From positions 658,380 to 722,379 of the forward strand of contig JAIVFI010000018.1 of NCBI GenBank assembly GCA_025558095.1: a stretch of DNA of 64,000 bases. The letters are read 5' to 3'. A model generated the notes under the pieces. That model did no database searches and had not been told where the DNA came from. It saw nothing but the letters and a program-made list of their open reading frames with translations. The stretch comes from Hyaloraphidium curvatum SAG 235-1 (taxonomy: Eukaryota > Fungi > Monoblepharomycota). Positions 1-64,000 of this stretch are shown here, one piece after another. Positions within the stretch are counted from its first letter, which is position 1. Each line of letters opens with the position of its first letter. Made by a program: the position numbers and the translations under genes.

Positions 1-1
1 C

Positions 2-1960
2 CCCGGCTCCTCCGTCCTCGGCGACCTCTCCCTCTCCACCATCCCCGCCTCCCGCGTGCAGGGCCGCCTCATCAACGCCACCCTGGACGCCAACCGCGTC
101 CGCGGCCGCCTGACGAACTGCACCATCGACGCCGAGAACGTGGTCGGCATGCTGACCAGCGCGAGGATTCCCGCCGAGCGGGTGAGGGGATCGCTGGACT
201 GCGCGACGATCCCGGGGGGCAGCGTGATGGGCGATCTACTGGGTGCGACGATAGGAGCCGGTAGGGTGATAGGGAGGATCACGAACCCCGTGGAGGCGGC
301 GGGGGTGCAGGGTGTGCTCTCGTCGGCGATCATCCAGGGCTCGAGGGTGTTTGGCGACCTGACGAACTGCACGATTTCGGCCGGCCGCGTGGTCGGGGAG
401 CTCGATGACGCGACGATCGCCGCCGGGAGGGTGGTCGGCCTGGAGGCGGTCGCGGTGCCTGCGGCCAACGTGCAAGGGGACCTCTCCAACGCCACCATCC
501 ACGGCAGCAGGGTGCGCGGTGGGAGGATCAATGTCACTGTGGACGCCGCCAACGTCGTCGGGGAGCTGACGGGGGCGACGATCGACTTTTCGCGCGTCAC
601 CGGGGTCCCTCCGCCCGAGGCCGTCAACGCCTCGACGCTCGTGGGGATGCTCAACGCATCGCAGATTGCGGGCCTGGACGCACTGGAGATCGACGGGGCG
701 CAGATCACCGGCAGCTTGGATGCGGCGCGGATCTCGGGCACGTTCGTGTCGGCGACCATCCCCGCTCAATGCATCACGGGGGCCATCAACGCCGGACAAG
801 TCGAAGGCAGCTTTGCATCGGCCATCATCCCAGGGAGCATGGTGACGGGCACGATTTCGGCGGGGCAGATTGTCGGGAACCTGGCGTCGGCGACCATCGA
901 CGGGTCTCACGTAACGGGAGCTCTCAACGCGGCGCAGATCACGGGAACTTTCATGTCCGCCACGGTCAACGCCGCGCAAGTGACCGGGCCCATCACGGCC
1001 TTGCAAGTCACGGGGTGCCTGAGATCGGCCACCATTCCCGGCAGCAGGATCGGTGGACTCATCAATGGCGCGCAGGTCACCGGCACCATCTCCGTCGATG
1101 CCGTTTTCGGGTCCGTGGATGCTGCCCAGGTCACTGGGACTTTCCTGTCGGCCACGATCGCGGGCGCACAGGTGACCGGGGCGATCGATGCCGGCCAGGT
1201 CAGCGGTGTGCTTTCCTCCGCTACGCTCCCCGCGAGCCAAATCACCGGGATGATCGCCGCATCGCAAGTCACGGGGACGTTTACTTCAATGACCATCTCC
1301 GGGGCCCAGGTGACAGGCAACATTGACGCGGCACAAATCAGCGGCACCCTCTCTTCGGCAGTGGTTCCCGCGACCCAGATCAGCGGATTGATCGATGCTG
1401 CACAGATCTCGGGCACCTTCTCTTCCTTGACGATATCGGCTGCCCAGGTGACCGGCAGCATCGATGCGGCGCAGATCAGAGGCATCCTCTCGTCGGCGAC
1501 GATTCCCGGATCCCAGGTCACAGGCAACATGGCCGCAGCCCAGATCACAGGGACCTTTTCGTCTGTAACCGTGCCGGCAAGCCTCGTTACGGGTACCCTC
1601 GCCTCGGCCACCGTTCCGGCCGGGCAGGTCACGGGCACGCTGTCCAATGCCGTCGTGCCCGCGGCGCAGATCACGGGGACCATCCCCGCAGCCAGCATCA
1701 GCGGAAACCTCGACAACGCCTTCATTTCGGGCAGCAACGTCGGGGACCCGATCCTCATCCTCAACGCCCTCGGTCTGTCGCGCGCCAACACAGCAACCTT
1801 GAACGCGCCCTTCGGGGGATCCCTCGCGTGCCCCGGCGGGACGATCCGCATCGGCAGCTGCCCGGAGGTGACGGGCGGGTGCTTCCTCCTCTCATCGGAT
1901 GCGGTGACGTGCGATTACGGAGGGTTTGGGTGCCCGCAGCTGACGACGCTTTGCGCATGA
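2..1960 (+). CDS. 5'-truncated, intronless Gly/Ala/Thr/Ile-rich tandem-repeat protein (putative beta-solenoid/fibre) with short Cys-rich C-terminal domain
   Basis: Frame is open from base 2 (PGSSVLGDLSLSTIPASRV...) to TGA at 1958-1960. It contains 14-aa repeats (G.L.xATI.A.xV.), then alternating 9-aa and 14-aa repeats (G.I.AAQIT / GTF.SATI.G.QVT), and ends in a 6-Cys tail. Confidence 0.75.
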   Translation, partial: PGSSVLGDLSLSTIPASRVQGRLINATLDANRVRGRLTNCTIDAENVVGMLTSARIPAERVRGSLDCATIPGGSVMGDLLGATIGAGRVIGRITNPVEAAGVQGVLSSAIIQGSRVFGDLTNCTISAGRVVGELDDATIAAGRVVGLEAVAVPAANVQGDLSNATIHGSRVRGGRINVTVDAANVVGELTGATIDFSRVTGVPPPEAVNASTLVGMLNASQIAGLDALEIDGAQITGSLDAARISGTFVSATIPAQCITGAINAGQVEGSFASAIIPGSMVTGTISAGQIVGNLASATIDGSHVTGALNAAQITGTFMSATVNAAQVTGPITALQVTGCLRSATIPGSRIGGLINGAQVTGTISVDAVFGSVDAAQVTGTFLSATIAGAQVTGAIDAGQVSGVLSSATLPASQITGMIAASQVTGTFTSMTISGAQVTGNIDAAQISGTLSSAVVPATQISGLIDAAQISGTFSSLTISAAQVTGSIDAAQIRGILSSATIPGSQVTGNMAAAQITGTFSSVTVPASLVTGTLASATVPAGQVTGTLSNAVVPAAQITGTIPAASISGNLDNAFISGSNVGDPILILNALGLSRANTATLNAPFGGSLACPGGTIRIGSCPEVTGGCFLLSSDAVTCDYGGFGCPQLTTLCA

Positions 1961-2098
1961 GGTGTAGCGTATGGAATCGGAACACCATCGACTGTGCACA
2001 AACGAGACACGGAATAAACCCTGCTCGATTCCCGCCTCCCAGCTCACCGACAAATACATGCATCGAGTGAAGCGATTCCCCAATTGTGGCCCGCTTGA

Positions 2099-3307
2099 TC
2101 AGTGCTCTCCCAACCGCGGAGCCCCGCCAGCGATCCGCGGCCGCTCCCCGTCGATCGTGAACGGCATCCCCGTGAGCGCAAAGTCCTCCCCCGGCACGGC
2201 CTGCTGCACGCCGAGCTCGCGCACCTGGGGCTCCTGGAGCACCTCGGCGAGGCTGTTGATCGGCGACGCCGGGACACCGAGGCGCTGCAGCACCGAGAGC
2301 CAATGTTCCCGCGGCTTGGAGGCCAGGATGGGTCGCAGCTCGGCAAAGAGCGCGGGCTTGTTGCGGAGCCGCGCCCGGTTGGTCGCGAACCGCTCGTCGG
2401 TGACCCAGTCCGGGCGACCGCAGGCCTCGGCCACGCGGGCAAATAGCCGGTCGTTGCCCGCGCAGATAAGGATGGGCCCGTCCGACGCGTCGAAAGCCTC
2501 GTAGGGGCACATCATTGGGTGCCCGCTGCGGTGCTTCTCGGGCAGCTTGCCCGTGTTGACGAGCTCGTCGGCCTTTTGGCCGCCCCACATGAGCGCGGTC
2601 TCCAAAAGCGAGCCCTGCACGATGCCGCCCTTGCCCGTCGCGTTCCGCCGGTGAAGCAGAGACAGCATGCCGATCGTAACCCACATGGCCGTACCTTGGT
2701 CGCAGAGCGAAGCCGCGGAGCGGATAGGGGGATCCGACTCGTCGCCGTTCAGCGAAGAGAGGCCCGAGTACGCCTGGATGAGCGGCTCATAGCCTGGTCT
2801 TTTGGCCAGAGGTCCGACAGCACCGAAGGCGGATATCGACGCGTGGATGAGCCGCGGGTGGCGCGCGACCATGGACGGCCCGTCGATGCCGAGCTTCACG
2901 TCCGTTCCCGGCTTGACGTTGTGAACAAAGAAGTCGGCCTGGGTCGCAAGGGCGTCCAGGCGCGTCCTATCCAGCTTCGAGGTCAGATCCAATTCGAGGC
3001 TCCTCTTTCCGCGGTTGAAGTGGTGGAAAAAGAGCGCGTCACCGCGGCGAAACTCCTGCCCCATCCTCCGCGCGTCGTCGCCGCCGTCCGGCCGCTCGAG
3101 TTTGAGCACATCGCAGCCCAGGTCCGCGAGGATCGAGCCGACGTACGGCCCGGCAATGACCTGGCCGAGCTCAAGGACGCGCGTGCCCGCGAGCGGGCCG
3201 ACGGGAACGCGTTGCGGCGGCGGCCACGCGTCACCCGCGGCACTGGCGAAACGACGGGCGCCAAAAGCGTGCGCCGCAACGCGCGGCAGCGGAATCAGCC
3301 GCGGCAT
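2099..3307 (-). CDS. Family III CoA-transferase (CaiB/BaiF), probably mitochondrial, intronless
   Basis: Motifs GPLAGTRVLELGQVIAGP, LADLGCDVLKLERP, FNRGKRS and GYEPLIQA. The ATG at 3307 gives an Arg/Ala-rich presequence-like N-terminus (MPRLIPLPRVAAHAFGARRF). Confidence 0.9.
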   Translation of the reverse strand: MPRLIPLPRVAAHAFGARRFASAAGDAWPPPQRVPVGPLAGTRVLELGQVIAGPYVGSILADLGCDVLKLERPDGGDDARRMGQEFRRGDALFFHHFNRGKRSLELDLTSKLDRTRLDALATQADFFVHNVKPGTDVKLGIDGPSMVARHPRLIHASISAFGAVGPLAKRPGYEPLIQAYSGLSSLNGDESDPPIRSAASLCDQGTAMWVTIGMLSLLHRRNATGKGGIVQGSLLETALMWGGQKADELVNTGKLPEKHRSGHPMMCPYEAFDASDGPILICAGNDRLFARVAEACGRPDWVTDERFATNRARLRNKPALFAELRPILASKPREHWLSVLQRLGVPASPINSLAEVLQEPQVRELGVQQAVPGEDFALTGMPFTIDGERPRIAGGAPRLGEH

Positions 3308-3572
3308 TGTCTCCCGCGGCCGCTGTTTGGTTGTTGGCGGAACTGTTCCTTTGAAGCCGCTGGTGAATCCCACCCCAATGGCTACAGCGTGGGGTTACTA
3401 GGCTTGCTAGTCAGGGTATGGATTGCTGTCGGCACCGTTTTGCCACTCGTCTTCGAAGTGGCGCGGATTCGGAGGCGGCGCCAATCTCGCGCGCGCGCGG
3501 CGGGCCGGCTGACGCCAAAACTCGGGAAGCGGATCCCACTCCTCCCGGTCGCAGAGCGGGCACCTTGCCACC

Positions 3573-4610
3573 ATGTCGTTCAACGCCGACACCTCCGCCG
3601 AGGAGGTCGCCGCCGCGCTGTCTGGGAAGATTGCCGGCAAGAACGGTGCGGAGCGTGGTCTGCCTCCCACTGCTTCTCTGATCCCGCCGAAGTACTCATC
3701 ACGGGTGCCTCCCCGAAGTCCCTGGGCGCCGAAGCGGCGCGCGTGCTGGCCAAGCACGGCGCTGGTCTCGTTGTTCTCGCTGGTCGGAACCGGAAGAACC
3801 TCGAGGAGACCCGCAATGCGATCCTTGCCGAGACGCCGAAAGCCAGCATCCGGCTCCTGGACATTGACCTGGCGGACTATGACAGCGTGCGGAAGGCAGC
3901 GAAAGAGGTCCTCGCCTACGAGGAGCCTCTGAATGTGCTGATCAATAACGCGGCGATAATGGCCACGCCGTACTGGACGAACAAGGATGGTTACGAGGCC
4001 TAGTTTGCCGGCAACCACCTCGGCCACTTCCTGTTCACGAACCTCGTCAGCAAGAAGCTGCAGGGCAAGGACGGCGGGCGGCCCCGCGTCATCAACGTCT
4101 CGTCCAATGGACACTACAACTCGGGCATCCGGTTCGACGACATTGGCTTTGGAAAGGGCTCCACGTACAAGCCCTGGGAGGCTTACGGTGGGATGGAATC
4201 GTGCGGCCCCTGCTGTCTGTCTGAAGTCAAACTGCCAAACACCAGGCCAGAGCAAGACGGCCAACATCCTCTTCTCGCGTTCCCTGGCCGTCAAGCGCCC
4301 TGACCTCGTCTCCTTGTCCCTGCACCCCGGCGTCATCCTTACCAACCTGGGGCGCGACCTTAACCCCGAAGCTCTACAGTACCTCCTTGATCTGGGCATC
4401 ACGCCCGACAAGTTCAAGTACAAGACCCTGGGCCAGGGCGCCGCCACGCACATCGTGGCCGGCTTCGACGCCGAGGTGGAGAAGAGCAACGGGGCCTACA
4501 TGGAAGACTGCAGGGTGGCCGAGGAGGCGTGCGCGCCGCACGCCAAGGACATGGAGGCGGCGGAGCGGCTGTGGCAGCTTTCGAACGAGATGGTCGGCGA
4601 GGCGTTCTAG
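3573..4610 (+). pseudogene. Short-chain dehydrogenase (retinol-DH/WWOX-like) carrying one in-frame TAG at 4001-4003 (nonsense allele or sequence error)
   Basis: Spliced product (intron 3646-3692 and a second of ~60 bp near 4188-4245) reads VLITGASPKSLG, NNAAIMA, GYEA*FAGNHLGHF, AYGQSKTAN and LHPGVI. Confidence 0.75.
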
Positions 4611-4770
4611 ATGCACAAGAGCTCATAGATCTTGATGAACGAGGAGCTTTTTCGATCTTTCCAAACACGTCATCCTCTGCCCGCAGATATCCGGGCGTGG
4701 CAAGGTCGGCAACGCGTCCAAACAAACCGGGCCGGGAAATCTCCATCCTACGAACCCGCCGACCGCAGCA

Positions 4771-7662
4771 ATGACACTCAGGTGTGTTGGCTTTTGTCGT
4801 TCGGAAGTTGCAGTGCAGTTACAGTGTCTCATTCCCGGCGTCCGACGCTCCGCTACTCGGAACCGTTGTGTCTCCCACTCCTCCGCTGCCTCGCCATTCG
4901 CCGCCCGCAACGCGTTCCTTACGCGACCAGGTTCGACGGCCAGGTTGCCATCGTCACGTAAGCTACTGTTGCCGTGTTCTGGCGTCCCAATCCCCTCAAT
5001 GTTTTGCCAGCGGAGCCGGCAACGGCCTCGGCAAAGCCTATGCGACACTCCTCGGGGAGCGCGGCGCGACCGTCGTGATCAACGACTACGGGATCAGCCC
5101 GCATGGGCGCGGGACGGGCTCGAGCCAGGTCGCGGACCAGGTCGTGGAGGAGCTGAGGGCCAAGGGAATCAAGTGCTCGGCGAACTACGACGACGTCAGG
5201 CAGGGCGGCAAGATCGTGCAGCAGGCCATGAAAGAGTACGGGCGCGTGGACATCATCGTGAACAACGCCGGGAGTTCGTGCGCCGTCGGCCTTCGAGGGC
5301 TTCTTCAGTCTGATCCACCGCGTTCCGCTCCCCCACCCCCTTCCTCCCCCCACCCCTTCCACTCACACCCCCTTCGTTTTCAGTTGGCCGCGGCAAGCCG
5401 TTCGAGACCTTCCGAGATGAAGATGACTGGGACATGCTCTACCAGATGCACGTCGATGGGTGCTACCGGGTCGTGAAGGAGGCCTGGCCGATCATGCAGG
5501 CCCAGAAGTACGGCCGCATTGTCAATGTCTCGTCCCCGGTCGGCCTCTACGGCATGTTGCCCCAGGGTACGTTGTCTTCGGGTCCCTCGGCTTTATTGCT
5601 GACGTTTGGCTCACCCTTTCCTGAACACCAGCGAGCTACGGCGCTGCCAAGGCGGTAAGGGGACTCTGGCTGGTGCTTCCACTTTTCAGCTCACCGTCTG
5701 CTTGCTTGCAGGCCATCCACGGCTTCACCCTCACCCTGGCTCGCGAGGGCGCCAAGTACAATATCAAGGTCAACAGCCTGGGCCCCAACGCCGTTACGCG
5801 CCTCGCGGCGACCGTCAACATCTTCGGCGAGGCCACCGAGTTCGCCGACCCCTACGGCGCCATCGCCCCGACTGTCGCCTGGCTCTCCCACAAGGACTGC
5901 CAGAACACGGGGCACTTCATCGAGTGCGGGTCGGGGTGGGTCGCGAGGACGAGGATCCAGAGGAGCAAGGGCGTCGAGTTCAGGCCCGACGCGACCTTCA
6001 CCCCGGCCTCGATCAAGGAGGTGGGTCGGTGCTGGTTGCTGGCGTCGGATTCGAGTTCACTCTCGTCCTCCAGCGGTTTCACGAGATCTGTGACTTCAGC
6101 AAGGACGCCGTGGTCCCCGAGATTGTCCAGGCCGGCCCCGGCGGCGAAGGGACGATGGAACGGCTCGCCAGGGTCATGAGGCTGCCCCCGTCCGAGAAGC
6201 AGGAGGAGCTGTCGTTCAAGGGCCGCGTGGTGGTGATCACTGGCGCTGGCGCAGGTGCGTGGTGCACACGTTTTGAACCAAGACACTAGTTGACTCGCTA
6301 TCCCTTGGCAAGGCCTCGGGAGGGCGTACGCTCACGTGAGTGAAAATTTTCTGTCGAACATCCTCGAAAAGCTCACCGTTGCCTTCCCAGTTGTTCGCCA
6401 AAGCGGGAGCCAGCGTCGTCGTCAACGATCTCGGCGGCGGGCGCTTCGGCGAGGACGAAAAGGAGGCCGTCCGGCCCGCCGACGTCGTCGTCGACGAGAT
6501 CCGCAAGCTCGGCGGCACCGCCGTTGCCAACTACTCGTCCGTGGTCAACGGCAACGAGATCATCGACACAGCCATCAAGGCTTTCGGGCGGGTTGACGTG
6601 GTCATCAACGTTGGGTCGATTCGATTAGGGGCCTACCTGCTGCGGTCTGCTGACCAAGTCGCACCTACAGAACGCAGGCATCCTCCGCGACAAGTCCTTC
6701 ATGCGCATGTCGGACCAGGACTGGGATCTCATACAGCAGGTCCACGTCAAGGCGAGCATCTTCTTGCGGTCGCACGTCGGTGGCGCTAAATGAGATTGCA
6801 GGGTGTCTACAAGGTCGCCCGCGCCGCGTGGCCGCACTTCATCAAGCAGCGTTTCGGACGCTTGATCAACACGGCTTCGTCCGTCGGTCTGTATGGGTTG
6901 GTGCTTTGCCTGCGATGCAACCTGCTTCGTTGCTCACGTACTTCATGTCATTCATGGCATACAGCAACTTCGGCCAGGCAAGCTTCTTCGAAACGACTTG
7001 CGCTCATGGAGAGCTGACACCTGCCCTCGCCTAGGCGAACTACAGCGCTGCCAAGCACGCCATGGTCGGGCTCTCCAACTCGCTCGCCCTCGAGGGAGCT
7101 AAATACGGCATCACTGTGAACACTCTCGCGCCCGGCGCCGGCACCCGTCTCACGGCCACCGTCATGCCGCCTGAGCAGGTCAGTGCAACGGCAAGCGAAT
7201 CTCCGCTTGGATCTGACTGTTCCTGCTCGTCAGGTCGAGGCCATGAAGCCCGACTTTGTCGCCCCGCTTGTCGGCTTCCTGGTCCACGAGAACACCTGGG
7301 TCACGGGCCAGATCTTCGAATCCGCGAGGTTGGTTGAGGGAATCCCGACACGGGGCCTGGTTACTGACGAATCGATTCCAGCGGCTGGAATGCCATGGTC
7401 CGCCGCCAGAGGTCGGGAGGCCACTTGTTCCCGGTCCCGCACACGGTCGAGGATGTCAGGGACAACTGGGCCAAGATCAACGGTAGGAGTGCTTCAGAAG
7501 GCTCTTTCGTCACTAGCCTAAAGTGGTGGTTGCCCAGACTTCGACGACGGCCGTGCCGAGTACCCCACTTCCATCGAGGACGTCGTGGCGGCGATGCGCC
7601 GCGGCGCCGCCTACAACCGCGGGCTCAGGGACGGCAAGAAGTCCGCAGGCGCCAAGCTGTAA
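4771..7662 (+). CDS. Peroxisomal Fox2/MFE-2-like protein with two tandem hydroxyacyl-CoA dehydrogenase (SDR) domains, no hydratase domain, PTS1 -AKL
   Basis: Multi-exon. Domain 1: [23 protein letters not shown]...VNNAG...YGAAK. Domain 2: [14 protein letters not shown]...[10 protein letters not shown]...NFGQANYSAAK. Ends GCC AAG CTG TAA. Confidence 0.88.
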
Positions 7663-7674
7663 TCCCCGCCGAAT

Positions 7675-9279
7675 CTACTCCGTCGCCGCGCCAGCCCTGC
7701 TCCAGCCCCATCCCCAACCGGACATCTCCAGCAGCCGCGACCGCGCGCGGCCGACGGAGAAGCCCACGTCCCTCTCGCCCGCCCCGCCGCGGGCAAGGGA
7801 GGCGCCTTCCAGGCCCGTGGCGGACCATTCGGTGCCGCCCGCGAAGTAGGTCGTCGCGTGGGCCGAAGAAGATCCTCCTGCGCCGCGCACCTCGATCTCC
7901 AGGGGAGCGGGCAGCGCCGCCGCGGATTCGGCGGCGAAGACGTTGCGCAGGAGGGAGATCTCGTCCGCGGCCCTGTCCGGCAGGGACGACGGGACGAGCA
8001 CGACCCGCACCCCGGCCTCGTAGGCCACGTCCAGCAGCACCACGAACCTGCGCACCGGATCCAGCCCCGACGGCGTGTCCGGCACCGTGATTGGGTACGG
8101 CGCCTCGGTCACGGCGATGAAGGGCGGGTGCCCTTCCGACATGCCGCGGAGGTGCGCGCACAGGGCGCGGTAGTCGCTCGCCCCGCGGAAGCCGAGGATC
8201 GCGTCGCGCCAGGGGAGCACGGCGCCGGCGATCGGGCCCGAGATCAGGTTGGGCAGGGGGAAGGTGCGCCCGTGGATTTCGATGGGGATGGTCGCGGGGC
8301 CCGTGAGGTGGGAACCGGCGGGGAGAGAGCGCACGAGGGAGTCCAAAGTGGGGTAGATACCGCGGAGCGCGGGGCCGGTGCCGGCCGCAGGCGCGGCGGA
8401 GCGCGTTTCGGCCGCGTGCTCGCGCCAGTCCTTCCCGTCCATCCGAAAGATCTTCCACCGCATGTCATCGATGCCCTTGAGCACCTGCCGCCGGTTCAAT
8501 CCGCCCTCGTAGAGCTCGGAAGGGTGGCGGTTCGAGGTCACGACGATCACTGCCTTGTGCGCCCTCCACGCCGCGAGCACGCGGAGCACGAGCAGGGCGT
8601 CGGCTGGATCCGTCAGCTGAAACTCGTCCAGAATGACTACGAAGCCCGGGGAGGGATGTGCCGGGGGATGGGGAGTCCCAAGACGGTGGACGCCCGTTGA
8701 GGTCAGAAAGGACCTCGCAGCGGCGTCCACGGGGTCGTGTCGTCCCTGCTGTTGTCGGAGCAGGAACAGCCGACGGTGCAAAAGTGCCGTGGCATCATGG
8801 AAGTGGTATCGAGCCCTCATGTCGTGGGGCAGGGACGCGGCGAAGAGCTCGGCCAGGAGCGATTTGCCGGTGCCGACGCCGCCGTAGATGTAGAGGCCCT
8901 CGGGGGCCTCCACCGCACCGCTCGGCTTGGACCAATATGAAGTCAGGTTTGTCCTCAAGCCGTCCAGCTCCGATGCGAGAGCGAGCTGCGCCGGGTCCGC
9001 GTCGACGATCCCCTTCGAAGCGAGGGCTCCGTACCGGGCCAGCACGCCGCCTGAGCCATGCTCTGAGGCGGTGGCGTTGACCCTAGCCTTCCGGCCGAGG
9101 GATATCCAGGGGCCAGGGCCTCCACTTTGAAGCGAATCGGCGTGGAGATCCGGCTGTACGGGAGAGTAGCCCCGGCGTCCAAGGAGGGCTCCGCATTGTT
9201 GGGGGAGACTCCAGGCACCGGAAGGCAAGCACCGAGACGCCAAAGAGCGCCCCGCTCTCGCCGATGTCCTCAAAGCCAT
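7675..9279 (-). CDS. AFG1: AFG1/ZapE-family mitochondrial ATPase
   Basis: Walker A GLYIYGGVGTGKS, Walker B ILDEFQ, VTSNRHPSELYEGGLNR and RRFVVLLDVAYE. Presequence-like N-terminus. Confidence 0.85.
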   Translation of the reverse strand: MALRTSARAGRSLASRCLPSGAWSLPQQCGALLGRRGYSPVQPDLHADSLQSGGPGPWISLGRKARVNATASEHGSGGVLARYGALASKGIVDADPAQLALASELDGLRTNLTSYWSKPSGAVEAPEGLYIYGGVGTGKSLLAELFAASLPHDMRARYHFHDATALLHRRLFLLRQQQGRHDPVDAAARSFLTSTGVHRLGTPHPPAHPSPGFVVILDEFQLTDPADALLVLRVLAAWRAHKAVIVVTSNRHPSELYEGGLNRRQVLKGIDDMRWKIFRMDGKDWREHAAETRSAAPAAGTGPALRGIYPTLDSLVRSLPAGSHLTGPATIPIEIHGRTFPLPNLISGPIAGAVLPWRDAILGFRGASDYRALCAHLRGMSEGHPPFIAVTEAPYPITVPDTPSGLDPVRRFVVLLDVAYEAGVRVVLVPSSLPDRAADEISLLRNVFAAESAAALPAPLEIEVRGAGGSSSAHATTYFAGGTEWSATGLEGASLARGGAGERDVGFSVGRARSRLLEMSGWGWGWSRAGAATE

Positions 9280-9424
9280 GTCCTGCGGAGGGAATCCCAC
9301 GGTCTCGCGGGAATCGGATCGCGGTCGTGTTTACCCGCGAACTAGCCGAATTCGCTAAGGACCGTTGGACCCCCACCAACCTCGCTCAACGACTACTGTT
9401 CCGCGTCCGCGGTCCATCGCCGCG

Positions 9425-10613
9425 ATGTCTGATTCCGACTCGGACTCCGAGTCGCGGCTCTCCCTCCCCCTGGACTCGGTCTCGTCCCCCGTCGCCGGGC
9501 CCTCCTCCGGCCGCCCGCCCCGAACACCCTCGCCGGAGCCTTCTGAGGAGTCGGACCCCACGTACGACCCGCTGACGCCGCCAAGGACGCCCAAGAAGGC
9601 CGGGCGGCACGAGAAGCACGCCCCGTGGACGCCCAAGAAGGGGCCGGCCAAGAAGCACCCCGGCTTGGTGTTCCCGGAGGTCGGCATGAGGAGCTGGATT
9701 GACGAGGGCGCCATCGGCGAGGACGAGTGGAGGGCGAGGTGGGAGGCTCGTTGTTTGGTGGGCTGCGGGGCCTGAGGACCGGCCTCGCGCAGCCCTTCCC
9801 AGGGGACGAAGAGGCGCCGCGTCGACTACACTGAGGCCGACCAAAAGGTCATATTCAACCACCTCTACTCCGTGGCCGGCCTCGAGATGGAGACGTACTC
9901 TGGCAACGGCATCTTCAAGGATATCGCCAATCTGGTGGGCTTCCCCCGCTTCTCGCTTCTTTGGAGGCCCACCCTCTGACTGCTCGTAGTACCCACGGCA
10001 CACCTGGCACTCGTGGCGCGAGCACTGGGTCCGCGTCCTCGTGCCCCGCCTCGGCCCGGCCATGGACGAGCACCTGCCCACGGGCTCCCGCGCGCCGCGG
10101 ACCGACGAGGGGAAGCTGGAGCTGGCGAGGCGGATCGCGGCCGACGTGCTGAGCGCGGCCAGCCGGCCGGAGTTTCCCAAGGCCAAGATGCCTAGGAAGC
10201 CAAGGGCGGCGCCACGGTCGCCCCGGTCGCCGTGGACGCCTTCGCGGGCCCCGCGCACGCCATCTCGGGCCCCTCGGACCCCGATTCAGACTCCGCGCCC
10301 CGCACGGCGAGCCCAGGCGACCCGCGCCGCCACCCCGGAGGCCGAGAGACCCCTATACGTCGCAGAGATCGTGCGCACGCCGCACGGCTGGCTCTCCCGG
10401 CCCGTGGACCCCGCCGAGGCGCGGACGCCGGTGCCGCAGTGGCGCCTCCGCGACGGGGACGACGATTCCGGCGCCTTGCCGTCGCCGCCGCGGACGCGGG
10501 AGTACTGGACGCAGTCGCAACCCGCGTCGGCGTCGTTCCCGAGGGACAGCTACGTGAGGAAGATACTCGAGGAGGAGGAGGGTGTGGTGGATTCGGCCGA
10601 GGAGGAGGAGTGA
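9425..10613 (+). CDS. Low-complexity nuclear protein with a Rap1-type Myb domain
   Basis: With introns 9739-9792 and ~9935-9988 removed it reads KRRRVDYTEADQKVIFNHL...YSGNGIFKDIANLYPRHTWHSWREHWVRVL. This matches the Rap1/TERF2IP Myb pattern (R..FT..D...GN..WK....H(S/T)WQS.(K/R)DRY). Confidence 0.65.
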
Positions 10614-10785
10614 AGGCCCGTTTCGATTCCTACCTTTTCTTGTAACACTGCGGATCCATTTGTATCTCACCACGGGCGATGGTTCCGCTACTGCTATGGC
10701 GCTTGTCCAGCGGGAGACTCTCCGTCGATCGAGCTTTGTAGGACACGTGCCCCCCGCACCAATTCTGCAACGGCCATCGGACGCG

Positions 10786-11685
10786 ATGGAAACCACGGCC
10801 GGCACAAAGCTCCGCATCGCCATCGTCGGCCTGGGCGCCATCGGCACCACGTTTGCCTCCCACCTCTCGCGCGCGGGCCACGCGGTGACCGCCGTCGCAC
10901 GCGGCTCCCGCCTGGAGCAGCTCCGGCGCGACGGCGGCGCCATCCGCGTCGAGGGCGAAACCGAAACCGCGGCGGTCGACGTCGCGCCCGCCGGGCTGGA
11001 CACCGAGGCCGCGTACGACCTCGTCCTGGTCGTCGTCCTCGCCCACCAGCTCGCCCCGCTCGTCCCGGCCCTGAAAGCCACCCGCGCCGCGAAAATCATG
11101 CTCATGTTCAACACGTACTCGAAGCTCGAGGACCTGCGCGAGGAAATCGGCGCCGCCCCCGCGCGCTTCTGCTTCGGGTTCCCCGCGATCCTCGCCAAGC
11201 TCGTCGACGGCGTGCTCGTCCGCAAACTCTACCCGGGCATGGCCAGCATCGTCTCCGAGGGACCCTACGACTCGGTGTTTACCGCCGCCGGGATCACCAC
11301 CGCCGTCGAACCGCGCATGCAGTCCTGGCTGCGCACCCATGCCGCGCTGGTCGTCCCGCTCATGTTCCTGGGACAGCTGACCAAGCGCGAGAACCGCTCC
11401 GTTGCCTACTCCGACGCCTGGACGGCCGCGCTCGCAATGCACGAGTGCTTCGCGCTGGCGCGGAGAGTGGGCGAGGAGATCGTGCCGTCGGGGATCGCGG
11501 TGCTCTCGTGGACGCCGACGTTCGCGCTGGCGGGGATGCTGTGGGCGCTGGGGAGGACGGGGGAGTTCAAGGAGGTGCAGCTCGTGGGACCTGCGGAGCC
11601 CGAGGCGCTGCTGAAGGAGATGATCGCGGCTTCCGGCGGCGACGAGGGCGCGCTCAAGGCCCTGCTTTCGCTCCGATCCCCATGA
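10786..11685 (+). CDS. Ketopantoate reductase (ApbA/PanE)-family oxidoreductase, intronless
   Basis: Motifs RIAIVGLGAIGT, AVTAVARGSRL, YDLVLVVV, MFN, GFP and WLRTHAA. An alternative ATG lies at 10696. Confidence 0.8.
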   Translation: METTAGTKLRIAIVGLGAIGTTFASHLSRAGHAVTAVARGSRLEQLRRDGGAIRVEGETETAAVDVAPAGLDTEAAYDLVLVVVLAHQLAPLVPALKATRAAKIMLMFNTYSKLEDLREEIGAAPARFCFGFPAILAKLVDGVLVRKLYPGMASIVSEGPYDSVFTAAGITTAVEPRMQSWLRTHAALVVPLMFLGQLTKRENRSVAYSDAWTAALAMHECFALARRVGEEIVPSGIAVLSWTPTFALAGMLWALGRTGEFKEVQLVGPAEPEALLKEMIAASGGDEGALKALLSLRSP

Positions 11686-12145
11686 GGGCATGCGAGGACC
11701 TTTTCTGGGATCGTGGGAGTTTCGGCGATCGAAATCTATGCCGGTCCGCATGAAAGAGCAACGAGACTCACCTTGTAGTCCCCCCCACCCGCGGTTCAGC
11801 GCCAGATGTCAGGCACGGTAGGCGCGACGAAAATCACAAATCCGGTGCTCTTCATCCGCCAGTCTTTGGGTGGACGAGTCAGGAAAATGACAAAAGATAC
11901 AGCACCACGTATTCCTGTGTGGTCTCCCACCACAGTACTGACGTGGCTCATACCAGCTTAACTTCAGTGGTCTGACGAGAACGGAAGCAAGCTCAAATGG
12001 AACCCGAAGGCCACGCTGCGTCGGCGGCTCGATCAAGTTTCACCGCCTGCGTCGCAAGCAGACTCAGCGGGCTTGCCCCCAAGCCTGCCCTCCGCCGAGC
12101 GCTCCTCCGCAGCATCGCCGCAATCTTAGCAATCGCAGCACCGCT

Positions 12146-13959
12146 ATGCTGTCTTCGGTCCCGCCGCCGGCGGCGATGGTGGCGTGGGCGCGCGCCGACC
12201 CGCTGGGCGCGTCCCTGCGCCTCGGCGCCCTCGTCGCCGCCGTCCTCTTCGCCGCGTGGCTCCTGCGGTTCCTGTACCGCGTCTACGTGTGGAACCTGTT
12301 CCTGAACCCGCTCAACCGCATCCCCGGGCCCCCCGTCAAGAACATCTTCCCCCCGCTCGGCCACTTCCCGCAGATTTTCCGGGAGGAGGCCGCGGCGCCG
12401 CACATAAGATGGCTGCGCGAGTACGCCCCCGACACGGGCGTCGTGCGCTACAACTCGCTGTTCCTGCAGCCGCGCGTGATGGTCGCAAACCCGGACGTGC
12501 TGCGCACCCTTCTCTCGGCGCAGAGCTACGACTTCCCCAAGGAGCCCATCGCGGGCCCGCTCAAGGAGGTGTTTGGCGGCGGGCTGCTGTTTTCCGAGGG
12601 CGGCGTACACAGGCGCCAGCGGCGGCTGCTGAACCCGGCCTTCTCGTACGCCCACGTTCGCGGCATGGTGCCGGCCTTCTGGGGCGCCGCGTGGAAGCTG
12701 TCCGAGAAATGGGCCGCCGAGCTGGCCGCTGCAAAGAAGGGCGGCGAGCAGACGCCCCAGCTGGACGTGCACGAGGACCTGGGCGCCGCGTCGCTGGACA
12801 TGATCGGCGTCGCGGGTCTGGGCCACGAGTTTGGCGCCCTCGAGGCGGAGCTGGCCCGCGCGAGGGCCAAATTGCGCGGGGACGGGGCCCAGGACGCCGA
12901 GCCGCCCGCCGCTTCGGGTTTGGCACGCGCCTACGGCAAGCTCATGTCGAGCTTCGGCCCCAGCCTGATTGGCATCCTGTTCTTCTTCTTCCCTTTCCTC
13001 GCGCGGGTCTACAAGTCGCCCAACCGGCAGGCGCAGGAGGAGGCGCTCAAGGAGATCAACGCGCATGTGAGCGAGCTCATCGACGGCAAGCGCGCGGCCG
13101 TGCGCGAGGGCAAGGCCGGCGGCGGCAAGGACCTCCTCTCCCTTCTGATGGAAGAGGCCAGCAGGGAGGGTACGGAGCTCACCGACAAGGAGCTCCGCGA
13201 CCAGGTCATGACCTTCCTCGTCGCCGGCCACGAGACCACCGCACTCGCCGTCTCCTGGACCCTCTGGCTGCTCGCGCACAACCCCGCCGCGCAGGCCGCC
13301 CTCCACGCCGAGCTCTCCTCTGCCCCCGCGCTGGCGAACCTCCGCGCCGCCTGCGCCCGCGCTGCTGCAGACCCGCTGCTCGACCTCGACCCGCCCGCCG
13401 TGGCCGCGGACGACCTCGACGGGCTCAAGTACCTTAACATGGCCTTCAAGGAAGCGCTCCGCGTGATCCCCCCCGCCCCCCTGGCCTCCACCCGCGTCGT
13501 GCAGCGCGACACGGACCTCACCGTCCCCCGCCCCGACGGCACCTCGGACACGTACCTGATCCCCAAGGGCACGGCCATCATGGTGTCCCCGTATGCGATG
13601 CACATGAGCCCGCGGCTGTGGGAGAAGGGCGGGGGGAAGGTGGAGGAGTTCAGGCCCGAGAGGTGGGAGGGCGAAGGCGGGGAGGGGGCGGTAGGGTGGA
13701 TGCCGTTTTCGATGGGGCCGAGGGGGTGCATCGGGCAGAAGCTCGCGATGATCGAGGCCAAGGTGGGTTTCCACAGCGGTGCCTGGAGGCGGTCGCGGGG
13801 CTGACGTGTTGCGCGTCGTGTCAGACGGTGCTGGCTGTGCTCGTCACGCGGTTCGAGTTCGAGCCGGTGCCGGGGTACGAGGTGAAGAAGAGCCTGCGGA
13901 TCACTTGGAGGCCGGACCGGCCGCTGCTGCTGCGGGTCAAGGAGCGGTCGCTGGCGTAG
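12146..13959 (+). CDS. Cytochrome P450
   Basis: N-terminal TM and IPGPP; I-helix TFLVAGHETT; KEALR; FRPERW; heme motif PFSMGPRGCIG. Intron 13763-13824. Confidence 0.95.
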
Positions 13960-14287
13960 GATGCTTGGCGTACACATTATTGAGTGGGGCAGAAAGAAAG
14001 TGCTAGGAGGATGTTGCTGGGTGTCGAGCGGGGCAGTCGGGGTCGCAGACCGTAACATTATTCGACGTCGGGCTACTCCCACTCCGGGTTCGAGAGCGAC
14101 CGAGTGCCTGCTGTCGCTCAAGGACTGGGGAGGGAACCCGAGGATGTACGGATTGCGACTGAAGTGATTGCTCTCGTCGAACCATGCAAAGCACTACTGC
14201 CCAGCCTCGCGCTGTATAGCAGCAAATATCATTGCGATGATGAGGTAAGTCTGCTGTCGTTGGCTACGTAAACAAACAGACGCCAAG

Positions 14288-16069
14288 ATGTCGGACCCTC
14301 CGCGTCCCTCGCTCTCGGCGCTCAAGCAGTCCGTCCTGTCGCGGAAGAAGGCCGTGAAACCCTCCCCCGACGCCGAGGATGCCGGCGAGCCCGTCTCGGT
14401 CTCGGAGCTGCTGGACGAGGCCGCATCGCTGGAGGACCAGGCTGAGCGGTACGGCATGTCGGGCGCCAAGGCGCGGGCGCGGCTGGAGGCGAGCTGGGCG
14501 GTGCTTGCCGGCCGTGTGTTAGCGGAGAGGTTCGGCTGGACGGTGCTCGGGCTGGGCGGGCGGCGGGCAGCAGCCTCGGTCGGGGACGAACGCCTCCCTT
14601 TCGAGGCTCTGTACAACGCGGCGCGCACGGCGGAGCTGCTGGCGACCTTCGAGGACCCTCCAACGCGTCCTGCGGGGGCGAGGTTGGACCTGCTTGAAGC
14701 AGCGCTGCTCCTGAGCGAACTCGCTGCCAGGCTGGCGGACGCGATGCCTGCGAATTCCCCGACGGAGCAAAGGACGAGGCTGGCGAACCTCGCGGACGCG
14801 CATTTCAACCATGCTCAGGCACTGCGGAGCCTGGCGGACGAACTGGATGGCATAGGGAGGCTTCCGGAGGGGCCTGTTCCAGTTTCCGTTGGCGCTGGTC
14901 TGCCATTCGCCGTGAACATGCCGCGAGAGCGCCTTGCTCGGACGGAAACACGTCTCCAGCTCGTGCAAACGGCACTGGAACACTTGAAACGCGTCTATGC
15001 GCTCCAGGAAGAGCGCGCTGGCCTAGAGACGACTGACAGGGAAGCTGCCGCGGCCGCAGAAACGGCAGATGAGACCGAGGACACCGCTTCCGCCCCCGGC
15101 ACTCCTTCAGAAGATGCCATGGACGAGGACGTGGACGGGTCGGAGGGCGGAGAGGAAGAGGCCGTGGTGCTGGAGCCCGTGACGCCCGAAGCCCTGGTCG
15201 ATACCACTGTCACCCTGGTTTCGACAACCACCGACCTGCTATCCCTTTCCCTTTCTTCGCCTGATATTGCGCCAGCCGACAACAATACCGTGCTCGCCGC
15301 TGTGCAGGGCTTTCTTTCGCGCGCCCGCGCCGGGCTAACCTCCATTGCGGATGCGAAGCTGCGCGCAACTCTCTCGCACTCGCTGGCACTCCACGAAGCC
15401 CAGCTCGGCCTCCTCGTTCCCCCGCTCCGCCCCGCCGCCGTCACCTCACTGCGGACGCTTGCCGCCGAGCTCGATAGGCACTACCCGCCTGATCTGGACC
15501 TCCTCCTACCGGCCCTGACGGACCTCGCCGATGCCCTGCTCGAGGACTCGTATCTGCCCGTGCTAGATGGCGCTCCCGCGCCCCCGCCAGCAACCGGCGC
15601 CGAGATCCTCCGACTGCTCTCCCGCGCACGTGCGCTGCGGCCTCGCGACGCGGGGATCTCTGCCTCGCTCGCCGACGCGACCGTAATCGCCGGCGTCGCA
15701 CCCCGGCACACTACCTCCCCGCCCTTCACCCCTTCCGAGCTGACAGCACTCAAGGACGCCGCCAAGTCGTACCACGACGCCCTCTCCATACTCAGCTTCG
15801 ATCTGGACCGCCCCGCCCCCGGCCGCGGCCGCCCGCCCACGGCCCAGCCTTCCTCGGAGGACCCCGACCCTCGCGCGCTGGGGGTGGCAAACAGGCTGCT
15901 CCTGGTCCTGCGGCACGTGGACCCCGCGGCGTTCGCGAGGGTCTCGGGGTCGCGGGCATACGCGGCGGCGGGGGGATCGGCGGAGGCGTTCGCGAGGGGG
16001 GAGGGGGGGGACGGGGACGAGGGAGTGGTCAGGACGTGGTTGGGGTTCGCGGCGGCGCAAGGAATGTGA
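14288..16069 (+). CDS. Hypothetical alpha-helical (possibly TPR-like) protein; may contain an in-frame intron near 14450-14522
   Basis: 593-aa ORF with ATG, helical Leu/Ala-rich segments and an acidic linker. No family recognised with confidence. Confidence 0.6.
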   Translation: MSDPPRPSLSALKQSVLSRKKAVKPSPDAEDAGEPVSVSELLDEAASLEDQAERYGMSGAKARARLEASWAVLAGRVLAERFGWTVLGLGGRRAAASVGDERLPFEALYNAARTAELLATFEDPPTRPAGARLDLLEAALLLSELAARLADAMPANSPTEQRTRLANLADAHFNHAQALRSLADELDGIGRLPEGPVPVSVGAGLPFAVNMPRERLARTETRLQLVQTALEHLKRVYALQEERAGLETTDREAAAAAETADETEDTASAPGTPSEDAMDEDVDGSEGGEEEAVVLEPVTPEALVDTTVTLVSTTTDLLSLSLSSPDIAPADNNTVLAAVQGFLSRARAGLTSIADAKLRATLSHSLALHEAQLGLLVPPLRPAAVTSLRTLAAELDRHYPPDLDLLLPALTDLADALLEDSYLPVLDGAPAPPPATGAEILRLLSRARALRPRDAGISASLADATVIAGVAPRHTTSPPFTPSELTALKDAAKSYHDALSILSFDLDRPAPGRGRPPTAQPSSEDPDPRALGVANRLLLVLRHVDPAAFARVSGSRAYAAAGGSAEAFARGEGGDGDEGVVRTWLGFAAAQGM

Positions 16070-16547
16070 TGCTACGCGTTTCTCAATCAATTCTTCATCT
16101 TTTCTGCGGCACACGGTCGGCACGGGGCGTCGCAGTTTTTTGTCGGCGTTCGGATCGGTGCTTACCGCCTCGCAGCAATCAAGCCAACTCAAGCCCACCG
16201 ATCCCGTCATCCTTCGAAATCGCCATCAGAAGTCGTCGTCGTCGTCCTCCCAAGGATCGAACGCGCCTTCCGCATCAGCGTCAGTGTTAACGAGCTCGGC
16301 GGCCCGCCTCAGATTGTTGGGATCGACAGTCTCCTTGACGATCGCGCCAGCATGCTGTCCTGCCCCCGCGACGGCGTGCTCCGCTTCCAACTCCATTGTG
16401 AGGAGGCTTGAAACCCACATGTCGAATCCACGGGGTAACAGGGTCGGCCAGTCGTGGTCGGCAACGACCGCCCCCGCGATCGCCAAATCTTCGAGGCCAG
16501 TGAACATGTGCCCGGCCGTGGTCGCCACGAACAGGCTTCGCAATCAA

Positions 16548-18002
16548 TCAACCCCACCCGGGGTACGGGCAGACGACCTCCATCGTCGCAAACACACCCG
16601 AACCCCTGAACAGCCCGTACATGGCGAACCCGACCGTGGCCAGCGACACTGCGGCCGCGCGCAGGAAGGAGAACGACGCCGGGAAGCCGAACACGGTGGC
16701 GCGCAGCCGCGACGCCTCGAGGAACGACGAGAGCACGTCGCAGTGCGCTCGCACACCCTCCGAGGGCGGGAGCAGCCGAAGGCGTTCACGCAGGTCGGCG
16801 TAGAGCTCGAGGACCGAGTCCACTTGGCCGTTGGAAAAGGACGCATGCACGAGGTCCTGTACCACCACGCCGATCGCGGTGGCGAGCATGACGAGCGAGA
16901 CGGCCGTGATGCACGTCCCGGCAAAGAGGTTGATGATCACGCAGGCGATGTCGAGGGGAATGTCAGGGACAACGGCTCTCCGAATTGCGGCAGAGGCGAG
17001 CATGCGACCTCGCCAGGTGCTTGCGAGGCGGAAATGGAGGGTGACGTACGGTTCCTCGGCAGCAGGAGGGATGGGTTCGCCTTTGAGGGCGGCCGTTCGG
17101 CAGCGCGTGTAAAAGTCCGCGAGAGCCAGCTTAGCTGCGCGGCGGTGGAGCCTGTGTTCGACGAATAGCACGAACGGGTTCTTGCGCCAGCGGATGGCCT
17201 CAATAGTGACGGAAATGTAAAGGAAAAATCCCGTAAGCATGACTGCCAGGTTAAGCACGGCCTACGGGGAAGTCCACGTGGTCGTGCCGAAAGTGACGAA
17301 GGCCGTCCACTCCGAGAACAGCACAGCCAATACCGAGGATATTGCAATCCAGAACAACGACGTCAGAATGGCAGCGGCTCCAGCCAAGGAAGGAAAGCGG
17401 CCAGCGCAACCAGCCGCGTCGCACGGACATAACGGGTCCACCGAGTCGTGCGAGAGGAGCGCCGAGCTGTCCGCGCCCTTCTCCCTGTCACCGGCAGCAG
17501 GTACGCCCTCGAGATACGTCGCGAGCTGGAGCAGCGCGTGTCCGGCGGTCCCCGAGTCTCCAAAGTCGCCCAACCATCCCTTCTGAAGCATGTGTCGTGC
17601 GATGCTGTACACGGCTTGCAGCGAGTATGCCACGATCCCGGCCGCAATCTGCTGCGTCCCGAAACGTCCGTCGTTGAGCGCGACAACAGATACGGTCGCG
17701 AGAGCAATCTTCGACGTCTGGAACCCGACGTAGAGCACCGCCGTTCCAAATCCCCGGGAGACAGCATTCCGTGCACTTTCCAAGCGCACGAGAAACGGCA
17801 GCGGCGGGGCTTTTTCCAACATGCGGGCCATCTCGGCATTGGAGGGAGGTGCGGCTTCGAATGCGGGCGTCGCCGCGTCGCCCTCGTCCAGGAGCGCCGA
17901 CGTGTCATCGCGAGCACCGCTCGGGAACAGGAGCCTCCAGTCGAGAGGGGAGAAGAGCTGCGGAGCCTCCGTTGGAGACGCGTCCGTGTCGCGTCCGTCC
18001 AT
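16548..18002 (-). pseudogene. Multi-pass membrane protein interrupted by one in-frame TAG at 17262-17264 (or a weak in-frame intron)
   Basis: ORFs 17262-18287 and 16548-17258 are in the same frame (...TTWTSP*AVLNLAVML...). Several hydrophobic helices. ATG at 18002. Confidence 0.55.
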
Positions 18003-18934
18003 GGCCGCGTCGGGGTGCTGTTTGCCTCCCGAACCCGCTTCCGCGGGGACTATGGTCTGCAAGGAAGCAGATTTGCGGGTTCGCTGTGCGCTGCGTTGCT
18101 CCGCGTGCCGTGGGGAGGCGCCTTCGTGAACGGTGTTTGGCTGGTTCGGATCAAGCCCGGGCTCAAGCGAAACCACCAGCGCACGCACCTCGATCGAGCA
18201 GCTCTGTGGCAATGTAAGTACGCATATGACTCCACCAGATTCTAATCTCGTTGGAAGTCGGCCTGGCGGACAATAGTGGGCGATCAAGGCCCGAGACTGT
18301 CTTAGCCCTCATACTCAGCTCGCCCCGGTCCGCCGTCCCGAAATTCGCGCTAGCCCCCGACCGACCCTTCATGCGCCGCAGTCTTCCATCCCGTCGCATC
18401 CGCAGCACCTCGGTTACCTACTGGGATTTCCGCGTCACAATGTGACGACGAGCGCCGGCTTCGGCCGGCAGGTGGGACGGCCGCCACCCCAAAAGAGGCC
18501 GAGCGGGCGCCCGTCCCGTGCTCAACAGGCGATGGTCCGCCGCCATCTGAAACAACGAGTGAAACCAGAAAAGCCAAAAACAGCGCCAGGGCCTGGCGGC
18601 CCCCGCGAGGGGGCGAAGTGCCAACACCTCCGAGCTGCAAACACTTGATGCGACAACCCTTTTGCCTTGATACCAATCCGTCCTCCAGTTCGGCTGTGGT
18701 GCGAATCCACTCGCTTTTTCGCCGCGGGCGGGGTTGCCAATGGTCGTGGCGGCGTGGAGGAATTTGCCCTCGACAGCGAATGTTCGCCCCCGCTTCGCCC
18801 CCACCGGCCCCCACTTCGGGCCTCGCTTCATTCGGGAGACAGCGCGGGAGAAGTCAAAGGGCAGCCAGGCACAGCCGCGCACCCTCCGTCTCCCGGACAT
18901 TTCTCGCCCTCCGTCCTCCGGCAGCCTGCACGCC

Positions 18935-20577
18935 ATGCTGTCGCTCTTCCTCTCGCTGCTCGCCGGGGCCTTCGTCCTCCTCGCCTACCTCACCCGGACG
19001 CGCAACCCCAAAGTGCCCGGCCCGCCGACATGGCCCATCATCGGCGCGCTGCCGACCTTCTTTGAGTTCATTAAGCGTAGTCGCCCAGGCCTCGGGCTGG
19101 CGGAGATCGCGAAGCGCCACGGCCCCGTCGCGCGGCTGACGATTCCGGGGGGCGACGGGGTCATCGTGTCGGATCCGGCCATTGCGCGGCGGGTGCTCCG
19201 CGGGGACGGCGGGAAGATCGTCAAGGGCGACGAGACGGAGCATGCCATGGTGCGTTTCCGAATGAGAGCCGCAATGACGCGTTACTGACGCAGCGGGCGC
19301 TATCCCACTGGGATGAATGGCATGATCAACCGTGGCTTCCAGCACGACATCGCGCCCAAAGGTCTCTTTGTCTTTGCGGATGGCCCCGACTGGACGCGCC
19401 ACCGCAAGCGCCTCCAGCCCGCCTTTGGCCCCGTGCATCTCCGCAACGCGCTCGGGATCGCCTCGGAAATTGCCGACAAGCTCTACGGTATCTACGACGC
19501 CAAGATCGGAACGAAGGAGGCCGAAGCCGGGTTCGACTTTTACAGCGGCCTGACGAGCGCGGTCGCCGACGTGCTGGGGAGGATGGCGTTCAGCTACGAT
19601 TTCGGAAACCTCGAGGCGATGGTCGACCCGTCGAACCCGCGGGAGACGTACAACAACCTGGAGAAGCTGCTACAGGTCTTTTCCGACCGCGTCTTCACCG
19701 TTCCTCGCCCCTTCTGGAACCTCGCCGGGCTGGGCAGCGAGAGTGTCAAGCCGGTGACGGCCAGGGTGCGGGCGGTCGTGGACGAGGTGATCGCCGCAAG
19801 GAAGAAGGCCCGGGAGGGGGGGAAGGAGAGGCCGGAGAAGGAGATGGACGTGCTCGACAGGCTGATGGCGCAGACCGCGGACGGGGAGGCCGCGTTCACG
19901 CAGGACGAGATCGTGGACGAGGTGCTCGCGTTCTACATGGCCGGTTGGTGGTCACTGAGTGGGCTCGATGTGCTGTTTTCTCACGCAATCGTTGTCGGAC
20001 AGGCCAAGATGCAATGGCGAACGCCCTGGTCTGGTTCGTTTACGCCCTGTCGCAGAACCCCGCAGAGCAGGACAAGATCCACGACGAGATCTGCCGCGTC
20101 GTCGCGGATCACACGGGTCGGCCGACCTACGACGAGCTCAACGAGCTGCGCTACCTCGACGCGGCCTTCCGCGAATCCCTCCGCCTGCACACCGTGCTCG
20201 CCCAGCCCGCGCCCCGCGTCGTCGTGCAGCCAACCGAGCTCGGCGGTTACCCGATCGCCCCCGGCACGCAGGTCTTTGTCATGGTCGCCGCGATGCACTC
20301 GGACCCCTCGCTGTGGCCCGACCCGGGGTCGTACCTCCCCGCGCGGCACCTCGCGGACGGCAAGGAGGAAAAGGACTCGTCGGCGTACCTGCCCTTCTCG
20401 GACGGCCCGCACCAGTGCCCCGGCATGCGGCTGGCGTACCTCGAGGGCAAGGCGTTCGTGGCGCCGCTGGTGCGGAGGTACAGGATCAGCCTGGTGCCGG
20501 GGCAGGATCTGGAGCCGGTGGAGGCGGTCAGCACGGGCTTGAGGAAGGGGCTGAAGCTGCGGTTGGAGAGGAGGTGA
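18935..20577 (+). CDS. Cytochrome P450 with atypical I-helix (AGQDAM)
   Basis: TM anchor then VPGPPTWP; W...RK; ESLR; PARH; heme motif [11 protein letters not shown]. Introns ~19250-19343 and 19944-20002. Confidence 0.92.
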
Positions 20578-20682
20578 ACTGGCTGAGCAATCTGCATGTA
20601 GCGATCTGCGTGCGGTTGGATTCGAACGACGCGCGTAAACAACCCTGTGTGTCCCGGGCGCCCTTCGCCGTCCCTTCCCGCG

Positions 20683-22495
20683 ATGGCCACGCCGACGGCG
20701 CTCACGATCGCGGGGTCCGACAGCGGTGGCGGCGCGGGCATCCAGGCGGACCTCAAGACGTTCAGCGCGTTCGGCGTGTTCGGCACGTCGGTCGTCGCGG
20801 CGCTCACCGCGCAGAACACGAAAGGCGTGCAGGGCGTCGTCGCCGTCGAGCCATCGTTCGTGGAGGCGCAGTGCGAGTCGGTACTCTCGGACATCGGGGC
20901 GGGTGCGGTGAAGACAGGTGGGCGACGCGTCCTCCTGTCGGGACCGGACGCGAGTTGACGCGTCTTCTGCCCTTTAGGCATGCTTTTCTCGGCACCCATT
21001 ATCGGGGTGGTCGCTTCGCAGCTGCGCAAGCACGGCGTGGCGCGGCTGGTCGTGGACCCCGTCATGGTCAGCTCGTCCGGCAGCCGGCTGCTGAGCGAGG
21101 ACGCCGTTGCCGCCCTGGCCGAGGACCTAATCCCGCTGGCCACCGTGTTGACCCCCAACACGCCCGAGGCCGAGGTGCTGTTGCAGCAAGCCGGGCGGCC
21201 CATGAAGATCGCGTCGGTGGAGGACATGAAGGTCGCCGCTCGCGCGATTCGCGAGGCGTTCGGGCCGCAGTACGTGCTGCTCAAAGGCGGCCACCTTCCC
21301 GTGTCCGACATTGCCTCTCCTGAGGTCGACGACGTGCGGACCGTGTTCCTTCCTTCCCCGACGCCGGATGCCAAGGGGCAGAACGGCGCGGCTTCGCACG
21401 TCGTAGACGTCCTCTACGACGGGCAGACCTTTGTGCAGTACCCGAAACCTCACCGCCGGACGCGCAACCTGCACGGGACGGGCTGCACGCTGTCGGCGGC
21501 CATCGCCGCGGGGCTGGCGCTGGGGAAGCCCGTGCCCGAGGCGGTTGAAGCGGCCCTGGTCTACCTCTCCAAGGCCATCGCCCCCGGCAAACCGTTTGCC
21601 GTCGGCACGGGAGCGCACGGGCCCGTGAACCACCTGCACTCCATCACCGCCGTGGCAACCCTGCTCGAGGCGCCTTCCGCGCCGCCTCCCGCCCCGTGGT
21701 CGGCCGTCGGCGCCGGCACCGACCTCGCCTCCCGTCTCATCGCCTCCTGCCCCGCCGAATGGCAATTTTTCGTCGACCACCCCTTTGTCCGCGGCATGGC
21801 CGACGGCACCCTTCCCCCGGAATCCTTCAGGCACTACATGGTCCAGGATTACCTCTACCTCACGCACTTTGCCCGCGCCTACGCGCTCGCGGCCTACAAG
21901 GAGCAGCGCATGGACGACATCCTCCGCGCCGCCGGAACGGTGCTCCAGATCGGCCGCGAGACCGAGCTGCACGTCGCGTGGTGCGCCCGCCTCGGCATAT
22001 CGAAGGAGGAGCTCGACGCCGCCCCGGAGGCCGTGGCCAACCTGTCCTACACCCGGTTCTTCCTCGAGAAGGGAGTCAGCGGGGACAGGCTGGATCTCAG
22101 GGTGGCGCTGGCGCCGTGCTTGCTGGGGTACGGGGTGATCGGGAAGAGGTTGGCGGAGGATCCGGCGACAAAGAGGGGTGGGTGGCAGGTGCGCGGGCCG
22201 GATTGGCCTTGGCTCACCTGTGTCTGGCAGACGGCAACCCGTACTGGGAGTGGATCGAGGCCTACGCCGCGGACGACTACCAGGAGGCCTGCCGCGAAGG
22301 CCGGGGTGGGTGCTCGCTCCGCCGTCGGCCGGATGCCGCTGACCGTGGTCCGCAGAGGAGCTCGAAAAGCTGTCCAAGGAGCTGCTTCCCGAGTCGAGCA
22401 AGGCCAGGATGCGGCAGCTGTGCGAAACGTTCCGCCAGGGCACGGTTCTGGAGGCCAAGTTCTGGGACAGTGGGTTCTCCCCCGGGCGTTGGTAG
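20683..22495 (+). CDS. THI20: HMP/HMP-P kinase (ThiD) fused to TenA thiaminase II
   Basis: ThiD motifs [39 protein letters not shown] and HGTGCTLS, then TenA motifs HPFV, QDYLYL, PCLLGY and NPYWEWI. Three introns. Confidence 0.93.
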
Positions 22496-22578
22496 GGCAC
22501 GCCGCTAACCCGGTCGACAGTGGGGCTTCACTTGCAAGACTAGATCTCTTTCTCATTTGGGCTCTGAGCAATCGAACA

Positions 22579-24245
22579 TCACTCGACCACCTCCACCTTG
22601 GCCATCTTCTCCAGAATCTCGGGCGTGAGCGCGTACAGCGCGTCGAAGAGCGCCGTCTTGAAGCTCCCCGGCCCCTGCACGGGGCCCTGGGCCACCGCCA
22701 TCTCCGCCGCGATCCCCATGGCCAGCACGCCGCCCGCCGCCGCGACCAGGTTGGCGTCCCATTCGAGGGCGACCCCCTTTGCCGCCCCCGCGAACGCACC
22801 GCACAGGGCCGCGGTGTCGCAGCCGGTGCCGGTGATCCTCCCCAGCCACTCGTTCCCGTTCGCCAGCTTGACCACCGCTCCGCCTCCCGGGGCGACGAGG
22901 TGGTCCACCGGCCCCGTCATGGCCACCGCCGCCCCGCTCTCCTTCGCCAGTCGCCTCACTAACCCCTCCGGGCCCGCAACCTCGCCCTCCGAATCCACGC
23001 CCCGCGACACGGGGCCGTCCGAACCAGCCAGGAACGCGACCTCGGCCGCGTTCCCCTTGATTATGCCCACGCGCACCCCCGCGACGATCTCGCGCGACAC
23101 CCGTTGGCGGTACGGGCTCGCGCCGGCGCCGACGGGGTCCAGCACCACGGGAAGGCCGAGCTCGTTGGCGCGGCGGCCGGCGGCCAGGAAGGAGGGGGAG
23201 GTTTCCTCGGCGAGGGTGCCGATGTTGATCACGAGGGCGCTGCAGATGGAGATGATGTCGGCGACCTCGGACATGCTGCGAGACAAGAGGGAATGTGAAC
23301 GTGGAACAGACATCGGAGCGACGGTCTGTACCTGTGGGCCATGATCGGCGAGGCGCCGATGGCGAGCAGCACGTTCGCGTTGTCGTTCATGACAACAAAG
23401 TTGGTGATCGAATGCACGAGGGGCCTCTTCTCCTTGACGGCGCGGAAGAGCGTGACGACGTCCTTGACAAAGGACTCGGCTTTGGGGCTGCGGCCCGGGG
23501 AAGCTGGCCCTCTCGGCACCGCGTCACCGGCAGCCAGGCGGGGCCGGACGATGGCAGCAAGCTCCTCCGTGGCCAATTTTGCGTCAGGTTGAGCCACGAT
23601 CGCAGAAACCACGGCCAGGCCGGCGAGACCGCGCTCAGGCTTGTCGCCATCGGCCGCCAGCTTCGCCCCTTCGAGCACGGCGGCCGCATTGTCCCTGCCG
23701 ATGCCACCGATCGCGACGATGGGGATCGGCCGCTTCCCAGCGGCGTGCTCCGCGTCCCTCAGCGCCGACAGGATGGCCTTGAGGCCTTCGATGCCGATCG
23801 AGCCCCCGCCGTCGTCGTAGACCTTGGTCTTTGTCGGAAACACGCCCGCGGTACCCAAATAATCGGCACCGGCGTTCAGCGCCTCGACGGCCTGCCTCGG
23901 ATCCTCCGCCGTCACGCCGATGATCGCGTCCTCGCCGAGCAGCTTCCGTGCCTGCGCGAGCGGCATGTCCGACTGCCCGACGTGCACGCCGTCCGCGCCG
24001 ACGGCCAGCGCGACATCGACGCGGTCGTTGATGAGCAGCGGCACGCCGCGGGCGCGGCACAGCGCGGCAATCTCGCGCGCGAGCTCGATGAACGGCCGCG
24101 TCGACGCGTTCTTCTCGCGGAGCTGGACGATCGTCGCCCCGCCGCGCAGCGCCTCGTCCACGACGCCCGGCAGCGTCCTGCCGGGCGGGACGAGCGTCGA
24201 GTCGGTGACGAGGTAGACGGAGAGGTCGAGCGGCGGACGGGGCAT
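22579..24245 (-). CDS. THI6: Thiamine-phosphate synthase (ThiE) fused to hydroxyethylthiazole kinase (ThiM)
   Basis: ThiE motifs [26 protein letters not shown] and AIGGI. ThiM motifs [32 protein letters not shown] and ITGTGC. One intron near 23280-23332. Confidence 0.94.
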
Positions 24246-24361
24246 CTCTTCGATGGTGAGGTTGCTGTCGATTCGCCGTCTCCCGCTGTTCCTCGCTCCG
24301 CACCCGCCGATCCGTCCGCACAAAGATATACGTCACGAAACAGAGCATCCACGAATAAGAA

Positions 24362-26617
24362 TCAAGTCTCCAGGTACTCCTTGATCTCCCCGTCCATGAC
24401 GAGAATCATCCTGGCCACCGATCTGCCCGGATCTCCCACAGCGAGCAAGCGCGGATCCAGCTTCCCGACGTCCGTCTCCAGCTCGGGCGCGGCATCCCCC
24501 AGTGGAAAATCTTCCGGCGCGTCGATGCCGGCCTCGAGGATTGTGCGCCTGAAGTTTTGCGCCACCTTCCGCACTGCCATGCGGACGAGGAGGTCAGCAA
24601 GCTCTGCGCGCAACCGCGAGCGAAACCCACTGAAAGGCCCGTGCCTCAATGCCAGCCAGTCCAGCGTTCTCGCTGCTACGGCCACATCGCCCTCCAGTCC
24701 GGTGGCGGGCTGCCCGGCCCTCCTCAGCAGCCCGATCACCGCGACCCCCAGCGATCCCATCCTCAGGCACGGCGTGACGAGCGTAAAGTGCGTGAGCTTG
24801 CACCACGGATCCCATGCGCGGATGCCCTCGAACATGCGGGAGATTAGGATGGCGTTCTCGAGTACGTGCACAAAGGCGCGCGAGGCGAAGACGGTCCCTG
24901 GTGCGGAAGACGGGACGGCGTCTGCGTCTAAGAAGTAGTGCTCCATTTGTAACCCCCGGATGCAGGTGCAGAGGACGGCTGCGAGAGCTGCGTGCGCAGG
25001 ATCCGCGAAGCTGGTGGCCCAGCCCTCGAGGAGCGGGTCTGGGTTGCCGTCGGCGAGGGGTTCCGCGATTCCGGCCGGGAGGGAGGAAAACACGGCATCG
25101 GCGACGGCGGTGAAGACCTCGACGAGGGACACGAAGGCCCCTTCCGGGGGGCTGCGGGCCTCGGCCGGCTTGGCGAAGCAGTCCAAGGGGTCGATGCCGA
25201 GCGATGCCGCAAAGGCACGGAGCTGGAACCGCATGCGGCGCAGCAACGCAATGACGACGACGAAGACGAGCTGCGAGGCGCGGATGCCGAAGAAGGGTTC
25301 GAGGAGGGAGCGCACGAGGAGGACGCCCTCTTCCGCGGAAGGATTGGAGAAGAACGGCCGGAAATCCACGTAGGCCGGGAGGGAGGTGCCGTTCGCACGT
25401 GCGGCAGCGAGCAAATGAAAACCGTACTCGGGATCAGGATGCAGGAAGTAGGCCTCGTGGCAAGGCAGCATCAGTTGTGCGCTGGAAAAGTCGCAAAGCG
25501 GTTCCTTGCGCAGCATGTAGGCGGCCGAGCTGTCGAGATTTGTGAGGGTGATCCAGGAGCGGACGATCATTTCTCCACGCAGCCACTCATCCCACCGCTT
25601 CTGAGGCTGTGACCACATGATGGAGCCATCAGGCAGCACGGCGAGCCTCACCAGTAGGTCGACCGAAAGCTTCATGAAAGGCAACACCTTTGATCCCAAT
25701 CCCGCCGGTAGGGCCAGGTTCCACAGCAAAGTCAACGTCTGCAGTGCCTCTAGGTCCGATACGGGCGCGGCGTTCCCCAGGTGGCCCCCGCGGGCAAAGA
25801 AGCCTGCGAGCAGCAGCTCGCTCGCTTTCTCGCAGAACAATCGGGCGTAGCGCAGACGGTCCATCTCGGGAAGGGCCACGTCCGGTTCAGGATCCTGCAG
25901 CCCGAGGGCAGCCATGGCGTACATCAGCGCCATGGGCTTTGAAGCTCCGTAGAAGGGGCCGCCGGGGGAGGCAAAGGCGCGTTCAAAGGCCGTGCGATGG
26001 ACGAACGACATCTTGCGATTGTACCCCGACCAGAACGAGTCCAAGGCGAGCAGCACAAGGTCGCTCGGGACGGTTTCGGCACCCGAAGCTATCGGGAATC
26101 CACCAGAGGGAGAGGGCGAGTCCAAAGTCGATGAATGTGTCGCTTGCGGGGTGTTGAACGGCAGATAGCCGGGGTGGGAGGAGAAGGAAGCGTCGGGGGA
26201 AAACGGCTTCACCGATTCCGCTCGTGTAGCCGCCGGCTTTCCAGCTGGCTTCAGGACGCCGGCAGACACGGTCGGAGAGTCCCGGAGGGCCCTGACTTCG
26301 CGTCCGCCCGAAGTGGTCCCTGCGAGAAAGGCCCTCCGCCGCGGCGGCAGCGGCGTCGGGTCCTCCGGCAGCAGCCCCGCACCCAACATCCTCAGCCGCT
26401 CCCGCTTGCGCCTCGAGACGGCAAAGTCCTGCGGCGTGCACGGCAGCGAGAACTCTTCGCACCGCAGGCACCGCCCGAGGGGGTGCGGCCAACCCGGCGG
26501 GATGTGCCCCGAGCCGTTCAATGGCGCCTCCTCCGCGCGCTCGCACTTCTTTTTCGCATCGGAACATTCCAAGCAGCTCGGAGGACGGTCTTCGCCCCTG
26601 CGGCCCGGATGCCCCAT
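24362..26617 (-). CDS. Zn(II)2Cys6 transcription factor with fungal TF middle domain
   Basis: CLECSDAKKKC-x24-CLRCEEFSLPC, FVHRTAF, LEALQTL and LPCHE. Probable in-frame intron near 24590-24650. Confidence 0.75.
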   Translation of the reverse strand: MGHPGRRGEDRPPSCLECSDAKKKCERAEEAPLNGSGHIPPGWPHPLGRCLRCEEFSLPCTPQDFAVSRRKRERLRMLGAGLLPEDPTPLPPRRRAFLAGTTSGGREVRALRDSPTVSAGVLKPAGKPAATRAESVKPFSPDASFSSHPGYLPFNTPQATHSSTLDSPSPSGGFPIASGAETVPSDLVLLALDSFWSGYNRKMSFVHRTAFERAFASPGGPFYGASKPMALMYAMAALGLQDPEPDVALPEMDRLRYARLFCEKASELLLAGFFARGGHLGNAAPVSDLEALQTLTLLWNLALPAGLGSKVLPFMKLSVDLLVRLAVLPDGSIMWSQPQKRWDEWLRGEMIVRSWITLTNLDSSAAYMLRKEPLCDFSSAQLMLPCHEAYFLHPDPEYGFHLLAAARANGTSLPAYVDFRPFFSNPSAEEGVLLVRSLLEPFFGIRASQLVFVVVIALLRRMRFQLRAFAASLGIDPLDCFAKPAEARSPPEGAFVSLVEVFTAVADAVFSSLPAGIAEPLADGNPDPLLEGWATSFADPAHAALAAVLCTCIRGLQMEHYFLDADAVPSSAPGTVFASRAFVHVLENAILISRMFEGIRAWDPWCKLTHFTLVTPCLRMGSLGVAVIGLLRRAGQPATGLEGDVAVAARTLDWLALRHGPFSGFRSRLRAELADLLVRMAVRKVAQNFRRTILEAGIDAPEDFPLGDAAPELETDVGKLDPRLLAVGDPGRSVARMILVMDGEIKEYLET

Positions 26618-27369
26618 TCCGAGTTGCGGAGGTGCGGGGTTCCAGGCTCGCCCGCCTCGGGCACCCCGTCACCCCTGCCAAAGGAAAACGGTCCCCCATC
26701 CCCGATGACTCCACAGATTGGAGTGCGCCATAAAGCGAGATACTTTGCGGAGGGGCCTCACATGTGATTGTCCTCTCCTTCAAAGAAGAACACCTGGCCG
26801 GAAGAATCTTGGAGCGTCACCCAACGTTCTAGTGTACACTTGTATCCGATTTCGATGGCGGCGGCCACCTAGGTCAGTGTGTCGGTTGCCGTAGAGAGAT
26901 TCACTGCCTTTCGTCGTCCCTCTCGCTGATTCACAGGAAAGCGCTCCAAATCTCCACAGGCTGACAAAGCGGGCAAACGACTTCAATCAGGGGCGATTTT
27001 GAGCGCACGTTTCTCGAAGTTTGACCTCCTACGGAACGGCCAGCTCCGAAGGGGGATTTGCCACCAGGACGCGAAGCATTGCGATCCAGGCCGCACCACG
27101 AATCAGGATGTTCGTCTGACATATCAGATTGCCGACAGTGTCAGTCGTAGATCCGTTTTCATAACCTGTCGTCCTGCGAGCGAACGCTCTAAAGTTGTCA
27201 GCAACTGCCCGTTGTCTCGCGGCATCGAATTGAGCCGACCCTCAACAGCCTGTAATCTGAACGGCCCCCTCTTCGGCCCCGCACCGGCCACGACGTCTGG
27301 GCGCATAGACTTTGTTCTCGAAGCCCGTTCCGCCTTTCCGGGGGGATTCGCCAGCGGGGGACATCTGTA

Positions 27370-28326
27370 ATGACTCCCGCGCCGCCGACCTTGTTCACTG
27401 TCCTTGTGCCCCCACGGGCACAGGTCGACCCCCTCGGGGTCGACGAGCCCGACGCGGATCGTCCGACAATCCCGCTGGCGTGCCAGCTGGACCGCCATCC
27501 CCGGCCCCTGTCGTCGGGGATCGTCGTACTCTGCCACGGGATGCTGGACAACCGGACGAAGCACCCCATCGCCCACCTCCGAGAAACGCTGCCTTGGGAC
27601 GTCGTGAGCTTCGATTTCAGGGGCATGGGAGAGAGTGGTGGGGACACGGCGTTTGCGAACCACGGCTTGGAAGGGGACGACGTCCGGGCCGTCGTGGAGC
27701 ACGTCGAGAGGGAGTTTGGAAGGATCATCTGCGTCGTTGGACATTCCAAGGTGGGGCGTCTTGCCGACCCCGTGGTGGATGAGCTGACCACGGGCCGTGT
27801 CGGGGTAAAGGGAGCTGTCGCAGTCCAAATCTGGGCCGCTCGCTATCCCGAGCAGTCCTCGCGTATCGGACGGATCGTCAGCCTGAACCCTCTGTACTAC
27901 AACGGCGCCGTCCCCGGCTCCCCGCCCCGGCCGGTGCGGACGGTGCCCTATAAGTTCGCCAGCTTCCGGCGAGGCCCGGCCGGGAACCGGAACGAGGTCG
28001 TCGACTTCATGGTCACGGAGGCCGGGCTGGACTACCGGAACCAGCTGGACATGGGGATGGTGGCGTCCCGTGTACCGAAGGACGTCGCGGTGCTGACGGT
28101 CATAGGCGAGGTGGACGATCTCACCACGTACGATCGGGACGCGCCGCTGTGGAGGGCAGGGTACGGGGCCAGGGACCTCACGATCGTGCTCCTGCCTGGC
28201 TGTGGGCACTACTACAAAGAACCGTTCGAGAGGGAGAGGTGCGAGCAGGTAGTGACGGAGTGGTTGGCAGAGCGCTTGCGGATAAGGGCGGGGGACGTCG
28301 GCGGACCCGCGGAGGCGAAGCTGTAG
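27370..28326 (+). CDS. Alpha/beta hydrolase, PTS1 -AKL
   Basis: VVLCHG and FDFRGMGESGG. The GHSKG nucleophile elbow is restored by removing the in-frame intron 27751-27810. C-terminal GH; ends AKL-TAG. Confidence 0.85.
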   Translation: MTPAPPTLFTVLVPPRAQVDPLGVDEPDADRPTIPLACQLDRHPRPLSSGIVVLCHGMLDNRTKHPIAHLRETLPWDVVSFDFRGMGESGGDTAFANHGLEGDDVRAVVEHVEREFGRIICVVGHSKVGRLADPVVDELTTGRVGVKGAVAVQIWAARYPEQSSRIGRIVSLNPLYYNGAVPGSPPRPVRTVPYKFASFRRGPAGNRNEVVDFMVTEAGLDYRNQLDMGMVASRVPKDVAVLTVIGEVDDLTTYDRDAPLWRAGYGARDLTIVLLPGCGHYYKEPFERERCEQVVTEWLAERLRIRAGDVGGPAEAKL

Positions 28327-28516
28327 AGGCAATCGCCTCTGGATGAGGTTCTAGCAGAAGTTCGAAGTCAAAGATTGATCCAAGGCGCGCATCGGTGACG
28401 GTTCCCGATCGGGCGCGAGGATCGACTCGACGTGTTTACCCGGCACCCGGTCCCAGAAGTTCCAAACTTCCACTCACTCTAACCCCGACCTCCGGAGGAC
28501 TCTCTACTCTCCCGCG

Positions 28517-30560
28517 ATGGCAAAACTCACGCCACACTCGCTGCTGTCGCTCCGCCATGACGACATTTTCCCGGGGACCCTCGAGTCTCTGGCGAAGCAG
28601 CCGTCCGTCTGCATCATTGGCGGGGGTCTATCGGGGATCTGTGCGGGGGTGCAGCTCAAGAGGAAGCTGGGCGTTGATAACTTTGTCGTCTTCGAGGCAA
28701 AGCAGGGATGGGGCGGGACGTGGGCCGACAACTGGTGAGAGAAGCGCCTTCGAGCTGCGGCGTCGTCTTCTTCCTCATCGACGCTCCGTGTCATCTCTTC
28801 TAGCTATCCGGGGGCAGCCGTGGATATCCCCACGGTCTTCTATTCGTTCTCGTTCCACCCGTCGAACCTCTGGGTCAACAACTTTAGCCGCCAGCCTGAA
28901 CTGAAGCTCTACGCCGAGTCAGTGGCCGCGGCCTATAACCTCGGACCGCACCTCCTCACCCGGACCAAAGTCGAGCGGATCGCCTGGGATCCAGTGGCAA
29001 ACGCCTACGACGTGACCACGCGCGACCAGCGCAAGGACGGCCTGACCAAGACCTGGCGCTTCGATTTCGTGATCTGCGGAGTCGGGCAGCTCAACGAGCC
29101 CGCGATGCCGGACATTCCCGGTCTCGACTCCTTCGCGGGCGACAAGTGGCACTCCGCCCGTTGGAGGGAAGACGTTTCGATCGAGGGGAAGAAGGTCCTC
29201 GTGATTGGAACCGGGGCTACTGGCGCGCAGTTTATTCCCGAGGTGGCCAAGGTCGCGGGGGACGTCACGGTGTTCCAGCGAAGCGCCAACTGGATCATCA
29301 GGCGGGACGAGCACCTGATATCGCCGTGGCACAAGTTCATTCTCAACTGGGTGCCCGGCGTCCGTCTCGTAGAGCGGTTCTACCCTTGGTTTGCTGGAGA
29401 CGTCCTGTTCTGGCCGGTACTCGAGCAGAACGAATTCTTCGCCAAGATGATGGAGAAGATGGCGAACGACCACCTTAAGCAGCTCATCCCGGGAGAAGAC
29501 GAGAAGAGCGTTGAGCTCAGGAAGAAGCTTACCCCAGACGTGGGTCTCAACACGGAACGGTTTGCCCGTCATCTGACGCTGGCGCTGCAGTACGCTTTCG
29601 GATGTCGCCGCTTCCAGTTCTCGAACACCTTTGCTCCCACCTTCCTCCGGCCCAACGCCCATCTCGTCACGGACCCCATCCTACGGATCGAGCCCAAGGG
29701 GGTCGTCGCGCGCTTGCCCGACGGCACCGAGCAGCTCTACGAGGGCGAAGTTTTGCTTCTCGGGACGGGATTCAAGGTTCACGACTTCCTGAGCACGCTC
29801 GAGGTGGTGGACGCGAAGGGTAACAAGCTGGCGGAGCGCTGGAAGGCACTTGGTGGCGCCGAGGCTTACTGTGAGCGCTCGTCTTTCACGTCTTTCACAT
29901 TTCACGCTTGCTCTGACCGTGTTTTTAGACGGAATTATGGTTTCCGATCTCCCGAACCTGTTCCTGACGTATGGTCCCAACACCAGTGAGGTCTCTTGAC
30001 ATGTTCCGCTCCTCTCCACTCACCCCCTACGAAGACCTCGCGAGTAACAGTATCATATTCATGATAGAGAATCAAGTAGAATTCGCCCTGAGGGCCATAG
30101 CGTACTGTGTACGCAATGGCGTGGCCTCTGTGGCCGTCAAGCGCGAGGTACAGGAAGCGTTCAACGCCCAGCTCCAGGAGGACATCTCCAAGCTTGTCTG
30201 GACGACAAACTGCACCAGCTGGTACAAGACTTCTTCGGGAAAGGTCACGAACAACTGGTCGGGCCGGACGTGGAGGTACATGCGCGAGACCGCGGCCGTG
30301 AGCTTTGGCTCCGACGCGTTCGAGCACCAGGTGGGACCCTGCTCTTCGTCCATCGTGTGCTGCATCCTAATCGGTTGGATAGGGCAAGTCGGACTGGAGG
30401 ACGCCCAAGGGGACCGGCTCGTGGTTCACGTCACCCGCTGGATTGGCCACGATCGCGGTGGCTTCCGGGCTTGGGTGAGCATCGCTGATTCTCTTCCGTG
30501 CCGTCGAAGCTGACGAGCTCGGTTCCCAGATACCTGGTCGCCAAGGTGCTGAGGAAGTGA
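28517..30560 (+). CDS. Flavin-containing monooxygenase (Baeyer-Villiger/cyclohexanone monooxygenase family)
   Basis: IIGGGLSG, GGTW..N.Y.G...DIP, FAGDKWHSARW (BVMO fingerprint), IGTGATG, FQRS, GTGF, PNLFLTYGPN and CTSWY. Multi-exon. Confidence 0.9.
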
Positions 30561-30682
30561 AGCTAAGCGTGTCTATTCCGGATGGAAAGCTGAGCTTGGA
30601 ACTAGAAGGCACACATATGCTAGGCATCGACTGGAAATCATCATTTCTTCAGCAAAACCGGAATACATTGCGAACTGGGGTA

Positions 30683-33466
<2,784 letters not shown>

Positions 33467-33622
33467 CGCTGTTCGGTAGCTTCGGAAGCGCGATTCAATA
33501 GCGCGTTTTCGGTGTTCTAGGGCCCTTTAGCAACTGTCGCCCAGTTGGGAAGAGAGTCCTTCCGCGACGCGCCGTGGCGCAAGTCAACCCGCGGTCAACA
33601 CTTCAGGGACTCCCCAGCGCGG
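33467..33622. promoter_or_regulatory. Putative compact bidirectional promoter between pta and ackA
   Basis: Divergent start codons at 33466 (-) and 33623/33668 (+), with lower GC than the flanking exons. Inferred from geometry only. Confidence 0.5.
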
Positions 33623-35175
33623 ATGAAGGGCAGCTTCCTGCGCTTAGCGACCCGCGGCTTAAATGCGATGCAGCGCACTGCCGTCGCGTCCGCATTCCGG
33701 GCGGCGTCGCGGGGGTTCCACGCGACCCCGGCCGCGGAACAGCGAACACGGAACACGAAGGTCATGGTCGTGAACGCGGGCAGCTCGAGCCTCAAATACT
33801 CGCTCTTCGAGAGCAGCGCGGATAATCTCACCCCGCTGATGACCGGGAAGGTGCGAAACGACCGAGAGGAGACGGCCGAGGGCCAACTCATCGTCTCTCC
33901 TGGACAGGTGGAGCGGATAGGCGAGAGCACGTCGAAGCTAAAGTCGAAGGCGCTGCTGCCGACCGGGGAGAGGAAGCTGGAGGTCGACGAGCGCATGGAG
34001 GACCACGAGGCCGCCATCAAGTACGTCATCGGGCAGATCGAGGAGTGCTTCTCGGACCATATCCGCGGTGCGTGCTCCGCACCCCTTCGCAGCACTGTCT
34101 GCTAATGGACGAGCCCCTGTAGAGGAAGTCGACGTCGTAGGCCACCGCGTCGTCCACGGCGGACCGAGCCACTCGGAGGCTGCCGTCATCGACGACGGCG
34201 TCCTCGCCTCGATCCAAAAGTACTCCGTCCTCGCCCCCCTGCACAACCCACACAACCTTGCCGGCATCCGCGCCTGCCGCAGCTTCTTCGCCGGCGTGCC
34301 GCAGGTCGCCGTCTTCGACACTGCCTTCCACGCCACCATGCCGCCCGAGGCGTACCTCTACGCCATCCCGCGCGAATGGTCCGAGCGGGACCTCAGGCGC
34401 TACGGGTTCCACGGCACCTCGTACCTGCACCTCGTCTCCCGCGCCGCGCAGCTCCTCCGCAAGCCGGCATCCTCTCTCAACCTGATCGTGTTCCACCTCG
34501 GCGCCGGCGCCTCGGCGTGCTGCGTGCGCGGCGGGCGGTCCATCGACACCAGCATGGGCATCACCCCGCTCGAAGGCCTGGTCATGGCCACCCGCTGCGG
34601 AGACGTGGACCCCGGCTTGCCCCGGATGGCGGGGGACATGTTCGGCCTGGACGCCGCGGGGGTGGACAAGGTGCTGAACGGGAAAAGTGGCGTGCTGGGG
34701 ATGTGCGGGGAGAAGGACATGAAGGCCGCCGAGGACGTGGTGCTGGAGTTGGATGCCAAGGGGGAGCGGGCGACGCCCGAGGAGAGGGACAGTGGGGCGC
34801 CGTACAGGACGGCGATGGACGTGTTCGTGCACCGGATGCGCAAGTACCTGGGAGCGTACATGGTGCACCTGGATGGGAAGGTGGACGCGGTGGTGTTTTC
34901 CGGAGGCGTCGGCGAGAACAGGTTGGTCCGCTGAACGATCGCGAAGACTCGGCTGACATGGGCATCGCGCCAGCCCGTACCTCCGCTCCCGCTGCCTCGC
35001 CAACCTCTCATCCCTCGGATTCGAGGTCGACGAGGCCAAGAACGAAAAGGCGCGGGGTTCCAAGGTGTTCGAGGACATTTCCGGGCCGGGCGCGAGGGTC
35101 AGGGCGCTGGTGATCGCGACGGACGAGGAGGCCAGCATCGCGAGGCAGAGCTTGGAGGCCATCGGTAGGCGGTGA
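33623..35175 (+). CDS. ackA: Acetate kinase, putative mitochondrial presequence
   Basis: VNAGSSSLK, GHRVVHGG, LAPLHNP, VAVFDTAFH, RRYGFHGTSY, HLGAGAS, DTSMGITPLEGLVM, FSGGVGEN and IATDEE. N-terminus (M)QRTAVASAFRAASRGFHATP. Alternative ATG at 33668. Three introns. Confidence 0.95.
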
Positions 35176-35291
35176 GATCGGAATACACCTTCTCAGGGCT
35201 CTCGGATCCGAGTAATCGATCGTTGCCGTTGCGGGAGGAAGCCGGGCCGATTCCAAACACCGGCAACGCGTCTCTTGCCTCCCTCCCCAAA

Positions 35292-36811
35292 ATGTCCACT
35301 GAGGCCACTGAGGTCCGCGTGCCGCTCGACACGGCTCGCCTGGAGCCGTGGCTCCGCAAGAACGTGCCAGGCTACAAGGGCCCCGTCACGGGATTGAAAC
35401 AGTTCTCCAATGGCCAGAGCAATCCTACTTACTCCTTCGCGGACGCCGCGACCGGCAAGAAATACGTCCTGCGCCGGAAGCCGCCCGGGGAAGCCATCTC
35501 CAAGACCGCGCACCAGGTGGAGCGCGAGTTCCGCGCGATGCGGGCGATGCGGGGCACCAAGGTGCCCGTGCCCACCGTGCACGCGCTGGAGGAGGACACG
35601 GGGGTGATCGGGGCCGTGTTCTACGTCATGGACTTTGTCGAGGGTGCGGGCATCACCGTCGTGGCGGGGAAGGGGGGCTGACCCGTACCGGCCGGCAGGA
35701 CGGGTGTTCGCGGACCCGAGGCTGCCGATGCTGCCCGAGGGCGAGCGCAAGCAGGCGTGGTACTCGTTCGTCCGCACCATTGCCGCGCTCCACACCGTCG
35801 ACTTCAAGGCGGTCGGCCGTGGGTTTCTCGTCTTCCACACGAGCGCGGGATCATCGCTGACCCCATTTCTGTCAGTCCTCGGCCAGCCCGGCTTCGACCG
35901 TCCTGGCAACTACTTCCAGCGCCAGCTCAAGACGTGGTCCCTAATCGAAAAGGCCCAGGCTGCCGTCAAGTTCCCCGACGGACGGCCGGTGCCCCCGCTG
36001 CCGCACACGGCGGAGATCGTGGAGTGGCTCAAGAAAAACGAGGTGCCAGACGAGGTGTGCCTGGCGCACGGGGACATCCACATTGGGGTGGGCGTGGCTC
36101 TCTGTTGGCTCCGCAGGGAGGCGCTGACGGATTTCGGCCAGAACGTGATGTTCCACCCCACCAAGCCCGAGGTGGTCGCCGTGCTCGACTGGTCTGTGGC
36201 GTCTGGGAACCGGTGCGCGATCGGGCACTGACTGGGTGGCCTTCAACAGGGAACTCGCGACTCTCGGGCACCCGCTCAGCGATCTTGCCAACTGGTGAGC
36301 TGGCCGTGGCGCCTTTGGCAACGACTCGTCACTCAATAAGCCCCTTGCAGCCTCCAGCACTACTTCACGCCCTTCGACCCCGAGTGGTGAGGGATCCGCC
36401 CCTCCCTCATATCTATCGTGGCCGGCTGATCACCTATTGATTCAGGGCCGGGGATGTCAAGACCGGCATCGCGGACGTGGACCCTGCGACCATCGGACTG
36501 CCCACGTTCGACGAGCTCGTCAAGGTCTACTGCGAGGCGGCCAGCCGGAAGCCGTTCCCGGACTCGGCGTGGGACTTTGCGAAGTGGGTGGTTGCCGGAT
36601 CGACGGCCCCAACGGATGGAGCTGACCCGTGGCCAGGATCTTCACCTTCTGGAAGTACGGCATCGTCTACCAGGGGATCACCGCCCGCTTCGCTTCGGGC
36701 CAGGCCGCCAGCCCGACTGCCGGCTCCTTCGCCAAGATGATCGACCGGAACGCCAACCTCGCCATGCGGGCGATCGCGGAAGCCGACAAGCGTCGGGGCT
36801 CCAAGCTCTAG
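35292..36811 (+). CDS. Aminoglycoside-phosphotransferase-like kinase (ACAD10/11 N-terminal-like), PTS1 -SKL
   Basis: QFSNGQSNPTY, YVLRRKPPG, AHQVERE, FYVMDFVEG, HGD and AVLDWE. Many short exons; ends SKL-TAG. Confidence 0.9.
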
Positions 36812-37122
36812 GCAGGCCGGGGAGGTACCGGATCGGCTACTTTTCCGGCCCGGTGGTCGCCGGTGGCGCGGGTGTTGCGCCTCCGCGTCACGGCCCAAGC
36901 GCGAGGGCGTTTTCGGCAAAGTGCATCCGCGGCCCGCGGGTGGGAATCGGGAGTCCGATCTATGTAGTTGGAATGACAGGCGAGCTGGTTGCATCGAAAT
37001 CCGCGCTGGTATGTGCACCGGTGCGGAATCCCCCGATGAGATCCGTTGGGGCGCGCAAGGGCACCGGACCGGGAAGGGTCACGCTTTGACCGGGCCGACT
37101 TCCCCCACCATCCCCCGGCACG

Positions 37123-40100
37123 ATGGATCCGCTCACGCTGACGGCGCTCGCCATCTGGGCCGGCGCTGCGGGCGCCGCCGTCCTCGCAGGATTCGTCGCG
37201 GCCGCGCCGTCGGCGACGGTCGAATGGGCGCTGTACCGCGTCGAGTTCGGCGGGCCCATCAAGGCGCTCGGACACGCGACGATCGGCTTCCGTGGGTTCC
37301 TTGCCGTTGCTCCATATTCTTGTTACCTATTCTGACTCGCGGAACGGCATTTCGGTCGGTTCCCCAACCCCGACGCGGCCGGATCACTTTCGCCACTACT
37401 CTTCCGCCGGCAGGCGTGACCCCAATCAATGCGGCCCTCCTGCTACTGATCATCGGCGTTGCCGGCATCGTCGCCACGTTTTCGGCCAAGAACCTCGTCG
37501 GCCAGCACCGTATCCTGCGGTACTGCGTGCTCCAGCTCTGCCTCGTCGGCTCCCTGGCCCTGGCGGTCACCGCCGCGTCGCTTCCCCTTGTTATCCTCGG
37601 CTGGTGTGCCGGCGGACTTGCTGTCGCGTCCCTGGTCTCCCACACGGGCACCAAACCGGCCGAGTTCTCGGCGGCGGTTACTCGGTCTCGGCTCCTGTTC
37701 GGCGACCTCTGCATCCTGATCGCCTTCGTGCTCTTGGGCGTCTCGGTCGGCAGCATGGACCTTGCGGACGTGTTTTCCTTCTCAGTCAACCAGCCCGAGG
37801 GGCCTGCCAACCCTCTGACCACCGCGGCCGTCTTTCTGATGATGATTGGCGGCGGCACCCGGTCCACCTTGGTGCCCTTCTACGATTGGCTGCCCGAGAC
37901 CGCTGAAGCCCCTACTCCGGTGTCTGCTCTGCTTCACGCTGGTACGTTCCTGACCAAACTCTTTGTTGCCGCCGGCACTGAACCTTGCGCTCGTCCAGGT
38001 ATCGTCAACGGCATTGGTGTCTTTGGCCTTCTACTCTGGCCCGTGTTCCGCTCGGTGCCCATCGCCAACTACTTCCTGCTGACCCAAGGTGTCCTCACGG
38101 CGCTATTCGGCATTGCCCAAGCCCGTGTGCGCGCCGACGTCAAGGGCCGCCTTGCCGCTTCGACCACGTCGCAGATGGGGTTCGTGATCACTTGCTCCTT
38201 GGCTGATTCCCGGTTCCTAACTCTGCCCTGCACCAGATACCTCGCCGTGCAGGTCGCTCTGGGTCTTCCGGCGGCCGCATTCACCCACTTGGTCGGCCAC
38301 GGTCTTTGGAAAGCCGGCCTCTTCCTCCAGGCCGGAGGCGCCGTCGAGCGCGTCCGTGCCGCTCCGGATCACCACGTTCACGAGCTCAAGGCCTCGCGCT
38401 GGCTCATCGCTGCTGCCGTCTCGGCTGTCGTAATCTTCCTCGCCCTCCTGCTCCCCGGCCTCATCCACGGCACCTTCGCGATCACTGTTCACTCGACCTA
38501 CGACATCGTCGCCTTCCTCGTGGCGTGGTTCGCCGGGACCTGCGCTCTGGTTCCCGCGACGACACCCAAGGCGTACGCCGTCGTCTGCACGGCCGTGTTT
38601 CTCTACGTGCTCGGCGCCGAGACCATGAACGCCGTCGTCGGCAACCTGAACGAGGTCGACGGCCCGCCCCGCTGGGCCTGGTACGAGTTCCTCGTGATCG
38701 GCATCCTCGTTGCCATCGCCACGGCCGCGGTCTGGATGGACCAGATGATGCGCAAGGGTTACTTCCGGCCCATCGCTTCCTGGGTCGCGCAGACCTCCAT
38801 GCCCCCGATCGGCATCGTCGACTGGTTCGTTCGCCCTCGGCTTGTGGTGCCCGACGACCTGCGCAAGATCCCCGCCCTCAAGAACTCAGCACAGCTCGCC
38901 GAGCCCGTGCGCAGCCGCCACCGCAACTCGTTCACCTCGCGCGACATCATGCCGGACGTCATGCAGGCCATGAACCACGTCGCGCCCGTCTGGCCGCTGG
39001 CCTCGTTCGTCGCTTCCAACCCGCTGGCCGGCCTGGAGGACCTGTCTTTCCGCGACGCGCTGGCTGCCGCTCGCCGTTCGTGGGGTTCCAACACCGGCCC
39101 GGACGCCTTCATCATGCGGCGCGCCGCGGACGAGTGGCGGATCGGCTTGGTCGATGCCGTCAGGGAGCTGGCCCGGGAGCCGCAGCTCCTCGAAGCCGGG
39201 CAGGCCGAGTTCCGCGTCGCCGGTAAGAGTTTCGGCCGCAAGGAGTTCCTGCGCAAGCTCGCGCTCGGCGGGGCCGCCATCCCCGCCGGTTCGGAGGACA
39301 AGATCCGGCAGCTCGTCAAGGACTGGATCCGTGCCGGCAACGAGCTCGAATTCAACTTCCCCTCGGTCCGCACCCCGCTCGAGTCCCTCTGCACGCAGCA
39401 CCGCGGTCTCCGGCCGTACGACGAGCTGGCCCGCACCTTCGGCTCGCTCCTTTTCTCCCGCGTGCTGGGCGACCCTGCCTGGCCGGCCACGGGCATGGAC
39501 GGGCCCGCTACGGGCATCTGGGACGCCTTCCGGTACAAGGCCGCCGCCGGCGCCATCGACGGCGCTCTGGGTCTGACGGGTGCCGACCGCTTCGTGCGCA
39601 AGCTGCCGGCCTCCGCCACCAACGCCCTGCAGATGATGCTGGAGGAGATGGGCGCCGAGAGCGTGGGCGTCGACCGGCCCACACTGCTCGCGCGCTACCT
39701 TGCCCGGGAGCCCGGGTGGCCCGCGCACGTCGCCTGGCGCGTGCGCCAGAACCGGGACCCCAAGGGCGGCGTCGTCGAGATCCTCGCCGTCCGGGTCGCG
39801 CTCGAGGCCGCCATCCTGCTCGCCTACTACAACCGCCAGATCGCCGTGGAGGACGTCGAGGGCGAGCGCGCCCCCCTGCTCGGCGGCGGGCTGAGCAAGT
39901 CGTTCGAGGAGGCCGACGCCGAGGCGGCCGAGGCCGAGGCCGTCGACCGGATGGTGGAAGCCTGCGAGGCCCTGGCCGTGGACCCCGCCGAGCTGCGCCC
40001 CCAGGATGTGGACATTCTGCTCGCCGTGACAGCTTCCGTCGACCCCGTCGCCATCGGTCAGGTCCGCTTCCGGATCCTCGAGGAGGCCTTCCGCGGGAAC

Positions 40101-41822
40101 CTCATCCAGGGCATCCACAAGACCCTCGGCCTCGTTCCCCCGCCTCCCCCGCCGGACGCTCAGGTGGTCTTCTGCATCGATGTGCGCTCGGGTCGTCTCC
40201 GGCGCCAGCTCGAGCACCTCGGCCGGCCTTGGGAGACCTTTGGCGCCGCCGGCTTCTTCGGCCTCCCTCTTCGCCACGTCGACCCCCGCGGCGCTTGCTC
40301 AGATCGGTGCCCCGCACTGCTCATTCCCGACCGCGAGGTCATCGAAGCGGCGCCGTCGGGTCCCGTCAAGCTGGGCATCGCCGAGGCCGCGGTGGAGGAG
40401 ATCGAAGTCAAGGCCGTCGCTCCCTTCGCGTGAGTTGTTCGCGGTCTCATTGCTTTCCTGCCTTTCTAAGCGTTATCCTCGCAGCTTTGCCGAGGCCGCC
40501 GGATGGATCACGGGCCCGCTTTCGCTCTTCCGTACCCTCCTCCCGCCTCTGTACGACCGCTTCTTCGGGACCTCGCGGGTCGTGGGCGAGATGCCACTGG
40601 AGGACGACATCAAGCCCGACGCGGTCGCGGTCGGCATCGAGGACGACAGCCTCTCGCAGCGGCTCCCCGGCTTCTCCGTCGACGAGCTCGTCGGCGCCTG
40701 CGCCAACTTCCTCAACACCACCGGCTTCACCAGCTTCTCGCCCCTGGTCGTGCTCTGCGGCCACGGCGCCTCGGTCGCCAACAACCCTCACGTCGCGGCG
40801 TACGACTGCGGTGCCTGCGGCGGCTTCTCGGGCGACGTCTCGTCGCGCGCCATGTGCGAGGCCCTCAACTCGCCCCGTGTGCGCGCCGGGCTCGCCGCCA
40901 AGGGCATCTCGATCCCCGCCGACACGCACTTCACGCCGGCCGTCCACGACACCACCCGCGACCTAATCCACCTGCTCGAGCCGGCCCGGGTTCCCGAGCG
41001 GCTCCAGGCGACCCTCAAGAAGCTGGAACAGGACCTCGCGACCGCTGCCGACGCTTCCCTCATCGAGCGGTTCCCGGAGCTGCCCGGCGCCCCGATCACC
41101 TCGTCGCTCGACGTCATGCGCCGCCACGTCGCCGTCCGCGCCGTCGACTGGGGTCAGGTGGGTTGATTCGGGGACCGAATCTCGAAGCCGGACCTGACTT
41201 GGCCTTTGCTCAGCCCCGACCCGAGTGGGGTCTCTGCACCAACGCCTGCATGGTCATCGGACCGCGGCACCTCACCAGCCAGCTGAAGCTCAACGGCCGC
41301 TCCTTCCTGCAGTCCTACGAGCCCTCGATCGACACCACCGGCGCCGCCCTCACCTTCCTCATGACGGCCCCACTCGTCGTCGGCCACTGGATTTCGTCGC
41401 AGTACCTCATGTCGACCATCGACCCCGACCGCTTCGGCGCCGGCGACAAGACCACGCACGACGTCGTCTGCGCGCACGACGGCACCCCGAGCCTCCTCAC
41501 CGGCGTGCTCACCGGCGTCCGCGGGGACATCCGGATCGGCCTGCCGTGGCAGGCGGTCTCGGCCACGGCGCCCATCGCGGGGCGCTGGGTCTCGTCGACC
41601 TTCCACGAGCCCGTGCGGCTGTTTGGGATCATCTACGCCAAGACGGCGGCGATCGACGCGGTGCTCGAGGCGCAGGAGAGCATCGGCAAGCTCGTGCGCG
41701 GCGAGTGGCTGCACATCTGCTCGATCGACCCCGAGACCAAGGAGATGCAGCGCCGGATGCCGGGCGGGGGTTGGAAGAAGGAGGAGGCGCTGGTTTACGA
41801 GTCGCGGGAGTCGCTGAACTAA
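37123..41822 (+). CDS. Fused DabB(NuoL/NdhF-like, PF00361)-DabA(DUF2309) putative inorganic-carbon pump, ~1450 aa, 6 exons
   Basis: Introns 37292-37413, 37942-37998, 38180-38236, 40430-40484 and 41158-41213 give a 4353-nt CDS. DabB part: PFYDWLPETAEAPTPVSALLHAGIVN, DVKGRLAASTTSQMGY, HLVGHGLWKAGLFL. DabA part: APVWPLASFVASNPLAGLE, FCIDVRS, ETFGAAGFFG, LCGHG..NNPH..YDCGACGG, HDTT, DWGQPRPEWGL, GRSFLQSY, GDKTTHDV, HEPVRL. Confidence 0.92.
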
Positions 41823-41982
41823 CGGGCTTTCGGGTCGGGGAATTGGGGGACTCGCGTGCATGCTTCTGATAGATTTTCATCCGAAAAAGTGATCGAACTA
41901 GACAAGTCGAATGGGCGATGTATTCCGCAAGGGGATTCGGAAGAGTTGCAAACAGGGCGAGATCGCGACTACTCGGTCTTTC

Positions 41983-42837
41983 CTACGAATCGCACGCCGG
42001 GGCCACGTTCCGCCCCGTCACGTAGAGGGTGTGGAGACCGAGGTCGCCCAGCTCGTGCATGCTGACGCAGAAGGGGCCCTTGGTCCAGCCGCGGTTCAGC
42101 ATGATCCCGCCCATGGGGCTGTAGCTTGGCGCCATCTGGTCTTCCAGGTAGAAGATGGCCTGCGCGACCTGCGGATTCCAATGAGCTCTGGCTGCCAGCT
42201 AGACGGCATGGAGCGGATCCGACCTGCATGACCCTCGCCACCAGCGCCTTGAGCGTGAAGCCCGCGTCCGATCTTTTGGGCGGCCGCACCTCCCACGTCG
42301 TCGCGACCCCCGTGTACGCCGTCCAGGTCACGAACGCCGACTCCGTCCCGGGCAGCACGACATCGTCCGCCTCGGCCAGGTCCGCGAGATCGCGCTCGGC
42401 CTCCCCGGCGGTGAGCGCCGCCGAGTACGGGCGGTACCCGTCCTCCTGCTCGCGGAAGGAGAGCGAGATCTCGCGCGTCTCGCCGCCGTCGGCGACCAGG
42501 GGGACGCTCTTGCGGTCCACCATCCGGATCCCTTCGGGGAACAGGGGCAGCGGGGACTCGTGGCGCGCGGCGAGGTCCTTGCACTCGCGACGGTGCGAGG
42601 GCCAGTTGTCCGTCTGCGGCGGAATCAAGCGGTCAGATGGAGATGGCGGCGGGGTGAGGGGCGGACCTGGCACTGGCGGCTGCAGTAGACGAGCTCCTTG
42701 CAGACAGAGCACTGATAGGTGCCCGGCCGCCCGCACGCGCCGCAGGGCTTGTAGGTCACCTCGTCGGGGAAGATGTCGGGGAAGAGCGAGACCCGCTTGT
42801 CCGGGGAGCGCAGCGGGAACAGCTTGTTCGAGGCCAT
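41983..42837 (-). CDS. MYND-type zinc-finger protein
   Basis: Spliced product reads CGACGRPGTYQCSVCKELVYCSRQCQ|TDNWPSHRRECK. Two introns; stop at 41983-41985. Confidence 0.75.
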
Positions 42838-42928
42838 CTCGAGTCGGCGGATGTTGTTGATGAATGACTCGACCCGAACGGCGGGCGCAGCGCCAGATCA
42901 GCGCTCGCGCTGGCGCACTTCAAACTCA

Positions 42929-44061
42929 ATGAACGTCCCCATGGCACACTCCAAGGCTCCCGGCGTTGCCGGCGACGACATTTCGGCCAAGAACACTGTG
43001 CTCGAAGCCGCAGCAGGCGGGTCTCTTCCCTTCTCAAGCAGCCCGGCGCACCTCACCGACAGCAGGCCTCACCCAGTCCTTCGAGCCCCTCCAGCAGGTC
43101 TGCGCGTGCCTCAACGCGTTCCACGTCTACGCAGGTGCGTTCGTGCTCAGTTTGGAGCGACCGGATGTGACGGTTTGGTCCCGCAGACGACCTCTCGCGA
43201 CACGTGGAATGGGCTTCTCCGGGACGGCGCGGTTCCCCGCCTGAACCGCAGGTAACAATCGATGGACCACATCATTCCACTACTGCGTAGGACTCCGGCC
43301 TCCCGATTCGCCCGGCGCAGCCCTGATCCGCGGCGCCAGAACCACCTGAGCGAGGCCGTACGGCAGTGCATGATCTTCGATTCGGACCGAGGGACGCCAA
43401 GCTCATCGGTGGGCAGGCGCCGTAGTCGAAGTTCAAAGGTTGGGCTTCTGACGTCCAAGATTTCGCGTGTCAACCCACAGGGGTGGAGTACATGGTCTCG
43501 GAGCGGATTTTCGACACCCTCGACGCGGACGAAAAGAAGATGTGGCACTCGGTGGGCTGCCTCCAACAATCGTCCGATTCCCCTCAAACGGACTGCACAT
43601 GCAGCACGTCGCCGAGGTCAAGAGCGGCATGCCGGTGATGCCCAAGCCCGCGCTCGTGCCGGACGCGGTGTGGGAGGCGGCCGAGAACGCGGAGATGGAG
43701 CAGGTCGTCAGGTGGGCCGGCTTATCTCGTTGTCGCACTCGGCTGGCAGCGTGCTGCAACAGCATTGGCCCACAGGTGGTTCGGCAAGACGTACCACTTC
43801 TGGCAGACCGACCTCGGCCACACCTTGCCCCTCGGCCCTCCCAAGCTCATGAAATCGTACGTCCCCGAAGCGGGCATGCCGTGCGAGGCGTGGGACGCGC
43901 GCGATCGGAGGATGGGGATCGATCGGGAGAGGAAGAAGGCGGGGCGGGAGGGGTTCAAGGAGCCGGGGAGGAAGGAGGGGGCGGACGGGTGTTGGGAGGG
44001 CAGGGGCGGGAGGTTCGTGCTCCAGGATGTTCGTTTGGAGGATGGGGAGCGTGAAACTTGA
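42929..44061 (+). CDS. DUF1264 (OBAP-like) family protein
   Basis: Exons read [21 protein letters not shown] and [10 protein letters not shown]...LPLGPPKLM. Many introns; exact boundaries are approximate. Confidence 0.78.
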
Positions 44062-44532
44062 TTTTGCGGCGGACGGAGATGGGCCGGAATGGAATCGGAA
44101 GTCGGTGATCTTCGCCACAGTTTCCCCGCCCATGGTTCGTGGCCCCGGCTCCTGCGCCCCCCAAACGGGCGTTCGAGGTCTCGGAACGACTTTGCTTCAA
44201 ATGTGAGCGTCCATCTGTTATGGCCGATGACCCCTTCTCTCTCGGTTCCCGTTTGGAGCAAAGTCAATGACGTGATTGCGGCAGCCGGGCCCGTTGTGCT
44301 CACAATCGAGGGGAGTCCGCGAAAGAGCCCCGCCGCCGGGGTTCGGAGCTCGGTATATGTCTGCAGACAGCATTGTGCGGGAGGGAGCACGCGATCGGAT
44401 CCCTGCTCGGACCTTCGGAGGACCCTTTCGGAGCGGGCGGTTCCCTTCTGGCGGTGCACACCGAGATCCCCCACGCCATCTCGCCACCGGGCGGGCGTGA
44501 ACGGACCCGCGGCCACGGCGCCCGACGTCGGA

Positions 44533-47500
44533 ATGCCGCGCCGAAGCCGCCTGCCGCGGATTGCGGGGCTCGCGGCGCTGCTCGGCGCGCTGCTGCTCTG
44601 TTTGTCGCCCGCGTCGGCCAACAACAACGGCGTCGTGTGCCGCACGCTGCGCCAGAACGGCGGCGGCCGCTGCACGACGACGCGCTGCAAGAGCACGAGC
44701 ACGCGATGGGCCACGCGGACGGCGACGCGGAAGGTGGGCGCGCGACGCCGAGTCGCCGGCACGCAGCTGACGATCCGATGCCGCGCGGCAGACCACTGTG
44801 ACCCAAAAAGTGACGTCCACGAGCACGCAAAAAACTTCTACAACCACCACGGCCTCGATTTGGGTGGGGAACCCGCTCCGGCAGCGCCCGGCACTCCCTG
44901 AATCACTCCCGTGCAGGTTTTCCCGCTCCCGGACGGAGGGCCGACAATCACAGTGACTCCGACCCAGCTGCCATTTCCTGACACCACGTACACCTTTGTG
45001 ACGACATCTACCGTCTTTGTCAGCGGGAGCACCTTCACGGTCACCGAATCGGGGAACATTGTAGGGATCTGCCGGACGTTCCTCATTCCCAAGCTGACGG
45101 GGGGCTTCTTTCGCTGCAGGAGCTTCCTATCGTCACAAGGACGACCAGTAGGAGGATCGGCGGACGCGCTAGATGCAGCCACTGACCCGATTCCAAAGCC
45201 CTGACCATTACAAGTACTCGGACGACCACCACCGGCTTCGTGCTCGACTGTGAATCGGCGCCGGCCCTTGACGACTCCCTGCGTCGTCCCTTCCGCCGGC
45301 GGCGGCGGCTCCTGCGGCGCGCACCCCGGGGGATCCGCGGCCAAGCGCCCCTGGAGCTGCCCACGGGGGAGCACGTGAACGCCACCTTCCGCCCGATCGG
45401 GATGGACGGACCGGGGCTGTTGTGGGGCGGCATGGCCGTGGCTGCCATCTCGGACGGCGGAACCGAGGACTTCGGGGGCCATCCGGCAGGGTTCTTCGCG
45501 CCGCCACATCTCGAACCGCGGCAGATCGTGCCGAACACCAACAACGGGAACAAGCCGTGCGTGGTCAGGTGCACCTCCTACAAAAGGTGCACGGTGAGGC
45601 GGACAAAGACCCGGACGACCACCCAGAAGTCGACCAAGAAGGTCACCTCGACCAAGCGGACGACCCAAACTGTCGTTGTGACTTCCACGATTCGGACGAC
45701 GGGGGTGGCAAGCGCGACCACCTCGGGAGGTGTGGCGACGATCACCCTGTGGGTTTTCATGGGTATACAGGGTCGCAGATATCGTTCCTGATCTTCCTTG
45801 CCCTGCCGCTCCGCCGCAGCACCATTCCCGGATTGATCCCAGACGTGACGGGCACCTACTTGTTCTCGACTACGACGGAAACCTGTGGGTGCATCGCCGC
45901 CCGACGTAACGGGGCCCAAAGGAGGGAGGCGGGAAGCTGAAATCCGCTCTCTAGTCACGGTGCCAAACGACGCCACGACGACTGTCATCTCTTCGCCGGG
46001 GCCTGCCGCGACGATTACGTCGACCTTGGTGGCGCCCACCACTCCCACGTAGGTCCCTTTGACGTACCCATCTGTTCTGGTAGGCTGACATCCATGGCAG
46101 CGTCACAACCTCGGTCGTCGCGACCATCACCTGCGGCCCCGACCCGGGACCTGCTCCCCCGCCGCCGATCATCGTCACCACGACCACGGAAGCCACGCGA
46201 ACCAACCCCGTGCAGACGCGGACGACCTCGGGCACCACGTCGGGGACGACCTCGGCCTCGCAGACGGCGACCAGCTCGACATTGTCGGAGACATCGTCCG
46301 AGACCACGGTGTGTTGCGCGGATGGTTGATCGCCGTCCAGGAGGGCTAACGGAGAATCGGTTGCTCGTCTAATGTGGGAATCAAGTCGACGCAGACCACG
46401 GTGGGTGCCAGGGTCGGACTGCGTCCTCACAGAGACTGACGGGCGAGGCTTGCCCAGTCCTCCTTCACCGAAACTTCAACGTCCGAGACCGCGACGACCC
46501 TGACCTCCTCCACGAGCAGCCAGACCACCGAGTCGAGCACCTCGTTCACGTCCTCCACGGTGGGCCCGCAACGAGCGAAAAGCATCAGAAGCTGACCCGG
46601 TCCACTTGATCGCAGCAAACGCCCTCTTCGACGACATCGAAAACCACCAGCAGCCTCTCCCAGACGACGAGCTCGACCAGCCGGACCGCAACCACGTCCT
46701 CGCTGTCGCGGACGTCGACTTCGCTCACTTCTTCGACGACCAGCGAGTCCCTAACCTCGAGCACGTCGATCACGACCGAAACTCCGACGACATTGACCGT
46801 GGGTTAGCCATACCACGGGGAGGTGGAAGACTCGCTAACGCTGCATTGCTCCCCTCGCGGTCTAGTTCACGATTACGAGCTCCACATCGCTGACGAGCGA
46901 GACGCAGACGTCCAGCACAGTGAGCGCGACGACCTCGGAATCACAGACCACTTCGAGTCTGTCCGCTACGACTTCATCGACCACCGAAACGCCTTCGAGC
47001 ACGTCAGAGACGACGTCATCGGAGACGGTGGGTGGATGGATTGCTGTCCCGTCATCTCCTCTGATATATGGCTGTGCAGCTCACGAGCTCATCCTCGACC
47101 TCGCTCACGGAGACGTCATCGAGCCTCACGGCCACCACGAGCTCCCTCTCTCCGACCTCCTCGTCGCGCACGCGGACCTCGTCGAGCTTCACACCCAGCA
47201 CCTCGTCGCGCACGACCAACTCGCGCACTCGCACGACCTCCTCCGAGACCCGCACCTCGTCCAGCCTCACCCAGACCACGAGCTCCCGCACCCGCAGCTC
47301 CACGACCTCGTACACCTCCACCCTCTCCCTCCTCTGCGTCGAGTCGCCCCCCGTCAAGCCCCCCGTCGGCGGCTCCGACCCGTGGAGCGGCTCCCTCGAG
47401 GCCGAGGCGCCCATCACGCCCCCGGGGGTCACCTTCCAGTCCAACACGGGCGGCGACGGCTGGGACCTGGGCTTCCACGAGGACGGCGAAAGGATTTTCA

Positions 47501-49299
47501 ACATCTTCCACCACAAGACGCCGTGGACGCTCGACTGCCACATCAAGTGGAACGGTGCGCGGTGCGCGGGGGGTTACCCGTTCAAGGCGCCGAGCACGGT
47601 GGCGTCGGTGTTCCAGCCGCACACCTTCTTCAGCCCCCTAAACCCGAACCTGATCATCTCCTGGGTGGGCCTCTCCGAGCCCGAAGGCCAGAGCTCCTCG
47701 GGCATCATGGCGATCGACGTGGGCGCCAAGGGTGCCACCCCCAAGATCCTCGGCACATACAAAATGACCCGGCCCGGGTTCGGCTCGCGGCCCACGGGGT
47801 TCGGGGGGGACTACGGCCCCACGGGCGGGGTCGTGACGGGGAACCTCTTCTGGGCGGTGAACAACGCGCAGAATGCCGGGTTGGACGCGGAGCGCAACGC
47901 AATGCTGTGCTTCGATGTGGCGGCAGGGCAGGAGTGCCCCGGGTCGCCGTACCCGATCGCGTACCCGGCGGGGTGGAAGAACGCGGCGGCCGTGACGGCG
48001 TGGCTCATGCTCGCGGGGGGGAAGTTCTACGTGTTCAACCCCGGGACGATCGGGAGCACGAGGTCCAACGTGGTGACGTGCTTCGACCCCCGGGCGGCGG
48101 ACTACAGGTGCGCCGGGACGGCCTGGCCTCAGATCGCGCCGGCCAACACGAGCTCCGATGGGAGCTCGCGCGCCTCGGACCTGTTCCCGTACGTGCCGCG
48201 GGGGACGCCCGAGGGGGTGTGCGTGGGGGGTGTGAGCCAAGAGAACAGGACCAACACGGGCAACGCGTACTGCTGGACCCTGGCGGGGGCGCCGATCGGC
48301 TGTGGGTTGCCGCGCGGGATGGGGGGTGATCGGTACTGACCATTTCGACCGCAGTCCTGCGGGGTCTCAAGACGGCGGGCCTCAAGTGGTCCGGCACCTC
48401 CGGCGCCCTCTTCCAAAGCACAAAGCTGCTCCTTCCCTCCGCCAGCGGCGTCCAATGGTATGTCCCTCGGCACGCACGTCGCCCGCGATCTCTGATCGCC
48501 CCGTGCGCAGCTTCGATATGGCCACGGGCGCCACCTGCCCCGGCTACCCCATCGCCGGCCTCGCGCCGGCCAACGAGACCACCAACGGGTGGTACAGGAC
48601 CTACACCATCCGCCAGGAGACGCCGACGTGCTACTGGGCCAACGGGGACGCGGGGAACATGTGGGTCCCCCGGTTCGGGCGGAGGGGATAGGGACTGACG
48701 CGCGGCTGGCAGCTGGAACTTCAATCCGGTAACGAGGACGAGGGGATGCGGATCGCAGCCGACGGCGTTCGGTGGGCGGTGTGACGGCAGCGGACGGGAG
48801 AAATCGCTGACGTCCAGCCCCCATGACAGACAACTTCGCCCCGATTGAGCTGACCGACCCGGCCAAGTGCACGCAGAACATCACCGCCTGGGAGACATTC
48901 ACCCTCGTCAGCGTCGAGGGCGCCTGTGGGTTCCCCCGCCTCCCCCCGGCACCGGCTCGGCGCCCCCTGATTGATCCGCCACAGACGCCGCGGCCAACAT
49001 CACCTTTTTCGACAAGGGCGGCGCCGCCGTGCCCGGTCTCACGAACGTCGCGCTGTCCCGCCCGCCCGCCAGCGTGTCGCTGGCGTCGCTCTCGCCGGCG
49101 GCGACGGGCAACAACCTCCGGTTCGAGATCAAGTTCTCGGGGCTGCAGTGCCAGGTGTGCAAGTTCAGGTACCGCGTGACGTGTGGGTGCTCCTCCCGCC
49201 GCGCTCGGGGCATGCGGCGCGGTTCTGATCGGCCCCGCAGTCAAGTCGACGCCGCAGATCTGCTGCAACGCCAACATCGTCGTGCCGGGGAGCTTCTAG
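44533..49299 (+). CDS. Large secreted multi-exon Ser/Thr-rich (mucin-like) protein with Cys-rich C-terminal domains
   Basis: Signal peptide MPRRSRLPRIAGLAALLGALLLCLSPASA. Two basic Cys/Thr-rich modules (~44630 and ~45560), an S/T stalk (~46200-47330) and a Trp/Cys-rich domain ending QICCNANIVVPGSF*. Could be more than one gene. Confidence 0.6.
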
Positions 49300-49627
49300 C
49301 CCCTAACCCGGGCGGCGCGACGGACCGCCTTTGGAGGTCGGGATCCGGATCCGACAAGAAGTGCTCTGTCATATCTTATTCTATCGAAATCTTGTTCTTC
49401 GTAGCGTGCACGCCGCGGCCGGCCCCCCGAGCCGGGCCCTCGGTGGATCGCCCTACCCGGGTCGCTCCCGGGAAAACTAGCGCGTTAAACACCCTGAGTG
49501 TTCACGGCCGTGCCTCCGCCGCCGGCCGATCGCGCCCCCCATACTCTTCGCCTTCCCAACCCGCCTTCCGCCAGCTCATCCCATCGATCCCCCTCCCGAC
49601 GCGTCTTGCCCCTTGCCGATCGCCCCC

Positions 49628-50164
49628 ATGCTCTCCCCCGGCGACCTGCTCCTCCCCTTCACCCGCAACGCGTCGACGGTTCCCCCCCTGCATCCCGCCC
49701 TCCCGCTCTCCCCGCGCGAGCTGGCCGCCCTGCGCGACGCCGACGCGCTGGCGAAATGGTGGCCGCTCGCGTCGGCGTGCTACGCGTCCGTGGGGGTCTG
49801 GTTCAACCGCCAATTGTGCGGCTTGGTCGACTCGCGGCTCGCGCGGATGGGGTGGGGGACGCTGCCGCGCCCCGCCACGCGGTTCCTGGCCGCGTATGCC
49901 GGGGTCGTTGGCGCCGCGGCGGGGATGGCGGGGCATCTGCAGGTCGCGCGCAAGGGGCTGCTGCGGAGCCTGCCGGCGGGCAGCGGGCTCAGGAGGAGGA
50001 TGCTGGCGGCGCAGTTCGGGGGGATGCCGTACCCGCCGCCCGCAGCGGACTGGCCCGGGGACCTGCTGGTGGAGGGTGCGGGGGAGGGGGAGGGGTCGGC
50101 GTGGGACAGGATACGCAGGGGGAACGCGGGTCAGGAGGGGGGAGGCGGCACCGGGCCGCGGTAG
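49628..50164 (+). CDS. Small hypothetical membrane protein
   Basis: ATG-initiated ORF with host-like codon bias and two hydrophobic segments. Confidence 0.5.
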   Translation: MLSPGDLLLPFTRNASTVPPLHPALPLSPRELAALRDADALAKWWPLASACYASVGVWFNRQLCGLVDSRLARMGWGTLPRPATRFLAAYAGVVGAAAGMAGHLQVARKGLLRSLPAGSGLRRRMLAAQFGGMPYPPPAADWPGDLLVEGAGEGEGSAWDRIRRGNAGQEGGGGTGPR

Positions 50165-50187
50165 CTCCGTTGGAGATCGCCCTCTCG

Positions 50188-51680
50188 CTACGATACCATC
50201 CCCGTGTTGGCGATGAACGCGCCCTCGGGCTCCCCTCCGCCTTCCCACCCTCCCGGCGCCGCCTGCCCCTCGTCGGGCTCGGGGTGGAGGCCGGGAACGT
50301 GCACCTCCCTCGCGTGCGCAAAGAAGAGCAGCGCGGGCTCGGCGTGCGGGTTGTGCAGGGAGTACATGTTTCCTGCCGCGCAGGGGGAGCGTCAGCGGGG
50401 AGGGAGGGGCGGGCAGGCGGGCACGGTACCCCTGGGAACGTGGAACATGTCGCCCGGCCGCGCCGAAATGAGGGTGCCGTTGATGTCGACCTTGATCCTG
50501 CCCCTGTGCACGAAAAAGAACTGCCCGCGCGGCGGCGCGTGAGCACGCTTCCCGACGGCCCGGAGCCCGGTCCCCCCGCCCCGGAACCCACCATCGCCTG
50601 CTCCTTGGTCGACCGCGACGGCTTCTCGGACGCCGGGTTCAGGAGCATCTGCCCGCACGCGGAGAAATCGCCCTCGCCAAACACCTTGGCGAAGCGGAAG
50701 GGGCGCGCGGAGCCGCGCTCGAAGGCGACGGTGCCGGCGCGGGAGAAGATCTCTGCGAGGGGAGGCGGTCAGCGGCAAGCGAGGCGACCCGCCCCGGCGG
50801 GGACCCACTCTGGTCCACGACCCGGTTGTCCATCACGACGGGGAACCAGCCGTCCGCCGCCGCCGCGTCCCCGGGGGCCGGGCTGTCTGCGTCCGACCCC
50901 GCCTCGGCGCGGTCCGACGCCTGCACGTCCTCGGACGCCGCACGCCGCCGCTTCCGCCCGGGCTCCACGTCCCCGTCCCGCCGCGCCTCCAGCAGCGGCC
51001 CCAGCGCGCCCAGCATGGCTTCCAGCTCCGCGACCCTCCGTTCCAGCCCTGCGTCCAGGGCGGGCCGCCCCTCCAGCCCCCGTGCCCTCGCCTCGGCGGC
51101 GTCCGCCCGCGCCCGCAGCTCCCCCACCAGCAGCGCCTGCTGCCTGTGCGCGTCGGCCAGCAGCTCCAGCTGCGCGGCGGTGCGGTCCAGCTTCTCTGCG
51201 GCCTGCTCGAGGTCGGACCGCGTCTGCGCTGCAAAGTCCCACGTCTCGTCGAGCTGTCCACCACACCCGGCATGCGACGCGTCAGCCACCGCGTCCCGCG
51301 CCCGCGGAAGAGCCCACCGTGATGGGCGGCGGCCCGAGGCCGAGCCCGGCGTGGCCCGCGCCGCCCGCCGCGTGCGCGCCGTCCCCGTTCGGCGGCCCTC
51401 CCCCGCCCGCGCCGTCCCACCCCGCCGGCTCGCCCTCCTCCGACCCGTCGCCCCCGTCCCGCGCCGTCCCGGCCTTGCCCCCGCGGCCCCGCCCCCGCCC
51501 CCGGCCGCCCTTGCCGCGCCCCCGCGCCGTCCCCCTCCCGCGCCCGCGCCCGCGGCCCCGCCCCCGGCCACGCCCCCGCGCCGCGTGCGGCGAGTCGGAG
51601 TAGCCGTCCGAGTCGGTCTCCGTCGCCGAACCCGCCGGGAAGGCCTCGGGGAACGGGCTGAGGCCAGAGCGGGAGGACAT
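50188..51680 (-). CDS. Protein with C-terminal Mif2/CENP-C-type cupin domain, N-terminal RG repeats and coiled coil
   Basis: Spliced C-terminus reads FRFAKVFGEGDFSACGQMLLNPASEKPSRSTKEQAM|FFFVHRGRIKVDINGT...GDMFHVPR|GNMYSLHN...ALLFFAHA. N-terminus has (RG)n; NLS-like RKRRR. Confidence 0.72.
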
Positions 51681-51840
51681 TCTGGTCGGTGTGGGACCGC
51701 GGGTGCGCTGCTGCGCGCGGGAATCCATCCAGCACCAGGTACCTCGACTGCCTCGCAGCTCCTCACACGCAAAGCAATCCCGTTCCAACGGCGGGTTCTC
51801 CCCAACGGCGTCGTACGATCGGATCCCCGCCGCCGCGCCC

Positions 51841-52641
51841 TCAGCCTACCCCTCCGCCCGCCTCCTGACCGCCCTCCTCCCCCGCCCCCGCCTCTTGAAC
51901 GGCCCCGTCGCGTTCCCGCCGCCGTCCCCGCCCCCGATCGGGAACGTCACAATGCCCCCGCCGCCGCCGCCGCCCAGCGTCTGCGCCGCGGGGCACGTCG
52001 CCGCCCTGACCCATGTCGACGCCGAACCCGATGCGAGCCACAGGCCGCACGCGCCGCCGGTATCGCACCCGATGCCGTCGTAGAAGGTGGCGCGGGAGCA
52101 GCCGGCCTGGGCGTCGCACTTGGCCCTGCAGGCGTCGGGGGAGCCGACCGAGGTGTCGAGCAGGGAGGTGCCGGAGCAGGAGATCCCGCCGCAGTCGATC
52201 CACGGCGGCGGGGCGTCTGCGATGGGGCCGGGTCGCGGGGGTGGGTCGGATGGCACGCGGGTCAGCGCGGGTGGAGGCCAAGCCGAGGGGAGGTCCACTC
52301 ACCCGACGAGGCATAGCGGCGGTACGGCGAGCCTCTGTCCGTCTTGACGCAGGCGACCGAGCCCTCGGGCGCGCCGGGGTGGGCGAACTCGCTGCGCGGG
52401 CGGGGCGGTCAGTCGCGCACGGCAGCGAGGCCGGGCGGCGGCGGGCGGCACCAGAACGTCTCGGGGCCGCAATCCCCGCACGAGCGGCGGAACACCGCGG
52501 CGTCTTTGAATGCGGGCCTGGCGGGGCGGGGCACGGGCCGTTTTCGTTTGCCGTTGTGGGGGCGGGAGGCGGGCGGGCGCACCTGGCGTCGGCCGCGCCG
52601 GAGAGGGCCAGGAGCGCGAGAAAAACGACGGCGGCGCGCAT
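51841..52641 (-). CDS. Small secreted Cys-rich protein (possible PAN/Apple-like module)
   Basis: Signal peptide MRAAVVFLALLALSGAADA and exon CGGISC...CRAKCDAQAGCSRATFYDGIGC...C. Splicing is uncertain. Confidence 0.5.
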   Translation of the reverse strand: MRAAVVFLALLALSGAADARCARPPPAPTTANENGPCPAPPGPHSKTPRCSAARAGIAAPRRSGAARRRPASLPCATDRPARAASSPTPARPRARSPASRRTEARRTAAMPRRVSGPPLGLASTRADPRAIRPTPATRPHRRRPAAVDRLRRDLLLRHLPARHLGRLPRRLQGQVRRPGRLLPRHLLRRHRVRYRRRVRPVARIGFGVDMGQGGDVPRGADAGRRRRRGHCDVPDRGRGRRRERDGAVQEAGAGEEGGQEAGGGVG

Positions 52642-53485
52642 TCCGGCGGCCGGCGGTCGGGGGTCCGGCAATCTCGCCGCTGGCCGGATGGTCCGGATGG
52701 TCGGGCGGACCCTGTGCGATGGGGCCGAGCCAGGCGGGTGCGGCCGGGAATTTGTGCGCAGTCGGTCATTGCGCCCCCACATGCCGCCGGGCCGGCATAC
52801 ACGTAGCAAGTGGCGATGCGACGTACGGCGCGTAAGCTGTTTTCCGATCGGCTGCCGAAGCGCCGGAGCACGGGGTCGTCCGACGCGCCACCCGATGGTC
52901 CCGCCCCGCCCGCCCCTCCTCGGCGCATCGGGGCCGGTGCGGCCGGATCGGTGATTCGACCGGCCCTGAAAGGAATTCTTCCCGATCATCGCACGAGAGA
53001 GGTTGGTACTGCTGGGCGGCACGGATCGGCTGGTCCGGTTGGCGTGGCAGGCACCCGACTGGAAGGCCGCTTTCCGTCGCACCGGCCCCCAGCCCGACGG
53101 ATCGGACGGCGGCGCCATCCCACCGTGGATGCTAGCTTCCGGCAGGGACGCAGCACCGTTTGGAACGGCGCATCCGGCGGTGCGATCTTTCACGTGCGTC
53201 GCCCTGGACCCATCGCCCCCACTCACCTCGCCTTCCCCTGTCGACAACGGATCATTTGCGGGGCACGGCGCTCCCAATGAGGCGCAGCTCCCACAATACG
53301 CCCCTCCGTGTCCAGATGTCCGCGATTGGGCTTCCAAGTGGATCCCTCGTGGGGTCACGAGCGCCGAGGTCCAGACTCCGGAGAACGCGCCACCTGACAC
53401 CCACGGCCCAGCCCTATCTTCCCCCTGCCCACGACCCGCAGCGGGCGCGTCTCCGCCCCGGAATCGGCGCCGCAGCAATACCGAT

Positions 53486-54680
53486 ATGCAAACCGACGTG
53501 AAGAGGCGCGGAAACCGCGCGGCAACGCGCTTCCCGGCGCCCCACGGCGTGTCTCCCACGGCCGTCGACTCAGGGATCCCGCCACCCGCTCCTCCCCGGC
53601 TCCCTCGCGCCTCGTTGCCCGCCCCCCGCGCTCCTCCGCGCCGCAATCGACGCGTCCCGTGCGCCCCCCTCGCCTCCGCTGTCCCCCTCGGCGCGCTGCT
53701 CGCCCTCCTCGGCCCAACCCCGCGGTGCACAGCCCAGCCCGTCCCCGCCCCCGACCAGTTCAACCGCACCATGGCGACGGTCCACGACAACGCGGCCAAC
53801 TCGACGTACATGGACGACCAGCGCAAGCTCGCGGCCTCGCTGGCGCCGACCTCGGCCACCCCGCCCCCCGAGCAGGTCGCCAAGGGATCCGGGGCCGCCA
53901 CGAGCGTGACGATCGCCATGGCGGTGGTGTTTTCATTCATCGGCGCGTTCGTGCTGTACCGGTTCGGGATCAGGCGGTGCGTCCGCGGACACGTGGGTCG
54001 CCTGCCCCCCGTCCCTTCCTCCCTGCCTCGTACGCTGACCCCCCTACCTTGTTCCCCAGCAAATACAGACCCCCGCCAAGCGCCCGCGCCGCCGCGCGTC
54101 CCACGCGTACCCGCCGGACCCCTCCGACCCCAACTTCGGCATCGTCCTCTCGCAGGCCGAGTGCGATGCGCTGTTCCCGGAGCACCCCTTCCGCGGGGAA
54201 GGCGAGGGCGGCATCGCGCCGGGGTACAGGGAGTACCGCAGCGCGCACTCCCCTCCCACGGAAAAGGGGGATGCGTCCGGGGAGGACAAGTTCAGGGACG
54301 AGGAGATGGGCTGCGCCGTGTGCCTCGCGGCCTTCCGCCCCGGGCTGCCGGTGCGCACGGTGCCGTGCTGCAGCAGGGGGTTCCACTCGGCCTGCCTGGA
54401 GGAATGGGTCACGGCGCGGAGGGCGGTGTGCCCCGTGTGCAGGTTCGCGTTCCACAGGCGGGGGGTGGACGCGGCGGAGAGGGGGGAGAGGAGGGTGCAC
54501 GCGGGGTACGAGGAGCTGGCGGCGGCGAGGGAGGCGATCAGACGGGGGGCGATGGGGGGTGCCGGGAGGGCGCCGACGGTGGTTGCCGTGGCGGAGGTTC
54601 CGGCTGCCGGGGCCGAGGGGGGGGAGATGGTGCAGGCGCCGCCGGTCGCGAGGCCGGAGCCGGCGCGCCTCGGCGACTAA
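53486..54680 (+). CDS. Transmembrane RING-H2-like E3 ligase (start uncertain)
   Basis: TM VTIAMAVVFSFIGAFVLYRFG; intron near 53993-54059; RING CAVCL...PCCSRGFHSACLEEW...CPVCR. Confidence 0.7.
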
Positions 54681-54927
54681 ACCGGGTGGGCCGGATCGGG
54701 CATTGGACGGGGCGCAATTATAGGTTCGCCGTCGTTGGATCGTCGGATCGTTGGATCGGGAGGAGGTCGCTCAAAGGTCGGGTCGGCAGTCTGCCGTCGT
54801 TGGTCGGGCGGGGAAGCGGTCGTGCCGCGCGACCGTGTAAATTGCGATCGTTCCGTGCAATGCGGGTATCGGAGTCTCTGTTCATCCGTCGACGTCCGCC
54901 GCGTCCCAGCAATCCAGGGCCCCGCGC

Positions 54928-55783
54928 CTACCACGGTATCCTCTCCCTCTTGTAGTCGAAGAACCCGCCCCCGTCCTCCTTCCCCAACCCCGCGACGACG
55001 TCCAGCAGCATCCCCGCCGCCTCGTCGGGGGCGAATATGCGGTGCTTCACGCCGCCGGAGAAGTTCCTGGACATGTCCGTGGCGACGGTGCCCGGGTGCA
55101 GCGCGACGCAGAGCACGTTCTTCCTGCCGAGCTCGGCCTGCATCGTGGCGACGAGCTGGTTCAGCGCCGCTGTCCCCGGATGCACGGCGGTCAGCGCCCG
55201 GGGCCGCGTGCGGGGAGGCCGGCCCACCTTTCGACGCGCGGTACGAGTACCAGCCCCCGAGCTTGTTGTCCCCGATGCTCCCCGTGCGCGCGGACATGCT
55301 GGCCAGCACGCTTCCCTTGTGTTTCACGAACTCCGGGTCGGCGAATTCCCGCGGGGGCTGGGCGGAGTAGAGGAGGCCGCGCCCGGCGAAATGCTTGGCG
55401 GTGAGCACCGGCCCGAACGCGTTCGCGAGGAAGTGGTGCCGCAGCGTGTCCGCCGTCACGCCCTGCAGCGATTTCTCGGGCGCCAGCACGCCCGCGACGT
55501 TGAACAGCAGGCGGACCGAGTTGCGGCCGTACAGCCGCTCGGCCTCCTCCGCCGCGCGCGCGAGCGACGCCTCGTCGGTCACGTCCGCCGGCAGCGCGGT
55601 CAATCGCGACACGGCATCGTCGGGCAGCTCCGCCTGCGCTCGATAGGCGGCGTCCGGGTCGCGCGCCAGGGCGAGCACCTCGACGCCCGGGTGCCGGCGC
55701 AGCACGGCGCGGACGAGGGCGGCGCCGATGCCGCGGGAGGCGCCGCTGATCACGGCGACGCCCGATGGCGCGGGGATCGACAT
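54928..55783 (-). CDS. CsgA/C-factor-like short-chain dehydrogenase
   Basis: VISGASRGIG, NVAG, SARTGSIGDNKLGGWYSYRASK|ALNQ and LHPGTVATDMS. One intron. Confidence 0.88.
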
Positions 55784-56559
55784 CGCGGGGATCGGGGTGG
55801 AAGGTCGGCGGTGTTTGGGACGCCGGGAGCGAAGATGGATCGGGTCGGGTAAACCTGGCGTGCGGGGACCCTGGACGATCGGGAGGGGTTGGAGGCGGAC
55901 GGTGCGCGACGGGGACGGGGGAGTGCGCCGCGATCCCTCCACAGGTGCGGGCATTCCGTGTTTCGATCCGATCGGCTGGCGGAAATAGGGGGAGGCCACG
56001 TGCGGGCATTCGGCGAACGGCTTGGGGGGGCTTCGCGCCTCCAACCCTTCCTCGATACCGATCGCGAGGTTTCCGCCTCGCGGCCACTATGCGGCCGGCG
56101 AGGCGGGTCCCACCCCCGCGGTTTCATCGCCGCAGCCGCCCGCCGGCCGTGGTGGCGGCCGGGCGGGATCCGAGCGGCCTCGACGGCCGTGTGCTGCGGG
56201 GCCGGGGACGCTCGCGGTGCATCGCGCGCCCGGCGATCGGCGCATCGGAGCGGGCCCATACTCTTCCATCCCGGCAGGCGCGGGGACGAGGGACGCGGGG
56301 CACCAGCCACGGGGGCGGATGGATGGATCGGGCCGGGGGCGGCTGCCTGCCGCGCCGATTGCCGCGTTGCCGCCGTCGAAAACCACACAACCGCGGGGGA
56401 ACGCCCGGCGATGGGGCGGCCCCGGGGCGGCAGGAGCGCGCGCTGAGAGCGCGGAAGGAGCGCGAGTGCGGTGGCCGCCGGGCGGGCGGGCGCGGCGGGC
56501 CGCTCCTCTGCTCCGCGAGGGCGCGACGAGCTTCAGGGCCCCGGTAGTACCCCGGGACC

Positions 56560-58848
56560 ATGGAGCAGCCCAAGAAGCCGCGCAACCGGCCGTGCCTGCT
56601 CTGCCAACGGAAGCGCACCAAGTGCGACGCGGACACGCCGTGCCAGCGCTGCAGGCTGAACGGGGAGGACTGCGTGCGCACGCCGCCGGAACAGCCCGCC
56701 CCGCCAAAGGCCCGGCGGCCCTCCCAGCAGTCTCAGCAGCCGTCGGCCCACCAGCCGCCGCAGAAGAAGGCCCCGAAGGCCGAGAAGGCGGGGCCGGCGG
56801 GGGCGGGCAGGGCGGCGGGGGCCGCGCGGGCGTTCCCGGCCCCGCCCCCCGCGGGCGGCTCCCCCTCCCGCAGCGCGCCCGCGGTCCCGCTGCCGCAGGC
56901 CGCCGCGCAGATCCCGTGGACGGGGCCGCCGGGGGCCGCGACGCCGTCGTCGACCGCCTCGCCGTGGCCGCCGCCCGCCTCGCCGTGGGCCGCGCCGGGC
57001 CTGCTGGCGATGGGCCCCGCGCTGATCGGCGGCCTGCCGCTGGCCGCGCCGCTGGCCGCGCCGCTGGCCGCGCCGCCCGCAGCCCTCTTCGCCTTCCCGC
57101 CGCCGCCGGCCCGCCCCGCCCTGCAGCCGTCGCCGCTCGGCGCGGACCCCGGCCTGGCCCCCGGCGCGCTCGCCGCCCTCGCGGACGCCTTCTTCTCCTC
57201 CACGCACTTTACCATGGTGCACCGCGGCCTGTTCCGGCGCGCGCACGGCACGGAGCGCGCACCGCCCGCCATCGCCCGCGCCTACCGCCACCCGCTGCTG
57301 CTGCTCGCCATGGCGTGGCTCGGCGCGCGGATGGCCGCAGGCGCGGACCAGGCAAGCACGCCGCCGCCGCAGTCGGCAGTCGCCGCCTCGCGCGCCGACT
57401 CGCTCGACGCCGTCGCGCTGCGCCTGCGGACGATGCTCGAGGCGCACGCCGAGAGGGAGCTCGCCCGGCTGCACGCCGAGCTGTCGGCGGGCGCCGTCGG
57501 CCGCGCCGCCATGACCCCCGACAATCTGGGCGTGCTGACCGCGCTGATCCTGTCGCTGCGCGGCTTCTGGGTCGAGCGGAACCCCGGGACGAACTTCCTC
57601 CCCCTCCTGACCACCGTGCTCGGCCTGGTGCGCGACATGGGCGTCGCCGGGGAGCTCGCCCGGTCGGGCACCGAATCCACCGACGTCGACGCCTTCCTCG
57701 CGGACCAGGAGTGGCTCTCGATGCTGTGGGCCGTCGCCGTGCTGGATTTGAACTCCTTCTCGGGCGGCGTCAAGCCCGAGGTCGTGATACCCTGGTCCTC
57801 CTTGTACCAGCTGCGGTTCCCCTCCCCCGCGCGGCTGCACGACGCCGCCGTCGACCGCGCCGCGCTGGACCCCGCCCTGGCGCCGCCGTCGAACCGGCAG
57901 CTCCTCCTGGAGGCCGGCGAGGGGAGCGGCACCGCGCAGCGCGTGGCGGACGTGATCGCCGCCGAGCCGCCCAAGCCGTTCGACCTGGGGGCGTCGGGGC
58001 TGGCGGCCTACAACTTTGCCGTGTCGGCGCTGCGGTCCCGCATCGCGGTGCTCGACGCCGCGCTGTCCGCGGCGTCGCTCTCGATGCTGGACCTGGCCGT
58101 CGTCGAGGACCTGACCGAGCGCGGCGCCCCCGTGCGGGAACAGCGCGTCCTCCTGAACCCCGAGCTCATGAGGCTCCTGCGCCGCCGGCGCACCCTCCTC
58201 GCCGCCTGCGCCGCCCTCCGCGCCGCGCTCCCCGCCCGCCTGGCCGAGCTCGCCGCGCAGGGCGACATCCCCGGCCTCCGGACCTACTCCTCCGCCGCGT
58301 TCGGCCACCCGCGCGGCACGTACGACCTCTGGGCCGTGCTGATGCAGCTCGACGGCGCGCAGCTCTCCCTGCTGGGCGCCGACCCGCGGCTGTCCCCGGC
58401 GGCGGCGGGCGGCGACGAGTGGTCGGCGCAGTACGCCCTCACGGGCGCGATGATCGACGCCGTCGCACGCGCGCAGGCGATCGCCGCCTACGCCCGCACG
58501 CGCGTGCACCGCCCGCAGGCCGCCGACGGCGTGCTGGCGCCCTTTTGCCAGCCCATGTGGATCGCCGCCGCCGCCTCGCTCGCCGCCCTCGCGTCGTGGG
58601 TGCGCACGGGGTTCCCGCGGACCGAGGGCAACGCGCGGATCGCGGCGGGGATGCTGGACGACGCAGAGGTGTGCCTCGTCGCGGCCGAGGGGAGGGCGAC
58701 GGGGCCCGCCGTGGCGAGGGTCAGGGGGTTCGTGCTGGCCGAGAGGGCGAGGGGGTCGCCGAGGAGCGAGGGCAGCGGGAGCTTCGGCGGGTCCGAGGGG
58801 GCGGGGCTGTGGTCCGCGAGCGTGCGGAGCGGGTCCGACCGACAATGA
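56560..58848 (+). CDS. Zn(II)2Cys6 transcription factor
   Basis: PCLLCQRKRTKCDADTPCQRCRLNGEDC followed by a helical middle domain. Confidence 0.85.
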   Translation: MEQPKKPRNRPCLLCQRKRTKCDADTPCQRCRLNGEDCVRTPPEQPAPPKARRPSQQSQQPSAHQPPQKKAPKAEKAGPAGAGRAAGAARAFPAPPPAGGSPSRSAPAVPLPQAAAQIPWTGPPGAATPSSTASPWPPPASPWAAPGLLAMGPALIGGLPLAAPLAAPLAAPPAALFAFPPPPARPALQPSPLGADPGLAPGALAALADAFFSSTHFTMVHRGLFRRAHGTERAPPAIARAYRHPLLLLAMAWLGARMAAGADQASTPPPQSAVAASRADSLDAVALRLRTMLEAHAERELARLHAELSAGAVGRAAMTPDNLGVLTALILSLRGFWVERNPGTNFLPLLTTVLGLVRDMGVAGELARSGTESTDVDAFLADQEWLSMLWAVAVLDLNSFSGGVKPEVVIPWSSLYQLRFPSPARLHDAAVDRAALDPALAPPSNRQLLLEAGEGSGTAQRVADVIAAEPPKPFDLGASGLAAYNFAVSALRSRIAVLDAALSAASLSMLDLAVVEDLTERGAPVREQRVLLNPELMRLLRRRRTLLAACAALRAALPARLAELAAQGDIPGLRTYSSAAFGHPRGTYDLWAVLMQLDGAQLSLLGADPRLSPAAAGGDEWSAQYALTGAMIDAVARAQAIAAYARTRVHRPQAADGVLAPFCQPMWIAAAASLAALASWVRTGFPRTEGNARIAAGMLDDAEVCLVAAEGRATGPAVARVRGFVLAERARGSPRSEGSGSFGGSEGAGLWSASVRSGSDRQ

Positions 58849-58894
58849 TTGTAGGGCACGTCCGCGCGATACACCGCCGGCCTGCCCCTGACAG

Positions 58895-60248
58895 CTACCC
58901 GTGCTTGCGCCGCGCCGAGACCGCCTCGCGCATCGCCCTGCCCCCCCACAGGGCCACGAACGCCTCCCTCTCGGCCTCCACCTCCCGCGCCTCGTCCGCG
59001 TCCGCCGACGCGCCCCGCGCCGCGCGCTTCATCGCCCGCACGGCCTCGGGCGGGTGCGGCGACGGCTTGGGGACCTGGTGGTCCAAATACACGGCGGGGG
59101 CGAGGAAGGCCAGGGCTTCGCGGACGATGTGGTCGTCCGAATCCCCGGCGCCGGACATGACGAGGCGGTCCGCGAATCTGCGATGCGCCGGGACACGTCA
59201 GGTTCAGACGGGGAACCCGCCCAGGCCGACGACCCACCCCGTCCGCTCCATCTCGTCGTGCTCCAGCCGCTTCGTGGACGTGAGCCACCGCATCGCCGTC
59301 TTTGTCCCCACGAGCCGCCTGAGGAAGGTGGCGCCGCCCCACGCCGTGGTCAGGCCGATCTTGACCTGCACGAAGCGGACGAACGCGTTGTCGGTGAGGA
59401 CGCGGAAGTCGCACGCGGCGGCGATCTCGGCGCCGCCTCCCTGTACGGGCGGGGGGCGCAAGTCAGCTTCGACCCCGCGTCTGGTGGGGAGCGAGCCAGG
59501 CAACCCACGATGGCGAACCCGTCCACCGCCGCCACGCTCATCAGATCCAGCCGCCTCAGCCGGAGCAGCGCCTCCCCCATCGCCACGCTCATCTCGTACC
59601 CGCCCCCCTTCACCTCCTCTTCCGTCGTGCCCTCCCCCGCCACGCCGATCATGGCCGCGAGGTCGAGGTCGAACCCGGCGCAGAAGGTGCGGGCGGCGCC
59701 GGCGAGGACCACGGCGACGAGGGGGTTGGGGCGGGGGCCGGGCGGCGCGGAGAGGACGGTTTCGAGGGCCGAGACGGCGTCGTGGAATTGCGCAATCATG
59801 GGCGCCGAGATTGCGTTCCTGGAAACGGGCGGGGGTAAGCCGCGTGCAGGGTGGGCCGGAACACGCGCAGGTACCTCTTGGAGACGTTGTTGAATCGGAT
59901 CAGCGCCACGCCGGGGGCGTAGTTGAGCTGCAGAGTCACGGTGCCGGCGGACACCGCGGCGGTGGCCTTGCCCGCGGTGGGCGACGTCGGTGAGGCCGGG
60001 GAAGGCGCGGATCCACCCATCGCACGGAATTTCTCCACTATGGCCTCGACTTCAGAGCGTTTTGCCCCGTCTCCGTTCGGTGCGGGGGCCGCAGGAGGCT
60101 CGGGCGCATGTGCCTCCTCGCCCGGCGCGTCCGCCGTTCCAGGCGCCGCATCGCCGCCCGGAGCCGCGGCCACCGCGTCCTGCGACGGCTCCTCGGCGCC
60201 GCCAAAGGCCTCGAGGACCTCGGCGGGGGCTTCGGACGGGCTGCTCAT
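58895..60248 (-). CDS. Crotonase-superfamily protein (ECHDC1/ethylmalonyl-CoA decarboxylase-like)
   Basis: FCAGFDL, VAAVDGFAI|GGGAEIAAACDFR and FVQVKIGLTTAWGGATFL. Three introns. Confidence 0.82.
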
Positions 60249-60510
60249 CGCGAGATGAGGAGGGCGGGGTCTGAGAGGTGCGCGTTGCGCGCCCCCCTTA
60301 TCGCGGCTTCGGATTGGTGGGCAGCTGTGAGGAGATTGGCGTCGATTAAACTGGAGGAGCACGGTACGATTGAATTTGAGTGGATGGATGGTTCCGGGCT
60401 CCGACGACGTGATCGATGCCGCAAGAGCACTGTTCCATTGTTGCTCGCTTCCGAACGACCGGCGTCAGGAAAACGAAGGTGCAATCGAATCGCCCTGACA
60501 CCGGATGGAG

Positions 60511-63355
60511 CTAAGCTAGCCCGCCCGACGCGTGCCTCTGCAGCGTCCTCCCCAGCTCCGGGCCGCCGAGCCTCCACCGCCACTCGACCGCCGCCGACGA
60601 CGCCTCGCTCCCCGCCGCGCCCGCCGCCGCCCCCGGCGCGAGCGACCCGCTCCGCCGCACGTCTGCCTCCGGGCTCGCCCATTCCTCCCCGTCCCCCGAC
60701 CCGACCGCCTCGTCCCAACCGACCAGCACGTGGCCCGCGTCCGCGTCCGCGACGAGCAGCCCCAGCTCGGTCCACATCACCGGCGCGCGGGCCTCTGGGA
60801 CGCCGGCCTGCGCGAGCTCGAGCATCCGTCCGAAACGGTCCGCACCCTCCTCCATCGTGCCGAGGAACAGCGCCATCTGCGCGGCCATCCGAGAGGAGCG
60901 GCCCGAGAGCGCCTGCTGGCGCCGCAGGACGCCCAGATCGGAACGCGCGAGCTCCGCCGACGCCTCGATGAGCGAGATCACATCCTCGCCGCCCGGTCCC
61001 CGGGCGCGCAGCCTCGCGGCGGCGCGCTGCGCGACGACCATGCGGACAAAGGCAACGGTGCCGGCAACCTGCACCGCGGGGATCTGCACCATCAGGTCCA
61101 GGTGCTCCCGCGTCGAGTCCACGGCATCCAGCTTGGAGACGAGCTCCGCCACGCGGGACGAGTGCTCCGCGGCGGTGGGAAAGTCGGGGCCCGCCAGCCA
61201 GTCCGCCGAGGAAAGCAGCGCGGATGGGTCAAGCCCGGCGCCTTTGCGCGGCGCGTGGAGGGAGATGTACGCCCAGTGCAGGCATGCTGCGTGCCAGACG
61301 TCCGCGGGGTCGGGGCGCGGGTTGACGGGGGTGAAGGGTCGTAGGTGGGCGGGGAGCATCGTCTCGTGCTGCTGCAGCGCGGCGAGCGCGCGGTTCCGCA
61401 CCGGGGAGGCCAGGAGGGGCTGCTGCAGGGGGTCGATCGAGTTGCTGAGGCAGTGCTGTTGTAAGGCGGAGGTGCGTAAGTGCACTGCCGACCGGCACGG
61501 GCCGCGTCGACTACGCGGCGTCACCCACCCAATGGTACTCGATTACCTTGCCCATCGCGACCGCCAATCGGAACCTCCACCACCTCCTGTCCCTGCCCTC
61601 TGCCGCCGCCTGCGCCGCCCGCTTCGCGCTCAGCACCTCCCGCGCCTCGCCGCCGAGCGCGGCCGCGATCTCTTCCGGGCCCTCTGCGGCGACCCACGCC
61701 GCGTCGTCGCACGGCAGCAGCAAACCCGCGACGTCGGCGTCCGCCACCACCGGCATCGGCCCGAACTTGCCCGGGAAAGGGGTGATGAGCCCGGCCACGC
61801 GATCCATGCACCACGCGTACCACGCCACGCGGCGCACGGCCTCGCGCTCGGCGAGGGTGGGGAAGGGGTGGAGGGGGTCCGGGATGCCGGCGGCCTCGAG
61901 CGCGGCGCGTGCGCGTTCCACGTCCGCTGATTCCGGCAAGGCAGGGCGCAGGATACCGTACACGCGAAGGAGGACGATGAGCAGGGCGCCAAGCTGGATC
62001 CCCAGCTGGCTCGTGCTGAAGGCGATCGAAGCGTGCCACGACATGACACAGAGCGCGCAGAGCTGCGCGGCCGTGGGCAGCCGGCCCTGGAGAAGAGGGG
62101 CGATGAGGGGCTGGAGGAGGCGCTGCGCGCGCCGGAAAAATGCGAGGCCGGTCGCGTGGCCGGACCCGGGCGTGGCACACGAGCCAGCGCCAAGCAGGGC
62201 AAAGGAGAGGAGGAGCTCGCCACCGTCCACCCGCGAGAAGAAGGTAGGAGGGTGGACAAAGTAGAGCAGCGAAGGGTTCACGCGCTCGAAGAAGGCCCCG
62301 ATGATGGCGGCGATGGCGTCCGTCGGCGGGAGCGGCGGCAGGTCGTCGAACATGCCCGGCTGCGCTTGAGGCCGAGGGGCCATCAGCACGGCGACGAGCG
62401 GCTGCAGCCCGTGCTCCGTCATGAGCCGGAGCAGGAGGGTGTCGTCAGCGGAGAAGAGGTCCCATCGCGGCGATCCCTCCGACACGACGGCTCCAGCTGG
62501 GGCCGTTGCGAGGTCCGCATCGCCGTTCCCGGTGCCATCGGCCGGCCAACGGTGCCAACCGGGACCCTGCGCGTCCCCTGGAAAAGCCAACAGGGACGAG
62601 ATGGCCATCTGGGGGCTGCGACGGCCGCTGTCCGGCACGCCGGCCGCGCCGTCCGGGGGCGATAGCTGAGGTCCCCACGGTCCCTGCGGTGCAAACGAGC
62701 GGAACGAAGACGAGGAAGAGGGGCTCCAGGAGTCCGTCGGGGGGAAGGGGGTCGAGGATGGCAGGGCGAGGGAACCCTCCGAGCGCGGGCGTTGGGACGG
62801 CGCGGCGCCCCAGAGGCCCGGTCCGCTGCGAGCACCGACACCCTGTAAGGGCACGTAACTGTCGTCCGAGGAATAGTAGGGAAGGATGGCGGGGCCGGAG
62901 ACGGGCCGGTAGTTGGCGAACGCGGCAGCCGCGGCGGGAAAGGGGTGTATCGCGTCCGCGACCGGGGCCGGCCCCGGGAGGCTGCGCCGTGGCGAATCGC
63001 GGTTCGCGACGCGTTTCTTGCCGTCCGCCACACCCGTTGGATCGTTGCCCGACGCGTCCTTCCTCTTTCGTCGGGTCTCTTTCGCCATGACCACGACGGC
63101 GCCCGGCGGATGTCGGGGTCGCGCTTCCGCCGCCCCTGCCGTGGCGTGCGATCCTCGCCGCCGGTCTACCCGGCTGTAGACGCAGTCGCCGCCACGAGAG
63201 GCGCAGCGGCCGCACCGGGGCGCTCCGCCGTCGCAGCGCCGGCGGGCCGACTTGCAAGTATCGCAGGCCCGGGAGGCCCGGAACCGATGCACGACGACCG
63301 GAGCCGGCCCGTCCGCGGCAACGCCATCTGACGGATCGACGCCAGACGCCGGCAT
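60511..63355 (-). CDS. Zn(II)2Cys6 transcription factor with fungal TF domain; last gene before the telomere
   Basis: ACDTCKSARRRCDGGAPRCGRCASRGGDCVY, FVHPPTF, ERE..RRVAW...MDR and LPCDD..W. Intron near 61470-61529. Confidence 0.85.
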
Positions 63356-63849
63356 CGCGCGACGAGCCGGAGCACCGAACGGTCGGCGGACCGAGGGGCG
63401 AAGAATCGGGATTGTGCGGGCGCGGCGTCCCGCCCGATGCCGACGATCGATCGACACGGATTCAACGGGGTCCGCTACATGTACGCCTGGATGGCTAGCT
63501 CCTCATTACACAACGGAGCTAGATGCAGTTCGCGAGCCGGCTCTGTGGCTCGCCGAGCAACTCAGCGCGTAAGCAGTACGCTTACCAAGGCCACTAGGCA
63601 TGAAAACGACAATCCCCGACGTCAAGAGCCGGCTTGGCTCACGTTTACGAGGCATGCACAGGTCATCAGCCGTTCCCCCCTGTGCTCCCCTTCAGCGACA
63701 GCATGGTGGGTCAATCACACACTTCACTGACATTGAAACCCCCAAGAGCTTTTGTCCTGGTGGGTTTCTTTCTAAAGGTTTTCCAGGCGCGCGATCGGCA
63801 GAGGTAATGCTCAACTGTGCTCTATCAGCATTGCAGGGTAGTTCTCGGG

Positions 63850-64000
63850 TTAGGTTAGGTTAGGTTAGGTTAGGTTAGGTTAGGTTAGGTTAGGTTAGGT
63901 TAGGTTAGGTTAGGTTAGGTTAGGTTAGGTTAGGTTAGGTTAGGTTAGGTTAGGTAGGTTAGGTTAGGTTAGGTTAGGTTAGGTTAGGTTAGGTTAGGTT
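63850..64000 (+). repeat. Telomeric array (TTAGG)n, right chromosome end
   Basis: About 30 tandem TTAGG units run to the window end, with one TAGG variant near 63951-63958. The G-rich strand runs 5'->3' toward the end. Confidence 0.93.

What the first reader, a model, noticed from the sequence alone, without database searches (positions are those of the whole stretch)
37123..41822. Eukaryotic, intron-containing, single-chain DabB-DabA (DAB/MpsAB) inorganic-carbon pump
Seen in sequence: five canonical short GT-AG introns splice to a stop-free 1450-aa product. Removing introns 2 and 3 restores the NuoL-family motifs PTPVSALLHAGIVN and STTSQMGY. The DabB-to-DabA junction lies inside one uninterrupted exon (38237-40429), so the fusion is real and not two adjacent genes. 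Established: the DUF2309 + PF00361 pair (DabAB in proteobacteria, MpsAB in Staphylococcus) is a membrane-potential-coupled CO2/HCO3- concentrating system known from bacteria and archaea, usually encoded by adjacent separate genes. Inference: an operon was acquired by HGT, fused (before or after transfer) and intronised in a heterotrophic fungus-like eukaryote. It may supply bicarbonate for carboxylases or handle CO2/pH. I know of no characterised eukaryotic DAB. A eukaryote-adapted single-chain version would also be useful for engineering carbon-concentrating mechanisms.
Basis: partly seen in the sequence, partly recalled or inferred. Interest (0 to 1): 0.95.

Follow-up and report, generated by a model that had tools for sequence, protein, structure and literature searches.

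The report
Bacterial CO2 pump in a fungus
An aquatic fungus carries a properly spliced gene, taken from actinobacteria, for a pump that in bacteria uses the membrane proton gradient to turn CO2 into bicarbonate; such pumps were described only in prokaryotes, and a second, organelle-targeted kind turns up across many protists and algae.

Summary
Confirmed. In Hyaloraphidium curvatum (Monoblepharidomycetes) six exons encode a 1450-aa DabB-DabA chain. All five GT-AG introns are skipped in an RNA run, and the contig holds fungal genes and ends in a telomere, so it is not contamination. The Zn ligands, the Asp-Arg dyad, finger Glu444 and Leu658 of the DAB2 structure are kept; one near-invariant Glu is Gly. 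The fusion is not a eukaryotic invention: the gene nests (100/100) among already-fused Actinomycetes proteins, and a natural single-chain DAC is known. Two uncultured eukaryotes carry orthologues with shared intron positions, so the transfer is old and inherited. Likely role (inferred): proton-gradient-driven CO2 hydration into the cytosol from the plasma or vacuolar membrane. The genome also holds a second, reverse-order DabA-DabB gene, which the scan noted on another contig. It belongs to a separate eukaryote-wide family (Paulinella, Fabomonas, dinoflagellates, marine algae), many members having mitochondrial- or plastid-type N-termini; a common origin with the window gene is rejected (AU p 1e-5). 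I found no paper on any eukaryotic DAB. Function is untested.

The parts
37123..37291 (+). Exon 1: start Met, N-terminal hydrophobic helix (residues 8-26, signal-anchor-like, no mitochondrial presequence)
   Evidence: RNA joint 37291>37414; same N-terminal helix in L001 and L016
37292..37413 (+). Intron 1, 122 nt, phase 1; absent from L001 and L016
37414..37941 (+). Exon 2: DabB/NuoL-like membrane helices; DabB2 Asp185 and His260 kept, Lys235 site is Arg as in actinobacterial kin
37942..37998 (+). Intron 2, 57 nt, in frame and stop-free; same position in L001 and L016
37999..38179 (+). Exon 3: DabB helices with the Lys of DVKGRL (DabB2 Lys310 site)
38180..38236 (+). Intron 3, 57 nt, in frame and stop-free; same position in L001
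38237..40429 (+). Exon 4: end of DabB (HLVGHGLWK motif and last helices, to about 38783), linker, DabA N-terminal domain from about 38961, start of the beta-CA-like domain
40173..40193 (+). CIDVRSG: Zn ligand Cys351, Asp353-Arg355 dyad, Ser356; Gly where 135 of 137 kin have Glu
40430..40484 (+). Intron 4, 55 nt, holds a stop; absent from L001 and L016; a minor retained form is in the RNA contigs
40485..41157 (+). Exon 5: finger-motif Glu444 (40492-40494), Zn ligands His524 (40762-40764) and Cys539 (40807-40809), His585, Asp590
41158..41213 (+). Intron 5, 56 nt, phase 0; same position in L001
41214..41822 (+). Exon 6: Arg653, Trp656, Leu658 (41232-41234), rest of beta-CA-like domain II, stop TAA

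Best explanation
A nuclear gene for a single-chain DAB (DIC-accumulating complex), acquired once, already fused, from an Actinomycetes bacterium by an ancestor of H. curvatum and at least two other eukaryotes, then intronised (shown by tree, shared introns and RNA). The protein starts with a hydrophobic helix and no presequence, so it should enter the ER and sit in the plasma membrane or an acidic endomembrane, with DabA facing the cytosol (inferred). There the gradient made by the P3A H+-ATPase or V-ATPase has the same polarity as in bacteria. Protons entering through the DabB half-channel and finger Glu444 would switch on the buried Zn site, which hydrates CO2 to HCO3- in one direction (inferred from DAB2). 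The HCO3- would feed cytosolic biotin carboxylases and carbamoyl-phosphate synthetase in dilute, low-CO2 fresh water (inferred).
For: Splicing in RNA. Fungal neighbours and a (TTAGG)n telomere 22 kb away. Domains collinear. All tested DAB2 catalytic and coupling residues of DabA are present (residues from bioRxiv 10.64898/2026.03.13.711513). Careful tree on single exons: three eukaryote rows 100/100, inside a 100/100 clade of fused Actinomycetes proteins. The orthologues are only 50-55% identical over exon 4 yet keep every motif they cover, which points to long purifying selection. AlphaFold model of NCBI's protein residues 91-1290: pLDDT 86.6, pTM 0.89; TM 0.86 to a DabA cluster model; best PDB hits are CsoSCA beta-CA and NuoL. 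The genome has a P3A H+-ATPase and about seven biotin-carboxylase loci. An engineered B-A fusion of DAB2 keeps its activity.
Against: No functional or localisation data. The genome has three beta-CA loci; two have presequence-like N-termini, but the C44 copy seems to lack one, and a free cytosolic CA could short-circuit a cytosolic HCO3- pool if co-expressed. The Glu after DVRS is Gly here. The DabB ion pair has Arg at the Lys235 site and no Arg182, shared with actinobacterial kin that were never assayed apart from A. ferrooxidans. The coupling ion cannot be read from sequence.
Confidence: 0.7

Rival explanations
1. Same chemistry, different purpose: the protein sits on the vacuole or another acidic compartment, or at the plasma membrane, and serves pH homeostasis or CO2/HCO3- signalling (for example to adenylyl cyclase), or recaptures CO2 during hypoxic fermentation, rather than supplying carboxylases.
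For: Beta-CAs already exist in the genome, so plain supply may be covered. The signal-anchor start does not tell plasma membrane from vacuole. A head-to-head pta/ackA pair lies about 2 kb upstream.
Against: The neighbourhood is not conserved: L001 has eIF2B-epsilon and L016 a rhodanese next to the gene. All assayed bacterial members rescue CO2-dependent growth.
Confidence: 0.15
2. It works like MpsAB, as a Na+-coupled bicarbonate transporter, rather than as a proton-driven vectorial CA.
For: MpsAB of S. aureus, the same Pfam pair, was proposed to be a Na+/HCO3- symporter. Exon 4 matches the PRK08601 model best among NCBIfam models. The genome has Na/K- or Ca-ATPase-like P-type loci.
Against: Residues of the proton path of DAB2, including Glu444, are kept. 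The host is recorded from fresh water (own knowledge), and it has a P3A proton pump.
Confidence: 0.08
3. The H. curvatum copy is relaxed or altered (uncoupled or catalytically weak) though still transcribed.
For: Gly at a site that is Glu in 135 of 137 kin, next to the dyad; subtelomeric position; a second DAB and three CAs offer redundancy.
Against: The frame is intact over 1450 codons and every other key residue is kept. Its branch is no longer than those of its two orthologues (0.33 against 0.32 and 0.33). GC3 is 0.78-0.96.
Confidence: 0.06
4. Bacterial contamination or misassembly.
For: GC-rich sequence; codon usage does not separate it from actinobacterial genes.
Against: Five introns are spliced; intron positions are shared with two other eukaryotic contigs; the contig has fungal genes and a telomere; the orthologues of L001's neighbours lie on the same contig.
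Confidence: 0.01

Closest known systems
DAB2 (DabA2/DabB2) of Halothiobacillus neapolitanus; PDB 9RD0/9RD8/9RD9; Desmarais et al. (bioRxiv 10.1101/476713); Lo et al. (bioRxiv 10.64898/2026.03.13.711513)
   Same: PF00361 + PF10070; Cys351/His524/Cys539, Asp353-Arg355, Ser356, Glu444, His585, Asp590, Arg653, Trp656, Leu658; DabB Asp185, His260, Lys310, His339, His343, Lys347 sites.
   Different: One chain, nuclear and intron-containing, in a heterotrophic eukaryote; Lys235 site is Arg, Arg182 absent, Glu357 site is Gly; N-terminus about one helix shorter than DabB2 (the profile of its clade starts at DabB2 residue 52).
Single-subunit DAC of Acidimicrobium ferrooxidans (Schmid et al. 2021, cited in the DAB2 preprint) and the unassayed fused DabB-DabA proteins of Actinomycetes (Nanopelagicales, Motilibacteraceae, Longivirga, Dermatophilaceae, Isoptericola)
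   Same: Same B-then-A single-chain architecture and length; the direct source clade (about 50% identity in the CA core, 34-38% over exon 4).
   Different: Prokaryotic, no introns. The eukaryote clade sits on a long stem (0.74 changes per site) and has lost the basic residues before the first helix.
MpsAB of Staphylococcus aureus
   Same: Same Pfam pair, in a heterotroph, supplying bicarbonate.
   Different: Two genes; proposed Na+ coupling; not the nearest clade.
Reverse-order DabA-DabB family of eukaryotes (found here; H. curvatum DFJ74DRAFT_641843)
   Same: Single-chain DAB in eukaryotes, Zn ligands and dyad kept.
   Different: Opposite domain order, organelle-type N-termini, His at the Leu658 site, no Glu at the 444 site, and a different bacterial source (dabA-first operons, such as a Myxococcales MAG); union with the window's clade rejected.

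Membership tests
DAB/DAC (DabA-DabB, MpsAB) | PF10070 (DabA) coupled to a PF00361 NuoL-like membrane subunit | tested here: met
   exon by exon, above curated cut-offs
DAB/DAC (DabA-DabB, MpsAB) | Cys2His zinc site and Asp-Arg dyad | tested here: met
   (sequence only; Zn binding not measured)
DAB/DAC (DabA-DabB, MpsAB) | Membrane finger motif with Glu444; Leu at the site of the canonical beta-CA Gln/His | tested here: met
   helical hairpin at model residues 771-801
DAB/DAC (DabA-DabB, MpsAB) | DabB proton-path residues and the Lys235/Asp185 ion pair | tested here: inconclusive
   Asp185, His260, Lys310, His339, His343, Lys347 kept; Lys235 site is Arg and Arg182 is absent, as in the actinobacterial clade
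DAB/DAC (DabA-DabB, MpsAB) | DabA-like fold | tested here: met
   TM 0.86 over 820 residues to a predicted DabA model; 9RD0 did not appear among the Foldseek PDB hits, so no direct overlay
DAB/DAC (DabA-DabB, MpsAB) | Uncoupler-sensitive accumulation of inorganic carbon; rescue of CA-free cells; no free CA activity | not testable with these tools
   needs bench work
Actinomycetes single-chain DabB-DabA clade | B-then-A fusion in one frame and nesting inside the clade | tested here: met
Complex I ND5/NuoL or Mrp antiporter subunit A | Full-length match above equivalog cut-off, TM5 Glu, long lateral helix | tested here: not met
   All NCBIfam scores far below cut-off; the TM5 Glu position is Cys in exon 2
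Eukaryotic reverse-order DabA-DabB family | A-then-B order, His at the 658 site, one clade | tested here: not met
   AU test p 9.6e-06

The most novel reading that the evidence does not exclude
Energy-coupled DAB carbonic anhydrases are a working but overlooked part of eukaryotic cell biology, acquired at least twice. One acquisition is this actinobacterial B-A pump for the cytosol of early-diverging fungi. The other is an A-B family spread over several supergroups, which loads bicarbonate into mitochondria and, in some marine algae, into secondary plastids as an unrecognised part of their CO2-concentrating mechanism. H. curvatum has both.
Probability: 0.5. Interest if true: 0.92.

Novelty: new variant of a known kind. 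Interest (0 to 1): 0.83.

Why it matters
DAB/DAC pumps are described from bacteria and archaea only (no paper on a eukaryotic one in nine searches). A spliced, conserved copy in a fungal lineage suggests such a pump can be made and energised in a eukaryotic membrane. That is the untested step in proposals to move DABs into plants or yeast, and it gives a natural construct to test in nce103 yeast. The second family found on the way matters more. It suggests an organellar, gradient-driven CO2 hydration system in protists and algae, with a different active site (His where DAB2 has the 'strictly conserved' Leu658, no Glu444), which bears on algal carbon concentration and on how DAB coupling works.

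Tried and rejected
As the operators asked, I did not build or search my own joined 1450-aa product; the joined step is left out. Searches used single exons by reference, the natural open frame 36921-40430 (which reads through introns 2 and 3), or NCBI's own model P0001 as a tool returned it; P0001 lacks the first 140 residues or so and has two local errors. Led nowhere: first GTDB scan with P0001; JGI metagenome scan with exon 6 found only one distant bacterial fusion; codon-usage comparison could not separate host from donor; Foldseek PDB gave no DAB2 hit, only CsoSCA and NuoL; no alpha-CA in the genome; the first structure job was too large; Schmid 2021 is not held. The organisms behind L001 and L016 could not be named: L001 has a faint Zn2Cys6 hit and 51-53% identity to H. 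curvatum orthologues; L016 has one uninformative flank. In one search the column labelled C539 is the second Cys of DCGAC; both Cys are invariant. The presequence counts come from a crude charge rule, not a trained predictor, and many family members are gene calls with uncertain starts. Rejected: the upstream GTG/ATG frame from 36921 as the true N-terminus (RNA splices intron 1, and orthologues match exon 1); fusion after transfer; a single origin of both eukaryotic families; any conserved link to pta/ackA.
Full report
Observation. Six exons (37123-37291, 37414-37941, 37999-38179, 38237-40429, 40485-41157, 41214-41822) give 1450 codons and a stop, with five GT-AG introns of 122, 57, 57, 55 and 56 nt that are poorer in GC than the exons. 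Contigs of public run X1 skip exactly these five introns, plus one in the upstream gene, and the DNA-type runs show none of these joints. A low-depth contig keeps intron 4, which would stop the protein before two of the zinc ligands; contig depth is no measure of level. Searched exon by exon, PF00361 covers exons 2-3 and PF10070 exons 4-6, with profile positions running on across the introns. The DabB-DabA junction is inside exon 4 and is covered by overlapping RNA contigs without a gap.

Host. The best database hit is NCBI's model DFJ74DRAFT_133295 of Hyaloraphidium curvatum, on a contig of the same length as the window's. From my own knowledge this is a colourless, non-flagellated freshwater member of the Monoblepharidomycetes. 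NCBI's model starts late, keeps intron 2 and drops nine residues; the RNA contradicts all three. The window carries fungal transcription factors, an APH-family gene and a pta/ackA pair, and ends in (TTAGG)n 22 kb downstream of the gene. Contamination is excluded.

Origin. The nearest prokaryotic proteins are all single chains of 1330-1430 aa with both domains. Where named they are Actinomycetes: Nanopelagicales, Motilibacteraceae, Longivirga, Dermatophilaceae, Isoptericola. In a tree of the CA core the window gene lies in that fused clade with SH-aLRT 99. In a careful tree built on single exons, three eukaryote rows form one clade (100/100) inside a 100/100 Actinomycetes clade; the exact sister is not resolved (89/83). 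So the gene came in already fused. Natural single-chain DACs are known from Acidimicrobium ferrooxidans, and the DAB2 structure itself was solved on an engineered B-A fusion that kept activity (bioRxiv 10.64898/2026.03.13.711513; 10.1101/476713).

Other eukaryotes with this gene. Two Logan contigs carry orthologues. L001 (SRR26194948) has introns at the positions of introns 2, 3 and 5 and lacks 1 and 4. L016 (SRR23967301) shares intron 2 and has one of its own. The three are only 50-55% identical over the big exon, yet keep all motifs they cover. The two neighbours of the L001 gene that I tested have orthologues on the window's own contig, at 560-570 kb against 695-700 kb, at 51-53% identity. 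That fits vertical descent in a relative of Hyaloraphidium. No other annotated fungus came up in three large searches, so the gene is rare or under-sampled.

Anatomy against DAB2. Mapping to chains 9RD0_A and _B shows Cys351, Asp353, Arg355 and Ser356, finger Glu444, His524, Cys539, His585 and Asp590, and Arg653, Trp656 and Leu658 all present. These columns are invariant or nearly so in 137 kin. In DabB, the Asp185, His260, Lys310, His339, His343 and Lys347 sites are kept. The Lys235 site is Arg and Arg182 is missing, as in the whole donor clade. One private change stands out: Gly after DVRS, where 135 of 137 kin, and both orthologues, have Glu. An AlphaFold model of NCBI's protein (residues 91-1290) is confident (pLDDT 86.6, pTM 0.89) and matches a DabA model at TM 0.86; its best solved matches are CsoSCA beta-CA and NuoL.

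Mechanism. Shown: a spliced, conserved, full-length DAB gene. Inferred: all three eukaryotic proteins begin directly with a hydrophobic helix and have no presequence, which points to ER insertion and a plasma or vacuolar membrane. As in the bacterial fusion, DabA would then face the cytosol. The genome has a P3A plasma-membrane H+-ATPase, so a gradient of the bacterial polarity exists. By the DAB2 model, proton entry past Glu444 opens the buried zinc site for one-way CO2 hydration. The product would serve the biotin carboxylases (about seven loci). The main objection is that three beta-CAs are present, one apparently without a presequence; both systems also co-occur in many Bacillaceae (PMC8552792). 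Rivals are a pH or signalling role, Na+ coupling as proposed for MpsAB, or a weakened copy.

A second, independent eukaryotic DAB. The genome holds another PF10070 gene on contig C7 (NCBI DFJ74DRAFT_641843). Other readers of this scan noted it (s1-712145, s1-712509); I tested it here. It has the reverse order, DabA then PF00361, and a basic N-terminal extension. It belongs to a family of about 100 clusters at 41-64% identity that includes Paulinella chromatophora, P. micropora, Fabomonas tropica, Apocalathium hangoei and Amoebophrya. All six genomic contexts I opened are eukaryotic. The family is one clade (100), sister to split bacterial DabA proteins of about 960-1070 aa, one of which sits in a dabA-first operon of a Myxococcales MAG. 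Forcing both eukaryotic families together is rejected (AU p 9.6e-06). By a crude charge rule, 25 of 52 N-termini look like mitochondrial presequences against 0 of 13 bacterial controls. A few have signal-plus-transit peptides typical of secondary plastids, and one marine example lies head to head with a PF27546 MICAH gene, which I take to be a metal-independent CA, and next to GAPDH. The family keeps the zinc ligands and dyad but has His in all 102 rows at the Leu658 site and mostly Gly at the Glu444 site, so its coupling may differ. Its model is also confident (pTM 0.86).

Literature. Nine searches of the held library found DAB/DAC/MpsAB described only for bacteria and archaea, and nothing on eukaryotic members or on this gene (texts). 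Most subscription papers are not held, so a passing mention elsewhere is possible, and the domain pair is visible in public annotations.

Method note. My own joined product was neither built for searching nor submitted; exons, the natural open frame and NCBI's model were used by reference.

Verdict. Real, and a member of the DAB family by every feature testable here except the partly altered DabB ion pair. New in host domain and gene form, not in its fusion. Function untested. Interest 0.83, raised by the second, organelle-targeted family that the follow-up exposed.

Noticed in passing
G000:C7 about 805140-809430 (L011:5141-9432): Reverse-order DabA-DabB gene with a presequence-like N-terminus; member of a eukaryote-wide family of independent origin with His at the Leu658 site and no Glu444.
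   Followed up: yes
L106/L107:6434-12017 (marine contigs, Tara): A DabA-DabB with a signal-plus-transit-like N-terminus lies head to head with a PF27546 MICAH gene and beside GAPDH; P0282, P0283 and P0293 have similar bipartite N-termini. Possible plastid CCM component in marine algae.
   Followed up: partly
window 31328-35160: Head-to-head phosphate acetyltransferase (minus) and acetate kinase (plus) genes, both with Arg-rich N-termini; not next to DAB in L001 or L016.
   Followed up: partly
window 36500-38597: One RNA contig runs from the spliced upstream APH-family gene through the 311-nt spacer into DAB exons 1-4; overlapping UTRs or read-through, which contigs cannot tell apart.
   Followed up: no
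window 40401-40514: Low-depth RNA contig that retains intron 4 (in-frame stop at 40431).
   Followed up: no
window 63849-64000: Contig ends in (TTAGG)n, a pentameric telomere repeat, not the TTAGGG usual in fungi.
   Followed up: partly
G000:C17:531367-531876, C5:811360-811818, C44:25153-25611: Three beta-CA loci: C17 and C5 with presequence-like N-termini, C44 (close paralogue of C5) apparently without; no alpha-CA found.
   Followed up: partly
G000:C28:500565-503114 and C43:280299-282117: Two P3A-type H+-ATPase loci; the C28 exon tested matches plant AHA2 and yeast Pma1 about equally.
   Followed up: partly
L101:2818-6546 and L066: A further bacterial single-chain B-A DAB (L101, 1243 aa) outside the donor clade, and a 1757-codon DabA-containing frame in a Pleomorphomonas MAG (L066); fusion may have arisen several times in bacteria.
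   Followed up: no
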